A DNA stretch of 54,849 nt from an uncultured Hippea sp. (GTDB lineage: Bacteria > Campylobacterota_A > Desulfurellia > JAADFJ01). The translations under genes were made by a program, and so were the position numbers. Every line of letters begins with the position of its first letter. The stretch's first letter is position 1. The notes beneath the pieces were generated by a model that was not told the DNA's origin, searched no databases, and saw only the letters and a program-made list of their open reading frames with translations. This document shows positions 1 through 54,849 of this stretch, piece after piece. The stretch is from positions 1 through 54,849 of the forward strand of contig CAJVZA010000003.1 in assembly GCA_913009315.1 (NCBI GenBank). The letters run 5' to 3'.

Positions 1-169
1 GCTTCACAATATTATGGTTGAAGAGGAGATTAGTCATGCGATAATTTTGCCTGAATATGCACCGAAAATTGCTTGTCTGCATCCGGTTGAACGGATTTTG
101 AAAGTATCTGAAAAGTATGATGAATTTATACCGTTCGGAGCATTGAATCCGCATCTGCTCAATACTTAA
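1..169 (+). pseudogene. Truncated near-identical copy of the amidohydrolase gene (5' part outside the window)
   Basis: 1-156 matches 3064-3219 except two synonymous changes (att gct vs atc gcc), then diverges to a TAA at 167-169. Confidence 0.8.
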
Positions 170-185
170 GAGGGAAAGAGAACAA

Positions 186-1721
186 GTGGTAGAAGTACCA
201 AAGAAGTTTAATGTCTCAGACTATATTTTGCAAAGAGCGGATGAGCTTGCCTCGAAAACGGCTTATATTTGCGGAGACCAACGGATTACTTATGGGGAAC
301 TGAAACGGAAAGTTAGTCAAGCAGGATGGGCATTCAAAGATTATGGGATTGAAATGGAAAACAGAGTACTTCTTCTTATGAAAGATACGCCTGATCTGCC
401 GATCGCCTTTCTTGGCGCTATAAAGATTGGCGCCGTTCCGGTTATGCTCAATAGCTGGCTTCATGCCGATGATTTTAGATATCTTTTTAATGATTCGAGA
501 GCAAAACTCCTTATTATTGATCGATCGCTTGTTCATTTTTATGAAGAGATAAAGCACGGACTTTCGTTCCTGAAAAAAGTGATTGTGGTGGGAGAAGAAC
601 CGGGTTATGAGAATTTTAAATCATGGATATATAGAAAACCTGAAATTCTGGAATCTGCATCTACCGATAGGGACGATTCAGCTTTTTGGCTGTATACTTC
701 AGGTTCAACAGGTGATCCTAAAGGAGTGATACACCTTCACAGGGATATACCATACTCGGTTGAAACCTACGGGACAACAATACTCAATATCAAAGAAGAT
801 GACATCACCTTTTGCTCATCAAAGCTGTTTTTTGCATACGGTCTCGGAAATAGCCTTTACTATCCTTTAACTTCAGGGGCAACAGTTGTTCTTTATCCTG
901 ATCAACCGCTTGCTGAGGTATTATATGAAATTATAAATCGATATTCTGTTACTATATTTTTTGCCGTTCCAACGCTTTACGGCAGAATGCTTCAAACCGG
1001 AGGATCATTAGGAAAAGTCAAAAAGTGCGTCTCGGCAGGTGAATCTTTGCCTGCTTCAATATACGATCAGTGGCTTAGCCGCTTTAATGTTGAGATAAAC
1101 GATGGTATTGGATCAACAGAGATGCTCCAGACCTATATATCAAACCGTTTTGGGAAGATTAAACCGGGAACCAGCGGAAAACCGGTTGATGGATACGAGG
1201 TAAAGATTGTGGATGAAAACGGTAATTTGCTGCCCGATGGCGAAGTGGGGACATTGATGGTTAAAGGCGGAAGCAGGGCTGCGCGTTACTGGAATAAGGA
1301 AGAAAAGACGAGAGAATCAATGGTTGGTCGATGGTTCAATTCGGGAGACGAATACTATAAAGATAACGACGGCTACTTTCATTATGCAGGGAGAAACGAT
1401 GATATGCTGAAAGTTGGAGCTATCTGGGTATCACCTGCTGAAGTTGAAAACTGCCTTATGTCATTCGTATCTGTTCTTGAAGCTGCGGTTATAGGAAAGA
1501 AGGATAAGCAGAATATGGTTAAGCCGATGGCTTTTGTGGTTCTGAAAAACGGGATCCACGGTTCTGAGAAGCTTACAAACGAGATCAAAGAGTTCTGCAA
1601 AAGTACAATCGCCCATTACAAATACCCCAGATGGATAAAATTTGTGGATAATCTTCCAAAAACATCCACTGGTAAAATACAAAGATTTAAACTGAGAGAA
1701 ATGGAGAATTTACGGAGGTAA
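186..1721 (+). CDS. Benzoate-CoA ligase family AMP-dependent ligase
   Basis: WLYTSGSTGDPKG AMP-binding loop, SKLFFAYGLGNSL, DGIGSTE and KYPRWI..V..LPKTSTGKIQRFKLR are typical of benzoate/aminobenzoate-CoA ligases. GTG start. Confidence 0.88.
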   Translation: MVEVPKKFNVSDYILQRADELASKTAYICGDQRITYGELKRKVSQAGWAFKDYGIEMENRVLLLMKDTPDLPIAFLGAIKIGAVPVMLNSWLHADDFRYLFNDSRAKLLIIDRSLVHFYEEIKHGLSFLKKVIVVGEEPGYENFKSWIYRKPEILESASTDRDDSAFWLYTSGSTGDPKGVIHLHRDIPYSVETYGTTILNIKEDDITFCSSKLFFAYGLGNSLYYPLTSGATVVLYPDQPLAEVLYEIINRYSVTIFFAVPTLYGRMLQTGGSLGKVKKCVSAGESLPASIYDQWLSRFNVEINDGIGSTEMLQTYISNRFGKIKPGTSGKPVDGYEVKIVDENGNLLPDGEVGTLMVKGGSRAARYWNKEEKTRESMVGRWFNSGDEYYKDNDGYFHYAGRNDDMLKVGAIWVSPAEVENCLMSFVSVLEAAVIGKKDKQNMVKPMAFVVLKNGIHGSEKLTNEIKEFCKSTIAHYKYPRWIKFVDNLPKTSTGKIQRFKLREMENLRR

Positions 1722-1723
1722 TT

Positions 1724-2905
1724 ATGTTACGGATTTTTAAAACGAGTTTATTGATAATGGCGATATCGTTGTTTCTATCATCTGTATTTGCTATAAACGG
1801 GTACAGTAAAAGTAAACCTTATGTCCTGGGTGCGGATCTTTCAATTACGGGGCGTTTTTCATTCTTAGGCGATCCTGAAGCTAAAACAGTTCCTCTTGTG
1901 ATTGATCAAATTAACAAGAAAGGCGGGATTAACGGTCATCTGCTGAAAGTGATTGTGTATAACGATGAGAGCGATACAACCAAAGCAAGGCTAAATATTG
2001 AGCGTCTTATAAAAAAAGATCATGTAACCGCGATCATCGGGCCTTCCGAATCATCCACTTCTTTGGCGGTCGTCGATCTTGCAAAGCGCTACAAGATTCC
2101 GCTTATTGCAATGGGATCAAGTGAAAGAATTGTGTTGAATCTAAAAACAGGTAAGCAAAGAAGATGGGTTTTTAAAACTCCTCAGTCCGCTTCGATAGTT
2201 GTCGAAAAAATATATGCTTTTATGCGTGAAAAAGGGATTAAAAGAGTCGCTATCATAACAATAAATGCCGCGTTCGGATTCGACGGAAGAAGACAGCTTA
2301 TAAAATATGCACCTGAATATGGCATAAAAATAGTTGCCGATGAAAAATATGGTCCAAAAGACACTGATATGAGTGTTCAGCTTACGAAAATCAAAAGCAC
2401 TAATGCGCAAGCGCTAGTTAACTGGTCTGCAGGTCCAACCCAGGTCATTGTAACAAGACAGTGGAAACAGCTCGGCCTTTCGAAGAAGATGTTTTTGTTT
2501 CAGAGCCATGCGTTTGGAAGCATAAGAGACATAAAACTTTCCGGAAGTGCTGCAGAAGGTGTATATTTGCCGCTCGGCAAGATTAATGTCGGATGGTTAT
2601 TACCCGCAAATGATCCTCAAAAGAAACCTATAATGGCTTTTGCGAAAAGTTATAAAAAACTTTACGGTATATGGCCTCCGTCTTTCGCAGGACATGCAAA
2701 AGATGCGTTAGGATTGCTGATTGATGCGCTCAAAACCGTCGGTCCGAACAAGGCAAAGATAAGAAATTATATTGAGCATAAAAAGGATTATATCGGAATG
2801 CATGGGATATTTAACTTTTCGCCAAACGATCATAACGGTTTAACAAAAGACAGTGCACTTGTGATGGTTGAAGTAAAAAACGGAGGATGGGTCATTGTCC
2901 ATTAA
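1724..2905 (+). CDS. ABC transporter substrate-binding protein, LivJ/HAAT-like (possibly aromatic acid ligand)
   Basis: Signal peptide, IN..GGINGH.L.V...D motif and C-terminal G..G.F.FSP.DHNG. Confidence 0.85.
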   Translation: MLRIFKTSLLIMAISLFLSSVFAINGYSKSKPYVLGADLSITGRFSFLGDPEAKTVPLVIDQINKKGGINGHLLKVIVYNDESDTTKARLNIERLIKKDHVTAIIGPSESSTSLAVVDLAKRYKIPLIAMGSSERIVLNLKTGKQRRWVFKTPQSASIVVEKIYAFMREKGIKRVAIITINAAFGFDGRRQLIKYAPEYGIKIVADEKYGPKDTDMSVQLTKIKSTNAQALVNWSAGPTQVIVTRQWKQLGLSKKMFLFQSHAFGSIRDIKLSGSAAEGVYLPLGKINVGWLLPANDPQKKPIMAFAKSYKKLYGIWPPSFAGHAKDALGLLIDALKTVGPNKAKIRNYIEHKKDYIGMHGIFNFSPNDHNGLTKDSALVMVEVKNGGWVIVH

Positions 2906-2926
2906 AATAAATTGTAGGTGTAATCA

Positions 2927-3745
2927 ATGAAAATATTTGATGTTCACGTTCATGTAGGTGATAAATTTGCCTGGAAAGAAGAGGCATTCAGCTATCTTAT
3001 GTCGCTTGGAAAACGGTATGAAAAAAGACTTTATGATGATGCCGGCAATCAAATTGACAGCGAGCTTCACAATATTATGGTTGAAGAGGAGATTAGTCAT
3101 GCGATAATTTTGCCTGAATATGCACCGAAAATCGCCTGTCTGCATCCGGTTGAACGGATTTTGAAAGTATCTGAAAAGTATGATGAATTTATACCGTTCG
3201 GAGCATTGAATCCGCATCTCCACAACCCTGTCAAAGAGTTTGAACGCCAGCTTGCGCTGGGAATAAAAGGCATAAAACTTCACCCTGTTCATTGCGAGCA
3301 TTATGTAAATGACAGTGCGCTGTATCCTGTTTATGACAGATGCAGCAATCTGAATATTCCGGTTATGCTGCACGCCGGCACCTCTATATTTACCGGTTCG
3401 AGAATGAGATACGCCGATCCTTATACATATGATGATGTTGCAGCCGATTTTCCCGATTTAACAATTATACTCTCTCATGGGGGAAGAAGTTTTTGGCATC
3501 AGCAGGCTGAATTTATGGTGAGAAGACATAAGAATGTTTATATCGATGTTTGCGGTCTGCCTCCAAAAAATCTTCCCAAACTATTTCCATCAATGGGACG
3601 ATTTCCGGAAAAATTTCTTTTTGGAACCGATTTCCCCGGTGTGCCGGGCATAAGAGCAAATGCAGAGGCAATCTATCGGCTGGATATCTCCTCTGAGGCA
3701 AAATCGCTTATCTGTTATGAAAATGCGGCGAGGCTGTTTTTATAG
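2927..3745 (+). CDS. Amidohydrolase_2 family metal-dependent hydrolase/decarboxylase
   Basis: DVHVH metal motif, GIKLHP, H-G in ILSHGG, and FGTDFP. Confidence 0.88.
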   Translation: MKIFDVHVHVGDKFAWKEEAFSYLMSLGKRYEKRLYDDAGNQIDSELHNIMVEEEISHAIILPEYAPKIACLHPVERILKVSEKYDEFIPFGALNPHLHNPVKEFERQLALGIKGIKLHPVHCEHYVNDSALYPVYDRCSNLNIPVMLHAGTSIFTGSRMRYADPYTYDDVAADFPDLTIILSHGGRSFWHQQAEFMVRRHKNVYIDVCGLPPKNLPKLFPSMGRFPEKFLFGTDFPGVPGIRANAEAIYRLDISSEAKSLICYENAARLFL

Positions 3746-3791
3746 TTTCTTCGCGCTTTATTGCGCAGCAATTTTACTGAAGGATAAGAAT

Positions 3792-4196
3792 TCAGTATCT
3801 TTTGGAATGCTCTATTTTCATGCATCTGTTTGATACGACGAGAAGTCCGGCAGACTCAGCTTTTTTTTCAGCTTCAGGATTTTTGATTCCCAATTGAAGC
3901 CATACGGATTTTGCACCTATCTTGATTGCTTCATCTATAATAGGCAGTACTGCTTCAGATTTTCGGAATATATCAACAACGTCTATCGGAAACGGAATTT
4001 CCGATAGACTGCCGTAGCATTTCTCACCTAATATCTCATTCATTCCGGGTCTTACAGGGACAATTTTGTACCCATGCTTTTGCAGATATTGAGCAACTTG
4101 CCGGCTCGGACGTTCTTTTTTCGGTGATAAGCCTACAATGGCGACTACCTTATAGTTCTTTAATATCTCTTCGATTCTCTCTTTTATCTCGTTCAT
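3792..4196 (-). CDS. CoA-binding protein (YccU-like)
   Basis: AIVGLSPK..RPS, DVVDIFR, WLQLG and RCMKIEH motifs. Confidence 0.9.
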   Translation of the reverse strand: MNEIKERIEEILKNYKVVAIVGLSPKKERPSRQVAQYLQKHGYKIVPVRPGMNEILGEKCYGSLSEIPFPIDVVDIFRKSEAVLPIIDEAIKIGAKSVWLQLGIKNPEAEKKAESAGLLVVSNRCMKIEHSKRY

Positions 4197-4240
4197 TTTT
4201 ACCTTCTTTGCATCATAGGCAGGACATTCTAAAATAGCTT

Positions 4241-5308
4241 CTATGCATTAAGTGTTCCTTTAAAAAAAGTCTTTATTTTTTCGATAATATCTTTGTCGTT
4301 TTTGGCATTATCATAAAGTTCCGCAAATTCTTTAAACCGTTTTTTAGCCTCGAAGGTCAGATTTTTTGGAGTTTCAACGAATATTCTGACAATCTGGTTT
4401 CCTCCTCTTATCCCTTTGCCTCTCAAGATAAATTCTTCTCCTGAGTCTGTGCCGGCCGGTATTTTGATCTGTTCATAGCCATATACGGTTTCCACATTGA
4501 TCGTATCACCTAACACGGCGCTGACAAGTGATATAGGCTGATGCAGTATTATGCTGTTTCCGTCTCTGGTGAATTTTGTATCGTTGGTGACACTGAATTT
4601 AAGATAGAGGTCTCCGTTGGGTCCGCCGTTGCTGCCGGCATGGCCGTAGCCGTTCAATCTATAGTAGTGTCCGTTGTCGATACCCGCAGGAATTTTAATA
4701 GTTATCTTTTTTGGTTCTTTGACGGTTCCGCTGCCTTTGCAGACTGAACATCTTTTGGATATTATTCGTCCGGTGCCGCCGCATTTTGAGCATGTGGTGG
4801 AAAGAGAGATGAATCCGTGCGATATTTGGGTGCTGCCTCGTCCTGCGCATCTGGTGCAGGTAACAGTGTCTCCACCGACTCCGCCGCATAAATGACAGTT
4901 TTTTTCATAGTTTATCTTTATAGTTTTGTTTGCTCCCAATACTGCTTCTCTGAAACTGATCTTCAGTATCTGCTCAATATCATCTCCTGCCGCAGCGCTT
5001 GATGTTTCCGTAGAAGTCCCAAAAAAATCACCAAATAGATCGCCTAAGCCGCCGAAACCAAAGTTTTTAAATATGTCGTTTAAATTGATATTGGATCTGT
5101 CTACTGATCCAAACTGATCAAACTGAGCTCTCTTTTTTGGATCGGATAAAACCGCATATGCCTCGCTTATCTGTTTGAATCGTTCTTCCGCCTGCTTATC
5201 ACCCGGATTTTTGTCCGGGTGATATTTCATTGCAAGCCTTCTATATACAACTTTTATCTGATCTGTTGATGCAGATCTTTCTACTCCAAGTATTTGATAA
5301 TAATCCAT
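4241..5308 (-). CDS. dnaJ: Chaperone DnaJ
   Basis: J domain with HPD, four CxxCxGxG repeats, downstream of dnaK. Confidence 0.96.
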
Positions 5309-5318
5309 CTACACAGAC

Positions 5319-7223
5319 CTATTTATCCTCTTCTTCAACTTCGGCATCTATGACCTCTTCCTCGTTTGTCTCATCGTTATGCCCTGCGCTTTCTGAGCCT
5401 GATTCGGCAGATTTATCGCTGCCGGCTTTGTATGCCTGCTCCGCAATCTTGCCGGATGCGCTAACAACATTTTTTATGGCCGATTCTATCGCTTCTTTGT
5501 CGTTCTCATCTTTAACCTTTTTTAGGTTTTCCAACACACTGTTAATATTGCTCTTATCGTCTTGTGAAACTTTATCGCCAAGCTCATTAAGCGATTTTTC
5601 CGTTGCATATATGAGGTTATCTGCTTTGTTCCTGGTATCGATAAGTTCTTTCTTCTTTTTGTCTTCATCTGCATGCGCTTCGGCTTCTGCCTGCATCTTC
5701 TTGATCTCTTCATCGCTTAGACCGGATGATGCCGTAATTTTGATAGCTTGTTCTTTGCCGGTCGCTTTATCTTTAGCGCTCACATTTAATATACCGTTTG
5801 CGTCAATGTCAAAGGTGACCTCTATTTGAGGCACGCCTCTTGGTGCGGCAGGAATACCTACAAGCTCAAACCGCCCCAAAGTTTTGTTGTCCTGAGCCAT
5901 AGGTCGTTCACCTTGAAGAACGTGGATGGTGACTGCCGATTGGCTATCCTCAGCGGTTGTAAATATCTGACTTTTTCTGGTAGGAATAGTGGTATTTTTC
6001 TCAATTATCTTTGTCATCACCCCGCCGAGAGTTTCAATTCCAAGTGATAAAGGTGTTACGTCGAGAAGGAGAACATCTTTGACATCGCCTTTTAAAACTC
6101 CGCCCTGAATTGCTGCTCCTATGGCGACCGCTTCATCCGGATTTATATCCTGCCGCGGTTCTTTGCCGAAAAACTCTTTCACCTTTTGCTGAACCAGAGG
6201 AGTTCTCGTCATTCCTCCTACAAGTATAACATAATTTATATCGGACGGCTTGAGATTTGCATCTTCTAATGCCTTTTTGCATGGCTTTATCGTGCTTTCA
6301 ATCAGCGGCAAAACCAGCTGTTCAAGGTGAGCTCTGGTGAGTTTCAAATTAAGATGTTTCGGACCGGTGGCGTCTGCTGTTATGAAAGGAAGATTTATTT
6401 CGGTCTCAAGGCTTGAAGAAAGCTCAATTTTTGCCTTCTCTGCTGCATCCTTAAGACGCTGCAGGGCTATTGAATCGGTTCTCAGATCGATGCCGTTTTC
6501 TTTTTTGAATGTATCTAACGTCCAATCTAATATTTTGCGGTCAAAATCGTCTCCGCCTAAATATGTGTCGCCGTTGGTTGATTTGACTTCAAATACCCCG
6601 TCTGCAATTTCAAGAATCGATATATCAAAGGTTCCTCCGCCAAGATCATACACTGCGATATTACCTTTTTTATTTTTATCCAATCCAAAGGCGAGTGCGG
6701 CCGCAGTTGGTTCGTTAATTATTCTGAGAACATTTAAACCGGCAATAGCGCCTGAATCTTTGGTGGCCTTTCTCTGGCTGTCATTAAAGTATGCAGGAAC
6801 CGTTATTACCGCATCCTTAATTTTTTCTCCCAGCTGGCTTTCTGCATCTGCTTTGAGTTTTTGAAGAATAGCTGCAGATATTTCCTGTGTTGAGAGCGAT
6901 TTTCCGTCTATCTTTATTCTGCAGTCGTTACCCGGTCCCTGAATCAATTTGTAAGGAAGTCTTTTTTTTGCGTCTTTTACCTCTTCTGAATCGTAATGTC
7001 TGCCTATGAGTCTTTTGATCGAAAATATGGTTTTTGAAGGATTTGTGATAGCTTGTCTTTTTGCAGATTGCCCCACAAGACGTTCTCCTTTATCGGTAAA
7101 GGCCACTATTGATGGCGTTGTGCGGGTTCCTTCGCTGTTGGTTATTACTTTTGGTTCTCCGGACTGCATTATTGCCATGCATGAGTTTGTTGTTCCTAAG
7201 TCGATTCCTAATACCTTACTCAT
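5319..7223 (-). CDS. dnaK: Chaperone DnaK
   Basis: [17 protein letters not shown] and [16 protein letters not shown] motifs. Confidence 0.99.
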
Positions 7224-7779
7224 CTTCTTCCTCCATTTTGGCGTTTATTAATCTACTATTATTTTCTTCATCTTCTTTTTCTCTGCCGCTTACAATAACC
7301 TTTGCGGGTCTTAAACACAACCCTTTTGTTATGTAACCTCTTTCAAGCTGAGCTATAATTTTGTTTTTAGGCAGCTTACTCTGTTTGTCTATCATCATAG
7401 CTTCATGAATATTCGGGTCAAACTGTTTGTTTTCAGTATCAATTACCTCTATGCCTTTATTCTGCAGTATGGAATCGATTTTTTTTAATATCAACTTAAC
7501 GCCCTCAATAAATGCCAGCATGTTTTCGTCAAGTTTGTCGGCAAATTTATCCGACATTTTAAGCGTATTCTCAAGCTCGTCGGCAATAGGCAGAAAGTCC
7601 TTTATATTTTCTCTGATACTATTTTCCGCAATACTCAGTTTGTCTTTCGATGCGTTTTTTTTATAATTCTCGAAATCGGCATAGAGTCTTATATATTTGT
7701 CATTGAGCGCATTAAATTTATCCAGCAATTTGTTGTACTCCTCTGTTTTACTCTTGTTATCACCCTTTTCGTTCGGCAT
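7216..7779 (-). CDS. grpE: Nucleotide exchange factor GrpE
   Basis: [19 protein letters not shown] and GY.....LRPAKVIVS; operon context. Confidence 0.96.
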
Positions 7780-8811
7780 TTATTTATGTTCCTCCTCCTC
7801 GTATCTTTTTATAAACCATTTGAGTTGTATAGCTGCCTGATCGACCAAAAGCAGGTTCCTCTTGTAGTTCATCCTGAACGGACCGATCATGCCGATAAAT
7901 CCTCTGTTATTTTTTATGTTATAATCAGATGCTATTAGTGATGTTTCATCCGACAGATGAAGAGGATTATCTTTTCCTATGAATACCTTTGATCCTGAAC
8001 TATCCATTGCCTTGTTTAATATATTCGCAATTATCTCTTTTTTTTCAAGCAGCGATACGAGTGATTTTAAAAAACCGATATTTGCGTTGAGTTTCTTCAT
8101 TCCGAGAAGATTGTCAATTCCGCTAATAGCAACTCTTCTCTTTTTATCATATAGTTTTTCGTATAGATCTATTATCGAATTGTAGAGCTGCTCGCATCTT
8201 GCTCTTTTGGCTTTTATATCACTGATTATGCTGTCTTTTATATCCTTGATGGGAAAATTTTTATATCTTTTGTTCAGATTAGAGATAATCTTCTTTAGAT
8301 ATAAAAATCCGTCTTCATCCGTATTAATAATTTCGCTTATCATCCATCCGTATTCCAAAACAATAATTAGGTATCCTTTGGTTTTATCAAGATTTATGAG
8401 GTCTATTTTTTTAAGCTTTAATTCCGTTAGTTCGGGTGCTGTGATTGCCACGAGATAGTTGCTTTGACGAGACAGCCATGAGGAGGCAGCCGTCAAGGCG
8501 GTTTTCAATGTATCGCTGTTCTTAATAAAAACAGGAACAACAGCGTTTGGCGTCCTGTCCCGTTTCAGTATATTATTTACGTAATATCTGTAGCCCATTT
8601 CAGTGGGCACTTTTCCGCTCGACGTATATATGCTTTTCAGATAGCCCATATCCTGGAGATCATAAAGAGCATTTCTAAGCGTAGCAGGAGACATCAAAAG
8701 GCCGTATTTTTTTACAATTTTGAGCGATCCTTCGGATTTGCCATGCTCAATATAGTTCTCTACAACAATCTCCAATATTTTGTGAAGCCTTTCGGTCTCT
8801 ATAGTTTTCAT
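7780..8811 (-). CDS. hrcA: Heat-inducible transcription repressor HrcA
   Basis: N-terminal wHTH SPATLRN...L...GYL....TSSGKVPT..GYRYYV, C-terminal G.IGP.RMNY, and an upstream CIRCE. Confidence 0.93.
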   Translation of the reverse strand: MKTIETERLHKILEIVVENYIEHGKSEGSLKIVKKYGLLMSPATLRNALYDLQDMGYLKSIYTSSGKVPTEMGYRYYVNNILKRDRTPNAVVPVFIKNSDTLKTALTAASSWLSRQSNYLVAITAPELTELKLKKIDLINLDKTKGYLIIVLEYGWMISEIINTDEDGFLYLKKIISNLNKRYKNFPIKDIKDSIISDIKAKRARCEQLYNSIIDLYEKLYDKKRRVAISGIDNLLGMKKLNANIGFLKSLVSLLEKKEIIANILNKAMDSSGSKVFIGKDNPLHLSDETSLIASDYNIKNNRGFIGMIGPFRMNYKRNLLLVDQAAIQLKWFIKRYEEEEHK

Positions 8812-8814
8812 AAA

Positions 8815-8841
8815 TTAGCACTCTCTACCATGATCTGCTAA
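8815..8841. promoter_or_regulatory. CIRCE operator (one degenerate arm)
   Basis: TTAGCACTC-N9-ATCTGCTAA versus consensus TTAGCACTC-N9-GAGTGCTAA, 3 bp upstream of the hrcA ATG. Confidence 0.9.
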
Positions 8842-8842
8842 C

Positions 8843-8870
8843 AAGATAGCCTGTTGTTCTATGATGTCAA
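8843..8870 (-). promoter_or_regulatory. Sigma70 promoter of the hrcA operon
   Basis: Minus strand TTGACA-N16-TATCTT directly upstream of the CIRCE. Confidence 0.6.
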
Positions 8871-8964
8871 GGGCAACTCTTCTAATTCTGAGCGTTCCGA
8901 ATTGAGAATCCAATCAATCTCATAAACTCATCTTACGCATTAGATGGTGCCCCGTAAAATTTAA

Positions 8965-10713
8965 TTATGATACTTTGTACATAAGAAGGTCGCCTTTTGT
9001 TATTATGCCTAACAGTCTTTTGGGATTATCTTCATCTACAACAGGGAGATGTGAAATTCCGTTTTCCCGCATCTTCCCGAGTGCCTGATCAAGAGTTTCA
9101 TAGGGGTATGTCAAGATCAGATTTTTGCTGCAGGCGTCAAATGCGGATAATGCCATATCGCTGTTTTTTTCTCTGTGCTGCAATACGTCTCTGCCGCTTA
9201 TTATGCCCACCAGTTCATTTTTATCGTTCATAACGGGGAATCCTTCATGGCCTGTTTTCATGATCTTGTTGCTTATATCTTGAATTGATTCATACATATT
9301 TGCAGTTATCACATCTCTTATCATCACGTTTTCGACCGTTTCATTCTTCAGAACGTTTATTTCAAGGCCATGAGGTATAAAGACTCCCCGTCTGGCAAGT
9401 TTTTCCGTATAGATCGTATTTTTAGCAAAGATACGGCTTGTGATGTCGGCTAAAACGCATGCGAATATTAGCGGGATTATGATACTGTAGTCACGAGTCA
9501 TTTCAAAAACCATTATAATTGATGTCAATGTTGCGCGACTTGTTCCTGCAAATACAGCAGCCATACCTACCAGTCCATACGCAGGATAAGGGGCGCTCAT
9601 GTGAGGAAATAACAAATTGATAATAATACCAAAAAATGCTCCAAATACTCCTCCGATAAATAGCGAAGGCGCAAATACGCCGCCCGATCCTCCTGAGCCG
9701 AGTGTTAATGACAATGCAAACATTTTAGCGATTAAAAGTGCAAACAGGGTAAGCATAAGGTAAACAGTCGGGCTGCCATAATTAGGACTGAGTATGTTGC
9801 CTATAGTTTTATATCCTACACCAAGTATCTGAGGAAATTGGAGTGCTATAATCCCAAGTAACATGCCTCCGATAGCAGGTTTGAAAACGGGATGGACTTT
9901 TATCTTATCAAACAGATCTTCTATGCGGTAAAGCAGTTTAAATTCCAAAATTCCGATAAATCCTGCAGCAATACCCATTATAAGGTAAAATAGGAGTTCG
10001 TATACCGATTTAAAGTGATATGCCGGAATAATAAATATGGGGTCGCTTCCTAAAAATAATCTTGATATAATAGTTGCGAAAACAGATGATGTAGCCAGAG
10101 GAACAAACGATTCTGTTCTAAATTCGAGTAGAATTAACTCAATGGAAAAAATTATGCCTGCCAGCGGAGCATTAAATGTTGCAGCTATACCTGCAGTTGC
10201 TCCACAGCCTACTAATATCTTGCGGTCAGTAATAGAAAGTTTTAAAAATTGGCTTACAGCTGATCCAAACGCGCTTCCTATTTGAACTATGGGTCCTTCC
10301 CTTCCTGCCGACCCTCCTGTTCCAAGGCATATTCCGGAGGCCAGTGTTTTGGCAATTACAACTCGCGGACGAATTATGCCCTGTTTTTTATACATAGCTT
10401 CCATTACTTCAGGTACACCATGTCCTTTTGCTTCAGTGGCGTAGTAATAGGTAATGAATCCTACAATAAGACCTCCCATTGCAGGCGGTATGATTACTAA
10501 ATATCCTAAGCCATTGCTTACAGGCGAGACAAAATAAATTGATAATTTGTGCCAAAATGATAGGTTATTTATGCTGTAATACAACCACCTGAATAAAACT
10601 GCACCAAATCCGCCGACAATACCGACCGAAACTGCCATAAGATTTAATCTTAGATTAATATAAAGACTTTTTTTCGGAAACCCCTTGCCAATAGATGCTA
10701 TACTATATTTCAT
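8965..10713 (-). CDS. ClC-family chloride channel/transporter with C-terminal CBS pair
   Basis: GHGVPE, GREGP and GGVFAPSL ClC signatures; tandem CBS domains at the C-terminus. Confidence 0.93.
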   Translation of the reverse strand: MKYSIASIGKGFPKKSLYINLRLNLMAVSVGIVGGFGAVLFRWLYYSINNLSFWHKLSIYFVSPVSNGLGYLVIIPPAMGGLIVGFITYYYATEAKGHGVPEVMEAMYKKQGIIRPRVVIAKTLASGICLGTGGSAGREGPIVQIGSAFGSAVSQFLKLSITDRKILVGCGATAGIAATFNAPLAGIIFSIELILLEFRTESFVPLATSSVFATIISRLFLGSDPIFIIPAYHFKSVYELLFYLIMGIAAGFIGILEFKLLYRIEDLFDKIKVHPVFKPAIGGMLLGIIALQFPQILGVGYKTIGNILSPNYGSPTVYLMLTLFALLIAKMFALSLTLGSGGSGGVFAPSLFIGGVFGAFFGIIINLLFPHMSAPYPAYGLVGMAAVFAGTSRATLTSIIMVFEMTRDYSIIIPLIFACVLADITSRIFAKNTIYTEKLARRGVFIPHGLEINVLKNETVENVMIRDVITANMYESIQDISNKIMKTGHEGFPVMNDKNELVGIISGRDVLQHREKNSDMALSAFDACSKNLILTYPYETLDQALGKMRENGISHLPVVDEDNPKRLLGIITKGDLLMYKVS

Positions 10714-10730
10714 AAAACCCCTTTAGTTTT

Positions 10731-10761
10731 TACACAGCCCAACCTTTTTCTGTGTAGGATC
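10731..10761 (-). promoter_or_regulatory. Structured 5' leader of the ClC gene; candidate Na+ (DUF1646-type) riboswitch
   Basis: Minus strand GATCC-TACACAG-AAAAAGGTTGGG-CTGTGTA: perfect 7-bp stem with a GGUUGRG loop, between a TATAAT (10778-10783) and the RBS. Class assignment is from memory of the motif. Confidence 0.45.
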
Positions 10762-10883
10762 GCTTTAAAACGCCTGTATTATACTTTACTTAAACCAAAA
10801 AACAACAGGTATCAGGACCGTTTTATCTTAATGCAGTCGGCCACTTGAAAATTTTTTTTTATATGGTAAAAGATATAAAAAAT

Positions 10884-10946
10884 CACACATAAAGTTTTGT
10901 GAGTGAGCGGTGAAACTATTAAAACTTTATGGAGGAACAACTCACA
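10884..10946 (+). ncRNA. rpsB 5' leader (S2 autoregulatory / t44-like)
   Basis: CACAC start; stem CATAAAGTTTT (10888-10898) / AAAACTTTATG (10921-10931) followed by GGAGG..AAC; pseudoknot TGTGAGT (10898-10904) / ACTCACA (10940-10946). Confidence 0.75.
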
Positions 10947-10955
10947 GGAGGAGAA

Positions 10956-11723
10956 ATGGAGCAGCAGATTACCGTTAAAATGAAAGAATTATTAGAGTCA
11001 GGTGTGCATTTCGGACATCAAACGAGACGATGGAATCCCAAAATGAGTCCGTATATATTTGGCGACAGGAAAGGGATTCATATAATTGATCTCCAGAAAA
11101 CCTTAAAGCTTTTTAATAAAGCTGCTGAATTTGTGTATAATTTATCTTCTCAGAATAAGAAGATTTTGATGGTCTGCACAAAAAAACAGGGTCAGGAAAT
11201 AGTTGGATCAGAAGCACAAAGATCAGGCATGCCTTATATAATTCAGAAGTGGCCTCCCGGTCTCTTTACAAACAGAAATACATTTAAAAAAAGTATTGCA
11301 ACTCTGAAACAACTTGAGACTTTCGACAAGACCGGAGAGTTCGATAAACTGCCTAAAAAAGAAGCAAAGAAGATGCGCAAGAGAATCGGCAGACTTGAAA
11401 GATATCTTGGAGGTGTCAAGGAGTTTGACGGGCTGCCTGATGCACTTTTTGTTGTAGATATCGTGCGTGAATATCTTGCGGTAAAGGAGGCTAAATCGCT
11501 TTCGATACCGATTATAGCGATCGTGGACACAAATTGTGATCCTGATCCTATAGACTATGTTATTCCCGGAAATGACGACGCTATAAAATCTATAAAATTG
11601 TTTACCGGAAAGATTGCCGACATTATAGTCGCCGGACAGGGAAGGTTTCAGAAAGATCAGGTTGACGAATCATCGGACAACTCGGATAACAATAATGCTG
11701 AAGAGAAAGAGGAGACTGAATAA
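10956..11723 (+). CDS. rpsB: 30S ribosomal protein S2
   Basis: [19 protein letters not shown] and DTNCDPD..DY.IPGNDDA. Start set at ATG 10956 (AGGAGG RBS) rather than 10929. Confidence 0.97.
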
Positions 11724-12335
11724 ATGGGTACGATAAATGCCAGAGATGTGATGAATTTAAGAAAAGCTACAGGTGCCGGTATGATGGCATGCAAAAAAGT
11801 ACTGGTTGAAGCGGATGGAGATTTTGATAAAGCGATAGACCTGCTCAGAAAAAAAGGCATTGCGTCGGCGGCGAAAAAGGCGGGAAGAGAAACCGAAAAC
11901 GGAAAAATCGGTTCGTATATACATATGGGCGGCAAGATAGGTGTTTTGGTCGAGCTTGCATGCGAGACCGATTTTGTTGCCGATACGGATGATTTTGCGC
12001 AGCTCCTTAAGGACGTAGCAATGCATATCGCTGCTGCAAATCCAGCCTATCTCGACAGGGACTCCGTTCCAAAAGATGTTCTTGAAAAAGAGATGGAACT
12101 ACAAAAGGAAACGCTGATTTCAGAGGGAAAGCCCGCAGCAATTATTGATAAGATTGTAGAAGGTAAATTGAATAAGTTCTATGAAAGAAACTGTCTTATA
12201 GAGCAGCCGTTCATAAAGGATGACAAGGAGAGCGTTGGCGACTTGATTAAACACGCCGTTGGAAAACTTGGTGAAAATATCAAGATTATCAAATTCGCAC
12301 GTTTTGAGATAAATGCCCAGAGCTGTTCGGTATAA
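11724..12335 (+). CDS. tsf: Elongation factor Ts (short, ~200 aa form)
   Basis: LRKATGAGMMACKK and ELACETDFVA motifs. Confidence 0.97.
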   Translation: MGTINARDVMNLRKATGAGMMACKKVLVEADGDFDKAIDLLRKKGIASAAKKAGRETENGKIGSYIHMGGKIGVLVELACETDFVADTDDFAQLLKDVAMHIAAANPAYLDRDSVPKDVLEKEMELQKETLISEGKPAAIIDKIVEGKLNKFYERNCLIEQPFIKDDKESVGDLIKHAVGKLGENIKIIKFARFEINAQSCSV

Positions 12336-13029
12336 ACGCATACTGCTTAAACTAAGCGGAGAAGCGTTAAAGGGGGATTCGGATTTCGGTATCGATCCTA
12401 AGATTTTATCCGATCTTGCATCTCAGATAGTCCGCATAGTTGAGTTAAAAGTTTCCGTTGCGATTGTTGTAGGAGGCGGAAATATCTTTCGGGGCATCAA
12501 AGGAGTATCTATTGGTATGGACATGGTGACATCCGATTATATGGGAATGCTTGCTACCGTTATAAACGGGCTGGCGCTTGCCGATGCAATAGAGAAGAAA
12601 GGTGTTGATACGCGCGTAATGAGTGCTATCGAGATGCGTCAGATTGCCGAACCTTATATAAGAAGACGCGCCATAAGGCATCTGGAGAAAGGACGCATAG
12701 TGATTTTTGTAGCCGGAACGGGAAGTCCCTATTTTACGACCGATACTGCGGCCGGTTTGAGAGCAGCTGAGATTGGAGCCGATGCGGTATTTAAGGCTAC
12801 AAAAGTGGGCGGCGTGTATGATAAAGATCCTAAGACCAACAGTGATGCCAAGCGGTTTTCTACAATAAGCTACATTGATCTCATTCAGAAACAGCTTCAT
12901 GTTATGGATTATACCGCTGTTTCTCTTTGTATGGAAAGAAAGGTGCCGATTGTAGTTTTGGATATTACGAGATCGGAAAGTCTGTTTAATGTTGTATCCG
13001 GAAAGGAAGAAGGAACCGTTGTGAAATAA
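12313..13029 (+). CDS. pyrH: UMP kinase
   Basis: KRILLKLSGEAL, GGGNIFRG, DYMGMLAT and PYFTTDT motifs. Confidence 0.97.
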   Translation: MPRAVRYKRILLKLSGEALKGDSDFGIDPKILSDLASQIVRIVELKVSVAIVVGGGNIFRGIKGVSIGMDMVTSDYMGMLATVINGLALADAIEKKGVDTRVMSAIEMRQIAEPYIRRRAIRHLEKGRIVIFVAGTGSPYFTTDTAAGLRAAEIGADAVFKATKVGGVYDKDPKTNSDAKRFSTISYIDLIQKQLHVMDYTAVSLCMERKVPIVVLDITRSESLFNVVSGKEEGTVVK

Positions 13030-13041
13030 AGGAGGCTGTTT

Positions 13042-13587
13042 ATGATAGAAGATACTTCAAAAAGAATGGAAAATGTTGTGAATTGGCTAAACGGTCAACT
13101 TGGCGGTTTGAGAACGGGAACGGCAAGCGGTTCTATGGTTGAAAACATAAAGGTTGCAGCTTACGGCAATAAAATGACGATTAAATCGATTGCCAGCATA
13201 TCTGTGCCGGATAGATCAACAATCTTGATAGAGCCATGGGATCATTCCTTGACAAAAGTGATCGAAAAAGCCATAGGAAGCTCAACTCTTGGTATTATGC
13301 CGGTGGTCGACGGCAACCTCCTGAAGATCAGGATCCCGGAATTGACAGGCTGCAGGAGAGATGAACTTGCCAAGGTTGCCAGGGAGCTGGCAGAAAAGGC
13401 AAAGGTTAGAATTCGTCAAATCAGACGTGAGATAAACGCCGGAATCAAAAAAGATCAGGACGAAAGCTTAATAACAGAGGACGAGAGCGAAAAAAATCTT
13501 GATGCCGTACAAAAAACAACAGATCTGTATATAAAGAAAATTGATACTCTGCTTGCCTGGAAAGAGAAGGAAATCAAAACGATATAG
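13042..13587 (+). CDS. frr: Ribosome recycling factor
   Basis: LRTG.AS, I.PWD, AKVRIRQIRR and KEKEI; conserved position after pyrH. Confidence 0.93.
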   Translation: MIEDTSKRMENVVNWLNGQLGGLRTGTASGSMVENIKVAAYGNKMTIKSIASISVPDRSTILIEPWDHSLTKVIEKAIGSSTLGIMPVVDGNLLKIRIPELTGCRRDELAKVARELAEKAKVRIRQIRREINAGIKKDQDESLITEDESEKNLDAVQKTTDLYIKKIDTLLAWKEKEIKTI

Positions 13588-14270
13588 TGAATCATGCAGA
13601 TAATTTTCCGAACCATGTTGCCATTATTATGGACGGAAACGGGAGATGGGCAAAAAAGAGAAACAGACAAAGAACCGATGGTCATGCCAAAGGGGCGGCT
13701 GTTGCTATCGATATTGTTTTGTGTGCAAAAAAGGTAAACATAAAATATTTAACTCTATTTGCCTTTAGTGCCGAAAATTGGAATAGACCCAAACGAGAAA
13801 TAGCTCTTATTCTCTCTCTTGTTGAAAATCATCTGAAAAACAAAGCGACAGAACTCAAAGAAAACGGTATCCGTTTCAAAACAATCGGTAATCTCGGCGA
13901 TCTGCCGAAGTCTACCGTAGATCTCATAGATACGGTCAGTGATATGACTAGCGGATGCACAAATATGGTTTTTACGCTTGCTATTTCTTATGGCGGAAGG
14001 CAGGAGATACGAGCAGCGGCTGAAAAATATAAAAATTCCGGGAACCCTATAGGATTTGATAGTTATATTCAAAGCGCATTTCTTCCCGACCCCGATCTTT
14101 TAATCAGGACAGGCGGCGAAAAACGTATAAGTAATTTTATGCTTTACGGTCTTGCATATACCGAGCTCTATTTTTTAGACAAATATTGGCCTGATTTTTC
14201 CTGTGAAGATCTTAAGGCCGCAATAAAAGAGTATAAACTCAGAAAACGAAGGTTTGGCGATCTGATATGA
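13587..14270 (+). CDS. uppS: Undecaprenyl diphosphate synthase
   Basis: HVAIIMDGNGRWA, FSAENWNRP and PDLLIRTGGEKRISNF motifs. Confidence 0.96.
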   Translation: MNHADNFPNHVAIIMDGNGRWAKKRNRQRTDGHAKGAAVAIDIVLCAKKVNIKYLTLFAFSAENWNRPKREIALILSLVENHLKNKATELKENGIRFKTIGNLGDLPKSTVDLIDTVSDMTSGCTNMVFTLAISYGGRQEIRAAAEKYKNSGNPIGFDSYIQSAFLPDPDLLIRTGGEKRISNFMLYGLAYTELYFLDKYWPDFSCEDLKAAIKEYKLRKRRFGDLI

Positions 14271-15049
14271 AAAAACGTATCATCACTGCGCTGCTAATCG
14301 TTCCTCCTGTTCTGATAACTGTTGCATATGCTCCTATATTGGTAATTAAGATTGTTTCATTTATCGCCGGTTTGATAGCCATAGATGAGTTCCATGGTTT
14401 AATTAAAAAAACCGACAAAATTTATTGGATCTATTCACTTTTTGCCTTTTCTATGGTATTCTGGCTTGCTGCCGAGAGGGCAGACCTTTTCGGACCTGCA
14501 ATCCTTATGACATTCATCATGCTTCTTTTGATTCCTCTGCTTACAAAAAACGACATCAACTATGACTTTACACATGTTGCGGGAAGCTGGCTTGCAATAA
14601 CATATGTCAGTCTATATAGCTTTTTTTATATTATGATACGCTTACCAAAGGGCAGAGGAATGCTCATTACCATTTTTTTTATGGTATGGATAACCGACAG
14701 TACGGCAATGCTGTTCGGCAAATTTTTTGGAAAAAGAAAATTGTCTCCGGTTATAAGTCCTCATAAAACAGTTGAGGGGTTTGCTGCAGGAGCAGTTGCT
14801 TCCATTGTCACATCGCTAAGCATCGGACAGTTTTTTAATCTGTTCAGTACTACCGATGCCGTTGCCATTGGTTTGATAGTTGGTATAGCAGGTCAGGCCG
14901 GTGATCTTATTGAATCGACATTCAAACGATACGCCGGCAAAAAGGATTCCGGAAAGCTGTTCCCCGGACATGGCGGAGTGCTGGACAGGCTTGACAGTCT
15001 GGCGATTTCGGTTGCTCTAAGTTATCTTTACATTACACTGGTTTCATAA
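14267..15049 (+). CDS. cdsA: Phosphatidate cytidylyltransferase
   Basis: SP.KTVEG and GDLIES.FKR.AG.KDSG.LFPGHGGVLDRLDS motifs. Confidence 0.95.
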   Translation: MKKRIITALLIVPPVLITVAYAPILVIKIVSFIAGLIAIDEFHGLIKKTDKIYWIYSLFAFSMVFWLAAERADLFGPAILMTFIMLLLIPLLTKNDINYDFTHVAGSWLAITYVSLYSFFYIMIRLPKGRGMLITIFFMVWITDSTAMLFGKFFGKRKLSPVISPHKTVEGFAAGAVASIVTSLSIGQFFNLFSTTDAVAIGLIVGIAGQAGDLIESTFKRYAGKKDSGKLFPGHGGVLDRLDSLAISVALSYLYITLVS

Positions 15050-16191
15050 TGAAGGGAATCGGAATACTCGGTTCGACAGGTTCGGTCGGTATTCAAACAT
15101 TAAGCGTTATCAGCAAATTTCCCAAACTTTTTAAGGTTGAGATGCTTACCTCTTTTCATTTTTCCGACGAACTTATAAAACAGATAAAACGGTTTAAGCC
15201 GTCGTATGTCTATACTAAGGAAAAGAGCGGTTTCAGCCTCGAAGGCGAGGAATATACCAGCAGCATCGATGATCTGTTCAATTTTTTTGATTCTGATAGA
15301 ATAGATCTTATAGTTTCGGCGATATCAGGGATATGCGGAATTGTTCCGACATATGAGGCCGTTTTGACTGGAAAAGAGGTTGCAATTGCCAATAAGGAGA
15401 GCTGGGTTTCAGCCGGGCCGTTTCTCAAAAATGCAATAAACAGAAGCGGAGCGAAAGTGATTCCGGTTGATTCGGAACACAGTGCCGTTTTTCAGGCGAT
15501 CGGAAAGGACAAAAGATCAGTCAAAAAAATTATTTTGACTGCATCGGGAGGTCCGTTTCATGATGTTGAATCTTCCGGACTGAAAGATATAGGGATAGCT
15601 GAGGTTATGAAACATCCGGTTTGGAGTATGGGTCCTAAAATTTCTGTTGATTCTGCGACGTTCTTTAACAAAGGTTTTGAGATAATTGAGGCGGCTGAGC
15701 TTTTTGATCTTGATTTTGAAGATATCGATGTTTTTGTTCATAAACAGGGAATAGTTCATTCTTTGGTCGGGTTTAGTGACGGAAGCCTTATTGCTCAGCT
15801 GGGACAGCCTGATATGAGAATACCGATTGGATATGCTCTTAATTATCCGGAAAGACTGCCTTCTCTGCCTGACGATGTGGGAGAAGTCGAATTCGATCAG
15901 ATGAGCAATATAAAGTTTGACAAGCCGAATGAAAGGGAAAAAAGAACACTTGCTGTAGTGAAGGAGGCATGGATACGGGGGATCGGCTCGAGAATTGTTC
16001 TGAATGCCGCAGATGAGGCGGCTGTTAATGCATTTTTGTCCGGCAGAATCCGATTTTGCGATATAGTTGATTTTGTGGAAAATAAGGTTATTAATATTAG
16101 CCTTGGAGAAGTTTTTGGCATGAAAGATGTAATAGAATTGTCGGAGACTCTGTTGAGAGAATTTGATAAGGAGTTAAATAAAAAGATATGA
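15049..16191 (+). CDS. dxr: 1-deoxy-D-xylulose 5-phosphate reductoisomerase
   Basis: LGSTGSVG, ANKES, PVDSEHSA, TASGGPF and HPVWSMGPKISVDSAT motifs. Confidence 0.96.
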   Translation: MKGIGILGSTGSVGIQTLSVISKFPKLFKVEMLTSFHFSDELIKQIKRFKPSYVYTKEKSGFSLEGEEYTSSIDDLFNFFDSDRIDLIVSAISGICGIVPTYEAVLTGKEVAIANKESWVSAGPFLKNAINRSGAKVIPVDSEHSAVFQAIGKDKRSVKKIILTASGGPFHDVESSGLKDIGIAEVMKHPVWSMGPKISVDSATFFNKGFEIIEAAELFDLDFEDIDVFVHKQGIVHSLVGFSDGSLIAQLGQPDMRIPIGYALNYPERLPSLPDDVGEVEFDQMSNIKFDKPNEREKRTLAVVKEAWIRGIGSRIVLNAADEAAVNAFLSGRIRFCDIVDFVENKVINISLGEVFGMKDVIELSETLLREFDKELNKKI

Positions 16192-17282
16192 TTATTTGGG
16201 GTATAATAGCTATAGCGATTTTGATTGTTGTGCATGAGGCAGGTCATTTTGCTGCGGCAAAAGCTCTCGGTGTCGGCGTTGAGGCGTTTTCAGTCGGGTT
16301 TGGGCCGATACTTCTGCGAAAGAAGATCGGAGAAACCGAATACAGAATTTCGTTGATTCCGCTGGGGGGATATGTAAAACTTGTAGGCGAAAATGATGAA
16401 ACCGAAACCGGAACCGAAACTGATCAAAAGATCAATTCATTCTCTGAGAAGCCGGTCTGGAAAAGAGCTGCGATTGTTTCAGCCGGGCCGATCACGAATC
16501 TTTTGATTGCAGTTGTCTTTTTTATAATGAGTTCGTGGATTGGCGTCACAACGCTTTCTTCTCAGATCGGCAAAGTTCTGAAAGGTTCTCCGGCGTATGT
16601 TGCCGGCATAAAAAAGGGAGACAGCATCGTCAGTATCAACGGCAGCAGCGTGAAAACTTTTAGAAAAATGGCTTCAATTATGAAAAAAAGCCCCGGAAAA
16701 CGTTTGAGGGTCGTTGTAAACAGAGACAGGGGCAGCAAGACTATCTTTGTAGTTCCTGAACTCAAACAGATGAAAAATATATTTGGTGAGAAAGTAGCGG
16801 CAGGTTTTATCGGCGTTATGCCCTCAGGAGAGAAGACTCTGCTGCGTTATTCATTCTTTTCCGGTATAAAAAACGGTGTTTATCAATCCTATAGAATAAC
16901 ATATCTGACCGCAGAATCATTTGTTAAACTTGTCAGCGGCAAGATGTCTGCCAAACAGCTCGGCGGTCCGATAATGATAATTAAGCTTGCCGGCGAAGAA
17001 GCGAATGCCGGCTTGGGAGTATTTCTTTTTTTCCTTGCAATCATCGGAATCAATCTCGGCATTCTTAATTTACTTCCGATTCCCATTCTGGACGGAGGGC
17101 ATCTTTTTTTCTTTGCGATTGAGGCGGTGCGAGGTAAAAAATTATCGGACAAGGTGGTAAGTATCTCTCAGCAGGTAGGCATGTCTCTTCTCATTCTGCT
17201 AATGGTTTTTGCAACCTATAACGATCTTGCACGTTTTTTTCCGCATATCAGTTCGACGGTGAGTTCACTATTTCATAAATGA
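16188..17282 (+). CDS. rseP: Intramembrane zinc metalloprotease RseP
   Basis: HEAGH, a PDZ domain and NLLPIPILDGGH. Confidence 0.95.
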   Translation: MIIWGIIAIAILIVVHEAGHFAAAKALGVGVEAFSVGFGPILLRKKIGETEYRISLIPLGGYVKLVGENDETETGTETDQKINSFSEKPVWKRAAIVSAGPITNLLIAVVFFIMSSWIGVTTLSSQIGKVLKGSPAYVAGIKKGDSIVSINGSSVKTFRKMASIMKKSPGKRLRVVVNRDRGSKTIFVVPELKQMKNIFGEKVAAGFIGVMPSGEKTLLRYSFFSGIKNGVYQSYRITYLTAESFVKLVSGKMSAKQLGGPIMIIKLAGEEANAGLGVFLFFLAIIGINLGILNLLPIPILDGGHLFFFAIEAVRGKKLSDKVVSISQQVGMSLLILLMVFATYNDLARFFPHISSTVSSLFHK

Positions 17283-18316
17283 GGAAGAAAAAGAGAACAG
17301 TTTTTATAGGAAAGGTTCCGGTTGGAGGAAATAATCCTGTTGTTGTTCAATCTATGACAAAAAATCCTCCGTCTAAATTGAACGAGGTCGCAGATGAGAT
17401 AAATCAGCTTGCTTCTGTCGGGTGTGAGCTGATAAGGGTTGCGGTTCCTACTGAAAAAGATGCGTATTTTCTTTCAGACTTAAAAAAAAAGTCGATATTG
17501 CCTGTTGTCGCCGATATTCATTTTGACGGCAGGATTGCGGTTAAAGCGATTGAAAACGGTGCTGATGAGATAAGAATCAATCCGGGAAATTTTCCTCAAA
17601 GGCAGCTTACCGATATAATAAGAGCTGCAAAAAAAAGAAAGATACCCATAAGAATCGGTGTCAACAGCGGATCTCTTGAAAAATCGCTTGTTTTATCGGC
17701 GTCTTCTCTCGCCGATTCTGCGTTGAGGTGGGTAAAGCGATTTGAGGATCTTGGATTTAGCGATTTAAAGATTTCCGCAAAATCATCCGATGCCGCTATG
17801 ACGGTGAAAACATATCGGATATTGGATGAGAAATCCGATTATCCGCTTCATCTCGGTGTTACCGAAGCCGGTACCGTTGCTACCGGAGCGGCACGTTCAG
17901 CCATTGCACTTGGAAGATTATTGAGCGACGGAATCGGCGATACAATAAGAGTGTCGTTAACCGGCGACAGGGTCGATGAGATTGCCGTTTGTTATGAAAT
18001 TCTAAGATCTACCGGTGTTAGAAATGTTGGAGCCAGGCTTGTATCCTGCCCGACATGCGGGCGAATTCAGATTGATTTGACAAGACTTGCCCAAGAGGTT
18101 CAAAAAATAATAGAGCGGATAAGAATGCCTATAACGGTAAGTGTTATGGGATGTGCGGTTAATGCAATTGGTGAGGCAAAGGATGCCGATATTGCGATAG
18201 CAGGCGGAGCAGGGTATGGATTGATTATAAAAAAAGGAAAGATTGTAAAAAATGTCAGGGAAGCGGACCTTCTCAGCGAGTTTAAAGAGGAGCTTATAAA
18301 AATGGAGCTGCTATGA
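17279..18316 (+). CDS. ispG: 4-hydroxy-3-methylbut-2-en-1-yl diphosphate synthase
   Basis: VQSMT, ADIHF, RINPGN, HLGVTEAG and SCPTCGR motifs. Confidence 0.96.
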   Translation: MRKKKRTVFIGKVPVGGNNPVVVQSMTKNPPSKLNEVADEINQLASVGCELIRVAVPTEKDAYFLSDLKKKSILPVVADIHFDGRIAVKAIENGADEIRINPGNFPQRQLTDIIRAAKKRKIPIRIGVNSGSLEKSLVLSASSLADSALRWVKRFEDLGFSDLKISAKSSDAAMTVKTYRILDEKSDYPLHLGVTEAGTVATGAARSAIALGRLLSDGIGDTIRVSLTGDRVDEIAVCYEILRSTGVRNVGARLVSCPTCGRIQIDLTRLAQEVQKIIERIRMPITVSVMGCAVNAIGEAKDADIAIAGGAGYGLIIKKGKIVKNVREADLLSEFKEELIKMELL

Positions 18317-19665
18317 ATTTTGATATAATTATACTGGCTGCGGGTATGGGAACAAGAACCGGACTTCCTTACAGCAAGCTTGCAGCAAAGATTAATGGAA
18401 AACCGCTGATCTGTTTTTCGGCGGCAGCGGCAATAGATGCAAATCCGTCTGATATTGTTGTTGTGACAAATAGCGATAACGACGATGTTGAGAAAGCGTT
18501 AGGCGCACTCGGATATCCGTTTAAGTTTGCTAAACAGCAGTTGCTTGCCGGAACTGCCGATGCCCTGCAAACCGGACTTGAATTTTGTAAAGCAGACTGT
18601 CTTGTCGTGATAAACGGTGATATGCCGCTTGTTATACCTGAAATTATTGAAAAGATCGCATCTTTTCAAGCGGGTATTGATGAGGCGTTTATATATACCA
18701 AACCTGATAGTCCTGGAAATATGGGGAGGGTCTTTTTTGAGGGAGATGATTTTAGAATTATCGAAGCGCATGAACCTGCAGATGGAAAAACGGAGTATGT
18801 TAATTCGGGGGTATATTTTTTTAGGCGGGCTTTTCTTGAAGCGAATATTGACAAATTGAATGCAAATAATAAGAAAAATGAACTTTATATAACCGATCTG
18901 TTCAATTTAAAAGCAAACAAAAAGGCTGTTTTCTGCGAGGATTGGAAATCTTTGTCCGGAGTAAACTCACTTAAGGAATTTGAATTTGCAGCCAAAGCAC
19001 TAAGAGACAGAAAGATAGATACTCTTTTTGAAAAGGGAGTAATAATTTACGATAGAGAAACTGTTTATATAGAGAGCGATGTTGAAGTCGGAAATTCAAC
19101 TGTAATCTATCCGTACAGCGTTCTGAAGGGCGGCAGTAAAATCGGAAAAGAATGCGTAATTGAATCATTTTCTACAGTTTTAGAGTCTGAAATATCCGAT
19201 AATGTGATTATCAAGTCCGGCAGCTATATTGAAGGTTCCATAGTCGGAGAGAAATCTGTTATCGGTCCGATGGCTCATCTTCGTCCGGGTTCGGTTGTGG
19301 GACAATTATGCAGAGTGGGTAATTTTGTTGAAACAAAGAAAGCCGTGTTAAAGGAAGGCGTAAAGGCAAGTCACCTGAGTTATCTCGGCGATTGCGAGAT
19401 TGGCAGAGAAACAAATATAGGCTGCGGAACTATAACATGCAATTATGACGGATTTGAAAAGCATAAAACCGTTATAGGCAGCAATGTTTTTATCGGATCG
19501 GACAGTCAGCTTGTAGCTCCCGTCAAAATAGGGGATGCCGCTTTGATAGCTGCCGGAAGTACGATAACAGAGGATGTGCCTCGCGACGCCCTGGCAATAT
19601 CAAGGGCTAATCAGAAAAATATTCCCGGAGGCGCAGCACGCTTCAGGAAGAAAAGGCAATCCTGA
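18313..19665 (+). CDS. glmU: Bifunctional UDP-GlcNAc pyrophosphorylase / GlcN-1-P acetyltransferase
   Basis: LAAGMGTR, GNFVETKK, HLSYLGD, ITCNYDG and hexapeptide repeats. Confidence 0.95.
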   Translation: MNFDIIILAAGMGTRTGLPYSKLAAKINGKPLICFSAAAAIDANPSDIVVVTNSDNDDVEKALGALGYPFKFAKQQLLAGTADALQTGLEFCKADCLVVINGDMPLVIPEIIEKIASFQAGIDEAFIYTKPDSPGNMGRVFFEGDDFRIIEAHEPADGKTEYVNSGVYFFRRAFLEANIDKLNANNKKNELYITDLFNLKANKKAVFCEDWKSLSGVNSLKEFEFAAKALRDRKIDTLFEKGVIIYDRETVYIESDVEVGNSTVIYPYSVLKGGSKIGKECVIESFSTVLESEISDNVIIKSGSYIEGSIVGEKSVIGPMAHLRPGSVVGQLCRVGNFVETKKAVLKEGVKASHLSYLGDCEIGRETNIGCGTITCNYDGFEKHKTVIGSNVFIGSDSQLVAPVKIGDAALIAAGSTITEDVPRDALAISRANQKNIPGGAARFRKKRQS

Positions 19666-21455
19666 TGTGCGGCATTGTAGGATATAGCGGCAAAAAGAAT
19701 GCAGCTCCCGTATTGCTTGAGGGATTAAGGAGACTTGAATACAGGGGGTATGATTCTGCAGGAATTGCGATTAACACAAAAAAGGGGATTAGATCCGTAA
19801 AGGTGAAGGGAAAAGTTGCCGGCCTTGAAGAGAAGCTTCTTGAAAAACCGGTGGTAGGAAGCTGCGGCATAGCTCATACGAGATGGGCAACTCACGGCAA
19901 GCCTTCCGTGAGAAACGCTCATCCGTTCAGATATAACAGTTTTGCGATTGTTCATAACGGCATTATAGAGAACTGGAAAACACTAAAGGATGATCTTATT
20001 AAAGCCGGTTACAATTTTACAAGCGATACGGATACGGAGGTTGCCCTTATCTGTTTTTGCGCACTGTTTGAAAAGACTCAATCAATCGGCAAAGCAATTT
20101 TACAGCTTGTAAAAATGCTTAAAGGCGCTTACGCATTTTTGATAATAGATGAACAAAATCCTTCAACAATAATAGGTGTAAAAAACGGCAATCCGCTGGT
20201 AGTCGGCAAAAATGCCGATGATATTATTGCTGCGTCCGATCTTACCGCGCTTCTGTCTTTTACAAACAGAGCGTTTTTTCTTGAGGATAGGCAATTTTTC
20301 GTAGCAGGAGACGGCAATATCGATTTTTATAATTTTGAAGGCGGTAAAATATCAAATACTCCGGTTGACGTTAAATGGAATCAGGAAGAGGCAAAGAAAG
20401 GCGGATATAAGCATTATCTGCTGAAGGAAATAATGGAGCAGCCCGCGGCTTTGACAAGAGCGCTGGCCGGACGGGTTGATAATCTGCTTTTCGATGAGCT
20501 TAAAAACAGAATTACCCCGAAGGGAAGAATTATATGCATTGCCTGCGGCACATCCTACAATGCAGCACTCTGTTTTAAATATTTCATCAATATGTTATCC
20601 GGAGTTTCCGTAACGGTTGAATTTGCATCGGAGTTTCGATATCAACCGCACGATTTGAGTGCCGACAGCCTTGTTATAGCGCTCAGTCAATCGGGAGAAA
20701 CATCCGACACCAAAGAAGCGCTTTTGAGGGCTAAAAATAGCGGAGCTCATACCATTGCAATAGTCAATAGCTGGGAAAGCAGCATAGCAAGGGCGGCGGA
20801 TGAGACAATCTACATGAATATCGGTCAGGAAATAAGCGTAGCTTCAACAAAGGCGTATACCGCCGAGGTTGCGCTGCTCTATCTTGTTGCGCTGCGAATT
20901 GCTTCAGAGAGAGGTGCTGCCGCTGAAAAAATTGATGCCTGGAAACAAAAAATTAAAGAAGTGCCCAAAATTCAGTCGAACTATTTGGAAAATAGCGGCA
21001 GTGTCGAAGATATTGCAAAAAAATATTACAAAAAAAAGAACTTCTTTTATATTGGAAGAGGAATTGGATATCCTGTTGCGATTGAAGGGGCGCTTAAGCT
21101 GAAAGAGCTCTCCTACATGCATGCGGAATGCTATGCATCGGGTGAAATGAAACATGGACCCATTTCGCTTATAGACAGTGAATTTCCAACGATTGCAGTT
21201 GCTCCGCCCGGCGGTCTAAGGGATAAGCTGTTTTCGAATGTCAGTGAGATAAAAAGCAGAATGGGGCAGGTAATTCTTGTTTCAGACAGTATGCTTGCCG
21301 GATGCGATTTTATCAAGATGCCAAAAATTGATGCATGGCTTTCTCCGTTCGTATATATACTTCCACTTCAGCTTTTTTCTTATTATGCAGCTAATCTTCT
21401 TGGAAATGATGTTGATCAGCCGAGAAATTTGGCGAAATCGGTTACCGTAGAATAA
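19665..21455 (+). CDS. glmS: Glutamine--fructose-6-phosphate aminotransferase
   Basis: MCGIVG, RGYDSAG, HTRWATHG and DQPRNLAKSVTVE motifs. Confidence 0.98.
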   Translation: MCGIVGYSGKKNAAPVLLEGLRRLEYRGYDSAGIAINTKKGIRSVKVKGKVAGLEEKLLEKPVVGSCGIAHTRWATHGKPSVRNAHPFRYNSFAIVHNGIIENWKTLKDDLIKAGYNFTSDTDTEVALICFCALFEKTQSIGKAILQLVKMLKGAYAFLIIDEQNPSTIIGVKNGNPLVVGKNADDIIAASDLTALLSFTNRAFFLEDRQFFVAGDGNIDFYNFEGGKISNTPVDVKWNQEEAKKGGYKHYLLKEIMEQPAALTRALAGRVDNLLFDELKNRITPKGRIICIACGTSYNAALCFKYFINMLSGVSVTVEFASEFRYQPHDLSADSLVIALSQSGETSDTKEALLRAKNSGAHTIAIVNSWESSIARAADETIYMNIGQEISVASTKAYTAEVALLYLVALRIASERGAAAEKIDAWKQKIKEVPKIQSNYLENSGSVEDIAKKYYKKKNFFYIGRGIGYPVAIEGALKLKELSYMHAECYASGEMKHGPISLIDSEFPTIAVAPPGGLRDKLFSNVSEIKSRMGQVILVSDSMLAGCDFIKMPKIDAWLSPFVYILPLQLFSYYAANLLGNDVDQPRNLAKSVTVE

Positions 21456-21458
21456 GTT

Positions 21459-23387
21459 ATGACTAACAGTAAGCTTGATCAATACGAATTATTGAATGAG
21501 AATCAGAGGAAGGCGGTTTTTGCTGCCGACAGTCCGATGATAATTTTTGCCGGTGCCGGAAGCGGCAAAACAAGAGTGGTGACAAGCCGCATAAATCACT
21601 TTATCCAAAACGGTGTTTCGGCAGATTCGATTTTGGCTATTACGTTTACCAATAAAGCCGCAAGAGAGATGCGGGAAAGGGTCAATAATGTTTTAGAAGG
21701 CGGCCGGAGACCTACAATCGGCACTTTTCATTCCGTATGCGCAAGAATATTAAGAGAAAATGCCGATAAGCTGGGATACAGCAACCATTTTATCATCTTT
21801 GACGGAACTGATCAAAAGACGATGATAAGAAAGATAGTCAAAGAATACGATCTTTCCGATTCTATTTATAAACCGTCCAAACTCATGTCGCTCTTTTCAA
21901 AATACAAGCGGGAAATGACTGATATGGAAAGCCTTGATTCCGGTTCATACTATCAAGCCGGAAGGATTAAGATATTCAAGAGATATGAGGCTGTAAAAAA
22001 GGAATCCGACGGAATGGATTTTGATGATCTGCTGCTTAACGCAGTCAGACTTTTTGAGGAAAATCCCGAGCTGCTGAGATTTTATCAGGATCGGTTCAGA
22101 CATCTGTTTGTTGATGAGTTTCAGGACACAAATGCTGTTCAGTATAGATTTATCCGTCTGCTTGCAGGAAAATACCGCTCAGTATGTGTAGTTGGTGATG
22201 ACGATCAATCAATTTACCGGTTTCGCGGAGCCGATACGGGAAACATAGATCAATTTATAAGAGATTTTCAGAATACTGCTGTTTTTAAACTTGAGCAGAA
22301 TTATCGTTCTACAAAATCGATTCTTGAATTTGCTTCCGAAGTAATTTCAAAGAATAGCCACAGAACTGATAAAATGCTCTGGACAAGCAACAGCAGCGGC
22401 GAGCCAATTGATTTTTTCAGGGTTATGTCGGACAAAGAGGAAGCAAAAAAGGTTCTTTCTATTATTAATATGGAGCATAATAGAGGTAGAAATTATTCGG
22501 ATATCGCACTATTTTACAGAATGAATTCCCAATCGCGTATAATAGAGTTTGATCTGGCAGGTGTCGTACCGTATAAAATTTTGAAGGGACATCGGTTTTA
22601 TGACAGGCGTGAAATAAAAGATATAATATCATATATGCAGCTTGTGCAAAATAGCGACAATGATGTTTGTTTCGAGAGAATCGTGAATGTTCCTTCGAGA
22701 AAGATCGGCAAAAAAACCCTTGAACTTTTAAAGCAGGAAGCGGTAACAAATGATTGCTCTCTGCTGGAAGCCGCAGGAGAATTCATAGAAAGGCGAAAAA
22801 ATGTCGGGTTATCGTTTTTCGTTAAATTTATAAAGAATGCCAAAGAAAAAGTATCATTGGGAATTGTAAATTTTTTTGACTATATAGCGGAAGAATCCGG
22901 TTATATAGCTATGCTTAAAAATGAGGGAAATACGGTTGCGGAAAACAGACTGGCAAATATAATGGAGCTCAGAAATGCAATAGTTGAGCATTCTAAAAAA
23001 GAGGATAATTCGCTTGAATCGTTTATTGATCTTGCGGCTCTTACCGATGACAGCAATGATGTTTCTGAAGATAATGTCAATTTGATGACGTTTCATGCCT
23101 CAAAAGGGCTGGAGTTTCCGGTTGTTATAATTGTTGGAGCTGATGACGGGATAATACCTCATTCGAATTCGCTTTCGGATCCTCAACAGCTTCAGGAGGA
23201 GAGAAGACTGTTTTATGTGGGCATTACAAGGGCAAAGGAAAAGTTGTATGTCTTGTCGGCTGCTTCAAGAATGATAGCCGGATCGCTGTCGGGTTTTGCC
23301 GTATCGAGATTTGCAAAAAACCATTTTATGGAAAATAATTATCTTTATTTAGGAGAGAGAAATGGAAAATGTATCAAAAGATATTGA
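21459..23387 (+). CDS. pcrA: UvrD/PcrA/Rep family DNA helicase (no clear C-terminal Tudor-like domain)
   Basis: AGAGSGKT, TFTNKAA.EM, VDEFQDTN, QNYRST, HASKGLEF and EERRLFYVGITRA motifs. Confidence 0.92.
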   Translation: MTNSKLDQYELLNENQRKAVFAADSPMIIFAGAGSGKTRVVTSRINHFIQNGVSADSILAITFTNKAAREMRERVNNVLEGGRRPTIGTFHSVCARILRENADKLGYSNHFIIFDGTDQKTMIRKIVKEYDLSDSIYKPSKLMSLFSKYKREMTDMESLDSGSYYQAGRIKIFKRYEAVKKESDGMDFDDLLLNAVRLFEENPELLRFYQDRFRHLFVDEFQDTNAVQYRFIRLLAGKYRSVCVVGDDDQSIYRFRGADTGNIDQFIRDFQNTAVFKLEQNYRSTKSILEFASEVISKNSHRTDKMLWTSNSSGEPIDFFRVMSDKEEAKKVLSIINMEHNRGRNYSDIALFYRMNSQSRIIEFDLAGVVPYKILKGHRFYDRREIKDIISYMQLVQNSDNDVCFERIVNVPSRKIGKKTLELLKQEAVTNDCSLLEAAGEFIERRKNVGLSFFVKFIKNAKEKVSLGIVNFFDYIAEESGYIAMLKNEGNTVAENRLANIMELRNAIVEHSKKEDNSLESFIDLAALTDDSNDVSEDNVNLMTFHASKGLEFPVVIIVGADDGIIPHSNSLSDPQQLQEERRLFYVGITRAKEKLYVLSAASRMIAGSLSGFAVSRFAKNHFMENNYLYLGERNGKCIKRY

Positions 23388-23814
23388 AAATGAGGCCAAT
23401 GTTGAAAAATTTAATAAATTCAGTGAGAATCTTGCACTTACCGGAATATCGCTTAACAAGATGGACACAAAATACAACGATGATATGCCGGCTACAGAAA
23501 ATGAGAAGCAGGTTTTTATAGACAAGAAGGCGTTTTATCAGGTTATAGACGACAATCATTTCAAAGTTTACCAGGATTTTGCCCTGGCAATAGCAGATAA
23601 AGACAACAAGGACAATGCTGTTGTTCAGGTTAATTCAACTTTTGTGCTCAGTTTCGAATCCGAAATGAAGTTAGATGATGAAATTTTCGAAATTCTCGCT
23701 CAAACCACAGTTCTTATTACTGCATGGCCGTATTTTAGGGAGCTTGTACAGTCGGCGACAACAAGAATGGGTGTGCCGCCTGTTGTTATTCCTCCTTTGC
23801 AGGCGTCTGTTTAG
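23362..23814 (+). CDS. SecB-like chaperone
   Basis: 150 aa acidic protein; C-terminal AWPYFRELVQSATTRMGVPPVVIPP matches the SecB (L/W)PY.RE.......R.G.PP..LP motif. Confidence 0.7.
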   Translation: MENVSKDIENEANVEKFNKFSENLALTGISLNKMDTKYNDDMPATENEKQVFIDKKAFYQVIDDNHFKVYQDFALAIADKDNKDNAVVQVNSTFVLSFESEMKLDDEIFEILAQTTVLITAWPYFRELVQSATTRMGVPPVVIPPLQASV

Positions 23815-24568
23815 GGTTTTTGATAAAAGCCTTAAACAGTTCTATCGGCAGCGGCAATATCAGTGTGCTGTTGTGATCGGCTGAAACCTCTCTGACAGTC
23901 TGAAGAAACCTGAGCTGCAAGGCTTCCGGATGTGTTGATATTATACTTGCCGCATCTCTCAGTCTGTTGGCAGCTTGATACTCGCCTTCGGCATTTATAA
24001 CTTTCGCTCTTCTCTCTCTTTCTGCTTCCGCCTGCTTGGCCATTGACCTTTTCATATTTTCCGGAATCTCAAGATCCTTTACCTCAACGATGCTTACCTT
24101 AATTCCCCATGGATCTGTATGTTTATCAATTATTTGCTGCAGTTTTTCATTAACCTTATCTCGTTGACTTAGCAATTCATCAAGGTCTATCTGTCCGACT
24201 ACGCTTCTCAATGTGGTCTGGGATATGGCGCTTGTGGCTTCTACATAATCGGAAATTTCAACTATTGATCTGTTTGGATCTATTACCCTGAAATAAACAA
24301 CCGCATTTATTTTTACAGGAACATTGTCTTTCGTTATTGTTTCTTGACTTGCAACATCAAGCGTTATAATTCTAAGACTTACCTTTACTATTTTATCTAC
24401 AAACGGAATAATAAAGATAATTCCGGGTCCTTTGTCTCCTATGAGCCGTCCCATTCTAAATACAACGGCGCGCTCGTACTCTTTCAGAACATGTACAGCT
24501 GAAGAAAACAGTAGAAGCAATACGATAATTAGCCCTATCCATCCTCCAAAACCAAGTGAAATATTCAT
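23786..24568 (-). CDS. SPFH/band-7 stomatin-like protein
   Basis: EYERAVVFRMGR, QTTLRSVVG, AKQAEAERERRAK and ALQLRFLQT motifs. Confidence 0.95.
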   Translation of the reverse strand: MNISLGFGGWIGLIIVLLLLFSSAVHVLKEYERAVVFRMGRLIGDKGPGIIFIIPFVDKIVKVSLRIITLDVASQETITKDNVPVKINAVVYFRVIDPNRSIVEISDYVEATSAISQTTLRSVVGQIDLDELLSQRDKVNEKLQQIIDKHTDPWGIKVSIVEVKDLEIPENMKRSMAKQAEAERERRAKVINAEGEYQAANRLRDAASIISTHPEALQLRFLQTVREVSADHNSTLILPLPIELFKAFIKNPKQTPAKEE

Positions 24569-25860
24569 TTTTCCTCCTTTACAACCAATCTTGTGGTTTC
24601 TTTTCTTATTGTATCGATAACGACTATATGTTTTCCTGCTTTAACTTTATTTTTGGCAACCGCATTCCATCTTTCGCCATGAACCTTCACTACTCCATCG
24701 GTTGAAATATCTGTCAGCGCCGTTCCCGACAATCCGATTAATCCTTCTAAACCCGTTGTGGGACGCTTTCTGTAAATTGCTATCATTTTAGAAACGGCAA
24801 AAACAATAAATATGCTGATTCCGATTGTTATGCCCAAAATCAGCCCCAGAGGCACACCTAAGCCGGGAGCTTTAGGTGATCCTATTATCATTGTCGAGCC
24901 TATAAACAGAGAGACGGCGGCTCCTATCGATAATACACCATGAAAGTTTGAAAATAGATCTATCGCAAAGAGTGCAAAAGCGAAGAGTATGAGGGCGATT
25001 CCGGAAGTATTTATGGGAAGTATACTGGTTGAGAACAGAAAAAGCAATAAACTGATGACGCCTGCCACTCCCGGAAGTATAATTCCGGGATGCACCAGCT
25101 CTGTAAACAGTCCGACCGCAGCAGCGAGAAAAAGCAGATAACTAACGGTAGGATAACTTATAAAATGCAGGAATTGTTCTTTTGTATTCATGTTTTTGGT
25201 GACAATAGTTATATTTTTGGTATTCAATAGGATGGTTTTTCCATTCAAACTTATTTTTCGATTATTCAGCCATGAAAGTAACTGCTGCTGATTTTCTGCA
25301 ACTACATCTATAACATTTTTCGCTAAAGCCTCCTTTGCAGTTATTGCCTCGCTTTTTTGTACTGCCATTACAAGAAAATCTGCGTTTCGTTTCCTTTTTT
25401 CGGCAATTCCTCTCATAAAAGCAGATAAATAGTTGGTTATTTTTTCTTTCATAACCTTGTTTTTGCCGCTGAAAAGCCCGAGAGAAACAGGATGAGCCGC
25501 ACCTATTGAGGTGGCGGGCGCCATTGCGGCAATGTTGCAGGAGGCAACTATAAATGTTCCGGCTGAAGCTGCTTTTGCGCCTGAGGGCGATACATAGCAA
25601 ACTGTCGGAATTTTGCTGTTTAAAAGCAGTTTTACAATTTTTTCCATAGATGAAACAAGACCTCCGGGAGTATCAACTCTGATTAACATAAACTCCGAAT
25701 CTGCGTCTTGCGCTTTGCGCATGGAACCGGCGATATATTCTACGCTTACAGGCGTTATAGGTCCCGTCAGGTCGATTTTGTAGACGATTTTAGAGGCATA
25801 GACGGGTTTTACATTGATTAAAGCGGATAAAAAGATAAGTATCAATATCGCTCTTTTCAT
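24565..25860 (-). CDS. nfeD: NfeD-family membrane serine protease (long form), stomatin operon partner
   Basis: DTPGG, A.SAG, AMAP.TSIGAAHPV, TM segment and C-terminal OB fold (G.V.VHGE.W.A). Confidence 0.92.
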   Translation of the reverse strand: MKRAILILIFLSALINVKPVYASKIVYKIDLTGPITPVSVEYIAGSMRKAQDADSEFMLIRVDTPGGLVSSMEKIVKLLLNSKIPTVCYVSPSGAKAASAGTFIVASCNIAAMAPATSIGAAHPVSLGLFSGKNKVMKEKITNYLSAFMRGIAEKRKRNADFLVMAVQKSEAITAKEALAKNVIDVVAENQQQLLSWLNNRKISLNGKTILLNTKNITIVTKNMNTKEQFLHFISYPTVSYLLFLAAAVGLFTELVHPGIILPGVAGVISLLLFLFSTSILPINTSGIALILFAFALFAIDLFSNFHGVLSIGAAVSLFIGSTMIIGSPKAPGLGVPLGLILGITIGISIFIVFAVSKMIAIYRKRPTTGLEGLIGLSGTALTDISTDGVVKVHGERWNAVAKNKVKAGKHIVVIDTIRKETTRLVVKEEK

Positions 25861-25909
25861 AGTCTGTGTATACCTCCTGCATTTGATTTACGGTCTTAAA
25901 GAGATGCTC

Positions 25910-26596
25910 TTAAATCGTTTTTGATTGCCCCGGCGAAAGTATAGACACATTTGAACTGTCACCTACATATTTTTTAAATACCAGCGGATCTTGTCTGATA
26001 ACATCGAATGTATTGTAATGCATTGGGATTATCTCTTTGCAATTCAGCAGACCTGCAGCATAGGCCGCATCTTCGGGACCCATTGTAAAATTGTCTCCTA
26101 TAGGAAGGAGGGCAAGATCAATTTGATTCAGTTCTCCTATAAGCTTCATATCGCTGAATAATCCGGTATCTCCGGCATGATAGATTGTTTTTTCATCAAG
26201 TTCTATAAGCATTCCTACGGGATTGCCGGTATATGTGATTGTTTCACCCATCGCAGCAGATCCGTGATGGGCGATCGTAAACTTTATTTTTAGATTATCG
26301 GTAAATCGAAAAGAGCCTCCGATATACATCGGATGGACATTTTTAGCTCCCTGCATCTGACAATACGTAGCAAGCTCATACGGGGCTATTATTGTAGCGC
26401 CGCAGTTTTTGCTTATACCGATGGCATCTCCGAGATGGTCGGCATGACCGTGTGTTACAAGAATATAATTGCAATCTATTTCATCCGGTTTGATTTCAGT
26501 ATTCGGATTGCCTGATATAAACGGATCTATTATAATCTTTTCGGATCCTTCAAACAGAAAACATGAATGTCCTACATATGTTACTTTTACTCTCAT
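25910..26596 (-). CDS. Metallo-beta-lactamase-fold hydrolase (UPF0173-like)
   Basis: GHS, IDPF, THGHADH, YHAGDT and IPMHYNTF motifs. Confidence 0.9.
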   Translation of the reverse strand: MRVKVTYVGHSCFLFEGSEKIIIDPFISGNPNTEIKPDEIDCNYILVTHGHADHLGDAIGISKNCGATIIAPYELATYCQMQGAKNVHPMYIGGSFRFTDNLKIKFTIAHHGSAAMGETITYTGNPVGMLIELDEKTIYHAGDTGLFSDMKLIGELNQIDLALLPIGDNFTMGPEDAAYAAGLLNCKEIIPMHYNTFDVIRQDPLVFKKYVGDSSNVSILSPGQSKTI

Positions 26597-26616
26597 CTTC
26601 TCCTCCTTTTAATTCA

Positions 26617-26738
26617 CCTTATACGCCGGGCATAGTTCTCAGCGAAAAGAGAAGGCGTCAGATGCAGACTGTTCTTGTCAGTGCAGCGTACAGTGGCAAC
26701 GCTTCAAAGCTGTTGAGAACTGCGTTTGGCGCATAAGG
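26617..26738. repeat. 122-bp palindromic intergenic element; degenerate partial copy at ~45649-45711
   Basis: 28-bp arms 26617-26644 and 26711-26738. TAGTT(C)TCAGCGAAAAGARAAGGYGT recurs at ~45661. Confidence 0.65.
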
Positions 26739-26767
26739 CCGATATATATCTTTTGCAGTAGTTTGCA

Positions 26768-27355
26768 TCAGTCACGTTTGTTTTTAATTTTTTGACTGCC
26801 GGGCTTTTCTAATTTTATTCCCTTTTCACATAATGGACAATTTTCTTTGTCATAGCTTTTAACGGCTATTTTCAGCAAAGGAAGATATGGTATATCAATC
26901 TTTTTCCCCAATCCGCTTTCTCTGTCAACAAGTGCCCCAACTACTGCAATATCGCCGCCGAACGATTTTACAATCTCAATTGTTCGAAGCAGCGATCCTC
27001 CTGTGGTCACAACATCTTCAATTACAGCACATCTTTCGCCTTCTGAAATCTCAAATCCCCTTCTCAGGGAAAGTTCTCCCGATTTTCTTTCGACAAATAT
27101 CATTCTTGAAGAGAGTGCCCTTGCCGTCTCATATCCTATCAAAAGTGCACCGATTGCAGGTGATATCACGGTTTTAACTTTGTAATCTCTAATTTTGTCT
27201 GCAAGCAGCCTGCCAAGCATTTCAGCGTGCCATGGATATTGCAGAACGAGTGCGGACTGCATATATCTGTTGCTGTGCATCCCGCTGGAAAGCTCAAAAT
27301 GTCCCTCTTTTACTGCACCGGAATCCTTATATAATTTCAACAGATCTGTCTTCAA
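26768..27355 (-). CDS. pyrE: Orotate phosphoribosyltransferase
   Basis: GHFELSSG.HS..Y and PRPP-binding VIEDVVTTGGS; adjacent to pyrF. Confidence 0.95.
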   Translation of the reverse strand: MKTDLLKLYKDSGAVKEGHFELSSGMHSNRYMQSALVLQYPWHAEMLGRLLADKIRDYKVKTVISPAIGALLIGYETARALSSRMIFVERKSGELSLRRGFEISEGERCAVIEDVVTTGGSLLRTIEIVKSFGGDIAVVGALVDRESGLGKKIDIPYLPLLKIAVKSYDKENCPLCEKGIKLEKPGSQKIKNKRD

Positions 27356-28055
27356 TATTAGTCTCCTTTACAATATTTTCCAGAACTTTTTCAGGATTAT
27401 TGGATTTGTAAATAGGGCGGCCTACTACAATATAATCGGCGCCGTTTTCAATAGCCTCCCTCGGAGTTGCAGTTCTCTGCTGATCAAATTTTGAGGCTCC
27501 TTTGGGTCTTATTCCGGGCGTAATAATCAACTTGTTCCCTATCTGTTTCCTTAGTCTTTTAAGCTCGTGAGATGATGCAATGATTCCGTCCATGCCGGAT
27601 TTTATTGCGGTCTCCGTGAGCAGCATTGCCATATCGGATGCCTGATACGGTATGTTAAGATCCGATGCAATGTCGGATGCAGACAGTGACGTCAACACCG
27701 TAACGGCTATAAGAAACGGACCTCTTTTGCCGGTTTCATCCTGATATCTTTTTACACCGTTAACTGCGGCCTTCATCATTTTTCTTCCGCCAAGAGTATG
27801 AAGACTCAGGAAGCTGGTGCCGAGCATGGAAGCCTGATATATAGCATTTTCTACAGTATTAGGTATATCATGATACTTAAGATCCAAAAATACTTTTGCG
27901 AATTCGGCCATTCTTCGAACAATATTCGGTCCGTACTTTGTAAATAGAATTGATCCGACTTTTATTGCGGCAAGGTTGTCCGATAGTCGTTTGGCAAGAT
28001 CAACAGCCCCCGTTTCCGTTTCAATATCATCTGCAAATATTACATACTTTTTCAT
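27327..28055 (-). CDS. pyrF: Orotidine 5'-phosphate decarboxylase
   Basis: FLDLKYHDIPNTV, TPGIRP, DQQR and VVGRPI motifs. Confidence 0.96.
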   Translation of the reverse strand: MKKYVIFADDIETETGAVDLAKRLSDNLAAIKVGSILFTKYGPNIVRRMAEFAKVFLDLKYHDIPNTVENAIYQASMLGTSFLSLHTLGGRKMMKAAVNGVKRYQDETGKRGPFLIAVTVLTSLSASDIASDLNIPYQASDMAMLLTETAIKSGMDGIIASSHELKRLRKQIGNKLIITPGIRPKGASKFDQQRTATPREAIENGADYIVVGRPIYKSNNPEKVLENIVKETNIEDRSVEII

Positions 28056-28441
28056 ATCTTATCCAGTACTCCGTTTATAAGTGATGCGGCTTTCGGATCA
28101 GCATATATTTTTGCCAGTCTCACAGCCTCGTTTATAATCACAGCTCGGTCATTCAGATTGTTGATTAGCTCATATGCGCCAATCCTCAAAATTTCCTTTT
28201 CTATAATGTTAAGCTCTGAAAAATCCCATCCTTTCAGAAATTTCTTTATCTTTTCGTCTATCTCGTCTTTGTTCTGTTGTATTTCTCTTACATATTTATC
28301 GACAATCCGGCTTTCATTTTCATCGGTCACAGTAGATACGTCTTTAATTGTCTTTTCAATTGTCTTTTCAATCGGTGCATGATTCAGATCCATGGTATAC
28401 AATATCTTTAGGATATTTGACCGTACTTTTCTAAGTGACAT
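28052..28441 (-). CDS. nusB: Transcription antitermination factor NusB
   Basis: ILRIGAYEL, VIINEAV.LAK.Y and INGVLD; follows ribH. Confidence 0.92.
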   Translation of the reverse strand: MSLRKVRSNILKILYTMDLNHAPIEKTIEKTIKDVSTVTDENESRIVDKYVREIQQNKDEIDEKIKKFLKGWDFSELNIIEKEILRIGAYELINNLNDRAVIINEAVRLAKIYADPKAASLINGVLDKI

Positions 28442-28444
28442 CTA

Positions 28445-28906
28445 TTAAAACTGCTTATAAAGATTTATCATTTCAATAAGTGCGGCTGCGGCACTGAAAC
28501 CTTTGTTGCCCATTTTACTTCCGGCTCTCTGGATTGCCTGTTCTGTTGTGTCCGTTGTCAAAACTCCAAATGAGATCGGAATATCGCTTGTAAGCGCCAG
28601 CTGAGCGACTCCTTTTGAAACTTCATTTGCTATATAATCAAAATGCGGGGTTTCTCCTCTTATAATGGCCCCTAATGAAAGGATTCCGTCGAATTCACTT
28701 TTTCTTAATAATCTGGATATAGCCATAGGTATTTCAAATGCTCCGGGAACCTTATACAACATGATATCGTCACTCTCTATTCCGTGTCTTGTGAATGAAT
28801 CAACCGCTCCTTCTATCAGCCTGCCTACTATTATGCTGTTGAATCTCGAGGCCACTATAGCAACTTTGTAGCCTTTTCCAATTAATTTACCCTCGATAAT
28901 ATTCAT
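28445..28906 (-). CDS. ribH: Lumazine synthase
   Basis: SRFN, VPGAFEIP and IRGETPHFDY motifs. Confidence 0.97.
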   Translation of the reverse strand: MNIIEGKLIGKGYKVAIVASRFNSIIVGRLIEGAVDSFTRHGIESDDIMLYKVPGAFEIPMAISRLLRKSEFDGILSLGAIIRGETPHFDYIANEVSKGVAQLALTSDIPISFGVLTTDTTEQAIQRAGSKMGNKGFSAAAALIEMINLYKQF

Positions 28907-30103
28907 CTACACCTCCTCAAGCAGATGCCCCATTTTAGTTTTTTTTGTAATCAGATAGTCTTTGTTGACGCAGTTCAGCCCTGTTTCGATGGGAATGCGT
29001 TCCACTACCTCCAGTTCATACCCTGAGAGTCCGACAATCTTTTTTGGATTATTCGTCAAAAGCTTCAACTTTTTTATTCCGAGATCCACTATTATTTGAG
29101 CACCTATGCCATAATTTCTCAAATCAGCCTTAAATCCAAGTTTTTCATTTGCCTCTACCGTATCGAGCCCCTCGTCCTGCAGATGATAAGCCTTTATTTT
29201 GTTAACAAGGCCGATTCCTCTTCCCTCCTGCTGAAGATAGATTACCGCTCCGGTTTTGGCTTTACTGATCATTTCAAGAGATTTGGATAATTGAGAGCCG
29301 CAATCGCATCTCAGGCTTCCAAGCACATCTCCCGTGAAGCAGGATGAGTGCACACGTACCAGTACGGGCGTGTTCCCGCTTACATCACCCTTTATGATTG
29401 CAACATGTTCTTTGTTGTCAATGAAATTTGTGTAAACTATAATTCTGAAATTTCCATATTTTGTTCGCAAATGCGCACTTGCCGCTCTCTGAATCAGTCT
29501 TTCGTGCTGCAGGCGGTATTTTACAATATCGGCAATTGTGACAATGGTTAAGTTGAATTTTTTTGCCATTTTCTCAAGTTGAGGCCTTCTCGACATTGTG
29601 CCGTCATCGTTCATTATTTCACATATAACGCCTGCCTCGTAAATGCCTGCCAGTCTTGCCAGATCAACAGAACCTTCGGTCTGGCCTACTCTGACTAAAA
29701 CGCCGCCTTTTTTTGCCCGCAGCGGAAAAATATGTCCGGGTCTTGCAAGATCCGCCGGTTTGGCATCAGGGCGTATGATTGTTTGAATGGTAGTTGCTCT
29801 GTCGGCTGCAGAAATTCCGGTTGTCGTGCCTCTTGCGGCGTCAACGGAAACCGTAAAGGCCGTTTTAAATTTGGAGTCGTTATCGATAACCATCAGCGGC
29901 AGTGCGAGCTGATCGGCCTTGCCGTTTGTCAGCGTTACGCATATTAGCCCTCTGCCGTGTTTACTCATAAAGTTTATTGCATCAGGTGTTGCAAATGCTG
30001 CGCCCATGCAAAGATCACCCTCATTTTCTCTGTCCTCGTCATCTACAAGAATAACCATTTTTCCGTTTCGTATCTCATCTATCGCTTTTCTAACACTATC
30101 CAT
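28907..30103 (-). CDS. ribBA: Bifunctional DHBP synthase / GTP cyclohydrolase II
   Basis: DDEDRENEGD, RPGHIFPL, RVHSSCFTGD...SLRCDC and QEGRGIGL. Start set at ATG 30103 with a CAGGAG RBS. Confidence 0.96.
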   Translation of the reverse strand: MDSVRKAIDEIRNGKMVILVDDEDRENEGDLCMGAAFATPDAINFMSKHGRGLICVTLTNGKADQLALPLMVIDNDSKFKTAFTVSVDAARGTTTGISAADRATTIQTIIRPDAKPADLARPGHIFPLRAKKGGVLVRVGQTEGSVDLARLAGIYEAGVICEIMNDDGTMSRRPQLEKMAKKFNLTIVTIADIVKYRLQHERLIQRAASAHLRTKYGNFRIIVYTNFIDNKEHVAIIKGDVSGNTPVLVRVHSSCFTGDVLGSLRCDCGSQLSKSLEMISKAKTGAVIYLQQEGRGIGLVNKIKAYHLQDEGLDTVEANEKLGFKADLRNYGIGAQIIVDLGIKKLKLLTNNPKKIVGLSGYELEVVERIPIETGLNCVNKDYLITKKTKMGHLLEEV

Positions 30104-30135
30104 TTTTGCTCCTGTTATCAATTCATCTATATTGT

Positions 30136-30144
30136 ATTATAGCA
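30136..30144 (-). promoter_or_regulatory. Extended -10 internal promoter for ribBA-ribH-nusB-pyrFE
   Basis: Minus strand TGCTATAAT about 30 bp upstream of the ribBA ATG. Confidence 0.5.
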
Positions 30145-30254
30145 CGTTTTTCAGAGTTATTAACTCCCTTTGCGCTGCGATGCAAAAAAGTTACGCAGTT
30201 GATATATTGCGCAGCAGTCTTGCAATGTTACAGAATTAATCCAATCCCAAGTTC

Positions 30255-30329
30255 GTAAGGGCTGCCCCGTGCCTATCTTGTTAATGAATCGCAAGAAACA
30301 AACGGGCAACCACAAGGGATTGCCCCTAC
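30255..30329. repeat. GTAG-type REP doublet (REPIN-like)
   Basis: Minus strand GTAG-GGGCAATCCCTTGTGGTTGCCC (30329-30304) and a decayed inverted partner GTAAGGGCTGCCCCGTGCC at 30255. Confidence 0.7.
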
Positions 30330-30901
30330 TGCAGCGAGATCATTCTGCTTATATACCTTGCTACAATATCCGCCTCGATATTCAATTTCGCTCCGATTTT
30401 TTTTGTTTCCAGGGTTGTATGACTGAATGTGTAGGGAATTACCATCAGCGTCATCGTGCTGCCTGTTATCCGGTTAATAGTCAGGCTTATTCCTTCAAGA
30501 GCCACAGAGCCTTTTACTGCGAGAAAACGGGCTATCTTTTTATCAAATTGAACGGAAATCTCATGAAATCCATGCATATTTTTATGCTTTGTGAGAGTTG
30601 CCGTTCCGTCTAAATGTCCGGTTACGATATGCCCGTTAATGCCCTTATTTAGAGACAGAGCTTTTTCAAGATTTACGTGTCCGGCATATTTAAGATTGGA
30701 CAATCTCAGTGTTTCGTCAGAGGCATCAACCCAAAAGTAACCTTTTTCTATTTTTGCTGCAGTCAGACATGCGCCGCTTACCAGTACACTGTCGCCTTCG
30801 TTTAAAAGAAGCCCCGATCTTATTTTGATGCTTGCTCCCGAGGAGTAACTCCTTTTATCAACAATCTCTCCTATCTGCTCCACGATACCGCTAAACATCA
30901 A
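30326..30901 (-). CDS. ribE: Riboflavin synthase alpha chain
   Basis: MFSGIVE N-terminus, VNLEKAL, GHIVTGH.DG and KGSV..EGISLT motifs. Confidence 0.94.
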   Translation of the reverse strand: MMFSGIVEQIGEIVDKRSYSSGASIKIRSGLLLNEGDSVLVSGACLTAAKIEKGYFWVDASDETLRLSNLKYAGHVNLEKALSLNKGINGHIVTGHLDGTATLTKHKNMHGFHEISVQFDKKIARFLAVKGSVALEGISLTINRITGSTMTLMVIPYTFSHTTLETKKIGAKLNIEADIVARYISRMISLQ

Positions 30902-31964
30902 AGTATCCCGACATCACTATGTCTTTGCCGATCTTTCTGCACTCTGTTTTTTTCAGGATTATCGCATTTTTCATAAAATCGACACCTTTTCCCTGAAAAA
31001 GAGGAATACCGCTTCCTCCCAGAAATTTTGGAGCTATGAAAATAAAGGCTTTATCGTACAGATGTTTTTCTAAAAATGATTTATGAATAAGCGATCCGCC
31101 TTCTACGAAAATACTCATAATTCCCATCTCAAAAATTGTGCCTAAAACCTGCTTAATGTCAAGCATACCTTTGTTGCTATTGACCTTTTTTATAATAATT
31201 TTCTTATCTATAGATTTATGTTTTGCGTCATCTGTCTCGTTGTCACAAAATATCACCAGATTATCGGGCTGCGATAAGAGATTCGGATAATCCAGAGATA
31301 GTTTGCCATCAAGTATAATACGATAAAATTTCCCTGCCTTTTTATATGGCATAAGTACAGGGTTATCGCTTTTTGCCGTTTTTGCTCCTATTAGTATCGA
31401 GTCATATCTTGCCCGCAGTCTTTTTGAGTATCTTCTTGAAATGTGTCCCGATATCCAGCCGCTGTCGCCTGCGGTCGTTGCGATTTGTCCATCCAGAGTT
31501 ACGGCAGCTTTCATAACAACAAACGGACGCTTTCTATTTACATTAGTTATGAATACTTCATTAATTTTTCTTGCTGCTTGTCTGCATACTCCAACCTTTA
31601 CCGTTATTCCCGATTGTCTTAGTCGTTTTATGCCTCCCGCCGCAGCCGGATTCGGATCTTCCGTCGCAATAATAACGGTTTTGATGCCGCTGTTTATTAT
31701 AGCAGATGTGCATGGAGGCGTTCTGCCGTAGTGATCGCAAGGCTCAAGCGTAATATACATTTCCGCACCATCTGCATCAATTCCGGCAATTTTGAGCGCC
31801 TCAATTTCTGCATGAGCCTCTCCCGCCTTATGATGATACCCCGCGGCAATCAGACGATTATTTTTAACGATGGCTGCTCCCACCGCAGGATTCGGAGATG
31901 TTGATCCTATCGCTTTTGCAGCCTGCCTTAGAGCAATCCTCATCCAGTATTCATCTTTATGCAT
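30891..31964 (-). CDS. ribD: Bifunctional pyrimidine deaminase/reductase RibD
   Basis: SPNP.VGA, HAE and TLEPC.H.GRTPPC motifs plus a reductase domain. Confidence 0.96.
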   Translation of the reverse strand: MHKDEYWMRIALRQAAKAIGSTSPNPAVGAAIVKNNRLIAAGYHHKAGEAHAEIEALKIAGIDADGAEMYITLEPCDHYGRTPPCTSAIINSGIKTVIIATEDPNPAAAGGIKRLRQSGITVKVGVCRQAARKINEVFITNVNRKRPFVVMKAAVTLDGQIATTAGDSGWISGHISRRYSKRLRARYDSILIGAKTAKSDNPVLMPYKKAGKFYRIILDGKLSLDYPNLLSQPDNLVIFCDNETDDAKHKSIDKKIIIKKVNSNKGMLDIKQVLGTIFEMGIMSIFVEGGSLIHKSFLEKHLYDKAFIFIAPKFLGGSGIPLFQGKGVDFMKNAIILKKTECRKIGKDIVMSGYFDV

Positions 31965-32037
31965 CGTTTAGTTTTTTCGTAATTTAAATAACATTGTATT
32001 ATCAGCCATGCCTTCCTTCATAAAGTCGATTTTCCAG

Positions 32038-32892
32038 TTACCTGTTTATGCATCTTTTTACGGTATCTTTTAACGCATCATCTTTTAACGCAAAATCAAT
32101 CGTTGCTTCGAGCATGCCCGGCTTGCTCCCGCAGTCGTATCTTTTTCCGGAGAATTTAAAGCCGTAAACAGGTTCGTTTTGCGCCATAAGATTTATCGCA
32201 TCCGTAAGCTGTATTTCGTCGCCTTTGTCGGGGTTTGTCTGTTTCAGATATCCGAATATTGATTCTGAAAGTATGTATCTTCCAACTACGGCCAGATCTG
32301 ATGGTGCGTTTTCCGGATCAGGCTTCTCAACGAGTCGTTTAATTTTATATATTGTGCCGTCTTGAGATTCCGCTTCAATTATGCCGTATTTGCTGATATC
32401 TGTTTTATCTACCTTCATTATCGCCACTACTGATCCGCCGGTTTTATTATAGACATCCATCATCTGTTTTAGTACGGGAATCGCCGAATCTATAATATCA
32501 TCAGTCAGCACTACTGCAAAAGGCTCTTCTATGACCGGTTCAGCCCGCAGAATCGCGTGTCCCAGTCCAAGCGGATTCTTTTGACGAATATAGATATATG
32601 TTGCGCGGTCCGAAAGCCGGTTGGAATCTGCTATAAGATTTTCCTTTCCCTTAAATCTTAAAAGCGACTCTAATTCGTAGGAATGATCGAAGTAGTCCGC
32701 TACAGCTCTTTTTCCCCTTCCCGTGATGAGAATCATTTTGTCTATTCCGCTTTTGATCGCTTCCTCAACTCCATAATGTATAAGCGGTTTATCTATGAGA
32801 GTCAGCATCTCTTTCGGTACGGATTTTGTAGCAGGCAGAAAACGGGTCCCAAATCCACCCACCGGAAAAACAGCTTTAGTTATCGGTTTCAT
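32038..32892 (-). CDS. galU: UTP--glucose-1-phosphate uridylyltransferase
   Basis: G.GTRFLPATK..PKEML, LGLGHA, VEKP and EIQLTDA motifs. Confidence 0.96.
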   Translation of the reverse strand: MKPITKAVFPVGGFGTRFLPATKSVPKEMLTLIDKPLIHYGVEEAIKSGIDKMILITGRGKRAVADYFDHSYELESLLRFKGKENLIADSNRLSDRATYIYIRQKNPLGLGHAILRAEPVIEEPFAVVLTDDIIDSAIPVLKQMMDVYNKTGGSVVAIMKVDKTDISKYGIIEAESQDGTIYKIKRLVEKPDPENAPSDLAVVGRYILSESIFGYLKQTNPDKGDEIQLTDAINLMAQNEPVYGFKFSGKRYDCGSKPGMLEATIDFALKDDALKDTVKRCINR

Positions 32893-33130
32893 CGTTCCTC
32901 CTTGGAATTAATTTTATCTATATTCTGCTTGCTGCTATGATTACATTAAGTATGGCTGTCTTCGTATAACTTATCCTGAACCCCGAATTTATCTTGTGCG
33001 TTACAAATTCCGGCAATACAATTATTGCCTGCAGCTTGCGCTTTATCGGCGGATTTGGATTTTCAATTTGAAACGCCCGAAATAGGTATTCATAATATAT
33101 CTAAAAAACCGCTGCTAATAAATTTAAATT

Positions 33131-34111
33131 TCAGGATATTTTTCCCTCTTCGGCAATCTCTTTGGCAAAATATGTAATAATCAGGTCAGCACCGGCTCTT
33201 TTTATCGATATCAACGATTCGTCTCTTACCGCCTTTTCATCAATATATCCAGCTTTGGCGGCGGCTTTAATCATCGAATATTCACCCGAAACATTATAGG
33301 CGGCAAGAGGAAGGTTAAAATTTTCCTTTATCCTGTGAATTATATCGAGATAGCTCAAAGCCGGTTTGACCATTATCATGTCTGCTCCCTCTTCTACATC
33401 AAGAGCAACTTCCCGCAATGCTTCATCTGAGTTTGCAGGATCCATCTGATAGCTTTTTCTATCTCCGAATTGAGGTGCAGATTCGACTGCGTCTCTAAAA
33501 GGACCATAGAATGCGGAAGCATATTTTGCCGAATATGAAAGAATTATAGTGTTCTGGAATCCCGATTGATCTAAAGTTTTTCTGATGGCTCCGACCATTC
33601 CGTCAATCATGCCCGAAGGCGCAACCATATCTGCGCCGGCTTTCGCATAGCTTATTGCTTCTTTCCCGAGGTTAATAAGCGTAGGTTTGTCCAGCAACTC
33701 ACCATTTCCGGATATAACTCCGCAATGCCCATGGGTCGTATATTCGCAGAAACAAGCATCGGCTACAACGGCAATATCAGGGTATTTTTCCTTAATTTTT
33801 CTTATGGTTTGCTGAACCAGTCCGTTATCATTCCACGCTTCGCTGCCGATATCATCTTTTTTTTCAGGGATTCCGAAGATCAGCAGAGCTCTGATTCCCG
33901 CCTCATAACTTTGTTTGACCTCATCCATTATCCTGTCTACGGAAAATTGATATATGCCGGGCATTGAATTAATTGGATTCTTAACAGATTTTCCCGGCTT
34001 TACAAATATGGGATAGATCAAATTCTCCAATCTCAGGCGGGTTTCTCTTGTCATATTTCTTATTGTATCGTTTTTTCTTAATCTTCTTAAGCGGACATAT
34101 GGAAATGACAT
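33131..34111 (-). CDS. hemB: Porphobilinogen synthase (Zn-type)
   Basis: [29 protein letters not shown] and AYNVSGEY motifs. Confidence 0.97.
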
Positions 34112-34309
34112 TGATTTGCCTCCGGATTATGGTTTTTGCATCAAATGCGCTTTTATTATATACTTAAACATAATGATATCAAATGATATTTTAGGTAGGG
34201 CGTGCGCTTATTGTGCAATGGTATCATTATGTTGGGTAACACTGCATATACACAATGTTGGTCGGTACCTTGCGGATTTTGGACAAATAAACCGTAAGTT
34301 CTTTTCAAT

Positions 34310-34588
34310 CTACCTGTAACTCTGTTTCCGGTGCTCTGCAACGATCATAAAAACGGTCTTCTCTTTTTCATCAATCTGGTAAAAAAACCTGTAGTTTCCG
34401 ATGCGGTATCTCCATGTGTGTGGGGTAAAATCCCTCAGCTTCTTGATATTGGGGCCAAAGCTGGGATTTTCTTTGAGTTGCGGATATACATAATACCTCA
34501 GCTTTTTAAGGATCTTTTTCTGGTGCCCTTCAAAATCGGTGTCTATATCTTTAGTAAAGCCTTCCGTTTCAAAAATTCGGTAATTCAC
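34310..34588 (-). CDS. RelE/ParE-family toxin
   Basis: 92 aa basic protein with IKKL and WRYRIGNYR.FY; overlaps the antitoxin stop. Confidence 0.85.
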   Translation of the reverse strand: MNYRIFETEGFTKDIDTDFEGHQKKILKKLRYYVYPQLKENPSFGPNIKKLRDFTPHTWRYRIGNYRFFYQIDEKEKTVFMIVAEHRKQSYR

Positions 34589-34827
34589 TCAACAAAACGC
34601 CCTTTTATCTCTTTTGCTTCCGCTGTTCCTCTTTTGAGCCTTTGTGTCAATACAGGATTTGCAAGAATATCTTCCATCTCAATGCGGTCAACAAAGATCT
34701 CCTCTTCCAGTTTTCTTAGGGCCAGGGTTTCGATGAGATTGGAAATGGGACGCCTTTCTGCTCCTGCAGCAGCCAGAAACTTCCGGTATGTTTCATCGGA
34801 GAGCCTCAGGGTAATCGTTTTGGGCAT
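34585..34827 (-). CDS. CopG/ribbon-helix-helix antitoxin
   Basis: MPKTITLRLSDETY...A....R.ISNLIE RHH pattern. AGGAGG RBS supports ATG 34827 rather than 34911. Confidence 0.82.
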   Translation of the reverse strand: MPKTITLRLSDETYRKFLAAAGAERRPISNLIETLALRKLEEEIFVDRIEMEDILANPVLTQRLKRGTAEAKEIKGRFVE

Positions 34828-34974
34828 GGCAGAACCTCCTATTCGTTTTAACTTAATTATATTCTTTTTCGTTCTAAATGCAACCTGCAGAACGCCATCG
34901 GGATCTATCATCTAAAATACGATGACAAACCCCGACAATTTTTCTTATACACAAAAGCCAAAAGTCGAAAAAAG

Positions 34975-34996
34975 TAAAAAGTAAAGCTCTGACCCC
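34975..34996 (-). repeat. GGGGTC-type REP variant
   Basis: Plus strand ...AAAGTAAAGCTCTGACCCC, i.e. GGGGTCAGAGCTTTACTTT on the minus strand. Confidence 0.5.
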
Positions 34997-35038
34997 GCTA
35001 CCTGATTCAATTATGGATTCAAGAGGTAATTCGTATGC

Positions 35039-35081
35039 TTGACAAAACAGTAATCTTTACTATAATTTATAGTAAAGATTA
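35039..35081 (+). promoter_or_regulatory. vapBC promoter with perfect operator palindrome
   Basis: TTGACA-N16-TATAAT; TAATCTTTACTATAA-T-TTATAGTAAAGATTA (35051-35081) covers the -10. Confidence 0.85.
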
Positions 35082-35097
35082 TTAAAGGAGGCTTAAT

Positions 35098-35352
35098 ATG
35101 CCTAAAGTTGCGACAAAGCTTAGAATATCGAAAAAAGGCCAAATAAGTATTCCAAAGCGTGTACGAGAGAAATTAGGCATAGTTCCGGGAGATATGGTTG
35201 CCTTTGAACAAGTAGATGAAGGGTTTATCTTAAAAAAGAAGAAAACCGTATTTGATTATATAGGATGTATCCGGCCTAAGAAGGAGATAGACATCAAAGA
35301 GCTCATAGAAAAGGCAAGAAAGGAATCGGGAGCCAAAAGATCTCTGCTATAG
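35098..35352 (+). CDS. AbrB/MazE-type antitoxin (VapB)
   Basis: RISKKGQISIPKRVREKLGI.PGD AbrB motif. Confidence 0.88.
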   Translation: MPKVATKLRISKKGQISIPKRVREKLGIVPGDMVAFEQVDEGFILKKKKTVFDYIGCIRPKKEIDIKELIEKARKESGAKRSLL

Positions 35353-35756
35353 TGTTAGATACAAATTTTATATTATCTTTATTCATACAACGGCAATATA
35401 CAGATAGGGCAAAGGAGCTGCTGAATAAATTTATAGCAAACAAAAACAGGATTTTTGTGCCGCAGCAGGCTATTGCAGAAACCGTGTATGTGCTGGAAAA
35501 CATTCATAAAGCAGATAGCTCAATCGGAAAATTGTCAAAAAGGGAAATTAAGGAGATGTTAGAAAGCCTGATAGATACTCCAAAAATTAAAATAGAAAAA
35601 GAGATCCCGACAAGAGAGGCGTTGGATCTTTATCATCAATTGAATATCAGCTTTGGAGATTGCCTAATATACACAACGGCAAAGCAAAATCACATCAGTT
35701 CAATAGCCACCTTTGATGCGGATTTTGATAGATTGGATATAGAAATTGTGCATTAA
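35352..35756 (+). CDS. PIN-domain toxin (VapC)
   Basis: LDTN, AETVYVL, SFGDCLI and TFDADF acidic PIN residues. Confidence 0.88.
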   Translation: MLDTNFILSLFIQRQYTDRAKELLNKFIANKNRIFVPQQAIAETVYVLENIHKADSSIGKLSKREIKEMLESLIDTPKIKIEKEIPTREALDLYHQLNISFGDCLIYTTAKQNHISSIATFDADFDRLDIEIVH

Positions 35757-35945
35757 CTGTCTCCATATTTGACATAGCTCCCTCCTTTTTTTGATTTGAA
35801 CTTATAATTTTATCCGTATCAGCTAAAACCGGCAGGCTTATTTCTCTGTCGTTGATTAAAAATAAAGGTATCTCTAAAAGTTCTATGCGGATCTACAGAA
35901 GACAGATATTAGAAGTGATATTTGATGAGCTGTTTTTTGAAGACT

Positions 35946-36116
35946 TTATGTATAGTTATTTTTCCAAACAATACCGGAACGAACGGTCGGAATACCGCAC
36001 TCAAAATCAATATCCTTGACCTTGAGTGTGAGGCATTCCTGCAATTTTGGTCCGCCTCTGTAAAATCCGCAAACCGTCTCAACCATGCAGGATAAAATAA
36101 CAGCATTTTCAACCAT
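35946..36116 (-). pseudogene. intI: Integron integrase (IntI) remnant
   Basis: One frame gives FYRGGPKLQECLTLKVKDIDFECGIPTVRSG, matching the IntI box I region (YG.GLR..ECL.LRVKDIDF....I.VR.G) with the catalytic Arg lost. An overlapping frame gives Y.AWLRRFADF, like the IntI SAM domain. Divergent from the cassettes. Confidence 0.72.
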
Positions 36117-36134
36117 TTTGTTTCAATTATTCGC

Positions 36135-36164
36135 TTGACCTTTTAAACGAGAGGAAGGTATAAT
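36135..36164 (+). promoter_or_regulatory. Putative Pc cassette promoter
   Basis: TTGACC-N18-TATAAT between the intI remnant and the attI-like site. Confidence 0.6.
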
Positions 36165-36191
36165 GAAATGCTTTGGTAAAAAAGCGGCAGG

Positions 36192-36214
36192 CCGGATAAT
36201 ATATGATGTTATAC
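36192..36214 (+). other. attI-like recombination site
   Basis: CCGGATAAT-ATATGAT-GTTATAC. The core GTTATAC is the exact complement of the cassette's R'' GTATAAC. Confidence 0.7.
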
Positions 36215-36231
36215 CAATAAGGAGAATGTAA

Positions 36232-36813
36232 ATGGCAGATAATTCAACAACGGCGATACTTGTTGTCGAATTTCAAAAGACCTGGACGGAAAGAAGTTTT
36301 TTTCATGGGCTAATAAAGAAAGAATATGAATTAAAAAATGTATACCAAAATACGAAACAATTATTGGAAGTTGCTAGAAAAAATGGTCTTAAGATAATAC
36401 AGTCGCCTTTCATACTGGATAAAAATGACAAAGAAAGATATAAAAAAATCCCCTTTCTTCCAAAACTGTTTGGTCAATTTACTGCAAATACATGGAGGGC
36501 AGAATATACAGAAGGCATATTTGATAAATCTGACATTGAAGTAAAAGGAAGGACGGGATTTGATAATACTAAAGGTAGCAACCTTCAAAACATACTCAAA
36601 GAAAATAAAATTGAGAAAATATATTTTATAGGTTTTACGACCGACCACTGTGTGGCTGAAACTATGGATACGCTTTTGTCTAATGGGTATGGATGCATAT
36701 TAGTATCTGACTGTACGGCTACAAGAAATAGCAAATTACAGCAGAAAATTGAAAACAAGTACTTGTCTATTGAGAGTAAACAAATTATAGAAAAAATTGC
36801 AAATTTGGTATAA
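36232..36813 (+). CDS. Isochorismatase/cysteine hydrolase family protein (integron cassette gene)
   Basis: LVVEFQ and GF.TDHCV.ET....L..GY...LVSDCTA motifs; AT-rich; stop codon lies inside the attC R''. Confidence 0.85.
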   Translation: MADNSTTAILVVEFQKTWTERSFFHGLIKKEYELKNVYQNTKQLLEVARKNGLKIIQSPFILDKNDKERYKKIPFLPKLFGQFTANTWRAEYTEGIFDKSDIEVKGRTGFDNTKGSNLQNILKENKIEKIYFIGFTTDHCVAETMDTLLSNGYGCILVSDCTATRNSKLQQKIENKYLSIESKQIIEKIANLV

Positions 36814-36879
36814 CAAGGCGCTGCACCTGACCGCCATTTCGCTACGCTCCATAGCGGCAGGTGAGCTTGGATGTTAGCG
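36808..36879 (+). other. attC site (72 bp)
   Basis: R'' GTATAAC, 5-bp spacer, L'' GCT(G)CACC, then TG(A)CCGC...GCGGCA, L' GGTGAGC, 6-bp spacer, R' GTTAGCG. Two extrahelical bases in canonical positions. Confidence 0.93.
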
Positions 36880-36916
36880 TAATGAGCTCATCTATCATTA
36901 TGGAGGTAAGAAAACT

Positions 36917-37882
36917 ATGGAAGAAAAACGCTATTGGGCAAGTAGTACTGATAAGGAAAATAGAGAACCTCTGTTTTCAGAATTACAAAACGGAAAAATT
37001 ACAAGACTAAATTCAGATTTTATCAGCGAGGGGACACGTTGTGCGGGATGGTTATACCGCCCCGTGGGCGCCGCAGAAACACCTATCGTTATTATGGGAC
37101 ACGGATTCGCGGCAGAGAGAACCTTTCGACTGCCGGCTTTTGCAGAGGCGTTTGCTAAAAAAGGCCTGTCGGTTTTTCTCTTTGATTACAGAAACTTTGG
37201 CGACAGTGACGGAGAACCACGGAACCTGGTCAATCCATTTCGTCATGTGGCGGATTGGAAATCTGCTATTGCTCATGTGCGTACGCTTCCGGGAATCAGC
37301 AAGATTGCACTCTGGGGGTCTTCATTCGGAGGCGGCCATGTCATCGTTGCAGCCTCGAAGGATCCCGAAATTGCGGCCATCATCGCCCAGGTGCCGTTTG
37401 TAGATAGTTTATCAACGGTATCCATGATCGGTTTCAAAAACACGTTAAAAGGATATATTGCCGGGTCCAGGGATGTCTTTCGAATGATCACCTTCCGTTC
37501 CCCCTATTTCATTCCTGTTGTGGCGGAACCGGATACCTATGCCGCTATGAACACGCCGGAGTCCAAAGCGGGTTACATGGCACTTATACCGGACGGTTCT
37601 TCGTGGGAAAACAAATGCCCTGCCAGGGTTATCTTTACGATGTCCGCATATCGGCCGATTTCTTATGCAAAGCATGTAAAATGTCCGGCATTGATTTTGA
37701 TGGCTGAACAGGATTCGTTAATCAAGCCCGAAGCTGTTGAAAAAACCGCCTCCCGGATCGAAAATGCTACCTTAGTTCGGTTGCCCTACAATCACTTTTC
37801 GGTGTATCGTGGAGAAGCATTTGATCATGTGTTGAAAATCGAGACTGATTTTCTCATGCAGCATTTGCTGGATTCTGTTTAA
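36917..37882 (+). CDS. Alpha/beta hydrolase (S15/AidA-like)
   Basis: M.HGF, FDYRNFGDSDGEPR, nucleophile WGSSFGGGH, D (EQDS) and H (YNHF). Confidence 0.88.
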   Translation: MEEKRYWASSTDKENREPLFSELQNGKITRLNSDFISEGTRCAGWLYRPVGAAETPIVIMGHGFAAERTFRLPAFAEAFAKKGLSVFLFDYRNFGDSDGEPRNLVNPFRHVADWKSAIAHVRTLPGISKIALWGSSFGGGHVIVAASKDPEIAAIIAQVPFVDSLSTVSMIGFKNTLKGYIAGSRDVFRMITFRSPYFIPVVAEPDTYAAMNTPESKAGYMALIPDGSSWENKCPARVIFTMSAYRPISYAKHVKCPALILMAEQDSLIKPEAVEKTASRIENATLVRLPYNHFSVYRGEAFDHVLKIETDFLMQHLLDSV

Positions 37883-37895
37883 CGATTTTTTCAGA

Positions 37896-38015
37896 TATAG
37901 TGAACCCCAAAAACCGGATGCATGGCTAAGCGCATGGTGGAATAGGGTTTAATGCGGTACCTGTCAAAAAAAGGGCACTAAGCCGGACTTTGTACAATTT
38001 TAGGGGTTCACTACA
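37896..38015. mobile_element. MITE derived from an IS3-family element
   Basis: Terminal IRs TATAGTGAACCCCAAAAA and TTTTAGGGGTTCACTACA (TG...CA type, left end mutated); 120 bp, no transposase, no clear TSD. Confidence 0.7.
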
Positions 38016-38256
38016 CTGAGCCGGCGCCGGGTGAAACGACGGAACCGGCGATCAAAGGCACGACTTATAACCAAGACAGGCTGCAACAAAACGTTCAACC
38101 ATGTTTTTCTTTGTGCCTTGGTGGTTCATTTGAGCATGAAGGGGGATGGGTAACGTATTCACCGCTCGACCGTCGCGGCCCCCTTGACTTACAAGAGCAA
38201 TTTTTCTATACTTAATTCCTGAAAAAGCAACTTTTTATTACTAAGGGGGGTGCAGT

Positions 38257-39792
38257 ATGGATCTTGGAACACTGGTCGCACGTAACGCTCGGACAGTGCC
38301 GAACAAAGAAGGCATTATTTACGAAAACAACCGCTATGACTGGAAAACGGTCAACGAAAAAGTCAATACCGTTGCCAACACCTTGATCGGCGCCGGGGTC
38401 AAAAAGGGAGATAAGGTGGCCATGTGGATGTTTAACACGGACATGTTTATTTTTAGCTTTTACGGTATTTTGAAAGCCGGCGGTGTGGCTGTTCCGGTCA
38501 ATTTCCGGCTGGCGCCGCCGGAGGGAGAGTATATCTTCGGCAATTGCGATGCGGCAGCGGTCATTTTCGATGATGCCTTCGAACCGGCGATGCAGGCAAT
38601 GAAACCGCGGTTGAAAAAGGTCAAATATTTTCTTTCCGCCGGCAGCGGGCGGTTTGAAAATTTCGATCCGCTGGCCGATGTTCTGGCCGCCGGAGACATC
38701 AATGAGCCGGGGGTAGCAGTAGACGAATTCGATGAAAGCGAAATTCTCTATACTTCCGGAACCACCGGAAGACCCAAAGGAGCTCTCTTTGCACATCACA
38801 ATCACTTGACTCTGGTTACCACCATGGCCGCGTTGATCGGCCTCCGGTCCACCGACCGGCTGCTGCACGCCGCTCCCCTGTTTCATTCGGCGGAGCTGAA
38901 CCTTTATTTGAACCCGGGCACATATCTGGGATGTACCCAGACGCTGGTCAAAGACTTTGTCCCGGACAAGATTCTGGGCATGATTGATAAGGAGAAAATC
39001 ACCCAGTTTTTCGGTGCGCCGGTGATGTATTCTTTCATGATGAACGTGCCGGATTTTGACAAATATGACCTCTCATCGGTGCGCTATTACGGGTACGGCG
39101 CTGCCCCCATGGCTGCCGAATCGGTCAAGCAAATGATTGATAAATTCAAAACCGACCGCTTTTTCTGTCTTTGCGGATTCACCGAGGCCGGACCCGGTGG
39201 GATCGCCCTGCCCCCTGAAGATCAGCTCCGCAAGGCCGGTGCCGGCGGCAAGTACCTTGTCAACATGGAATCGCGCCTGGTGGATCCGGAAGGTCATACC
39301 GTGACCCAGCCCGGGGTGGTGGGAGAACTGGTCATCAAGGGCGAGACCATCATGCAAGAATATTATAAAAATCCGGCGGCCACCGCCGAAGCCATCAAGA
39401 ACGGATGGGTCCACTCCGGTGATCTGGGTGTCATGGACGAAGAAGGGTATATCACTCTGGTGGACCGCAAAAAGGACATGATCATCACCGGTGGGGAAAA
39501 CGTGTACAGCAAAGAGGTGGAAGATGCCATCTACGAAAACTCCAAAATCTCTGCGGCCGTTATCATCGGTGTGCCCCACCCGGAATGGGGAGAAACGGTA
39601 ATGGCGGTAGTCAGCCTGAAAGAAGGCGAAACTTTAACCATAAAAGAACTGCGCGAATTTTTGAAACCCCGGATTGCCTACTATAAGATTCCCCGACTGC
39701 TGGAAGTTGTGGATGCTTTGCCCATGAATGTTTCCGGCAAAGTGCTCAAATATCAACTGCGGGACAAGTTCAAAGATAAGGCTGCCCTGTAG
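38257..39792 (+). CDS. Long-chain acyl-CoA synthetase (class I adenylate-forming enzyme)
   Basis: YTSGTTGRPKG, GFTE, GW.HSGDLG, VDRKKDMIITGGENVY and LP.NVSGKVLK; visibly more GC-rich than the flanks. Confidence 0.92.
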   Translation: MDLGTLVARNARTVPNKEGIIYENNRYDWKTVNEKVNTVANTLIGAGVKKGDKVAMWMFNTDMFIFSFYGILKAGGVAVPVNFRLAPPEGEYIFGNCDAAAVIFDDAFEPAMQAMKPRLKKVKYFLSAGSGRFENFDPLADVLAAGDINEPGVAVDEFDESEILYTSGTTGRPKGALFAHHNHLTLVTTMAALIGLRSTDRLLHAAPLFHSAELNLYLNPGTYLGCTQTLVKDFVPDKILGMIDKEKITQFFGAPVMYSFMMNVPDFDKYDLSSVRYYGYGAAPMAAESVKQMIDKFKTDRFFCLCGFTEAGPGGIALPPEDQLRKAGAGGKYLVNMESRLVDPEGHTVTQPGVVGELVIKGETIMQEYYKNPAATAEAIKNGWVHSGDLGVMDEEGYITLVDRKKDMIITGGENVYSKEVEDAIYENSKISAAVIIGVPHPEWGETVMAVVSLKEGETLTIKELREFLKPRIAYYKIPRLLEVVDALPMNVSGKVLKYQLRDKFKDKAAL

Positions 39793-39823
39793 CCGCCGCA
39801 TAAAGGCCCGAGTCCCTGGTCAT

Positions 39824-40264
39824 GGGGTCGTGTCTTTGCATTTGACATAACTCTCTGATTTTAGGTTATAAGTAACAGGTGAATTAGTGCATTTCTATGG
39901 CAAGACCGCAAGTACAGCGGTAATTTTCAACGTATCATGGGCATTGCGAGCGGAGTAATTTCACCACAGGCAGGATGCCTATGATACACTGAGACTGCCG
40001 CGGCCTTCGGCCTCGCAGTGACAGAAGGAAAAAGTCATTGCCTTGAAATTTCCCCTCCGTCATTGCGAGCGAAAGCGCGGCAATCTCGTCTTTGGACTGC
40101 CGCGTCGTTTTGCTTTGCTCCTCGCAGTGACTAAAATATAGAGGCCATTGCAATCGCGCAGCGAAGCAATCTCAAAAACACTGACAATAAAAGAATTGCC
40201 ATGCACCTTTTGGTGCTCGCGTCACAAATAAGAGTTTATCAACAGTCTGCAGAGACACGACCCC
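39824..40264. mobile_element. 441-bp composite REP element with 17-bp terminal inverted repeats
   Basis: GGGGTCGTGTCTTTGCA ... TGCAGAGACACGACCCC (1 mismatch). Contains ATG GCA AGA CCG (MARP, a RAYT-like start) and several GTCATTGCGAG / CTCGCAGTGAC palindromes. Confidence 0.7.
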
Positions 40265-40288
40265 GATTGACCCGGGAACAAAATCAGA

Positions 40289-40561
40289 TTATTTTGATAG
40301 TTCTTCTTCCACTTTTTCCTGCAAGAATAACTTGATTAAAGACTGATAGGGTACATCTTTTTTGTGAGCGATTGCTTTTATTTCATCCAAAAAAAACTCA
40401 GGCAGACGTAAAGATATGGTTTTTGTTGATGGTTTTAAATTCGGAAATAGAGTTTTTTTGCCCTTATGCCAGTCTATATATTTAGTTGAATCCGCTTTTG
40501 CCCAGAATTCTCTTTCCTCGTTTTCATCCTTGAATTCAGGTATCTTTTTTGATTTACTCAT
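40289..40561 (-). CDS. BrnA/CopG-family antitoxin
   Basis: KKIPEFK.E.EEREFW...DS..Y.DW and PSTKTISLRLP.....IK..A.K.DVPYQSLIK motifs. Confidence 0.85.
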   Translation of the reverse strand: MSKSKKIPEFKDENEEREFWAKADSTKYIDWHKGKKTLFPNLKPSTKTISLRLPEFFLDEIKAIAHKKDVPYQSLIKLFLQEKVEEELSK

Positions 40562-40766
40562 AATACGCATCCCTCTCTTTTTTATTCATATCTCTTGCTG
40601 AGATCACTCTTATTGAACTGTCTCTTACGGTAAATACTACAAACAATAATCTTTCTCCGTCTGTTTTTTCAAGTACATACCACCTTCTTTCTTGATGTGA
40701 ATGTGATGTGTCTTTTCCTGTAATCAGAGGTTTGTTGAAGAAAACCTGTTCGCATTCGGCGTTCAC
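40554..40766 (-). pseudogene. BrnT (DUF497) toxin, 5'-truncated
   Basis: ECEQVFFN.PL, HS..E.R and RLLFVVFTVR...IRVISARDM..KER are present; the N-terminal FEWD..K..KH segment is absent. Confidence 0.75.
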
Positions 40767-40983
40767 TTTCTTTATTTCGGCATCTTAGTCGTGATCTCAC
40801 TCTCAAATTTTTTAACGTATAGCAGTTATAGAGGCGCTTTGCATGTTAATATCGACATTTGAGTATTATCAGCATAATTTCGGAATATTCACCGATGCAA
40901 CTTCCCTCATTTTTATCTTCTGTGCCGCATTATTTCGTGAGAAATTGGAAGAGGAAGGCATACATATCAGATTGGTCGGGTAT

Positions 40984-41328
40984 TTAATGTGTAATAATAA
41001 CCGCGTGTAATTTTAACGGAGCAGTACCGATATTTTTGATGCTGTGACTTGCGCCGTTGCCGGTAACTACCACATCTCCCGCTTTAACGGATTTTTTCAC
41101 ACCATTATCCATAACAATGCCGGTTCCTTCTAAAATTGTGTAATATTCGGTTTCCGAATTGTGGTGATGCTCTCCGATAGATGCGCCGGGCGGCAAGGTA
41201 GCTTCCGAAAAGAGTCGGGCATTTTTCATAGATGCGCCGTCGACAAAATGAACGAGAGTAACCGTTCCTTCTCCTCCCATCATCTTTTCTCTTAGTTCGA
41301 CTTTCATTTCATTGCGATGAATAATCAT
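40984..41328 (-). CDS. Cupin domain protein
   Basis: LPPGASIGEHHH..ETEYY.ILEG.G and GDVVV.G.G.SHSI.N motifs; GAGGAG RBS at ATG 41328. Confidence 0.88.
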   Translation of the reverse strand: MIIHRNEMKVELREKMMGGEGTVTLVHFVDGASMKNARLFSEATLPPGASIGEHHHNSETEYYTILEGTGIVMDNGVKKSVKAGDVVVTGNGASHSIKNIGTAPLKLHAVIITH

Positions 41329-41527
41329 AAATATTTCTCCTCTGTCTGTTTTAATATAATTATAGACTGACAAAACAGCATTTCAACGATAATTCTACGA
41401 ATCTTCGGGAAACGTTTTCGCGTTTGGCACTTGTCCCCAAATCTTTTAACAGTTTGGACAAATATTGAGTACTTCCCGCATTAACTTGACATTTGGGCAT
41501 TATTGGCGTAGTTTCAGGGTATGCCGC

Positions 41528-41821
41528 ATGCCGAAAATAACAGATAGCAAGGTTTGTGTCGCAGATTATCCTCATAGTATTACTCGGCGTGTAAATAACA
41601 GAGAACCGGCCTTGCGCTCAGTACCTTTTCTTTTCGCTTAGACTGTGTTTAGTGTGTAAAGTGAGATATACGACAAGGAAATAAAAAAATCTATAGAGAT
41701 GCGGATGACTACCGGAAAACTTCTCGGCAATGCAGGTTTTATACAATTACTCAAAAAGAAACTTGACAGAAATCTGCTGCCGGAGAAGGCAGAGCGTCTG
41801 GGAAAAAAGAAATATGGATAA
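41528..41821 (+). pseudogene. REP-associated tyrosine transposase (RAYT) remnant with catalytic core deleted
   Basis: 41528-41608 gives MPKI...VCVADYPHSITRRVNNREP (cf. MPR.AR.....PHHITQRGNNR). 41669-41821 gives EIKKSI....TTGKLLGNAGFIQLLKKKLDRNLLPEKAERLGKK (cf. IR..T.TGRPLG...F...LE..L.R.L.P.K.GRP.K). Confidence 0.7.
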
Positions 41822-41963
41822 CGGGGTAATGCTGCTATGTTTCGCTTTAAAGTCTGAAATGTTCCGAACAAAGCAAAGGTTTTTAAATTTCTTCAAAGCA
41901 TTATTTTTTTGAGCGAATCGTTCAAAAAAGTATGTAAAACAATCATTTGATTGGAGGTTTTAT

Positions 41964-42071
41964 ATGGCGAAAGGCAAGAGTAAAGCAAAATCACAAGAAA
42001 AGAAAAAACCGCAAAACAGTATTAAAGAAAAAAGAAAATTAAAAAAGGAAAAAGCTTCAAGAAATTCTTAA
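41964..42071 (+). CDS. 35-aa Lys-rich small protein
   Basis: GGAGG RBS, MAKGKSKAKSQEKKKPQNSIKEKRKLKKEKASRNS; below the ORF-track cutoff. Confidence 0.6.
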   Translation: MAKGKSKAKSQEKKKPQNSIKEKRKLKKEKASRNS

Positions 42072-42694
42072 TTTCGGTGTAATTCAAGCTGTGATAACTG
42101 AATTCATATCCGCGTGCGTTTTTTCGGAAGCCGGATCATAAAAATTACCGTACCTGTCAAGATCGGATTTTGCGCAATTTTTTAAAAAATGTGCAGAGGT
42201 TTTATTATACGGGCTTCTGTCTTTCTTGTTTGGTTTTTTGGATTTAATTGACAATTAAAAACCACCGGATATAGTTTTTTGGTAAGACCGTTATACCAAA
42301 CATTCAGAGGGGGAGGGCAATGAGATAAGGATGAGATAAGATAGTTTGAGGATGTAATTTCAAAATATGCCGGGGGTAATATGATTAGACAATACTTGAA
42401 ACAAAACAGCGAAGTTGGTATATACGGCTGACATGAGTAAATCCATACCTTCACAAATTGAAAACTCAAATCCGTCGTATATATTCGGCTCACGCTTATG
42501 CGCAATTATTACCTGAGTTTGCAAGGCATAGTTAGGAAACTGATCGGAGGTTAGAATGATTGTTCACGGATTACCGGAGACGATTTAAAGCAGTAATTGC
42601 AGAGATTTAGAACGAACAGACTCATGTTGAGCGAATAATAGTTGTGGATGGTTTAGATTGAAATACCTATAAAAACAACAGAAAGGAGTTGATT

Positions 42695-43276
42695 ATGAGT
42701 GTAAAGAAAATCTTGATGCTTGTCGGTGATTATGCGGAAGATTACGAAGTAATGGTGCCTTTTCAGGCACTTTCGATGGTAGGACATACAGTTCATGCGG
42801 TCTGTCCCGACAAAAAAGCAGGCGAGTCTATTCGCACCGCGATACACGATTTTGAGGGAGATCAGACCTACAGCGAAAAGCCCGGGCATAATTTTGTGCT
42901 GAATGCTACTTTTGCGGAGATTAAGGCCGAAGATTACGATGCATTGGTCATCTCCGGCGGGCGTGCACCGGAATATATTCGCCTGAACGAGACGGTATTG
43001 AATATGGTGCGTCATTTTTCACAGGCAAATAAGCCCATTGCATCCATCTGCCACGGTGCACAGGTACTTGCCGCAGCCGGAGTCATCAAAGGCAAAACCT
43101 GTTCCGCTTATCCGGCGGTGGGACCTGATGTAACTTGTGCGGGAGGCAAATACGTAGATATCCCAATGGATAAGGCCAACGTAGACAACAAGTTAGTTAC
43201 TGCCCCTGCCTGGCCCGCTCATCCCGATTGGCTTGCAAAATTTCTGCAGGTGCTGGGGACGAAGATCGAACCATAG
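42695..43276 (+). CDS. DJ-1/PfpI family protein
   Basis: [33 protein letters not shown] and TAPAWPAH; AAGGAG RBS supports ATG 42695. Confidence 0.92.
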
Positions 43277-43278
43277 CA

Positions 43279-43312
43279 TCATGGGGTCGTGTCTTTACAT
43301 TTGACATAACTC
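43279..43312 (+). repeat. 34-bp GGGGTC-type REP end
   Basis: TCATGGGGTCGTGTCTTTACATTTGACATAACTC; one difference from the copies at 39820 and 45584. Confidence 0.9.
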
Positions 43313-43363
43313 TTTCAGAAAATGCTTATGTCTTCTCTTTTATAAGGAGATGGCATAAGCAAC

Positions 43364-43592
43364 GAGACTGCCGCGGCCTTCGGCCTCGCAGTGACAAAAG
43401 AAGGAAGGTCATTGCCATAGATATTTCCTCTCCGTCATCGCAAGTATTTTCTTCCCCGTCATCGTAAAATACAAGAGCGCAGCGAAGTAATCTCAGCTTC
43501 TTTAATGTATCACAGGCATTCTGCCTGTGGCAAGGTTGTTTTGCCTGCCTGTGCGTAGCACGCAGACAGGTCGCTTTGTTCCTCGCAATGAC
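43364..43592. repeat. Cluster of GTCATTGCGAG/CTCGCARTGAC palindromic repeats
   Basis: GAGACTGCCGCGGCCTTCGGCCTCGCAGTGAC also occurs at 39991, with variants at 53351 and (inverted) ~54584-54616. ATCACAGGCATYYTGCCTGT sub-repeat. Confidence 0.8.
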
Positions 43593-44232
43593 AACAGGAA
43601 AGAATAATGCTGCAACGGTTTTCTCTTTCGTTGAGAACACTCGAAGGATATGCGATAATCTCAAATACTCTTTTCCTTTATTACTTTTTGAACGACCAAA
43701 AATGAGGTCAGACTGAGTGACACCTGCCACAACCTTGCTTGTCTTTTGCCTGAAATATATCTGGAATATATTAAAAACAGAATATTCTTCCTTATTTTTT
43801 GAATGTGCTTAATGTGCGGCGGTTTCTCTATATGTTATTCAACCTTTCATTTCATACGATTGCACGCGTGACTGTTGATGCAGCGATCCCTGAGTGTATT
43901 GCTATTTCAACTGCAAACAAGCGCATAGATGAATGCGCGGTTTTGACTTATTTCATTTCGGCGATTGCCCACCTCATGAGAATGAATTAATTTGCTGCGG
44001 TTTATATAAAGTGGCGGTCGAATTGTTTGCACGGTCAGCTTTGCAGACTATAATTAGCAAAAGTTGATATTGTTTGTAAAATATTTGCACGATTTATGTT
44101 ATAATGAATAGTTGCGACAATAACATGCAATTAGGGTAACGTGAATAATTTGAATTATATGCAATCCTGCAGTAGTCTCAACTGCTATAAAGCACGGCAT
44201 ATAAATAGAACAAGGAAAGTCTGGCGGTTACA

Positions 44233-45579
44233 TTGATTACTGAAAATAAAACCATCACAGCGATAACAATTAGCTTAGGTGCTTTCTTAACACCGTTTTC
44301 TATTGCATCGCTTAATGTGGCACTCCCTTCCATTTCAAGGGATCTTTCAATGAACACAATTTCAATGAGTCTTACCTTAATATCATTTCTTTTGACTGCT
44401 TCTATTTTTCTCCTTCCATTCGGCAATATAGGCGATAATCACAGCAGAAAGACCGTATTCATTTCTGGTATAGGTATATTTATTATCGCATCATTTATGT
44501 CGGCTGTGTCTCAAACGGCAACGATATTGATCATCGCAAGGGCTCTATGCGGGGCAGGGAGCGCAATGATTCTCTCAAATGGAATGCCTGTGCTCATAGA
44601 ATCCTTTCCGGTGAATGAGAGAGGCAAAATACTTGGAATCTATTCGGCATTTATATATGTAGGTTTAGCATTAGGTGCTCTTGCCGGCGGCTTTTTGACT
44701 CAGCTGTTATCCTGGAGATGGATTTTTTTTATTATGCTGCCGATTGGATTAAGCGTGTTGATTCTGTCATTCAAACTGCCTCAACCGAACAGGCGGTTAA
44801 AGCGCAGCAAGTTTGATATTGTTGGGTTTGTACTGTACGCCATGTCACTGTTTCTAATTATCTACGGATTTACAACAATAGATAAGTCAAAGAATATTAT
44901 TTACATAGTTATAGGATTTCTGCTTCTCCTTGTATTTATAGCAAAACAGCTGAGATCCAAATTCCCATTAATAGATGTCAGAATATTTTTAACAAACAGA
45001 ACTTTTGCTTTATCAAGTTTATCTGTCTTGACGCTTTACATCTCAACGTTTTCTTTTCCTTTTATTTTAAGTCTGTATTTACAGTTTATAAGAGGACTCA
45101 ATGTTCAGACAACAGGTTTAATACTCGTTATTCAGCCTATTTTTATGAGTATTATAGCACCTGTTGCAGGAAAACTTTCGGACAAGGTTCAACCGAGAAT
45201 AGTTGCGTCTTCAGGAATACTTTTTATAATTGTCGGTTTTCTGCTGCTTGCTTATCTGCAGCGCTGGCCTTTTATTATACCTATACTGGTACTTTCGCTT
45301 ATGGGTATGGGTTTTGGATTATTTTCATCACCAAATGCGAACGCTGTTATGAGTTGTGTTGATAAATCTATATACGGTGTAGCATCTGCCACGCTAAGTA
45401 CGATGAGAACGATAGGCCAGACAATGAGCATGGCATTGGTGGCACTTATTTTTTCTGCCAACATAAGATATTCAAACGCAAAAGTTTCTATGCATGATAT
45501 TGCGATAATATTTTCCATATCTATTGCGATTACCTTCATAAGCCTACTATTCTCTCTGCTAAGAGGAAAGATACGCTAA
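44233..45579 (+). CDS. MFS transporter, DHA2 (EmrB/QacA-like)
   Basis: NVALPSI, ERGKILG, G...GG.LTQ..SWRWIFF and AGKLSDK motifs; many TM segments; TTG start uncertain. Confidence 0.88.
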   Translation: MITENKTITAITISLGAFLTPFSIASLNVALPSISRDLSMNTISMSLTLISFLLTASIFLLPFGNIGDNHSRKTVFISGIGIFIIASFMSAVSQTATILIIARALCGAGSAMILSNGMPVLIESFPVNERGKILGIYSAFIYVGLALGALAGGFLTQLLSWRWIFFIMLPIGLSVLILSFKLPQPNRRLKRSKFDIVGFVLYAMSLFLIIYGFTTIDKSKNIIYIVIGFLLLLVFIAKQLRSKFPLIDVRIFLTNRTFALSSLSVLTLYISTFSFPFILSLYLQFIRGLNVQTTGLILVIQPIFMSIIAPVAGKLSDKVQPRIVASSGILFIIVGFLLLAYLQRWPFIIPILVLSLMGMGFGLFSSPNANAVMSCVDKSIYGVASATLSTMRTIGQTMSMALVALIFSANIRYSNAKVSMHDIAIIFSISIAITFISLLFSLLRGKIR

Positions 45580-45583
45580 AAGC

Positions 45584-45617
45584 TCATGGGGTCGTGTCTT
45601 TGCATTTGACATAACTC
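45584..45617 (+). repeat. 34-bp GGGGTC-type REP end
   Basis: TCATGGGGTCGTGTCTTTGCATTTGACATAACTC, identical to 39820-39853. Confidence 0.9.
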
Positions 45618-45959
45618 CTTAATTTAAGCTTGCAACCTGCCTTGAGCACTACACTAAACGTAGTTTCAGCGAAAAGAAAAGGTGTTGAATGCGAGGCGGG
45701 TTCTTGCCGGTTTTTTCTCTTTTTCTCCATAATTGCGAGCGCAGAGAAGTAGTCTCGAATACGCTTTTCTTCCTTATCTTTTTGAATGTGTTTATTGTGC
45801 AGGGTCTCTTAAGCATTTATCGTTGATTGTGTGAGCCGCAAGCCTTGCTGTAATTGACAAATTTTTATCATCGGTGTATAAGTTTGATGTGTATAAAAAG
45901 ACTGTTGGGCGGTTAAAAGGTGTTGTTTACCAAAGTGCAAAGAATATAATGGTGGCGCG

Positions 45960-46172
45960 ATGAGGACAAGAACCGAGTTTATGGAGCTCAGGGGAAAGAT
46001 ACAGGATCTGGACAGGTCGTTTGACCTGATTTTCTGGCAAGCACAAAGTTCCGACGAAAGATTTGCTGCTGCATGGGAGTTAATCGTTTATGCAAGCAGG
46101 ATAAGGGGTGTTAATGTTCGTGAACTCCGACTTCACCGAACTATTGAAACTTTTCAACGACAGCAAGGTTAA
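45960..46172 (+). CDS. Small hypothetical protein, partner of the nucleotidyltransferase
   Basis: 70 aa with a D..FW.....ER..A.WEL...RL.R pattern often seen upstream of DUF6036-like genes; overlaps the next gene. Confidence 0.6.
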   Translation: MRTRTEFMELRGKIQDLDRSFDLIFWQAQSSDERFAAAWELIVYASRIRGVNVRELRLHRTIETFQRQQG

Positions 46173-46569
46173 ATATCTGATAATCGGTGGATATGCGTTT
46201 ATTCAGTATGCTGAACCGCGCTACACAAAAGATTTGAATTTGTGGATAAGCACAGATACGACAAATGCGGCGGCAGTGTATGCTGCGTTGAAGGCATTTG
46301 GAGCACCGTTGACAGAGTTGACCGAGAAAGACTTTGCAGAAGAGGGGTATTTCTATCAAATGGGAGTACCGCCGATAAGAGTGGATATTCTGATGGGAAT
46401 ACCGGGGATAGAGTTTGAGCAGGCGTGGAAGCGACGGGAAGGAGTGGACTTTGATGGATTGGTAGTGCCGTTTATCAGCAAAGGAGATTTGATAACTGCA
46501 AAGCTGGCATCAGGGCGTCCGCAGGATTTGATAGATGCAGACATATTAACCCGAGCTGGTGAGGAGTAA
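46114..46569 (+). CDS. DUF6036-like minimal nucleotidyltransferase
   Basis: YLIIGGYA...Y..PRYTKDLN (DxD read as DLN) and LI..K.ASGRPQDLID motifs; start at ATG 46114. Confidence 0.78.
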   Translation: MFVNSDFTELLKLFNDSKVKYLIIGGYAFIQYAEPRYTKDLNLWISTDTTNAAAVYAALKAFGAPLTELTEKDFAEEGYFYQMGVPPIRVDILMGIPGIEFEQAWKRREGVDFDGLVVPFISKGDLITAKLASGRPQDLIDADILTRAGEE

Positions 46570-46651
46570 AGAGAAAATATGAGACTGCCGTTCAACAAAC
46601 ATCATATATCTACAGGTATCTGCAGAAATTAAAAGTCTTTCTATAAAAGTT

Positions 46652-47971
46652 CTAAGCAGTCATAGAAAGTGCGGCTTTTTTTCCGGCACTGACGCAGTCG
46701 TTTAATCCAATGCCCCGAAACGCATTTCCGATTATTTTTAGACCTTTGTTCCGACTCTCTTTCTCATCAATAATTTTGACAATATCCTTATGATTCATAA
46801 GATATTGCGGTATAGCTTTTTTGTGACGAATAATTCTTATGAGATCAGGTTCAACATTCAAATCCATTGTTCGCTTCAGCTCTTCTTTGGCTATATTGAT
46901 AATTTCCTCATCGCTTTTGTCTGCCATATGATGCAGTCTGGCTCCTCCGATAATGATTCTAATCAGCGAATGACCGGCAGCAGCCCGCGGAAAGATTGAA
47001 GAGTCCCAGAGCACGCCGATTGCCGAATTCATCTGATCAAGTGCGAAAAGAAACCCGAATCCGTCAAGTTCAAGTTTTCTGTTGTATCCAAATGCCGCAA
47101 CATCAACCGGCGCATAACTTATTATGTCGGCAGTCTCGGCAAGCTCTTTATCGAAACCGACGGCTATTTTTGCCAATGTATATGCCGGAAGTGCCGAAAT
47201 CAGTCGTTTTGTCTTTATCTCGCCGCTATCGGTTTCTACAATAAACAATTTTTCATCTTTTCTTATCAATAATGCCCGGCAGTTCAGTCTTATTCCTATT
47301 CCTTTTGAAATGCCGCCGACCATCTGACTTAATCCGCCTGTGAAACTTGTGAGTCTTCCTCCTCCGAAGGCGGCTGCATTACTTGATTTTTTAAGCTTTA
47401 TCAAAGCCTTAAAAAGTGATCCGTAGTTTCTCTCAAGCTCCTTTATTCTTCCGAATGCAGACTCCACGCTCATTGTATCGGGGTCGCCCGCATAAACTCC
47501 CGTAGCCATCGGCCCGATAAGTTTGTTAAGCGCCTCCTTGCCGAATCTTCTTTTGACAAAGTCCGCCAATGTTTCATCTTCATATTTTTTGCGTACAAAC
47601 GGTTCGGCAGCGAGTCTCAGTTTCCCTCCAAAAGATAAAAGCGGAGATTTTATAAATGCGGCAGGCGAGAACGGCAGCTCGTGAAGTCTGCCTCCGGAAA
47701 AGATAAATCGTTTTTCGGCTTTATCGTTTGCCCTCAAAAGATCCGGATTAAGCAGTGACTTTTCTGCAAGTTCCAAAGTATCGGGCTTGTTGTCCAAAAA
47801 TCCGTTCGGACCTTCTTCTATAACGAAATCTGCAGTCCTTTCCGTATGAGCTTTTCCTCCGGCATAGCTGTTTTTCTCAATAATAAGCGGCTCTATGCCT
47901 CCTAATTTAAGGAATTTTGCTGCCGACAGACCCGAAATACCCGCACCCAATATAACCGCATCATAGATCAT
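46652..47971 (-). CDS. hemY: HemY-type proto/coproporphyrinogen oxidase
   Basis: GAGISGL FAD motif, EEGPNGFL, GVYAGDP, AIPQY and GIGLNDCV. Confidence 0.9.
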   Translation of the reverse strand: MIYDAVILGAGISGLSAAKFLKLGGIEPLIIEKNSYAGGKAHTERTADFVIEEGPNGFLDNKPDTLELAEKSLLNPDLLRANDKAEKRFIFSGGRLHELPFSPAAFIKSPLLSFGGKLRLAAEPFVRKKYEDETLADFVKRRFGKEALNKLIGPMATGVYAGDPDTMSVESAFGRIKELERNYGSLFKALIKLKKSSNAAAFGGGRLTSFTGGLSQMVGGISKGIGIRLNCRALLIRKDEKLFIVETDSGEIKTKRLISALPAYTLAKIAVGFDKELAETADIISYAPVDVAAFGYNRKLELDGFGFLFALDQMNSAIGVLWDSSIFPRAAAGHSLIRIIIGGARLHHMADKSDEEIINIAKEELKRTMDLNVEPDLIRIIRHKKAIPQYLMNHKDIVKIIDEKESRNKGLKIIGNAFRGIGLNDCVSAGKKAALSMTA

Positions 47972-48893
47972 TGATCTTCTCCTTTATTTTTTCGGCTATT
48001 AATTTTACAAACCTGTCATCATCGTTTATACAGTCTGCTCTGACAAAGAAGCTTGCTCCCCATTTTTTGGCAAGCGCTTTATACAGCAGATCGATTTCGT
48101 AAATTGTTTCCGAATTATCAACAATAAAACTGATCGGAATCATTACTATCGGCAGACGTTTTTTTGCCAGTTCCATAATCTTATCCGCAGTCGTCGGATT
48201 AAACCATTTTACAGGTCCCAATTTTGACTGAAATGCAAGTTCGTATCTATGTTTCGGAAATCGCTTTACCGCCAGTTCCACGCTTTCTTCAACCTGTTTG
48301 ATGTATGGATCTTTGGTTGTTTCTGCCAAAGCAATCGGAAGAGAGTGAGCGGAAAACAGGAGAACTGCTTCTTCTCTCAAATGCTCCGGGATTTTTTCTA
48401 TCGCATCTTCAATTTTTTGTTCGACAATATCAATATATTCCTTATCTTTATAGAACGTATCGATTCTCTCACTCTTTTTCGACACCCTTTCAAATTTATC
48501 CATAAAAGAACCGACTGTCGTATAAGAAAACTGAGGCAAAAGAGAAACAATAAAGATTTTTTCATAGTGTGTCAGTTTATTTACAATCTCTGCGATTTTC
48601 GGCTTTGTGTATCTCATCGCAAAAAAAAGATCGGTTTTGAGCAAAATTTTAAGCTTTTTGACAATTGAGTGTGTATAAAAAATAACCGGCGACGGACCGG
48701 ATTGTTTCAATATGCTGTAGGTTTTTGGCCATCTTAAGGCGATTATGGCAATAGCAAGCAAAAATCTGACAGGCCGGCTGTAAGGCAGGATTCTTTTATC
48801 GGTAAACATTCCTAACAGGAATTGCGGAATATCGGAAATTTTTGCTATACCGCCCGTCGAAACGATTACAACGGCATACCGGGAATTTTTCAC
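47961..48893 (-). CDS. hemH: Ferrochelatase
   Basis: AMRY..P, PQFSYTTVGS, FSAHSLP, FQSKLGP.KW and F..D.SET.YEID motifs. Confidence 0.92.
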   Translation of the reverse strand: MKNSRYAVVIVSTGGIAKISDIPQFLLGMFTDKRILPYSRPVRFLLAIAIIALRWPKTYSILKQSGPSPVIFYTHSIVKKLKILLKTDLFFAMRYTKPKIAEIVNKLTHYEKIFIVSLLPQFSYTTVGSFMDKFERVSKKSERIDTFYKDKEYIDIVEQKIEDAIEKIPEHLREEAVLLFSAHSLPIALAETTKDPYIKQVEESVELAVKRFPKHRYELAFQSKLGPVKWFNPTTADKIMELAKKRLPIVMIPISFIVDNSETIYEIDLLYKALAKKWGASFFVRADCINDDDRFVKLIAEKIKEKINDL

Positions 48894-48894
48894 C

Positions 48895-49890
48895 TTATTC
48901 CTGATTATGAATCCAATCGACTAATCGCTTCAGCTGCTCCTGATCGGTATCCGGCAGAACGCCATGTCCGAAATTTACTATATATCTGTTCTTCGGAAGT
49001 TCTTTCAGCAGCCTGCCCTGCTTTTTCGTAATAGTTGAAAAATCCGTAAACATAATTGCAGGGTCGAGATTTCCCTGAACCGCACCGGGAAATTTTGAAG
49101 CAACTTTCAGAATGTCGGTTCTCCAGTCACAGCTTATGCAGCTTATCCTGAGATCCGATATAATGTCCGATAGATGTGCTGCTCCGCCGCCCGCATAATA
49201 GATTATTGGAGCGAATCTGCCGATTTTTGAAATAATTCTTTTTATGGAAGGAAAAATCAGTTCTCTATAAATATCGGCAGGCAGCACACCTACCCAGCTG
49301 TCAAAAAGCTGAACGGCATCAACTCCGGCTCTTATCTGAAACATCAGATAATCGATAACCATTTTCTCAAGTTCGAAAAGCTCTTTGATTGGTTCCCCGT
49401 ACATCAGTTTTCGCATAAGAGCATATTGGTCTTTGCTTTTTGATCCTTTCAGATAACAAGCAAGCGTAAAAGGTGCTCCTGAAAATCCCAGCAGCGGCCT
49501 GTCTTTAAGCTCGCCTTTTATGTTTGAGATTGTTTTTGCTATAAAATCCAGCGACCCTCCGAAGCCATGAAACTCGAAACCGGTCTCAGAATCAACAACA
49601 GGTGTAACATCTTTTGAAAATGCCACCCCGATTCCGGATGCCTCAAGCGGAATCAGGATATCGGAAAACAGAATTGCGGCATCAACATCCAGCTGTTTAA
49701 CCGGCATAAGCGTGATTTCAGCGGCAAGTTCGGGAGTATGACATAGCGTCAGGAAATCATATTTTTCCTTCAATTTTCTGTAATCGGCAAGAATTCTTCC
49801 TGCCTGTCTCATAAACCACACCGGTCTGTAGGAGGCATTTCGTCCTTTTAGAATATCCAAAACCGCAAATCTGTTTTGCCGGTTATTCAT
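48895..49890 (-). CDS. hemE: Uroporphyrinogen decarboxylase
   Basis: [32 protein letters not shown] and NFGHG. Start at ATG 49890 (ATGA overlap with the radical SAM stop). Confidence 0.94.
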
Positions 49891-50957
49891 TTGAGCACAG
49901 AGTGTTTCTTTGAAATCTTCGGAATATAGGCGCAATACGGTTCTTCGGCCATATAATCACCATAAATTGCGTCTGCGCGCGCCCTGCATCCGCCGCATAC
50001 ATTAAGAAATTCACATTCTCCGCATTTTCCTTTATAACTTTTAAAGTCACGCATATCCCTGAATATTTTACTTTCTTCCCAGATTTTATGAAACGGTGTT
50101 TTGAATACATTTCCGGCAGAGCGCAGGAAGTAACTGCACGGCTTGACATCACCGTTTGCCGTTATAAGAGCTATCAGCTGGCCGGCAAGGCATCCTTTGG
50201 AGCCTCCGGTAGAAAATTTCAAATTACGCCTTTTATATTTGATGCCGTTTCTATAGGAGTTCTGAAGGGCAATTCTATAATACTGCGGAGCGCATGTAGG
50301 TCTGACAAGAATATCATTTTCCTCCATTTCTCTGTCAAAATGCCATTTCAGTATTTCTTCATATTCATCAGCCTGCACCAGCTCATTCAGGAGATTTTCT
50401 CCTCTTCCGGTAGGGACAATCAGAAACAAATACCATGCCGTTGCTCCAAGAGATTTGGCAAGTTTGTAAACCTCAGGAATATCATCTTTGTTTCTTTGAG
50501 TAAAGGAAGAGTTGATGATAAATGGAATATCATGTTTTTTGAAAAGTCTGGCGGCTCTTACAGTTCCATCAAATGCCCCTTTTGCTTTTCTGAAGTCATC
50601 ATGAGTTTGGGCATTTTTTCCGTCAAGCGACAAGGAAACAATCTTGATGCCGGAAGTTTTTATTTTTTCGCAAGTTTTGTCATTAACAAGAATTCCGTTT
50701 GTAGCCATAGCCATTCTCAGACCTTTGTCTGTCCCGTATTTTGCAATATCAAAAACATCTTCTCTTAAAAGAGGTTCTCCGCCGGTCAAAACCATGACCG
50801 GATTGTAGCGGGAGGCTATTTCATCGATAAGTTTGAATGCGGCATCTGTATTGAAATAATCTTTATGATACATATCTGCAGAACATCTGCAGTGAATACA
50901 GGAAAGATTGCATCGCTCCGTAAGCTCCCATGCAATCCATTTGGGAACGAACTCCAT
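49887..50957 (-). CDS. Radical SAM/SPASM heme biosynthesis protein, AhbD-like (putative coproheme decarboxylase)
   Basis: [39 protein letters not shown] and a SPASM domain (GCLAG...KPC...[15 protein letters not shown]). Confidence 0.8.
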
Positions 50958-51154
50958 TAAACTTGTTTATTGGTTTTGCAGGTTCCGATTCCAAAAACCG
51001 CATAAAGCCGGCAGATGCCCGCAGCGTCTGTAATCAGAGGAATTAATCCTGTCCGTCCCGGGGATATTTTGTGTCCGGCAAAAACAAGCGGCAGAAGTAT
51101 AATATCTAAAATTATTCTTACAATTTTGTCCGCTGTTGATTCGTCAACCTTCAT
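50957..51154 (-). CDS. YgaP/DUF2892-like small membrane protein (divergent)
   Basis: GGGGAGG RBS; D..VRI and GLIPLIT...G.C.LY..FGI.TC pattern, with CPLY read as CRLY. Confidence 0.6.
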
Positions 51155-51174
51155 CAAAACCTCCCCAAACAAAG

Positions 51175-51249
51175 TGGTAGCCCCACAGGGAATTGAACCC
51201 TGGTTTCCGACGTGAGAGGCCGGCGTCCTAACCGCTAGACTATAGGGCC
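51175..51249 (-). tRNA. tRNA-Glu (anticodon CTC)
   Basis: Acceptor GGCCCTA/TGGGGCT, anticodon arm CCGGC-CTCTCAC-GTCGG, T-loop GTTCAATT, encoded CCA. Confidence 0.96.
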
Positions 51250-51252
51250 TTG

Positions 51253-51326
51253 TGGTTGGGGAGAGAGGATTCGAACCTCTATAACAAGATTCAGAGCCTT
51301 GGGTCCTGCCATTAGACGACTCCCCA
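51253..51326 (-). tRNA. tRNA-Gln (anticodon CTG)
   Basis: Acceptor TGGGGAG/CTCCCCA, anticodon arm CAAGG-CTCTGAA-TCTTG, GTTCGAATC, encoded CCA. Confidence 0.96.
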
Positions 51327-51340
51327 GCAACAGCAGAGCA

Positions 51341-51369
51341 AAAATAGCGCATAAATTCTCTTTTGTCAA
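51341..51369 (-). promoter_or_regulatory. Sigma70 promoter for the tRNA/heme transcript
   Basis: Minus strand TTGACA-N17-TATTTT upstream of tRNA-Gln. Confidence 0.6.
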
Positions 51370-51406
51370 CCGGATAATAAGATCGCCGCGTGCAGAAAGT
51401 GAGTTA

Positions 51407-51435
51407 TTGACAAGCAAAACCAAACAAAATAGAAT
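51407..51435 (+). promoter_or_regulatory. Sigma70 promoter for the riboswitch-dynamin transcript
   Basis: TTGACA-N17-TAGAAT, 14 bp before the aptamer. Confidence 0.8.
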
Positions 51436-51449
51436 ATCACTTTATTTGC

Positions 51450-51495
51450 GGTGATGGAGTTCGCCCAATCGCCTTTTTAGGCTGATAACTCCTGC
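51450..51495 (+). ncRNA. Fluoride riboswitch (crcB motif)
   Basis: GGTGATGGAGTTCGCC-CAATC-GCCT/AGGC-TGATAACTCCTGC: P1 GGTGA/TCGCC, P2 GCCT/AGGC and pseudoknot GGAGT/ACTCC. Confidence 0.92.
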
Positions 51496-51519
51496 AAACA
51501 ACAGTTATAAGGAGTTGGC

Positions 51520-53301
51520 ATGTCGGGAAACCATATTGGCAAGAGCAAAACAGCCGAATATGATAAAGAAGATTTTTTGCATAACACCATAAAGTGCTCT
51601 ATAGATGTTCTTGCTGAATCGGATATTGATTTTGAGCAGGAGATTTTTAAACTTAAAGCAATAGATGATCGTTTGGAAAATGAACGCTTTCATCTCGCCG
51701 TTTTGGGGCAGTTCAAACGCGGAAAAAGTACCTTTGTCAACGCATTGATGGGCGAAGAAATCCTGCCCTCTTCTGTTTTGCCTCTTACTTCTATTCCAAC
51801 TTATATTCAGTTCGGCAAACAGCGTTCGGTTGAGATATCCTTTGATGACAAAAGTGATAAAGAAACTCTGACCGATGATTCCGCAAGCAATCTAAACAGT
51901 TTTCTTGCACGATATGTAACCGAATCATCGAACTCTAAAAATCACCTTAATGTATCGTATGTCAATGTTTTTTATCCTTCCGAACTCCTTGAGAACGGTA
52001 TTGTACTTATAGATACGCCGGGAATAGGTTCCGTGCACGAACATAATACTGAAGCAACACTCAATTTTCTGCCCCAGTGCGACGCAGCAATTTTTGTAGT
52101 TTCCGTTGACCCTCCAATAACAAAAACAGAGATTGAATTTTTAAAAAAGATAGAGCAGAGTATTCCCAAGTTATTTTTCGTTTTGAATAAAATTGATTAT
52201 TTAAAAGGGCAGGATCTAACGCTTTCGATAGAGTTTTTAAAAAAGACGCTCTATAACCGCAATCATGCAAACATTGATAATATCTCTATTTATCCTGTCT
52301 CCGCTCTGATGGGCATCAATGCTGTGAAAGAAAATGATGTACAGAAATTAAAAGAAAGCGGAATTTATGATTTTAAGACTGAACTAATCAATTTTTTTAA
52401 AGATAAAAAGAAGGCGCTGCTCAACGAAGCGCTTCAGAAAAAAACAGATAATATTCTGAAAGCAGTTAGAATGAAGATTGATCTCGCAATTAAAGCGCAG
52501 AGAATGCCGCTGGAGGAACTAAATAACTGCCTTAATCTGTTCAACGAAAAGCTTTCTGAAGTAGAGACTCAAAAGGTTGTTGCCAGTGATCTTTTGAGCG
52601 GAGACAAGAGACGTTTGACGGCATCATTAGAAGAGTATGCCGAAAAGTTACGCGGCGAGGCAAGGACATATTTAAAAACAATTATGAAAGAAGCCTTCGC
52701 AAAAAACGGTTCGGGCGAAATTGATTACGACACAATTTATAATGCGGTTGCGGAACCTATTCCATCATACTTTGAACATAAATTCGGTGAGCTTTTCGAT
52801 GAATTTAATTCCAGGATAACCGAAATATTAAATCGTCATAATCAAAAATTAAATACTCTGACGCAATCTGTCTGGCAAGCGGCGGCAGATATTTTCAGCA
52901 TCAGCTATTATCATTTTGAAGGTTCCGGAACTATTTCCGGCAGATACAAACCGTATTGGACTACACACAAATGGGATACAAGCTTTACCCCAAACCCGGA
53001 AGGTATGCTCGAGCATTTTTTGCCGCAGAAAATGAAGAGACTGAGTATCGCAAAACGTGTCAATAAACAGATAGATCTAATTGTAATGCATAATGTGGAG
53101 AACCTTCGCTTTTCCCTGATTCAGAATATAAATACTCTCTTTGCCTCTTTTGCGCAGACATTTGATCAGAATATTGAGGAAACCATATCAAATATAAAAA
53201 ATGTTATATCTGAAACGGTTGAAAAATATAAAAATAGAACAGAATCGTCAGAGAAAAGTATCGTGAATCTCCAATCGGTTTTAACTCGTCTCATGCGCTA
53301 A
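51520..53301 (+). CDS. Bacterial dynamin-like GTPase
   Basis: G1 GQFKRGKS, G2 Thr (PLTS), G3 DTPG, G4 NKID, and a long helical C-terminus. Confidence 0.9.
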   Translation: MSGNHIGKSKTAEYDKEDFLHNTIKCSIDVLAESDIDFEQEIFKLKAIDDRLENERFHLAVLGQFKRGKSTFVNALMGEEILPSSVLPLTSIPTYIQFGKQRSVEISFDDKSDKETLTDDSASNLNSFLARYVTESSNSKNHLNVSYVNVFYPSELLENGIVLIDTPGIGSVHEHNTEATLNFLPQCDAAIFVVSVDPPITKTEIEFLKKIEQSIPKLFFVLNKIDYLKGQDLTLSIEFLKKTLYNRNHANIDNISIYPVSALMGINAVKENDVQKLKESGIYDFKTELINFFKDKKKALLNEALQKKTDNILKAVRMKIDLAIKAQRMPLEELNNCLNLFNEKLSEVETQKVVASDLLSGDKRRLTASLEEYAEKLRGEARTYLKTIMKEAFAKNGSGEIDYDTIYNAVAEPIPSYFEHKFGELFDEFNSRITEILNRHNQKLNTLTQSVWQAAADIFSISYYHFEGSGTISGRYKPYWTTHKWDTSFTPNPEGMLEHFLPQKMKRLSIAKRVNKQIDLIVMHNVENLRFSLIQNINTLFASFAQTFDQNIEETISNIKNVISETVEKYKNRTESSEKSIVNLQSVLTRLMR

Positions 53302-53350
53302 AGGAATTCATCATTATCAATAGTTTCGATATTTTCTCCGTTATTACATT

Positions 53351-53581
53351 GAGACTGCTTCGGCCTGCGGCCTCGCAGTGACAGAAAACAGAGGCCGTTG
53401 CCTTGAAATTTCCTTTTCGTCGTTGCGAGCGAAGAGCGGCAATCTCAGTTTCTTATGTATCACAGGCATCCTGCCTGTGTTCTCTTCTCTCTTTATCCGC
53501 ATTTGAGAAAAGATATTAAGAAAATCTTCTGATGAAGCGTATAAAATAAGGGCGACTCTAAGAGCCATATACGGTCATAGC
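53351..53581. repeat. REP cluster plus first copy (53437-53581) of a ~145-bp direct repeat
   Basis: 53351-53446 resembles 39991-40087; 53437-53581 is nearly identical to 54704-54849. Confidence 0.88.
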
Positions 53582-53680
53582 TTTAATAAAAGGAATTAAC
53601 AGTCGAATTAACAGGGTCAGATGACCCTGTGACCCTTGCACATAATGCGAGATACAACTCCCAAGATTTCCATCTATGAG

Positions 53681-53968
53681 TTAGAACTTTTTGTAAACGT
53701 GAGGATGCTTACCAATCATCACCAGATTAAGATAATGTCTATCAATTTTAAAAACCAACAACCAATCATTTTTAACATGGATTATCTCATAGGATTGCAT
53801 ATTTCCAGATAATATATGCCTCTTGAAACGTTTATCTATAGGTTGCCCATTTAATAAGTTATCGACAATTTTTTTTAACAGATTAAAATCTTTTGCAGAA
53901 TAGTTGCCGGATTTTTTATCTCTTTGAATATCCTTTTTGAAAGATTTCTCAATTCTTATTTCAAGCAC
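53681..53968 (-). CDS. yafQ: YafQ-family mRNA interferase toxin
   Basis: FKKD, H.LSGN, E.IHVK.DWLL..K and L...G.H motifs. Confidence 0.85.
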   Translation of the reverse strand: MLEIRIEKSFKKDIQRDKKSGNYSAKDFNLLKKIVDNLLNGQPIDKRFKRHILSGNMQSYEIIHVKNDWLLVFKIDRHYLNLVMIGKHPHVYKKF

Positions 53969-53972
53969 TTAC

Positions 53973-54224
53973 TTATATGCCTAAATCCTCCGCAAGCTCC
54001 TTTGCATCTTTATATATAGAACTGTTTCGATTATTGTCTATATTTTTAATTCTTGAGCTCAGTTCATCAGTTATAGAAAGATCAAAAGGAAATCTTTTCT
54101 CCATAGCAACCTTTGCCAAAAATATGTTAGTGGCATCACCAAAGCTCATACCAAAAGCAGCAAAAACCTTCTTGGCTTCTCTATAAAATTTATCTTCAAC
54201 TCGCACACTTGTTTGAATTTTCAA
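53973..54224 (-). CDS. dinJ: RelB/DinJ-family antitoxin
   Basis: SVRVE......A..VF..FGMS..DA.NIFL.......FPF motif; AAGGAGG RBS, TTG start. Confidence 0.85.
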   Translation of the reverse strand: MKIQTSVRVEDKFYREAKKVFAAFGMSFGDATNIFLAKVAMEKRFPFDLSITDELSSRIKNIDNNRNSSIYKDAKELAEDLGI

Positions 54225-54236
54225 TCTTCCCTCCTT

Positions 54237-54283
54237 GAATACACCATATGGAGTATTCTAATATAGGCTCACTTGTCTGTCAA
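54237..54283 (-). promoter_or_regulatory. dinJ-yafQ promoter and operator
   Basis: Minus strand TTGACA-N17-TAGAAT; palindrome GAATAC-A-CCATATGG-A-GTATTC (54237-54258). Confidence 0.75.
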
Positions 54284-54464
54284 GTGTTTTTTTGAAACAA
54301 TTTTAAGGAACTAACAAGGTCAGGTCTGGCCCCAAGGTCTTGAATTCAGTTATTCTTCTGATACTATTCAGACATTATGACACGTTCTTTAAGACTCTCC
54401 TTTGAAAACGCATTTTATCATATAATCGCAAGAGGCAGTAAAAAAAGAGAAATATCCAATGTTG

Positions 54465-54849
54465 AGAGGTTGTTGATAAACTCCTATGTGTCGTTGCGAG
54501 CACCGAAAGGTGCGTGACAATCCCTTTATTGTCAACGTTTTTTGAGATTGCTTCGCTTCGCTCGCAATGACCTTCCTTCTTTTGTCACTGCGAGGCCGCA
54601 GGCCGAAGCAGTCTCAGCTTCTTCGCGTATCACAGGCATCTTGCCTGTAGGTTTAAATCAGGGAGTTTTGTCAAATGCAAAGACACGACCCCAATATGTT
54701 ACTCGGCAATCTCAGCTTCTTATGTATCACAGGCATCTTGCCTGTGTTCTCTTCTCTCTTTAATCCGCATTTGAGAAAAGATGTTAAGAAAATCTTCTGA
54801 TGAAGCGTATAAAATAAGGGCGACTCTAAGAGCCATATACGGTCATAGC
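54465..54849. repeat. Composite REP array, inverted GGGGTC end and second direct-repeat copy
   Basis: 54465-54556 is an inverted relative of 40161-40248; GAGTTTTGTCAAATGCAAAGACACGACCCCA at 54663-54693; 54704-54849 repeats 53437-53581. Confidence 0.88.

Follow-up and report, generated by a model that had tools for sequence, protein, structure and literature searches.

A fluoride riboswitch in front of a dynamin-like gene

Why should an RNA that senses fluoride stand in front of a gene for a dynamin-like GTPase? The question is raised by one end of the window, by which we mean the whole stretch of 54,849 nucleotides from an uncultured Hippea sp. that was analysed. Classical fluoride-riboswitch units comprise crcB/Fluc, eriC-F/CLC-F, Na+/H+ antiporters, enolase, pyrophosphatase and formate-hydrogen-lyase-like operons. 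The locus described here shares with them the RNA family, its position in a 5' leader and the ON logic, but it differs in the gene controlled, which encodes a dynamin-like GTPase (P0001). The regulon listings in the available text of Weinberg 2010 (PMC2864571) and of a 2024 review (PMC11139923) name no such GTPase, and "GTP" occurs 0 times in that part of the review. A full-text search of the literature returned no paper in which fluoride riboswitches and dynamin are connected; a listing under "GTPase" in Baker et al. 2012 is possible.

The promoter and the aptamer

The original prediction placed a near-consensus promoter and a complete fluoride aptamer ahead of the gene, and both were recovered. 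The promoter is of the sigma-70 type (TTGACA-17-TAGAAT, 51407-51435, + strand) and has 11 of 12 consensus matches, in a region where promoter-like matches are common (12 against 10.0 +/- 3.0 in shuffles). Its -35 and -10 hexamers are unchanged across three relatives, L004, L005 and L091, the last of which encodes a protein 57% identical to P0001. After a gap of 5 nt follows the aptamer (crcB motif, RF01734; 51441-51501, + strand). It scores 47.5 bits with the Rfam covariance model, E being 4e-10 over the whole window, and so exceeds the model's gathering score (34 bits), which we used as the aptamer cut-off. The match covers model positions 1-64 of 64, and the same site was also recovered by a search of the whole genome. 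Both short helices are paired in the Rfam alignment and the cores GAUGGAGUUC and CUGAUAACUCCU are present. The 5' pseudoknot strand, GGAGTT, lies in the aptamer's first loop (51456-51461, + strand) and aligns with the Rfam consensus GGaGUU. The 3' pseudoknot strand, AACTCCT (51487-51493, + strand), doubles as an anti-Shine-Dalgarno strand. The aptamer is located 18 nt from the start codon of the GTPase gene, on the same strand.

A putative translational ON switch

The Shine-Dalgarno sequence AGGAGTT (51510-51516, + strand) ends 3 nt before the ATG at 51520. Inspection of the leader bore out the proposed complementarity of AACTCCT to this sequence and, alternatively, to GGAGTT, and in the MFE fold of the leader positions 51487-51493 are paired with 51510-51516; the z-score of the fold of the whole 95-nt leader is modest (-1.74). 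Without fluoride, AACUCCU would pair with AGGAGUU and initiation would be blocked. Binding of fluoride would engage AACUCCU in the pseudoknot opposite GGAGU (51456-51460) and so leave the ribosome-binding site accessible.

The leader of L091 can form the same anti-SD/SD hairpin. Compared with L004, a 93%-identical copy of the gene, the 120-nt leader is identical at 115 of 120 positions, while the gene has a dS of 0.28 and a dN/dS of 0.11; in this pair, the leader is more conserved than the gene's synonymous sites. The second fluoride riboswitch of the same genome, which belongs to a formate-hydrogen-lyase-like operon, has the same SD-sequestering design. A crude classifier based on exact complements divided 63 related leaders into 14 that are SD-sequestering, 4 that are terminator-like and 45 that were left unclassified, a division on which we base no conclusion. 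The idea of an ON switch that acts by freeing the ribosome-binding site is supported by a fitting sequence and by a design kept in L091, and the leader RNA probably functions as a translational ON switch for fluoride.

The GTPase and its C-terminal region

The open reading frame at 51520-53301 (+ strand) encodes a protein of 593 aa. Its assignment as dynamin-like was upheld by a match to Pfam Dynamin_N (106.9 bits against a cut-off of 27, E = 1.5e-30), which covers profile positions 1-167 of 168 and residues 59-224. Pfam and conservation together delimit a GTPase domain of residues ~59-270 (51694-52329, + strand), with the motifs that we take to be G1 (GQFKRGKS), G2 (T90), G3 (DTPG) and G4 (NKID). 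The residues G63, K69, S70, T90, D165-G168, K224 and D226 do not vary among 115 sequences; N223 is retained in at least 90% of them.

The C-terminal region, residues 341-593 (52540-53298, + strand), is specific to the family. It matches no Pfam family, the Pfam matches being N-terminal only, and a search of the PDB with its profile gave only noise (E values of 0.47 and 4.9), with no relative recognizable by sequence. With E <= 0.001 as the limit, the same profile (A5) retrieved 1018 cluster representatives. Of the best 150, those that are full-length proteins (590-630 aa) carry the region at positions ~340-600. Composition in 30-residue bins and conservation mark out within it a loop rich in aromatic residues and in Pro/Gly (residues 451-510; 52870-53049, + strand). 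W480 is invariant in the 115 sequences, and P478, Y479, W485 and P502 are each kept in at least 90% of them. This loop is a candidate membrane-contact site. A hydrophobic segment was not found in the GTPase, whose highest hydropathy over 19 residues is 1.11.

The best PDB relatives by sequence are Nostoc BDLP (1e-36), Campylobacter DLP (1.6e-23) and IniA (1.1e-21), followed by mitofusins, and a feature search of the ESM Atlas with the homologue P0003 returned dynamin-family clusters only. P0001 is predicted to be a catalytically intact, soluble or peripheral protein of the BDLP/mitofusin/IniA branch. Nostoc punctiforme BDLP (2j68), the best solved relative, is similar in size (695 aa against 593 aa) and aligns over profile positions 35-346, which comprise the GTPase domain and the first helices. 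It differs in that the C-terminal 250 residues of P0001 have no detectable similarity to it and in that the P0001 family is controlled by a riboswitch; any hydrophobic paddle in P0001 would be hypothetical. The mycobacterial protein IniA (6j72) is a dynamin-like GTPase of ~600 aa, and similarity to it is limited to residues ~37-354. For the putative helical neck and trunk that would follow the GTPase domain, sequence comparison thus reaches no further than about position 350, where the alignments with BDLP and IniA end. IniA is induced by a chemical stress, and a protective role at the plasma membrane has been proposed for it. Its gene is part of the iniBAC operon, which is under protein regulators, whereas that of P0001 has no operon partners and follows an RNA switch. 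DynA of Bacillus subtilis, for which a role in membrane repair or fusion under stress has been proposed, belongs to the same superfamily, but it is a two-headed fusion of ~1190 aa and P0001 has one head. Assignment of P0001 as an equivalog of DynA (NCBIfam NF052648, a weak match of 79.4 bits against a cut-off of 1600) or of CrfC (NF007368, 33.1 bits against 1146) was rejected.

The riboswitch accompanies the GTPase family in three samples

The original prediction called for a check with the Rfam crcB model and for a survey of relatives. Aptamers were scanned for at the 80 best-scoring of 562 relatives, which are those closest to the query and come from many phyla. Source names assign members of the family to Carboxydothermus hydrogenoformans, Moorella/Neomoorella species and Dethiobacter alkaliphilus, all of them cultivable. 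In 73 of these 80 an aptamer above the cut-off lies upstream on the same strand, at a distance of at most 300 nt in 61 and farther away in 12. Two aptamers directly upstream of the gene score just under the cut-off: that of L034 (33.3 bits), a locus already among the 12 with a distant aptamer, and that of L010 (30.9 bits), which would raise the count to 74 of 80. With L010 counted as having an aptamer, none was found nearby in 6 of the 80. The genes between a distant aptamer and the GTPase encode enolase, a HAD-like hydrolase, His_Phos_1 and DUF6062, the first three of which are known regulon types. The 52 same-strand open reading frames downstream of the GTPase in these relatives include 11 Na+/H+ exchangers, 4 MFS transporters and 2 enolases; hydrogenase-like subunits were not found among the downstream frames in the 3-kb flanks of the 80 loci.

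A second sample was the organism's own phylum, which is small. Here a riboswitch precedes 19 of 23 genes for dynamin-like proteins (DLPs), and the other 4 have no aptamer nearby. All 45 fluoride riboswitch matches in this phylum precede either a DLP gene, which accounts for 19 of them, or a six-gene hydrogenase-like membrane operon (26). The third sample consisted of 81 genomes drawn evenly from one archaeal class, 14 with a DLP gene and 67 without. All 14 DLP genes are located behind a riboswitch, and any riboswitch match at all was obtained in 11 of the 67 genomes that have no DLP. Two deeply separated clades of the GTPase are both linked to the riboswitch and thus have the same RNA control in common.

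The dynamin gene is therefore a conserved riboswitch partner in three samples, and the objection that it might be the leftover first gene of an exporter or hydrogenase operon is not what the relatives show. We regard the identity of the aptamer and its conserved linkage with the GTPase gene as close to certain. The pairing of riboswitch and GTPase in most of the related bacterial and archaeal genes points to an apparently undescribed part of the fluoride response. In methanogenic archaea and in many phyla of bacteria, the fluoride regulon probably includes the family of ~600-aa GTPases as a regular and dedicated element. What most bacterial dynamin-like proteins do is obscure, since little is known of the circumstances in which they are needed; with a GTPase family placed behind a ligand-specific riboswitch across many phyla, one such circumstance can be named, fluoride. 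To fluoride biology the family adds something other than exporters and inhibited enzymes.

Fluoride exporters in the genomes that carry the GTPase

The gene for Fluc (CrcB) was found in 11 of 50 genomes that carry the GTPase. In the own phylum it turned up in a single genome out of 37, Fluc thus missing from the other 36. The possibility that the GTPase replaces Fluc was rejected, since in the archaeal class CrcB is not rarer in carriers (5 of 14) than in non-carriers (11 of 67). Because this sample was drawn evenly, the low rate of CrcB belongs to the lineages.

The window also encodes a ClC protein (8965-10713, - strand). CLC-F proteins are not known to have CBS domains. The protein in the window has them and is far closer to canonical ClC structures (7e-47) than to CLC-F (6d0j, 5e-9), in agreement with the earlier statement that it is not of the CLC-F type. 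ClC homologues without CBS domains, with open frames of 420-449 aa, are present in 16 of the 37 own-phylum genomes, and none was found in the genome studied here. For one of these homologues the matches to canonical ClC (1.5e-10) and to CLC-F (1e-6) are poor to the same degree. Given such homologues, an exporter may be present in the own phylum.

Possible functions of the fluoride-controlled GTPase

As a whole, the locus is best explained by a translational fluoride ON switch joined to a dedicated dynamin-like GTPase for membrane upkeep, and we consider this explanation reasonably probable. Membrane upkeep under fluoride stress, taken by itself, is the most likely role, although we propose it tentatively and from family membership. 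The GTPase would assemble on the cytoplasmic membrane and seal or reorganise it during fluoride stress. It would work there beside ion-translocating membrane proteins induced by riboswitches, namely Na+/H+ antiporters and, in the own phylum, the hydrogenase-like complex. According to the 2024 review (PMC11139923), exporters are the only class associated with riboswitches more often than Na+/H+ antiporters, and a preprint reports lysis triggered by fluoride in diverse bacteria (10.1101/2025.02.28.640611).

A wider proposal, which we hold to be unlikely, is a membrane-based route to fluoride tolerance without the known exporters, in which the own-phylum regulon would consist of the GTPase and the hydrogenase-like ion-translocating complex. 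If it is true, cells of this phylum may survive fluoride through a changed membrane state and ion/proton balance; the GTPase would be the remodelling part, possibly activated directly by metal-fluoride.

Rather than mending membrane generally, the GTPase might be a helper that inserts, clusters or organises the co-induced Na+/H+ antiporters, MFS transporters and hydrogenase-like complex. Such a role would suit the own phylum, where riboswitches precede only the two kinds of gene named above, and the prominence elsewhere of Na+/H+ exchangers, the commonest downstream neighbour. The flanks of the 80 loci contain no hydrogenase-like subunit downstream, however, and many DLP genes, that of P0001 included, stand alone. 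To our knowledge, no dynamin-like protein organises membrane complexes of this kind, and we rate a helper role as quite unlikely.

Fluoride could also act on the protein itself, if metal-fluoride together with GDP locked a dimer of G-domains and yielded an activated tether or a sink. In that case the GTPase would be subject to two gates, one in the RNA and one in its own chemistry. This idea would agree with how rarely the family is met without a fluoride riboswitch ahead of it. Trapping in vitro, however, needs Be or Al, although Mg-fluoride may act likewise in cells, and a sink would need to match millimolar fluoride. Such control at the level of the protein seems improbable.

Compensation was among the explanations first offered: a housekeeping GTPase is inhibited by fluoride and the switch makes more of it, as has been proposed for enolase and pyrophosphatase. 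Both enzymes are known regulon members according to the review (PMC11139923), and enolase shares an operon with the DLP gene in some relatives. In this genome, which is 87.6% complete, however, no dynamin-like gene was found besides the riboswitch-gated copy, which could do housekeeping only if its expression leaked. Moreover, 67 of the 81 archaeal genomes do without the family, and every copy in the other 14 is behind a riboswitch. Compensation is thus disfavoured, and we regard it as very improbable.

Finally, an incidental linkage, with the switch a remnant or serving another gene, could appeal only to the 6 relatives and 4 in-phylum genes without an aptamer, and it is already contradicted by the short same-strand distance to the start codon, by a 3' strand that pairs with the gene's own SD, by the upstream neighbourhood, which consists of oppositely oriented tRNA genes, and by a pairing that recurs in three samples behind a leader conserved beyond synonymous sites.

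Surroundings of the gene

The GTPase was described at first as the only downstream gene, and indeed the + strand is empty after it; what comes next is a RelB/YafQ gene pair, encoded on the - strand. A terminator-like hairpin followed by a T-rich run is located 160 nt past the stop codon (53461-53479, + strand), and its role as a terminator is uncertain because it sits within a repeated element, the direct repeat D2/D3. A frameshift splits the GTPase gene in one congeneric genome.

Fluoride riboswitch upstream of the dynamin-like GTPase gene

When the Rfam fluoride riboswitch model was run on the window, a full-length match above the gathering score was obtained at 51441-51501 on the + strand (47.5 bits, gathering score 34, E 4e-10). 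It lies between a promoter, TTGACA-17-TAGAAT (51407-51435, +), with 11 of 12 consensus matches, and the 593-codon frame of the dynamin-family GTPase (DLP), which begins with the ATG at 51520 and ends at 53301 on the same strand. The strand AACTCCT (51487-51493, +) pairs with the Shine-Dalgarno sequence (SD) AGGAGTT (51510-51516, +) in the minimum free energy fold of 51441-51535, in which both aptamer helices are retained. Promoter, aptamer and pairing platform are thus all located where the original prediction of a translationally gated GTPase had put them. Taken as a whole, this fold has a modest z-score (-1.74). Promoter-like matches around the locus are not enriched (12 found vs 10.0 expected); the promoter at 51407-51435 is unchanged in three relatives, and the 120-nt leader is identical at 115 of 120 positions to that of a 93%-identical copy of the gene. 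Inspection of the sequence 3' of the 51487-51516 hairpin revealed no U-run, and the platform therefore probably works on translation rather than termination.

The gene is solitary in the window, as in most loci of its phylum. Genes for tRNA-Glu and tRNA-Gln lie upstream of the riboswitch on the opposite (-) strand, and no further + strand gene follows between 53301 and the window end, in keeping with the claim that the DLP is the sole downstream gene. A RelB/YafQ toxin-antitoxin pair (53681-54224, - strand) is found downstream, with direct repeats on either side of it (53437-53581 and 54704-54849, each about 145 nt long, 97-98% identical). With additional inverted repeats of 37 and 29 nt, the region 53344-54849 resembles a small cassette or an intergenic repeat element.

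Conservation of the riboswitch-GTPase linkage

We searched one genome per species and took the best 80 of 562 relatives, a non-random sample of those closest to the query (about 35-43% identity) from many bacterial phyla and methanogens. By Rfam scan, 61 of the 80 loci have a same-strand aptamer that passes the cut-off and lies at most 300 nt from the DLP match; in 12 it is 384-2937 nt upstream, and seven have none. When eight loci (these seven and L034) were rescanned permissively, aptamers slightly short of the cut-off came up immediately upstream of the gene in two of them, L034 at 33.3 bits and L010 at 30.9 bits. Ten open reading frames between distant aptamers and the DLP were scanned, and included DUF6062 proteins (3), enolases (2), HAD-like hydrolases (2), a His_Phos_1 protein and a TPR protein. 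The counts here and in the samples below include many incomplete metagenome bins, and related genomes are not independent observations.

The window's own phylum comprises 37 genomes in all, 22 of which encode a DLP relative at E ≤ 1e-30. Coordinate matching showed 17 of these 22 genes to be immediately preceded by an aptamer, which in two cases scores slightly below the cut-off. Two further DLP starts, in G079 (within the 22) and G055 (outside them), are truncated by contig ends right after the riboswitch, giving 19 of 23 in-phylum DLP genes preceded by a riboswitch. Among 81 archaeal genomes sampled evenly across the class to which one carrier belongs, 14 encode a DLP (E ≤ 1e-60). Each of these 14 genes is immediately preceded by an aptamer, which passes the cut-off in 13 cases, whereas only 11 of the 67 non-carriers have a riboswitch match of any kind.

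A tree of 29 sequences is divided with full support into two deep clades, one of seven in-phylum DLPs from other genera and one in which the window's genus is joined by other-phylum proteins; riboswitch control is common to both. In this comparison of 51520-53301 with L091 and L093-L099, the fully supported clustering of the window's-genus GTPase with other-phylum proteins, and not with the seven in-phylum ones, suggests gene transfer, or an ancient duplication followed by loss.

A second riboswitch precedes a hydrogenase-like operon

The window's own assembly (1.74 Mb, 87.6% complete) includes two fluoride riboswitches. The second (40.3 bits) lies outside the window on the - strand of contig C17, and its leader includes an SD-sequestering hairpin of the same design as at the DLP. 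Within C17:16087-22715 (locus L088), it precedes six genes that encode a NuoH-like subunit, two antiporter-like subunits, a hydrogenase-large-subunit-like protein and two proteins without a family, and that form a membrane-type hydrogenase-like or formate-hydrogen-lyase-like operon. All 26 genomes of the phylum with the operon's first gene have a riboswitch immediately upstream of it, and these 26 cases and the 19 DLP cases account for all 45 riboswitch matches in the phylum.

The hydrogenase-large-subunit-like protein (P0124; L088:2531-3760, -) matches Complex1_49kDa at no better than 1.5e-20 and NiFeSe_Hases at 2.7e-5. Nickel-binding hydrogenases have paired cysteines, which are missing from the C-terminal end of P0124 (...FADCAR). 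Given these weak matches and the missing cysteines, the complex may be of a nickel-free, hydrogenase-related type.

Fluoride exporters and neighbouring genes

CrcB was not found in the 87.6%-complete assembly of the window's genome, and was found in a single genome out of the phylum's 37. As previously held, the ClC of the window is not of the CLC-F type: both ClC proteins of the genome carry CBS domains and are far closer to canonical ClC than to solved CLC-F. A third ClC type, short and CBS-less (open frames of 420-449 amino acids, e.g. G081:C239 and G063:C1), was found in 16 genomes out of 37, and the window's genome is not among them. It is as weak a match to canonical ClC (1.5e-10) as to solved CLC-F (1e-6), and because of this ambiguous class we make no claim that an exporter is absent from these organisms. 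In the window's ClC (8965-10713, -) the GREGP motif is canonical and another motif reads GHGVP where E. coli ClC-ec1 has GSGIP, which would put a histidine in the place of the chloride-coordinating serine.

CrcB was found in only 11 of 50 carrier genomes, the search covering 50 of the 80 loci. In the evenly drawn archaeal sample it occurs in 5 of 14 DLP carriers vs 11 of 67 non-carriers. The GTPase is therefore no Fluc substitute, and that candidate role was rejected; the lineages themselves are CrcB-poor.

In 59 of the 80 loci a same-strand open reading frame of at least 60 amino acids begins within 300 nt downstream of the DLP stop. The 52 of at least 90 amino acids were scanned for families, and include Na+/H+ exchangers (11), MFS proteins (4), HEAT-repeat proteins (4), enolases (2) and single occurrences of MutS domain V, DUF190 and DUF6062; none is a CrcB or ClC.

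The GTPase and its possible role

The protein covers the entire Pfam Dynamin_N domain (106.9 bits, cut-off 27) and scores far under the NCBIfam cut-offs for DynA and CrfC. An alignment of 115 members exhibits conservation over the entire length (mean column identity 56%), with invariant nucleotide-binding residues G63, K69, S70, T90, D165-G168, K224 and D226. The family profile matches the solved structures of Nostoc BDLP (1e-36), Campylobacter DLP (1.6e-23), IniA (1.1e-21) and mitofusins, but the similarity is confined to about positions 35-350. Profile search identified no PDB relatives of the last 250 residues; among 1.84 billion cluster representatives, their profile matches 1018 proteins at E ≤ 0.001, of which 322 reach E ≤ 1e-30. 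Those of the 150 best matches that are full-length proteins have 590-630 residues, and in them this region spans about residues 340-600. No hydrophobic segment was found in the window's protein, and the one candidate noticed for membrane contact is its aromatic- and Pro/Gly-rich loop 451-510, in which W480 is invariant.

The features shown here are an aptamer with an alternative pairing, a GTPase that is intact, and a linkage that is conserved. We infer that fluoride binding would stabilise the pseudoknot, which would free the SD and permit translation, and that the GTPase would then act at the membrane. Membrane upkeep is its favoured function, because all solved relatives are membrane-remodelling GTPases, the co-regulated neighbours are membrane ion transporters, this is the sole dynamin-like gene found in the genome, and the protein would be made only under fluoride stress. 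Alternatively, the GTPase could be a helper of the co-induced complexes, or could itself be trapped or activated by metal-fluoride. For the latter, compare mitofusin-1, which according to PMC5147005 dimerises with GDP/BeF3-; metal-fluoride nucleotide analogues were used there and ammonium fluoride served as crystallisation salt. Compensation for a fluoride-inhibited enzyme is disfavoured by the data.

A full-text literature search returned no paper that joins the fluoride riboswitch to a dynamin, although Baker 2012 may list the gene under another name. The regulon as given in the retrieved portions of Weinberg 2010 and of a 2024 review (PMC11139923) includes no dynamin-like GTPase. In the matched passages of PMC9971707 fluoride riboswitch and GTPase are unrelated terms, and the listed matches on bacterial dynamins and fluoride include nothing on a fluoride response.

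Comparison of the DLP gene with its 93%-identical copy yields a dN/dS of 0.11 (dS 0.28). One genome of the same genus carries a 93%-identical gene in two frames (L005:4001-5786, also G080:C20:462-2244), with the break near codons 475-516 and the riboswitch intact; this split is a frameshift or an assembly error.
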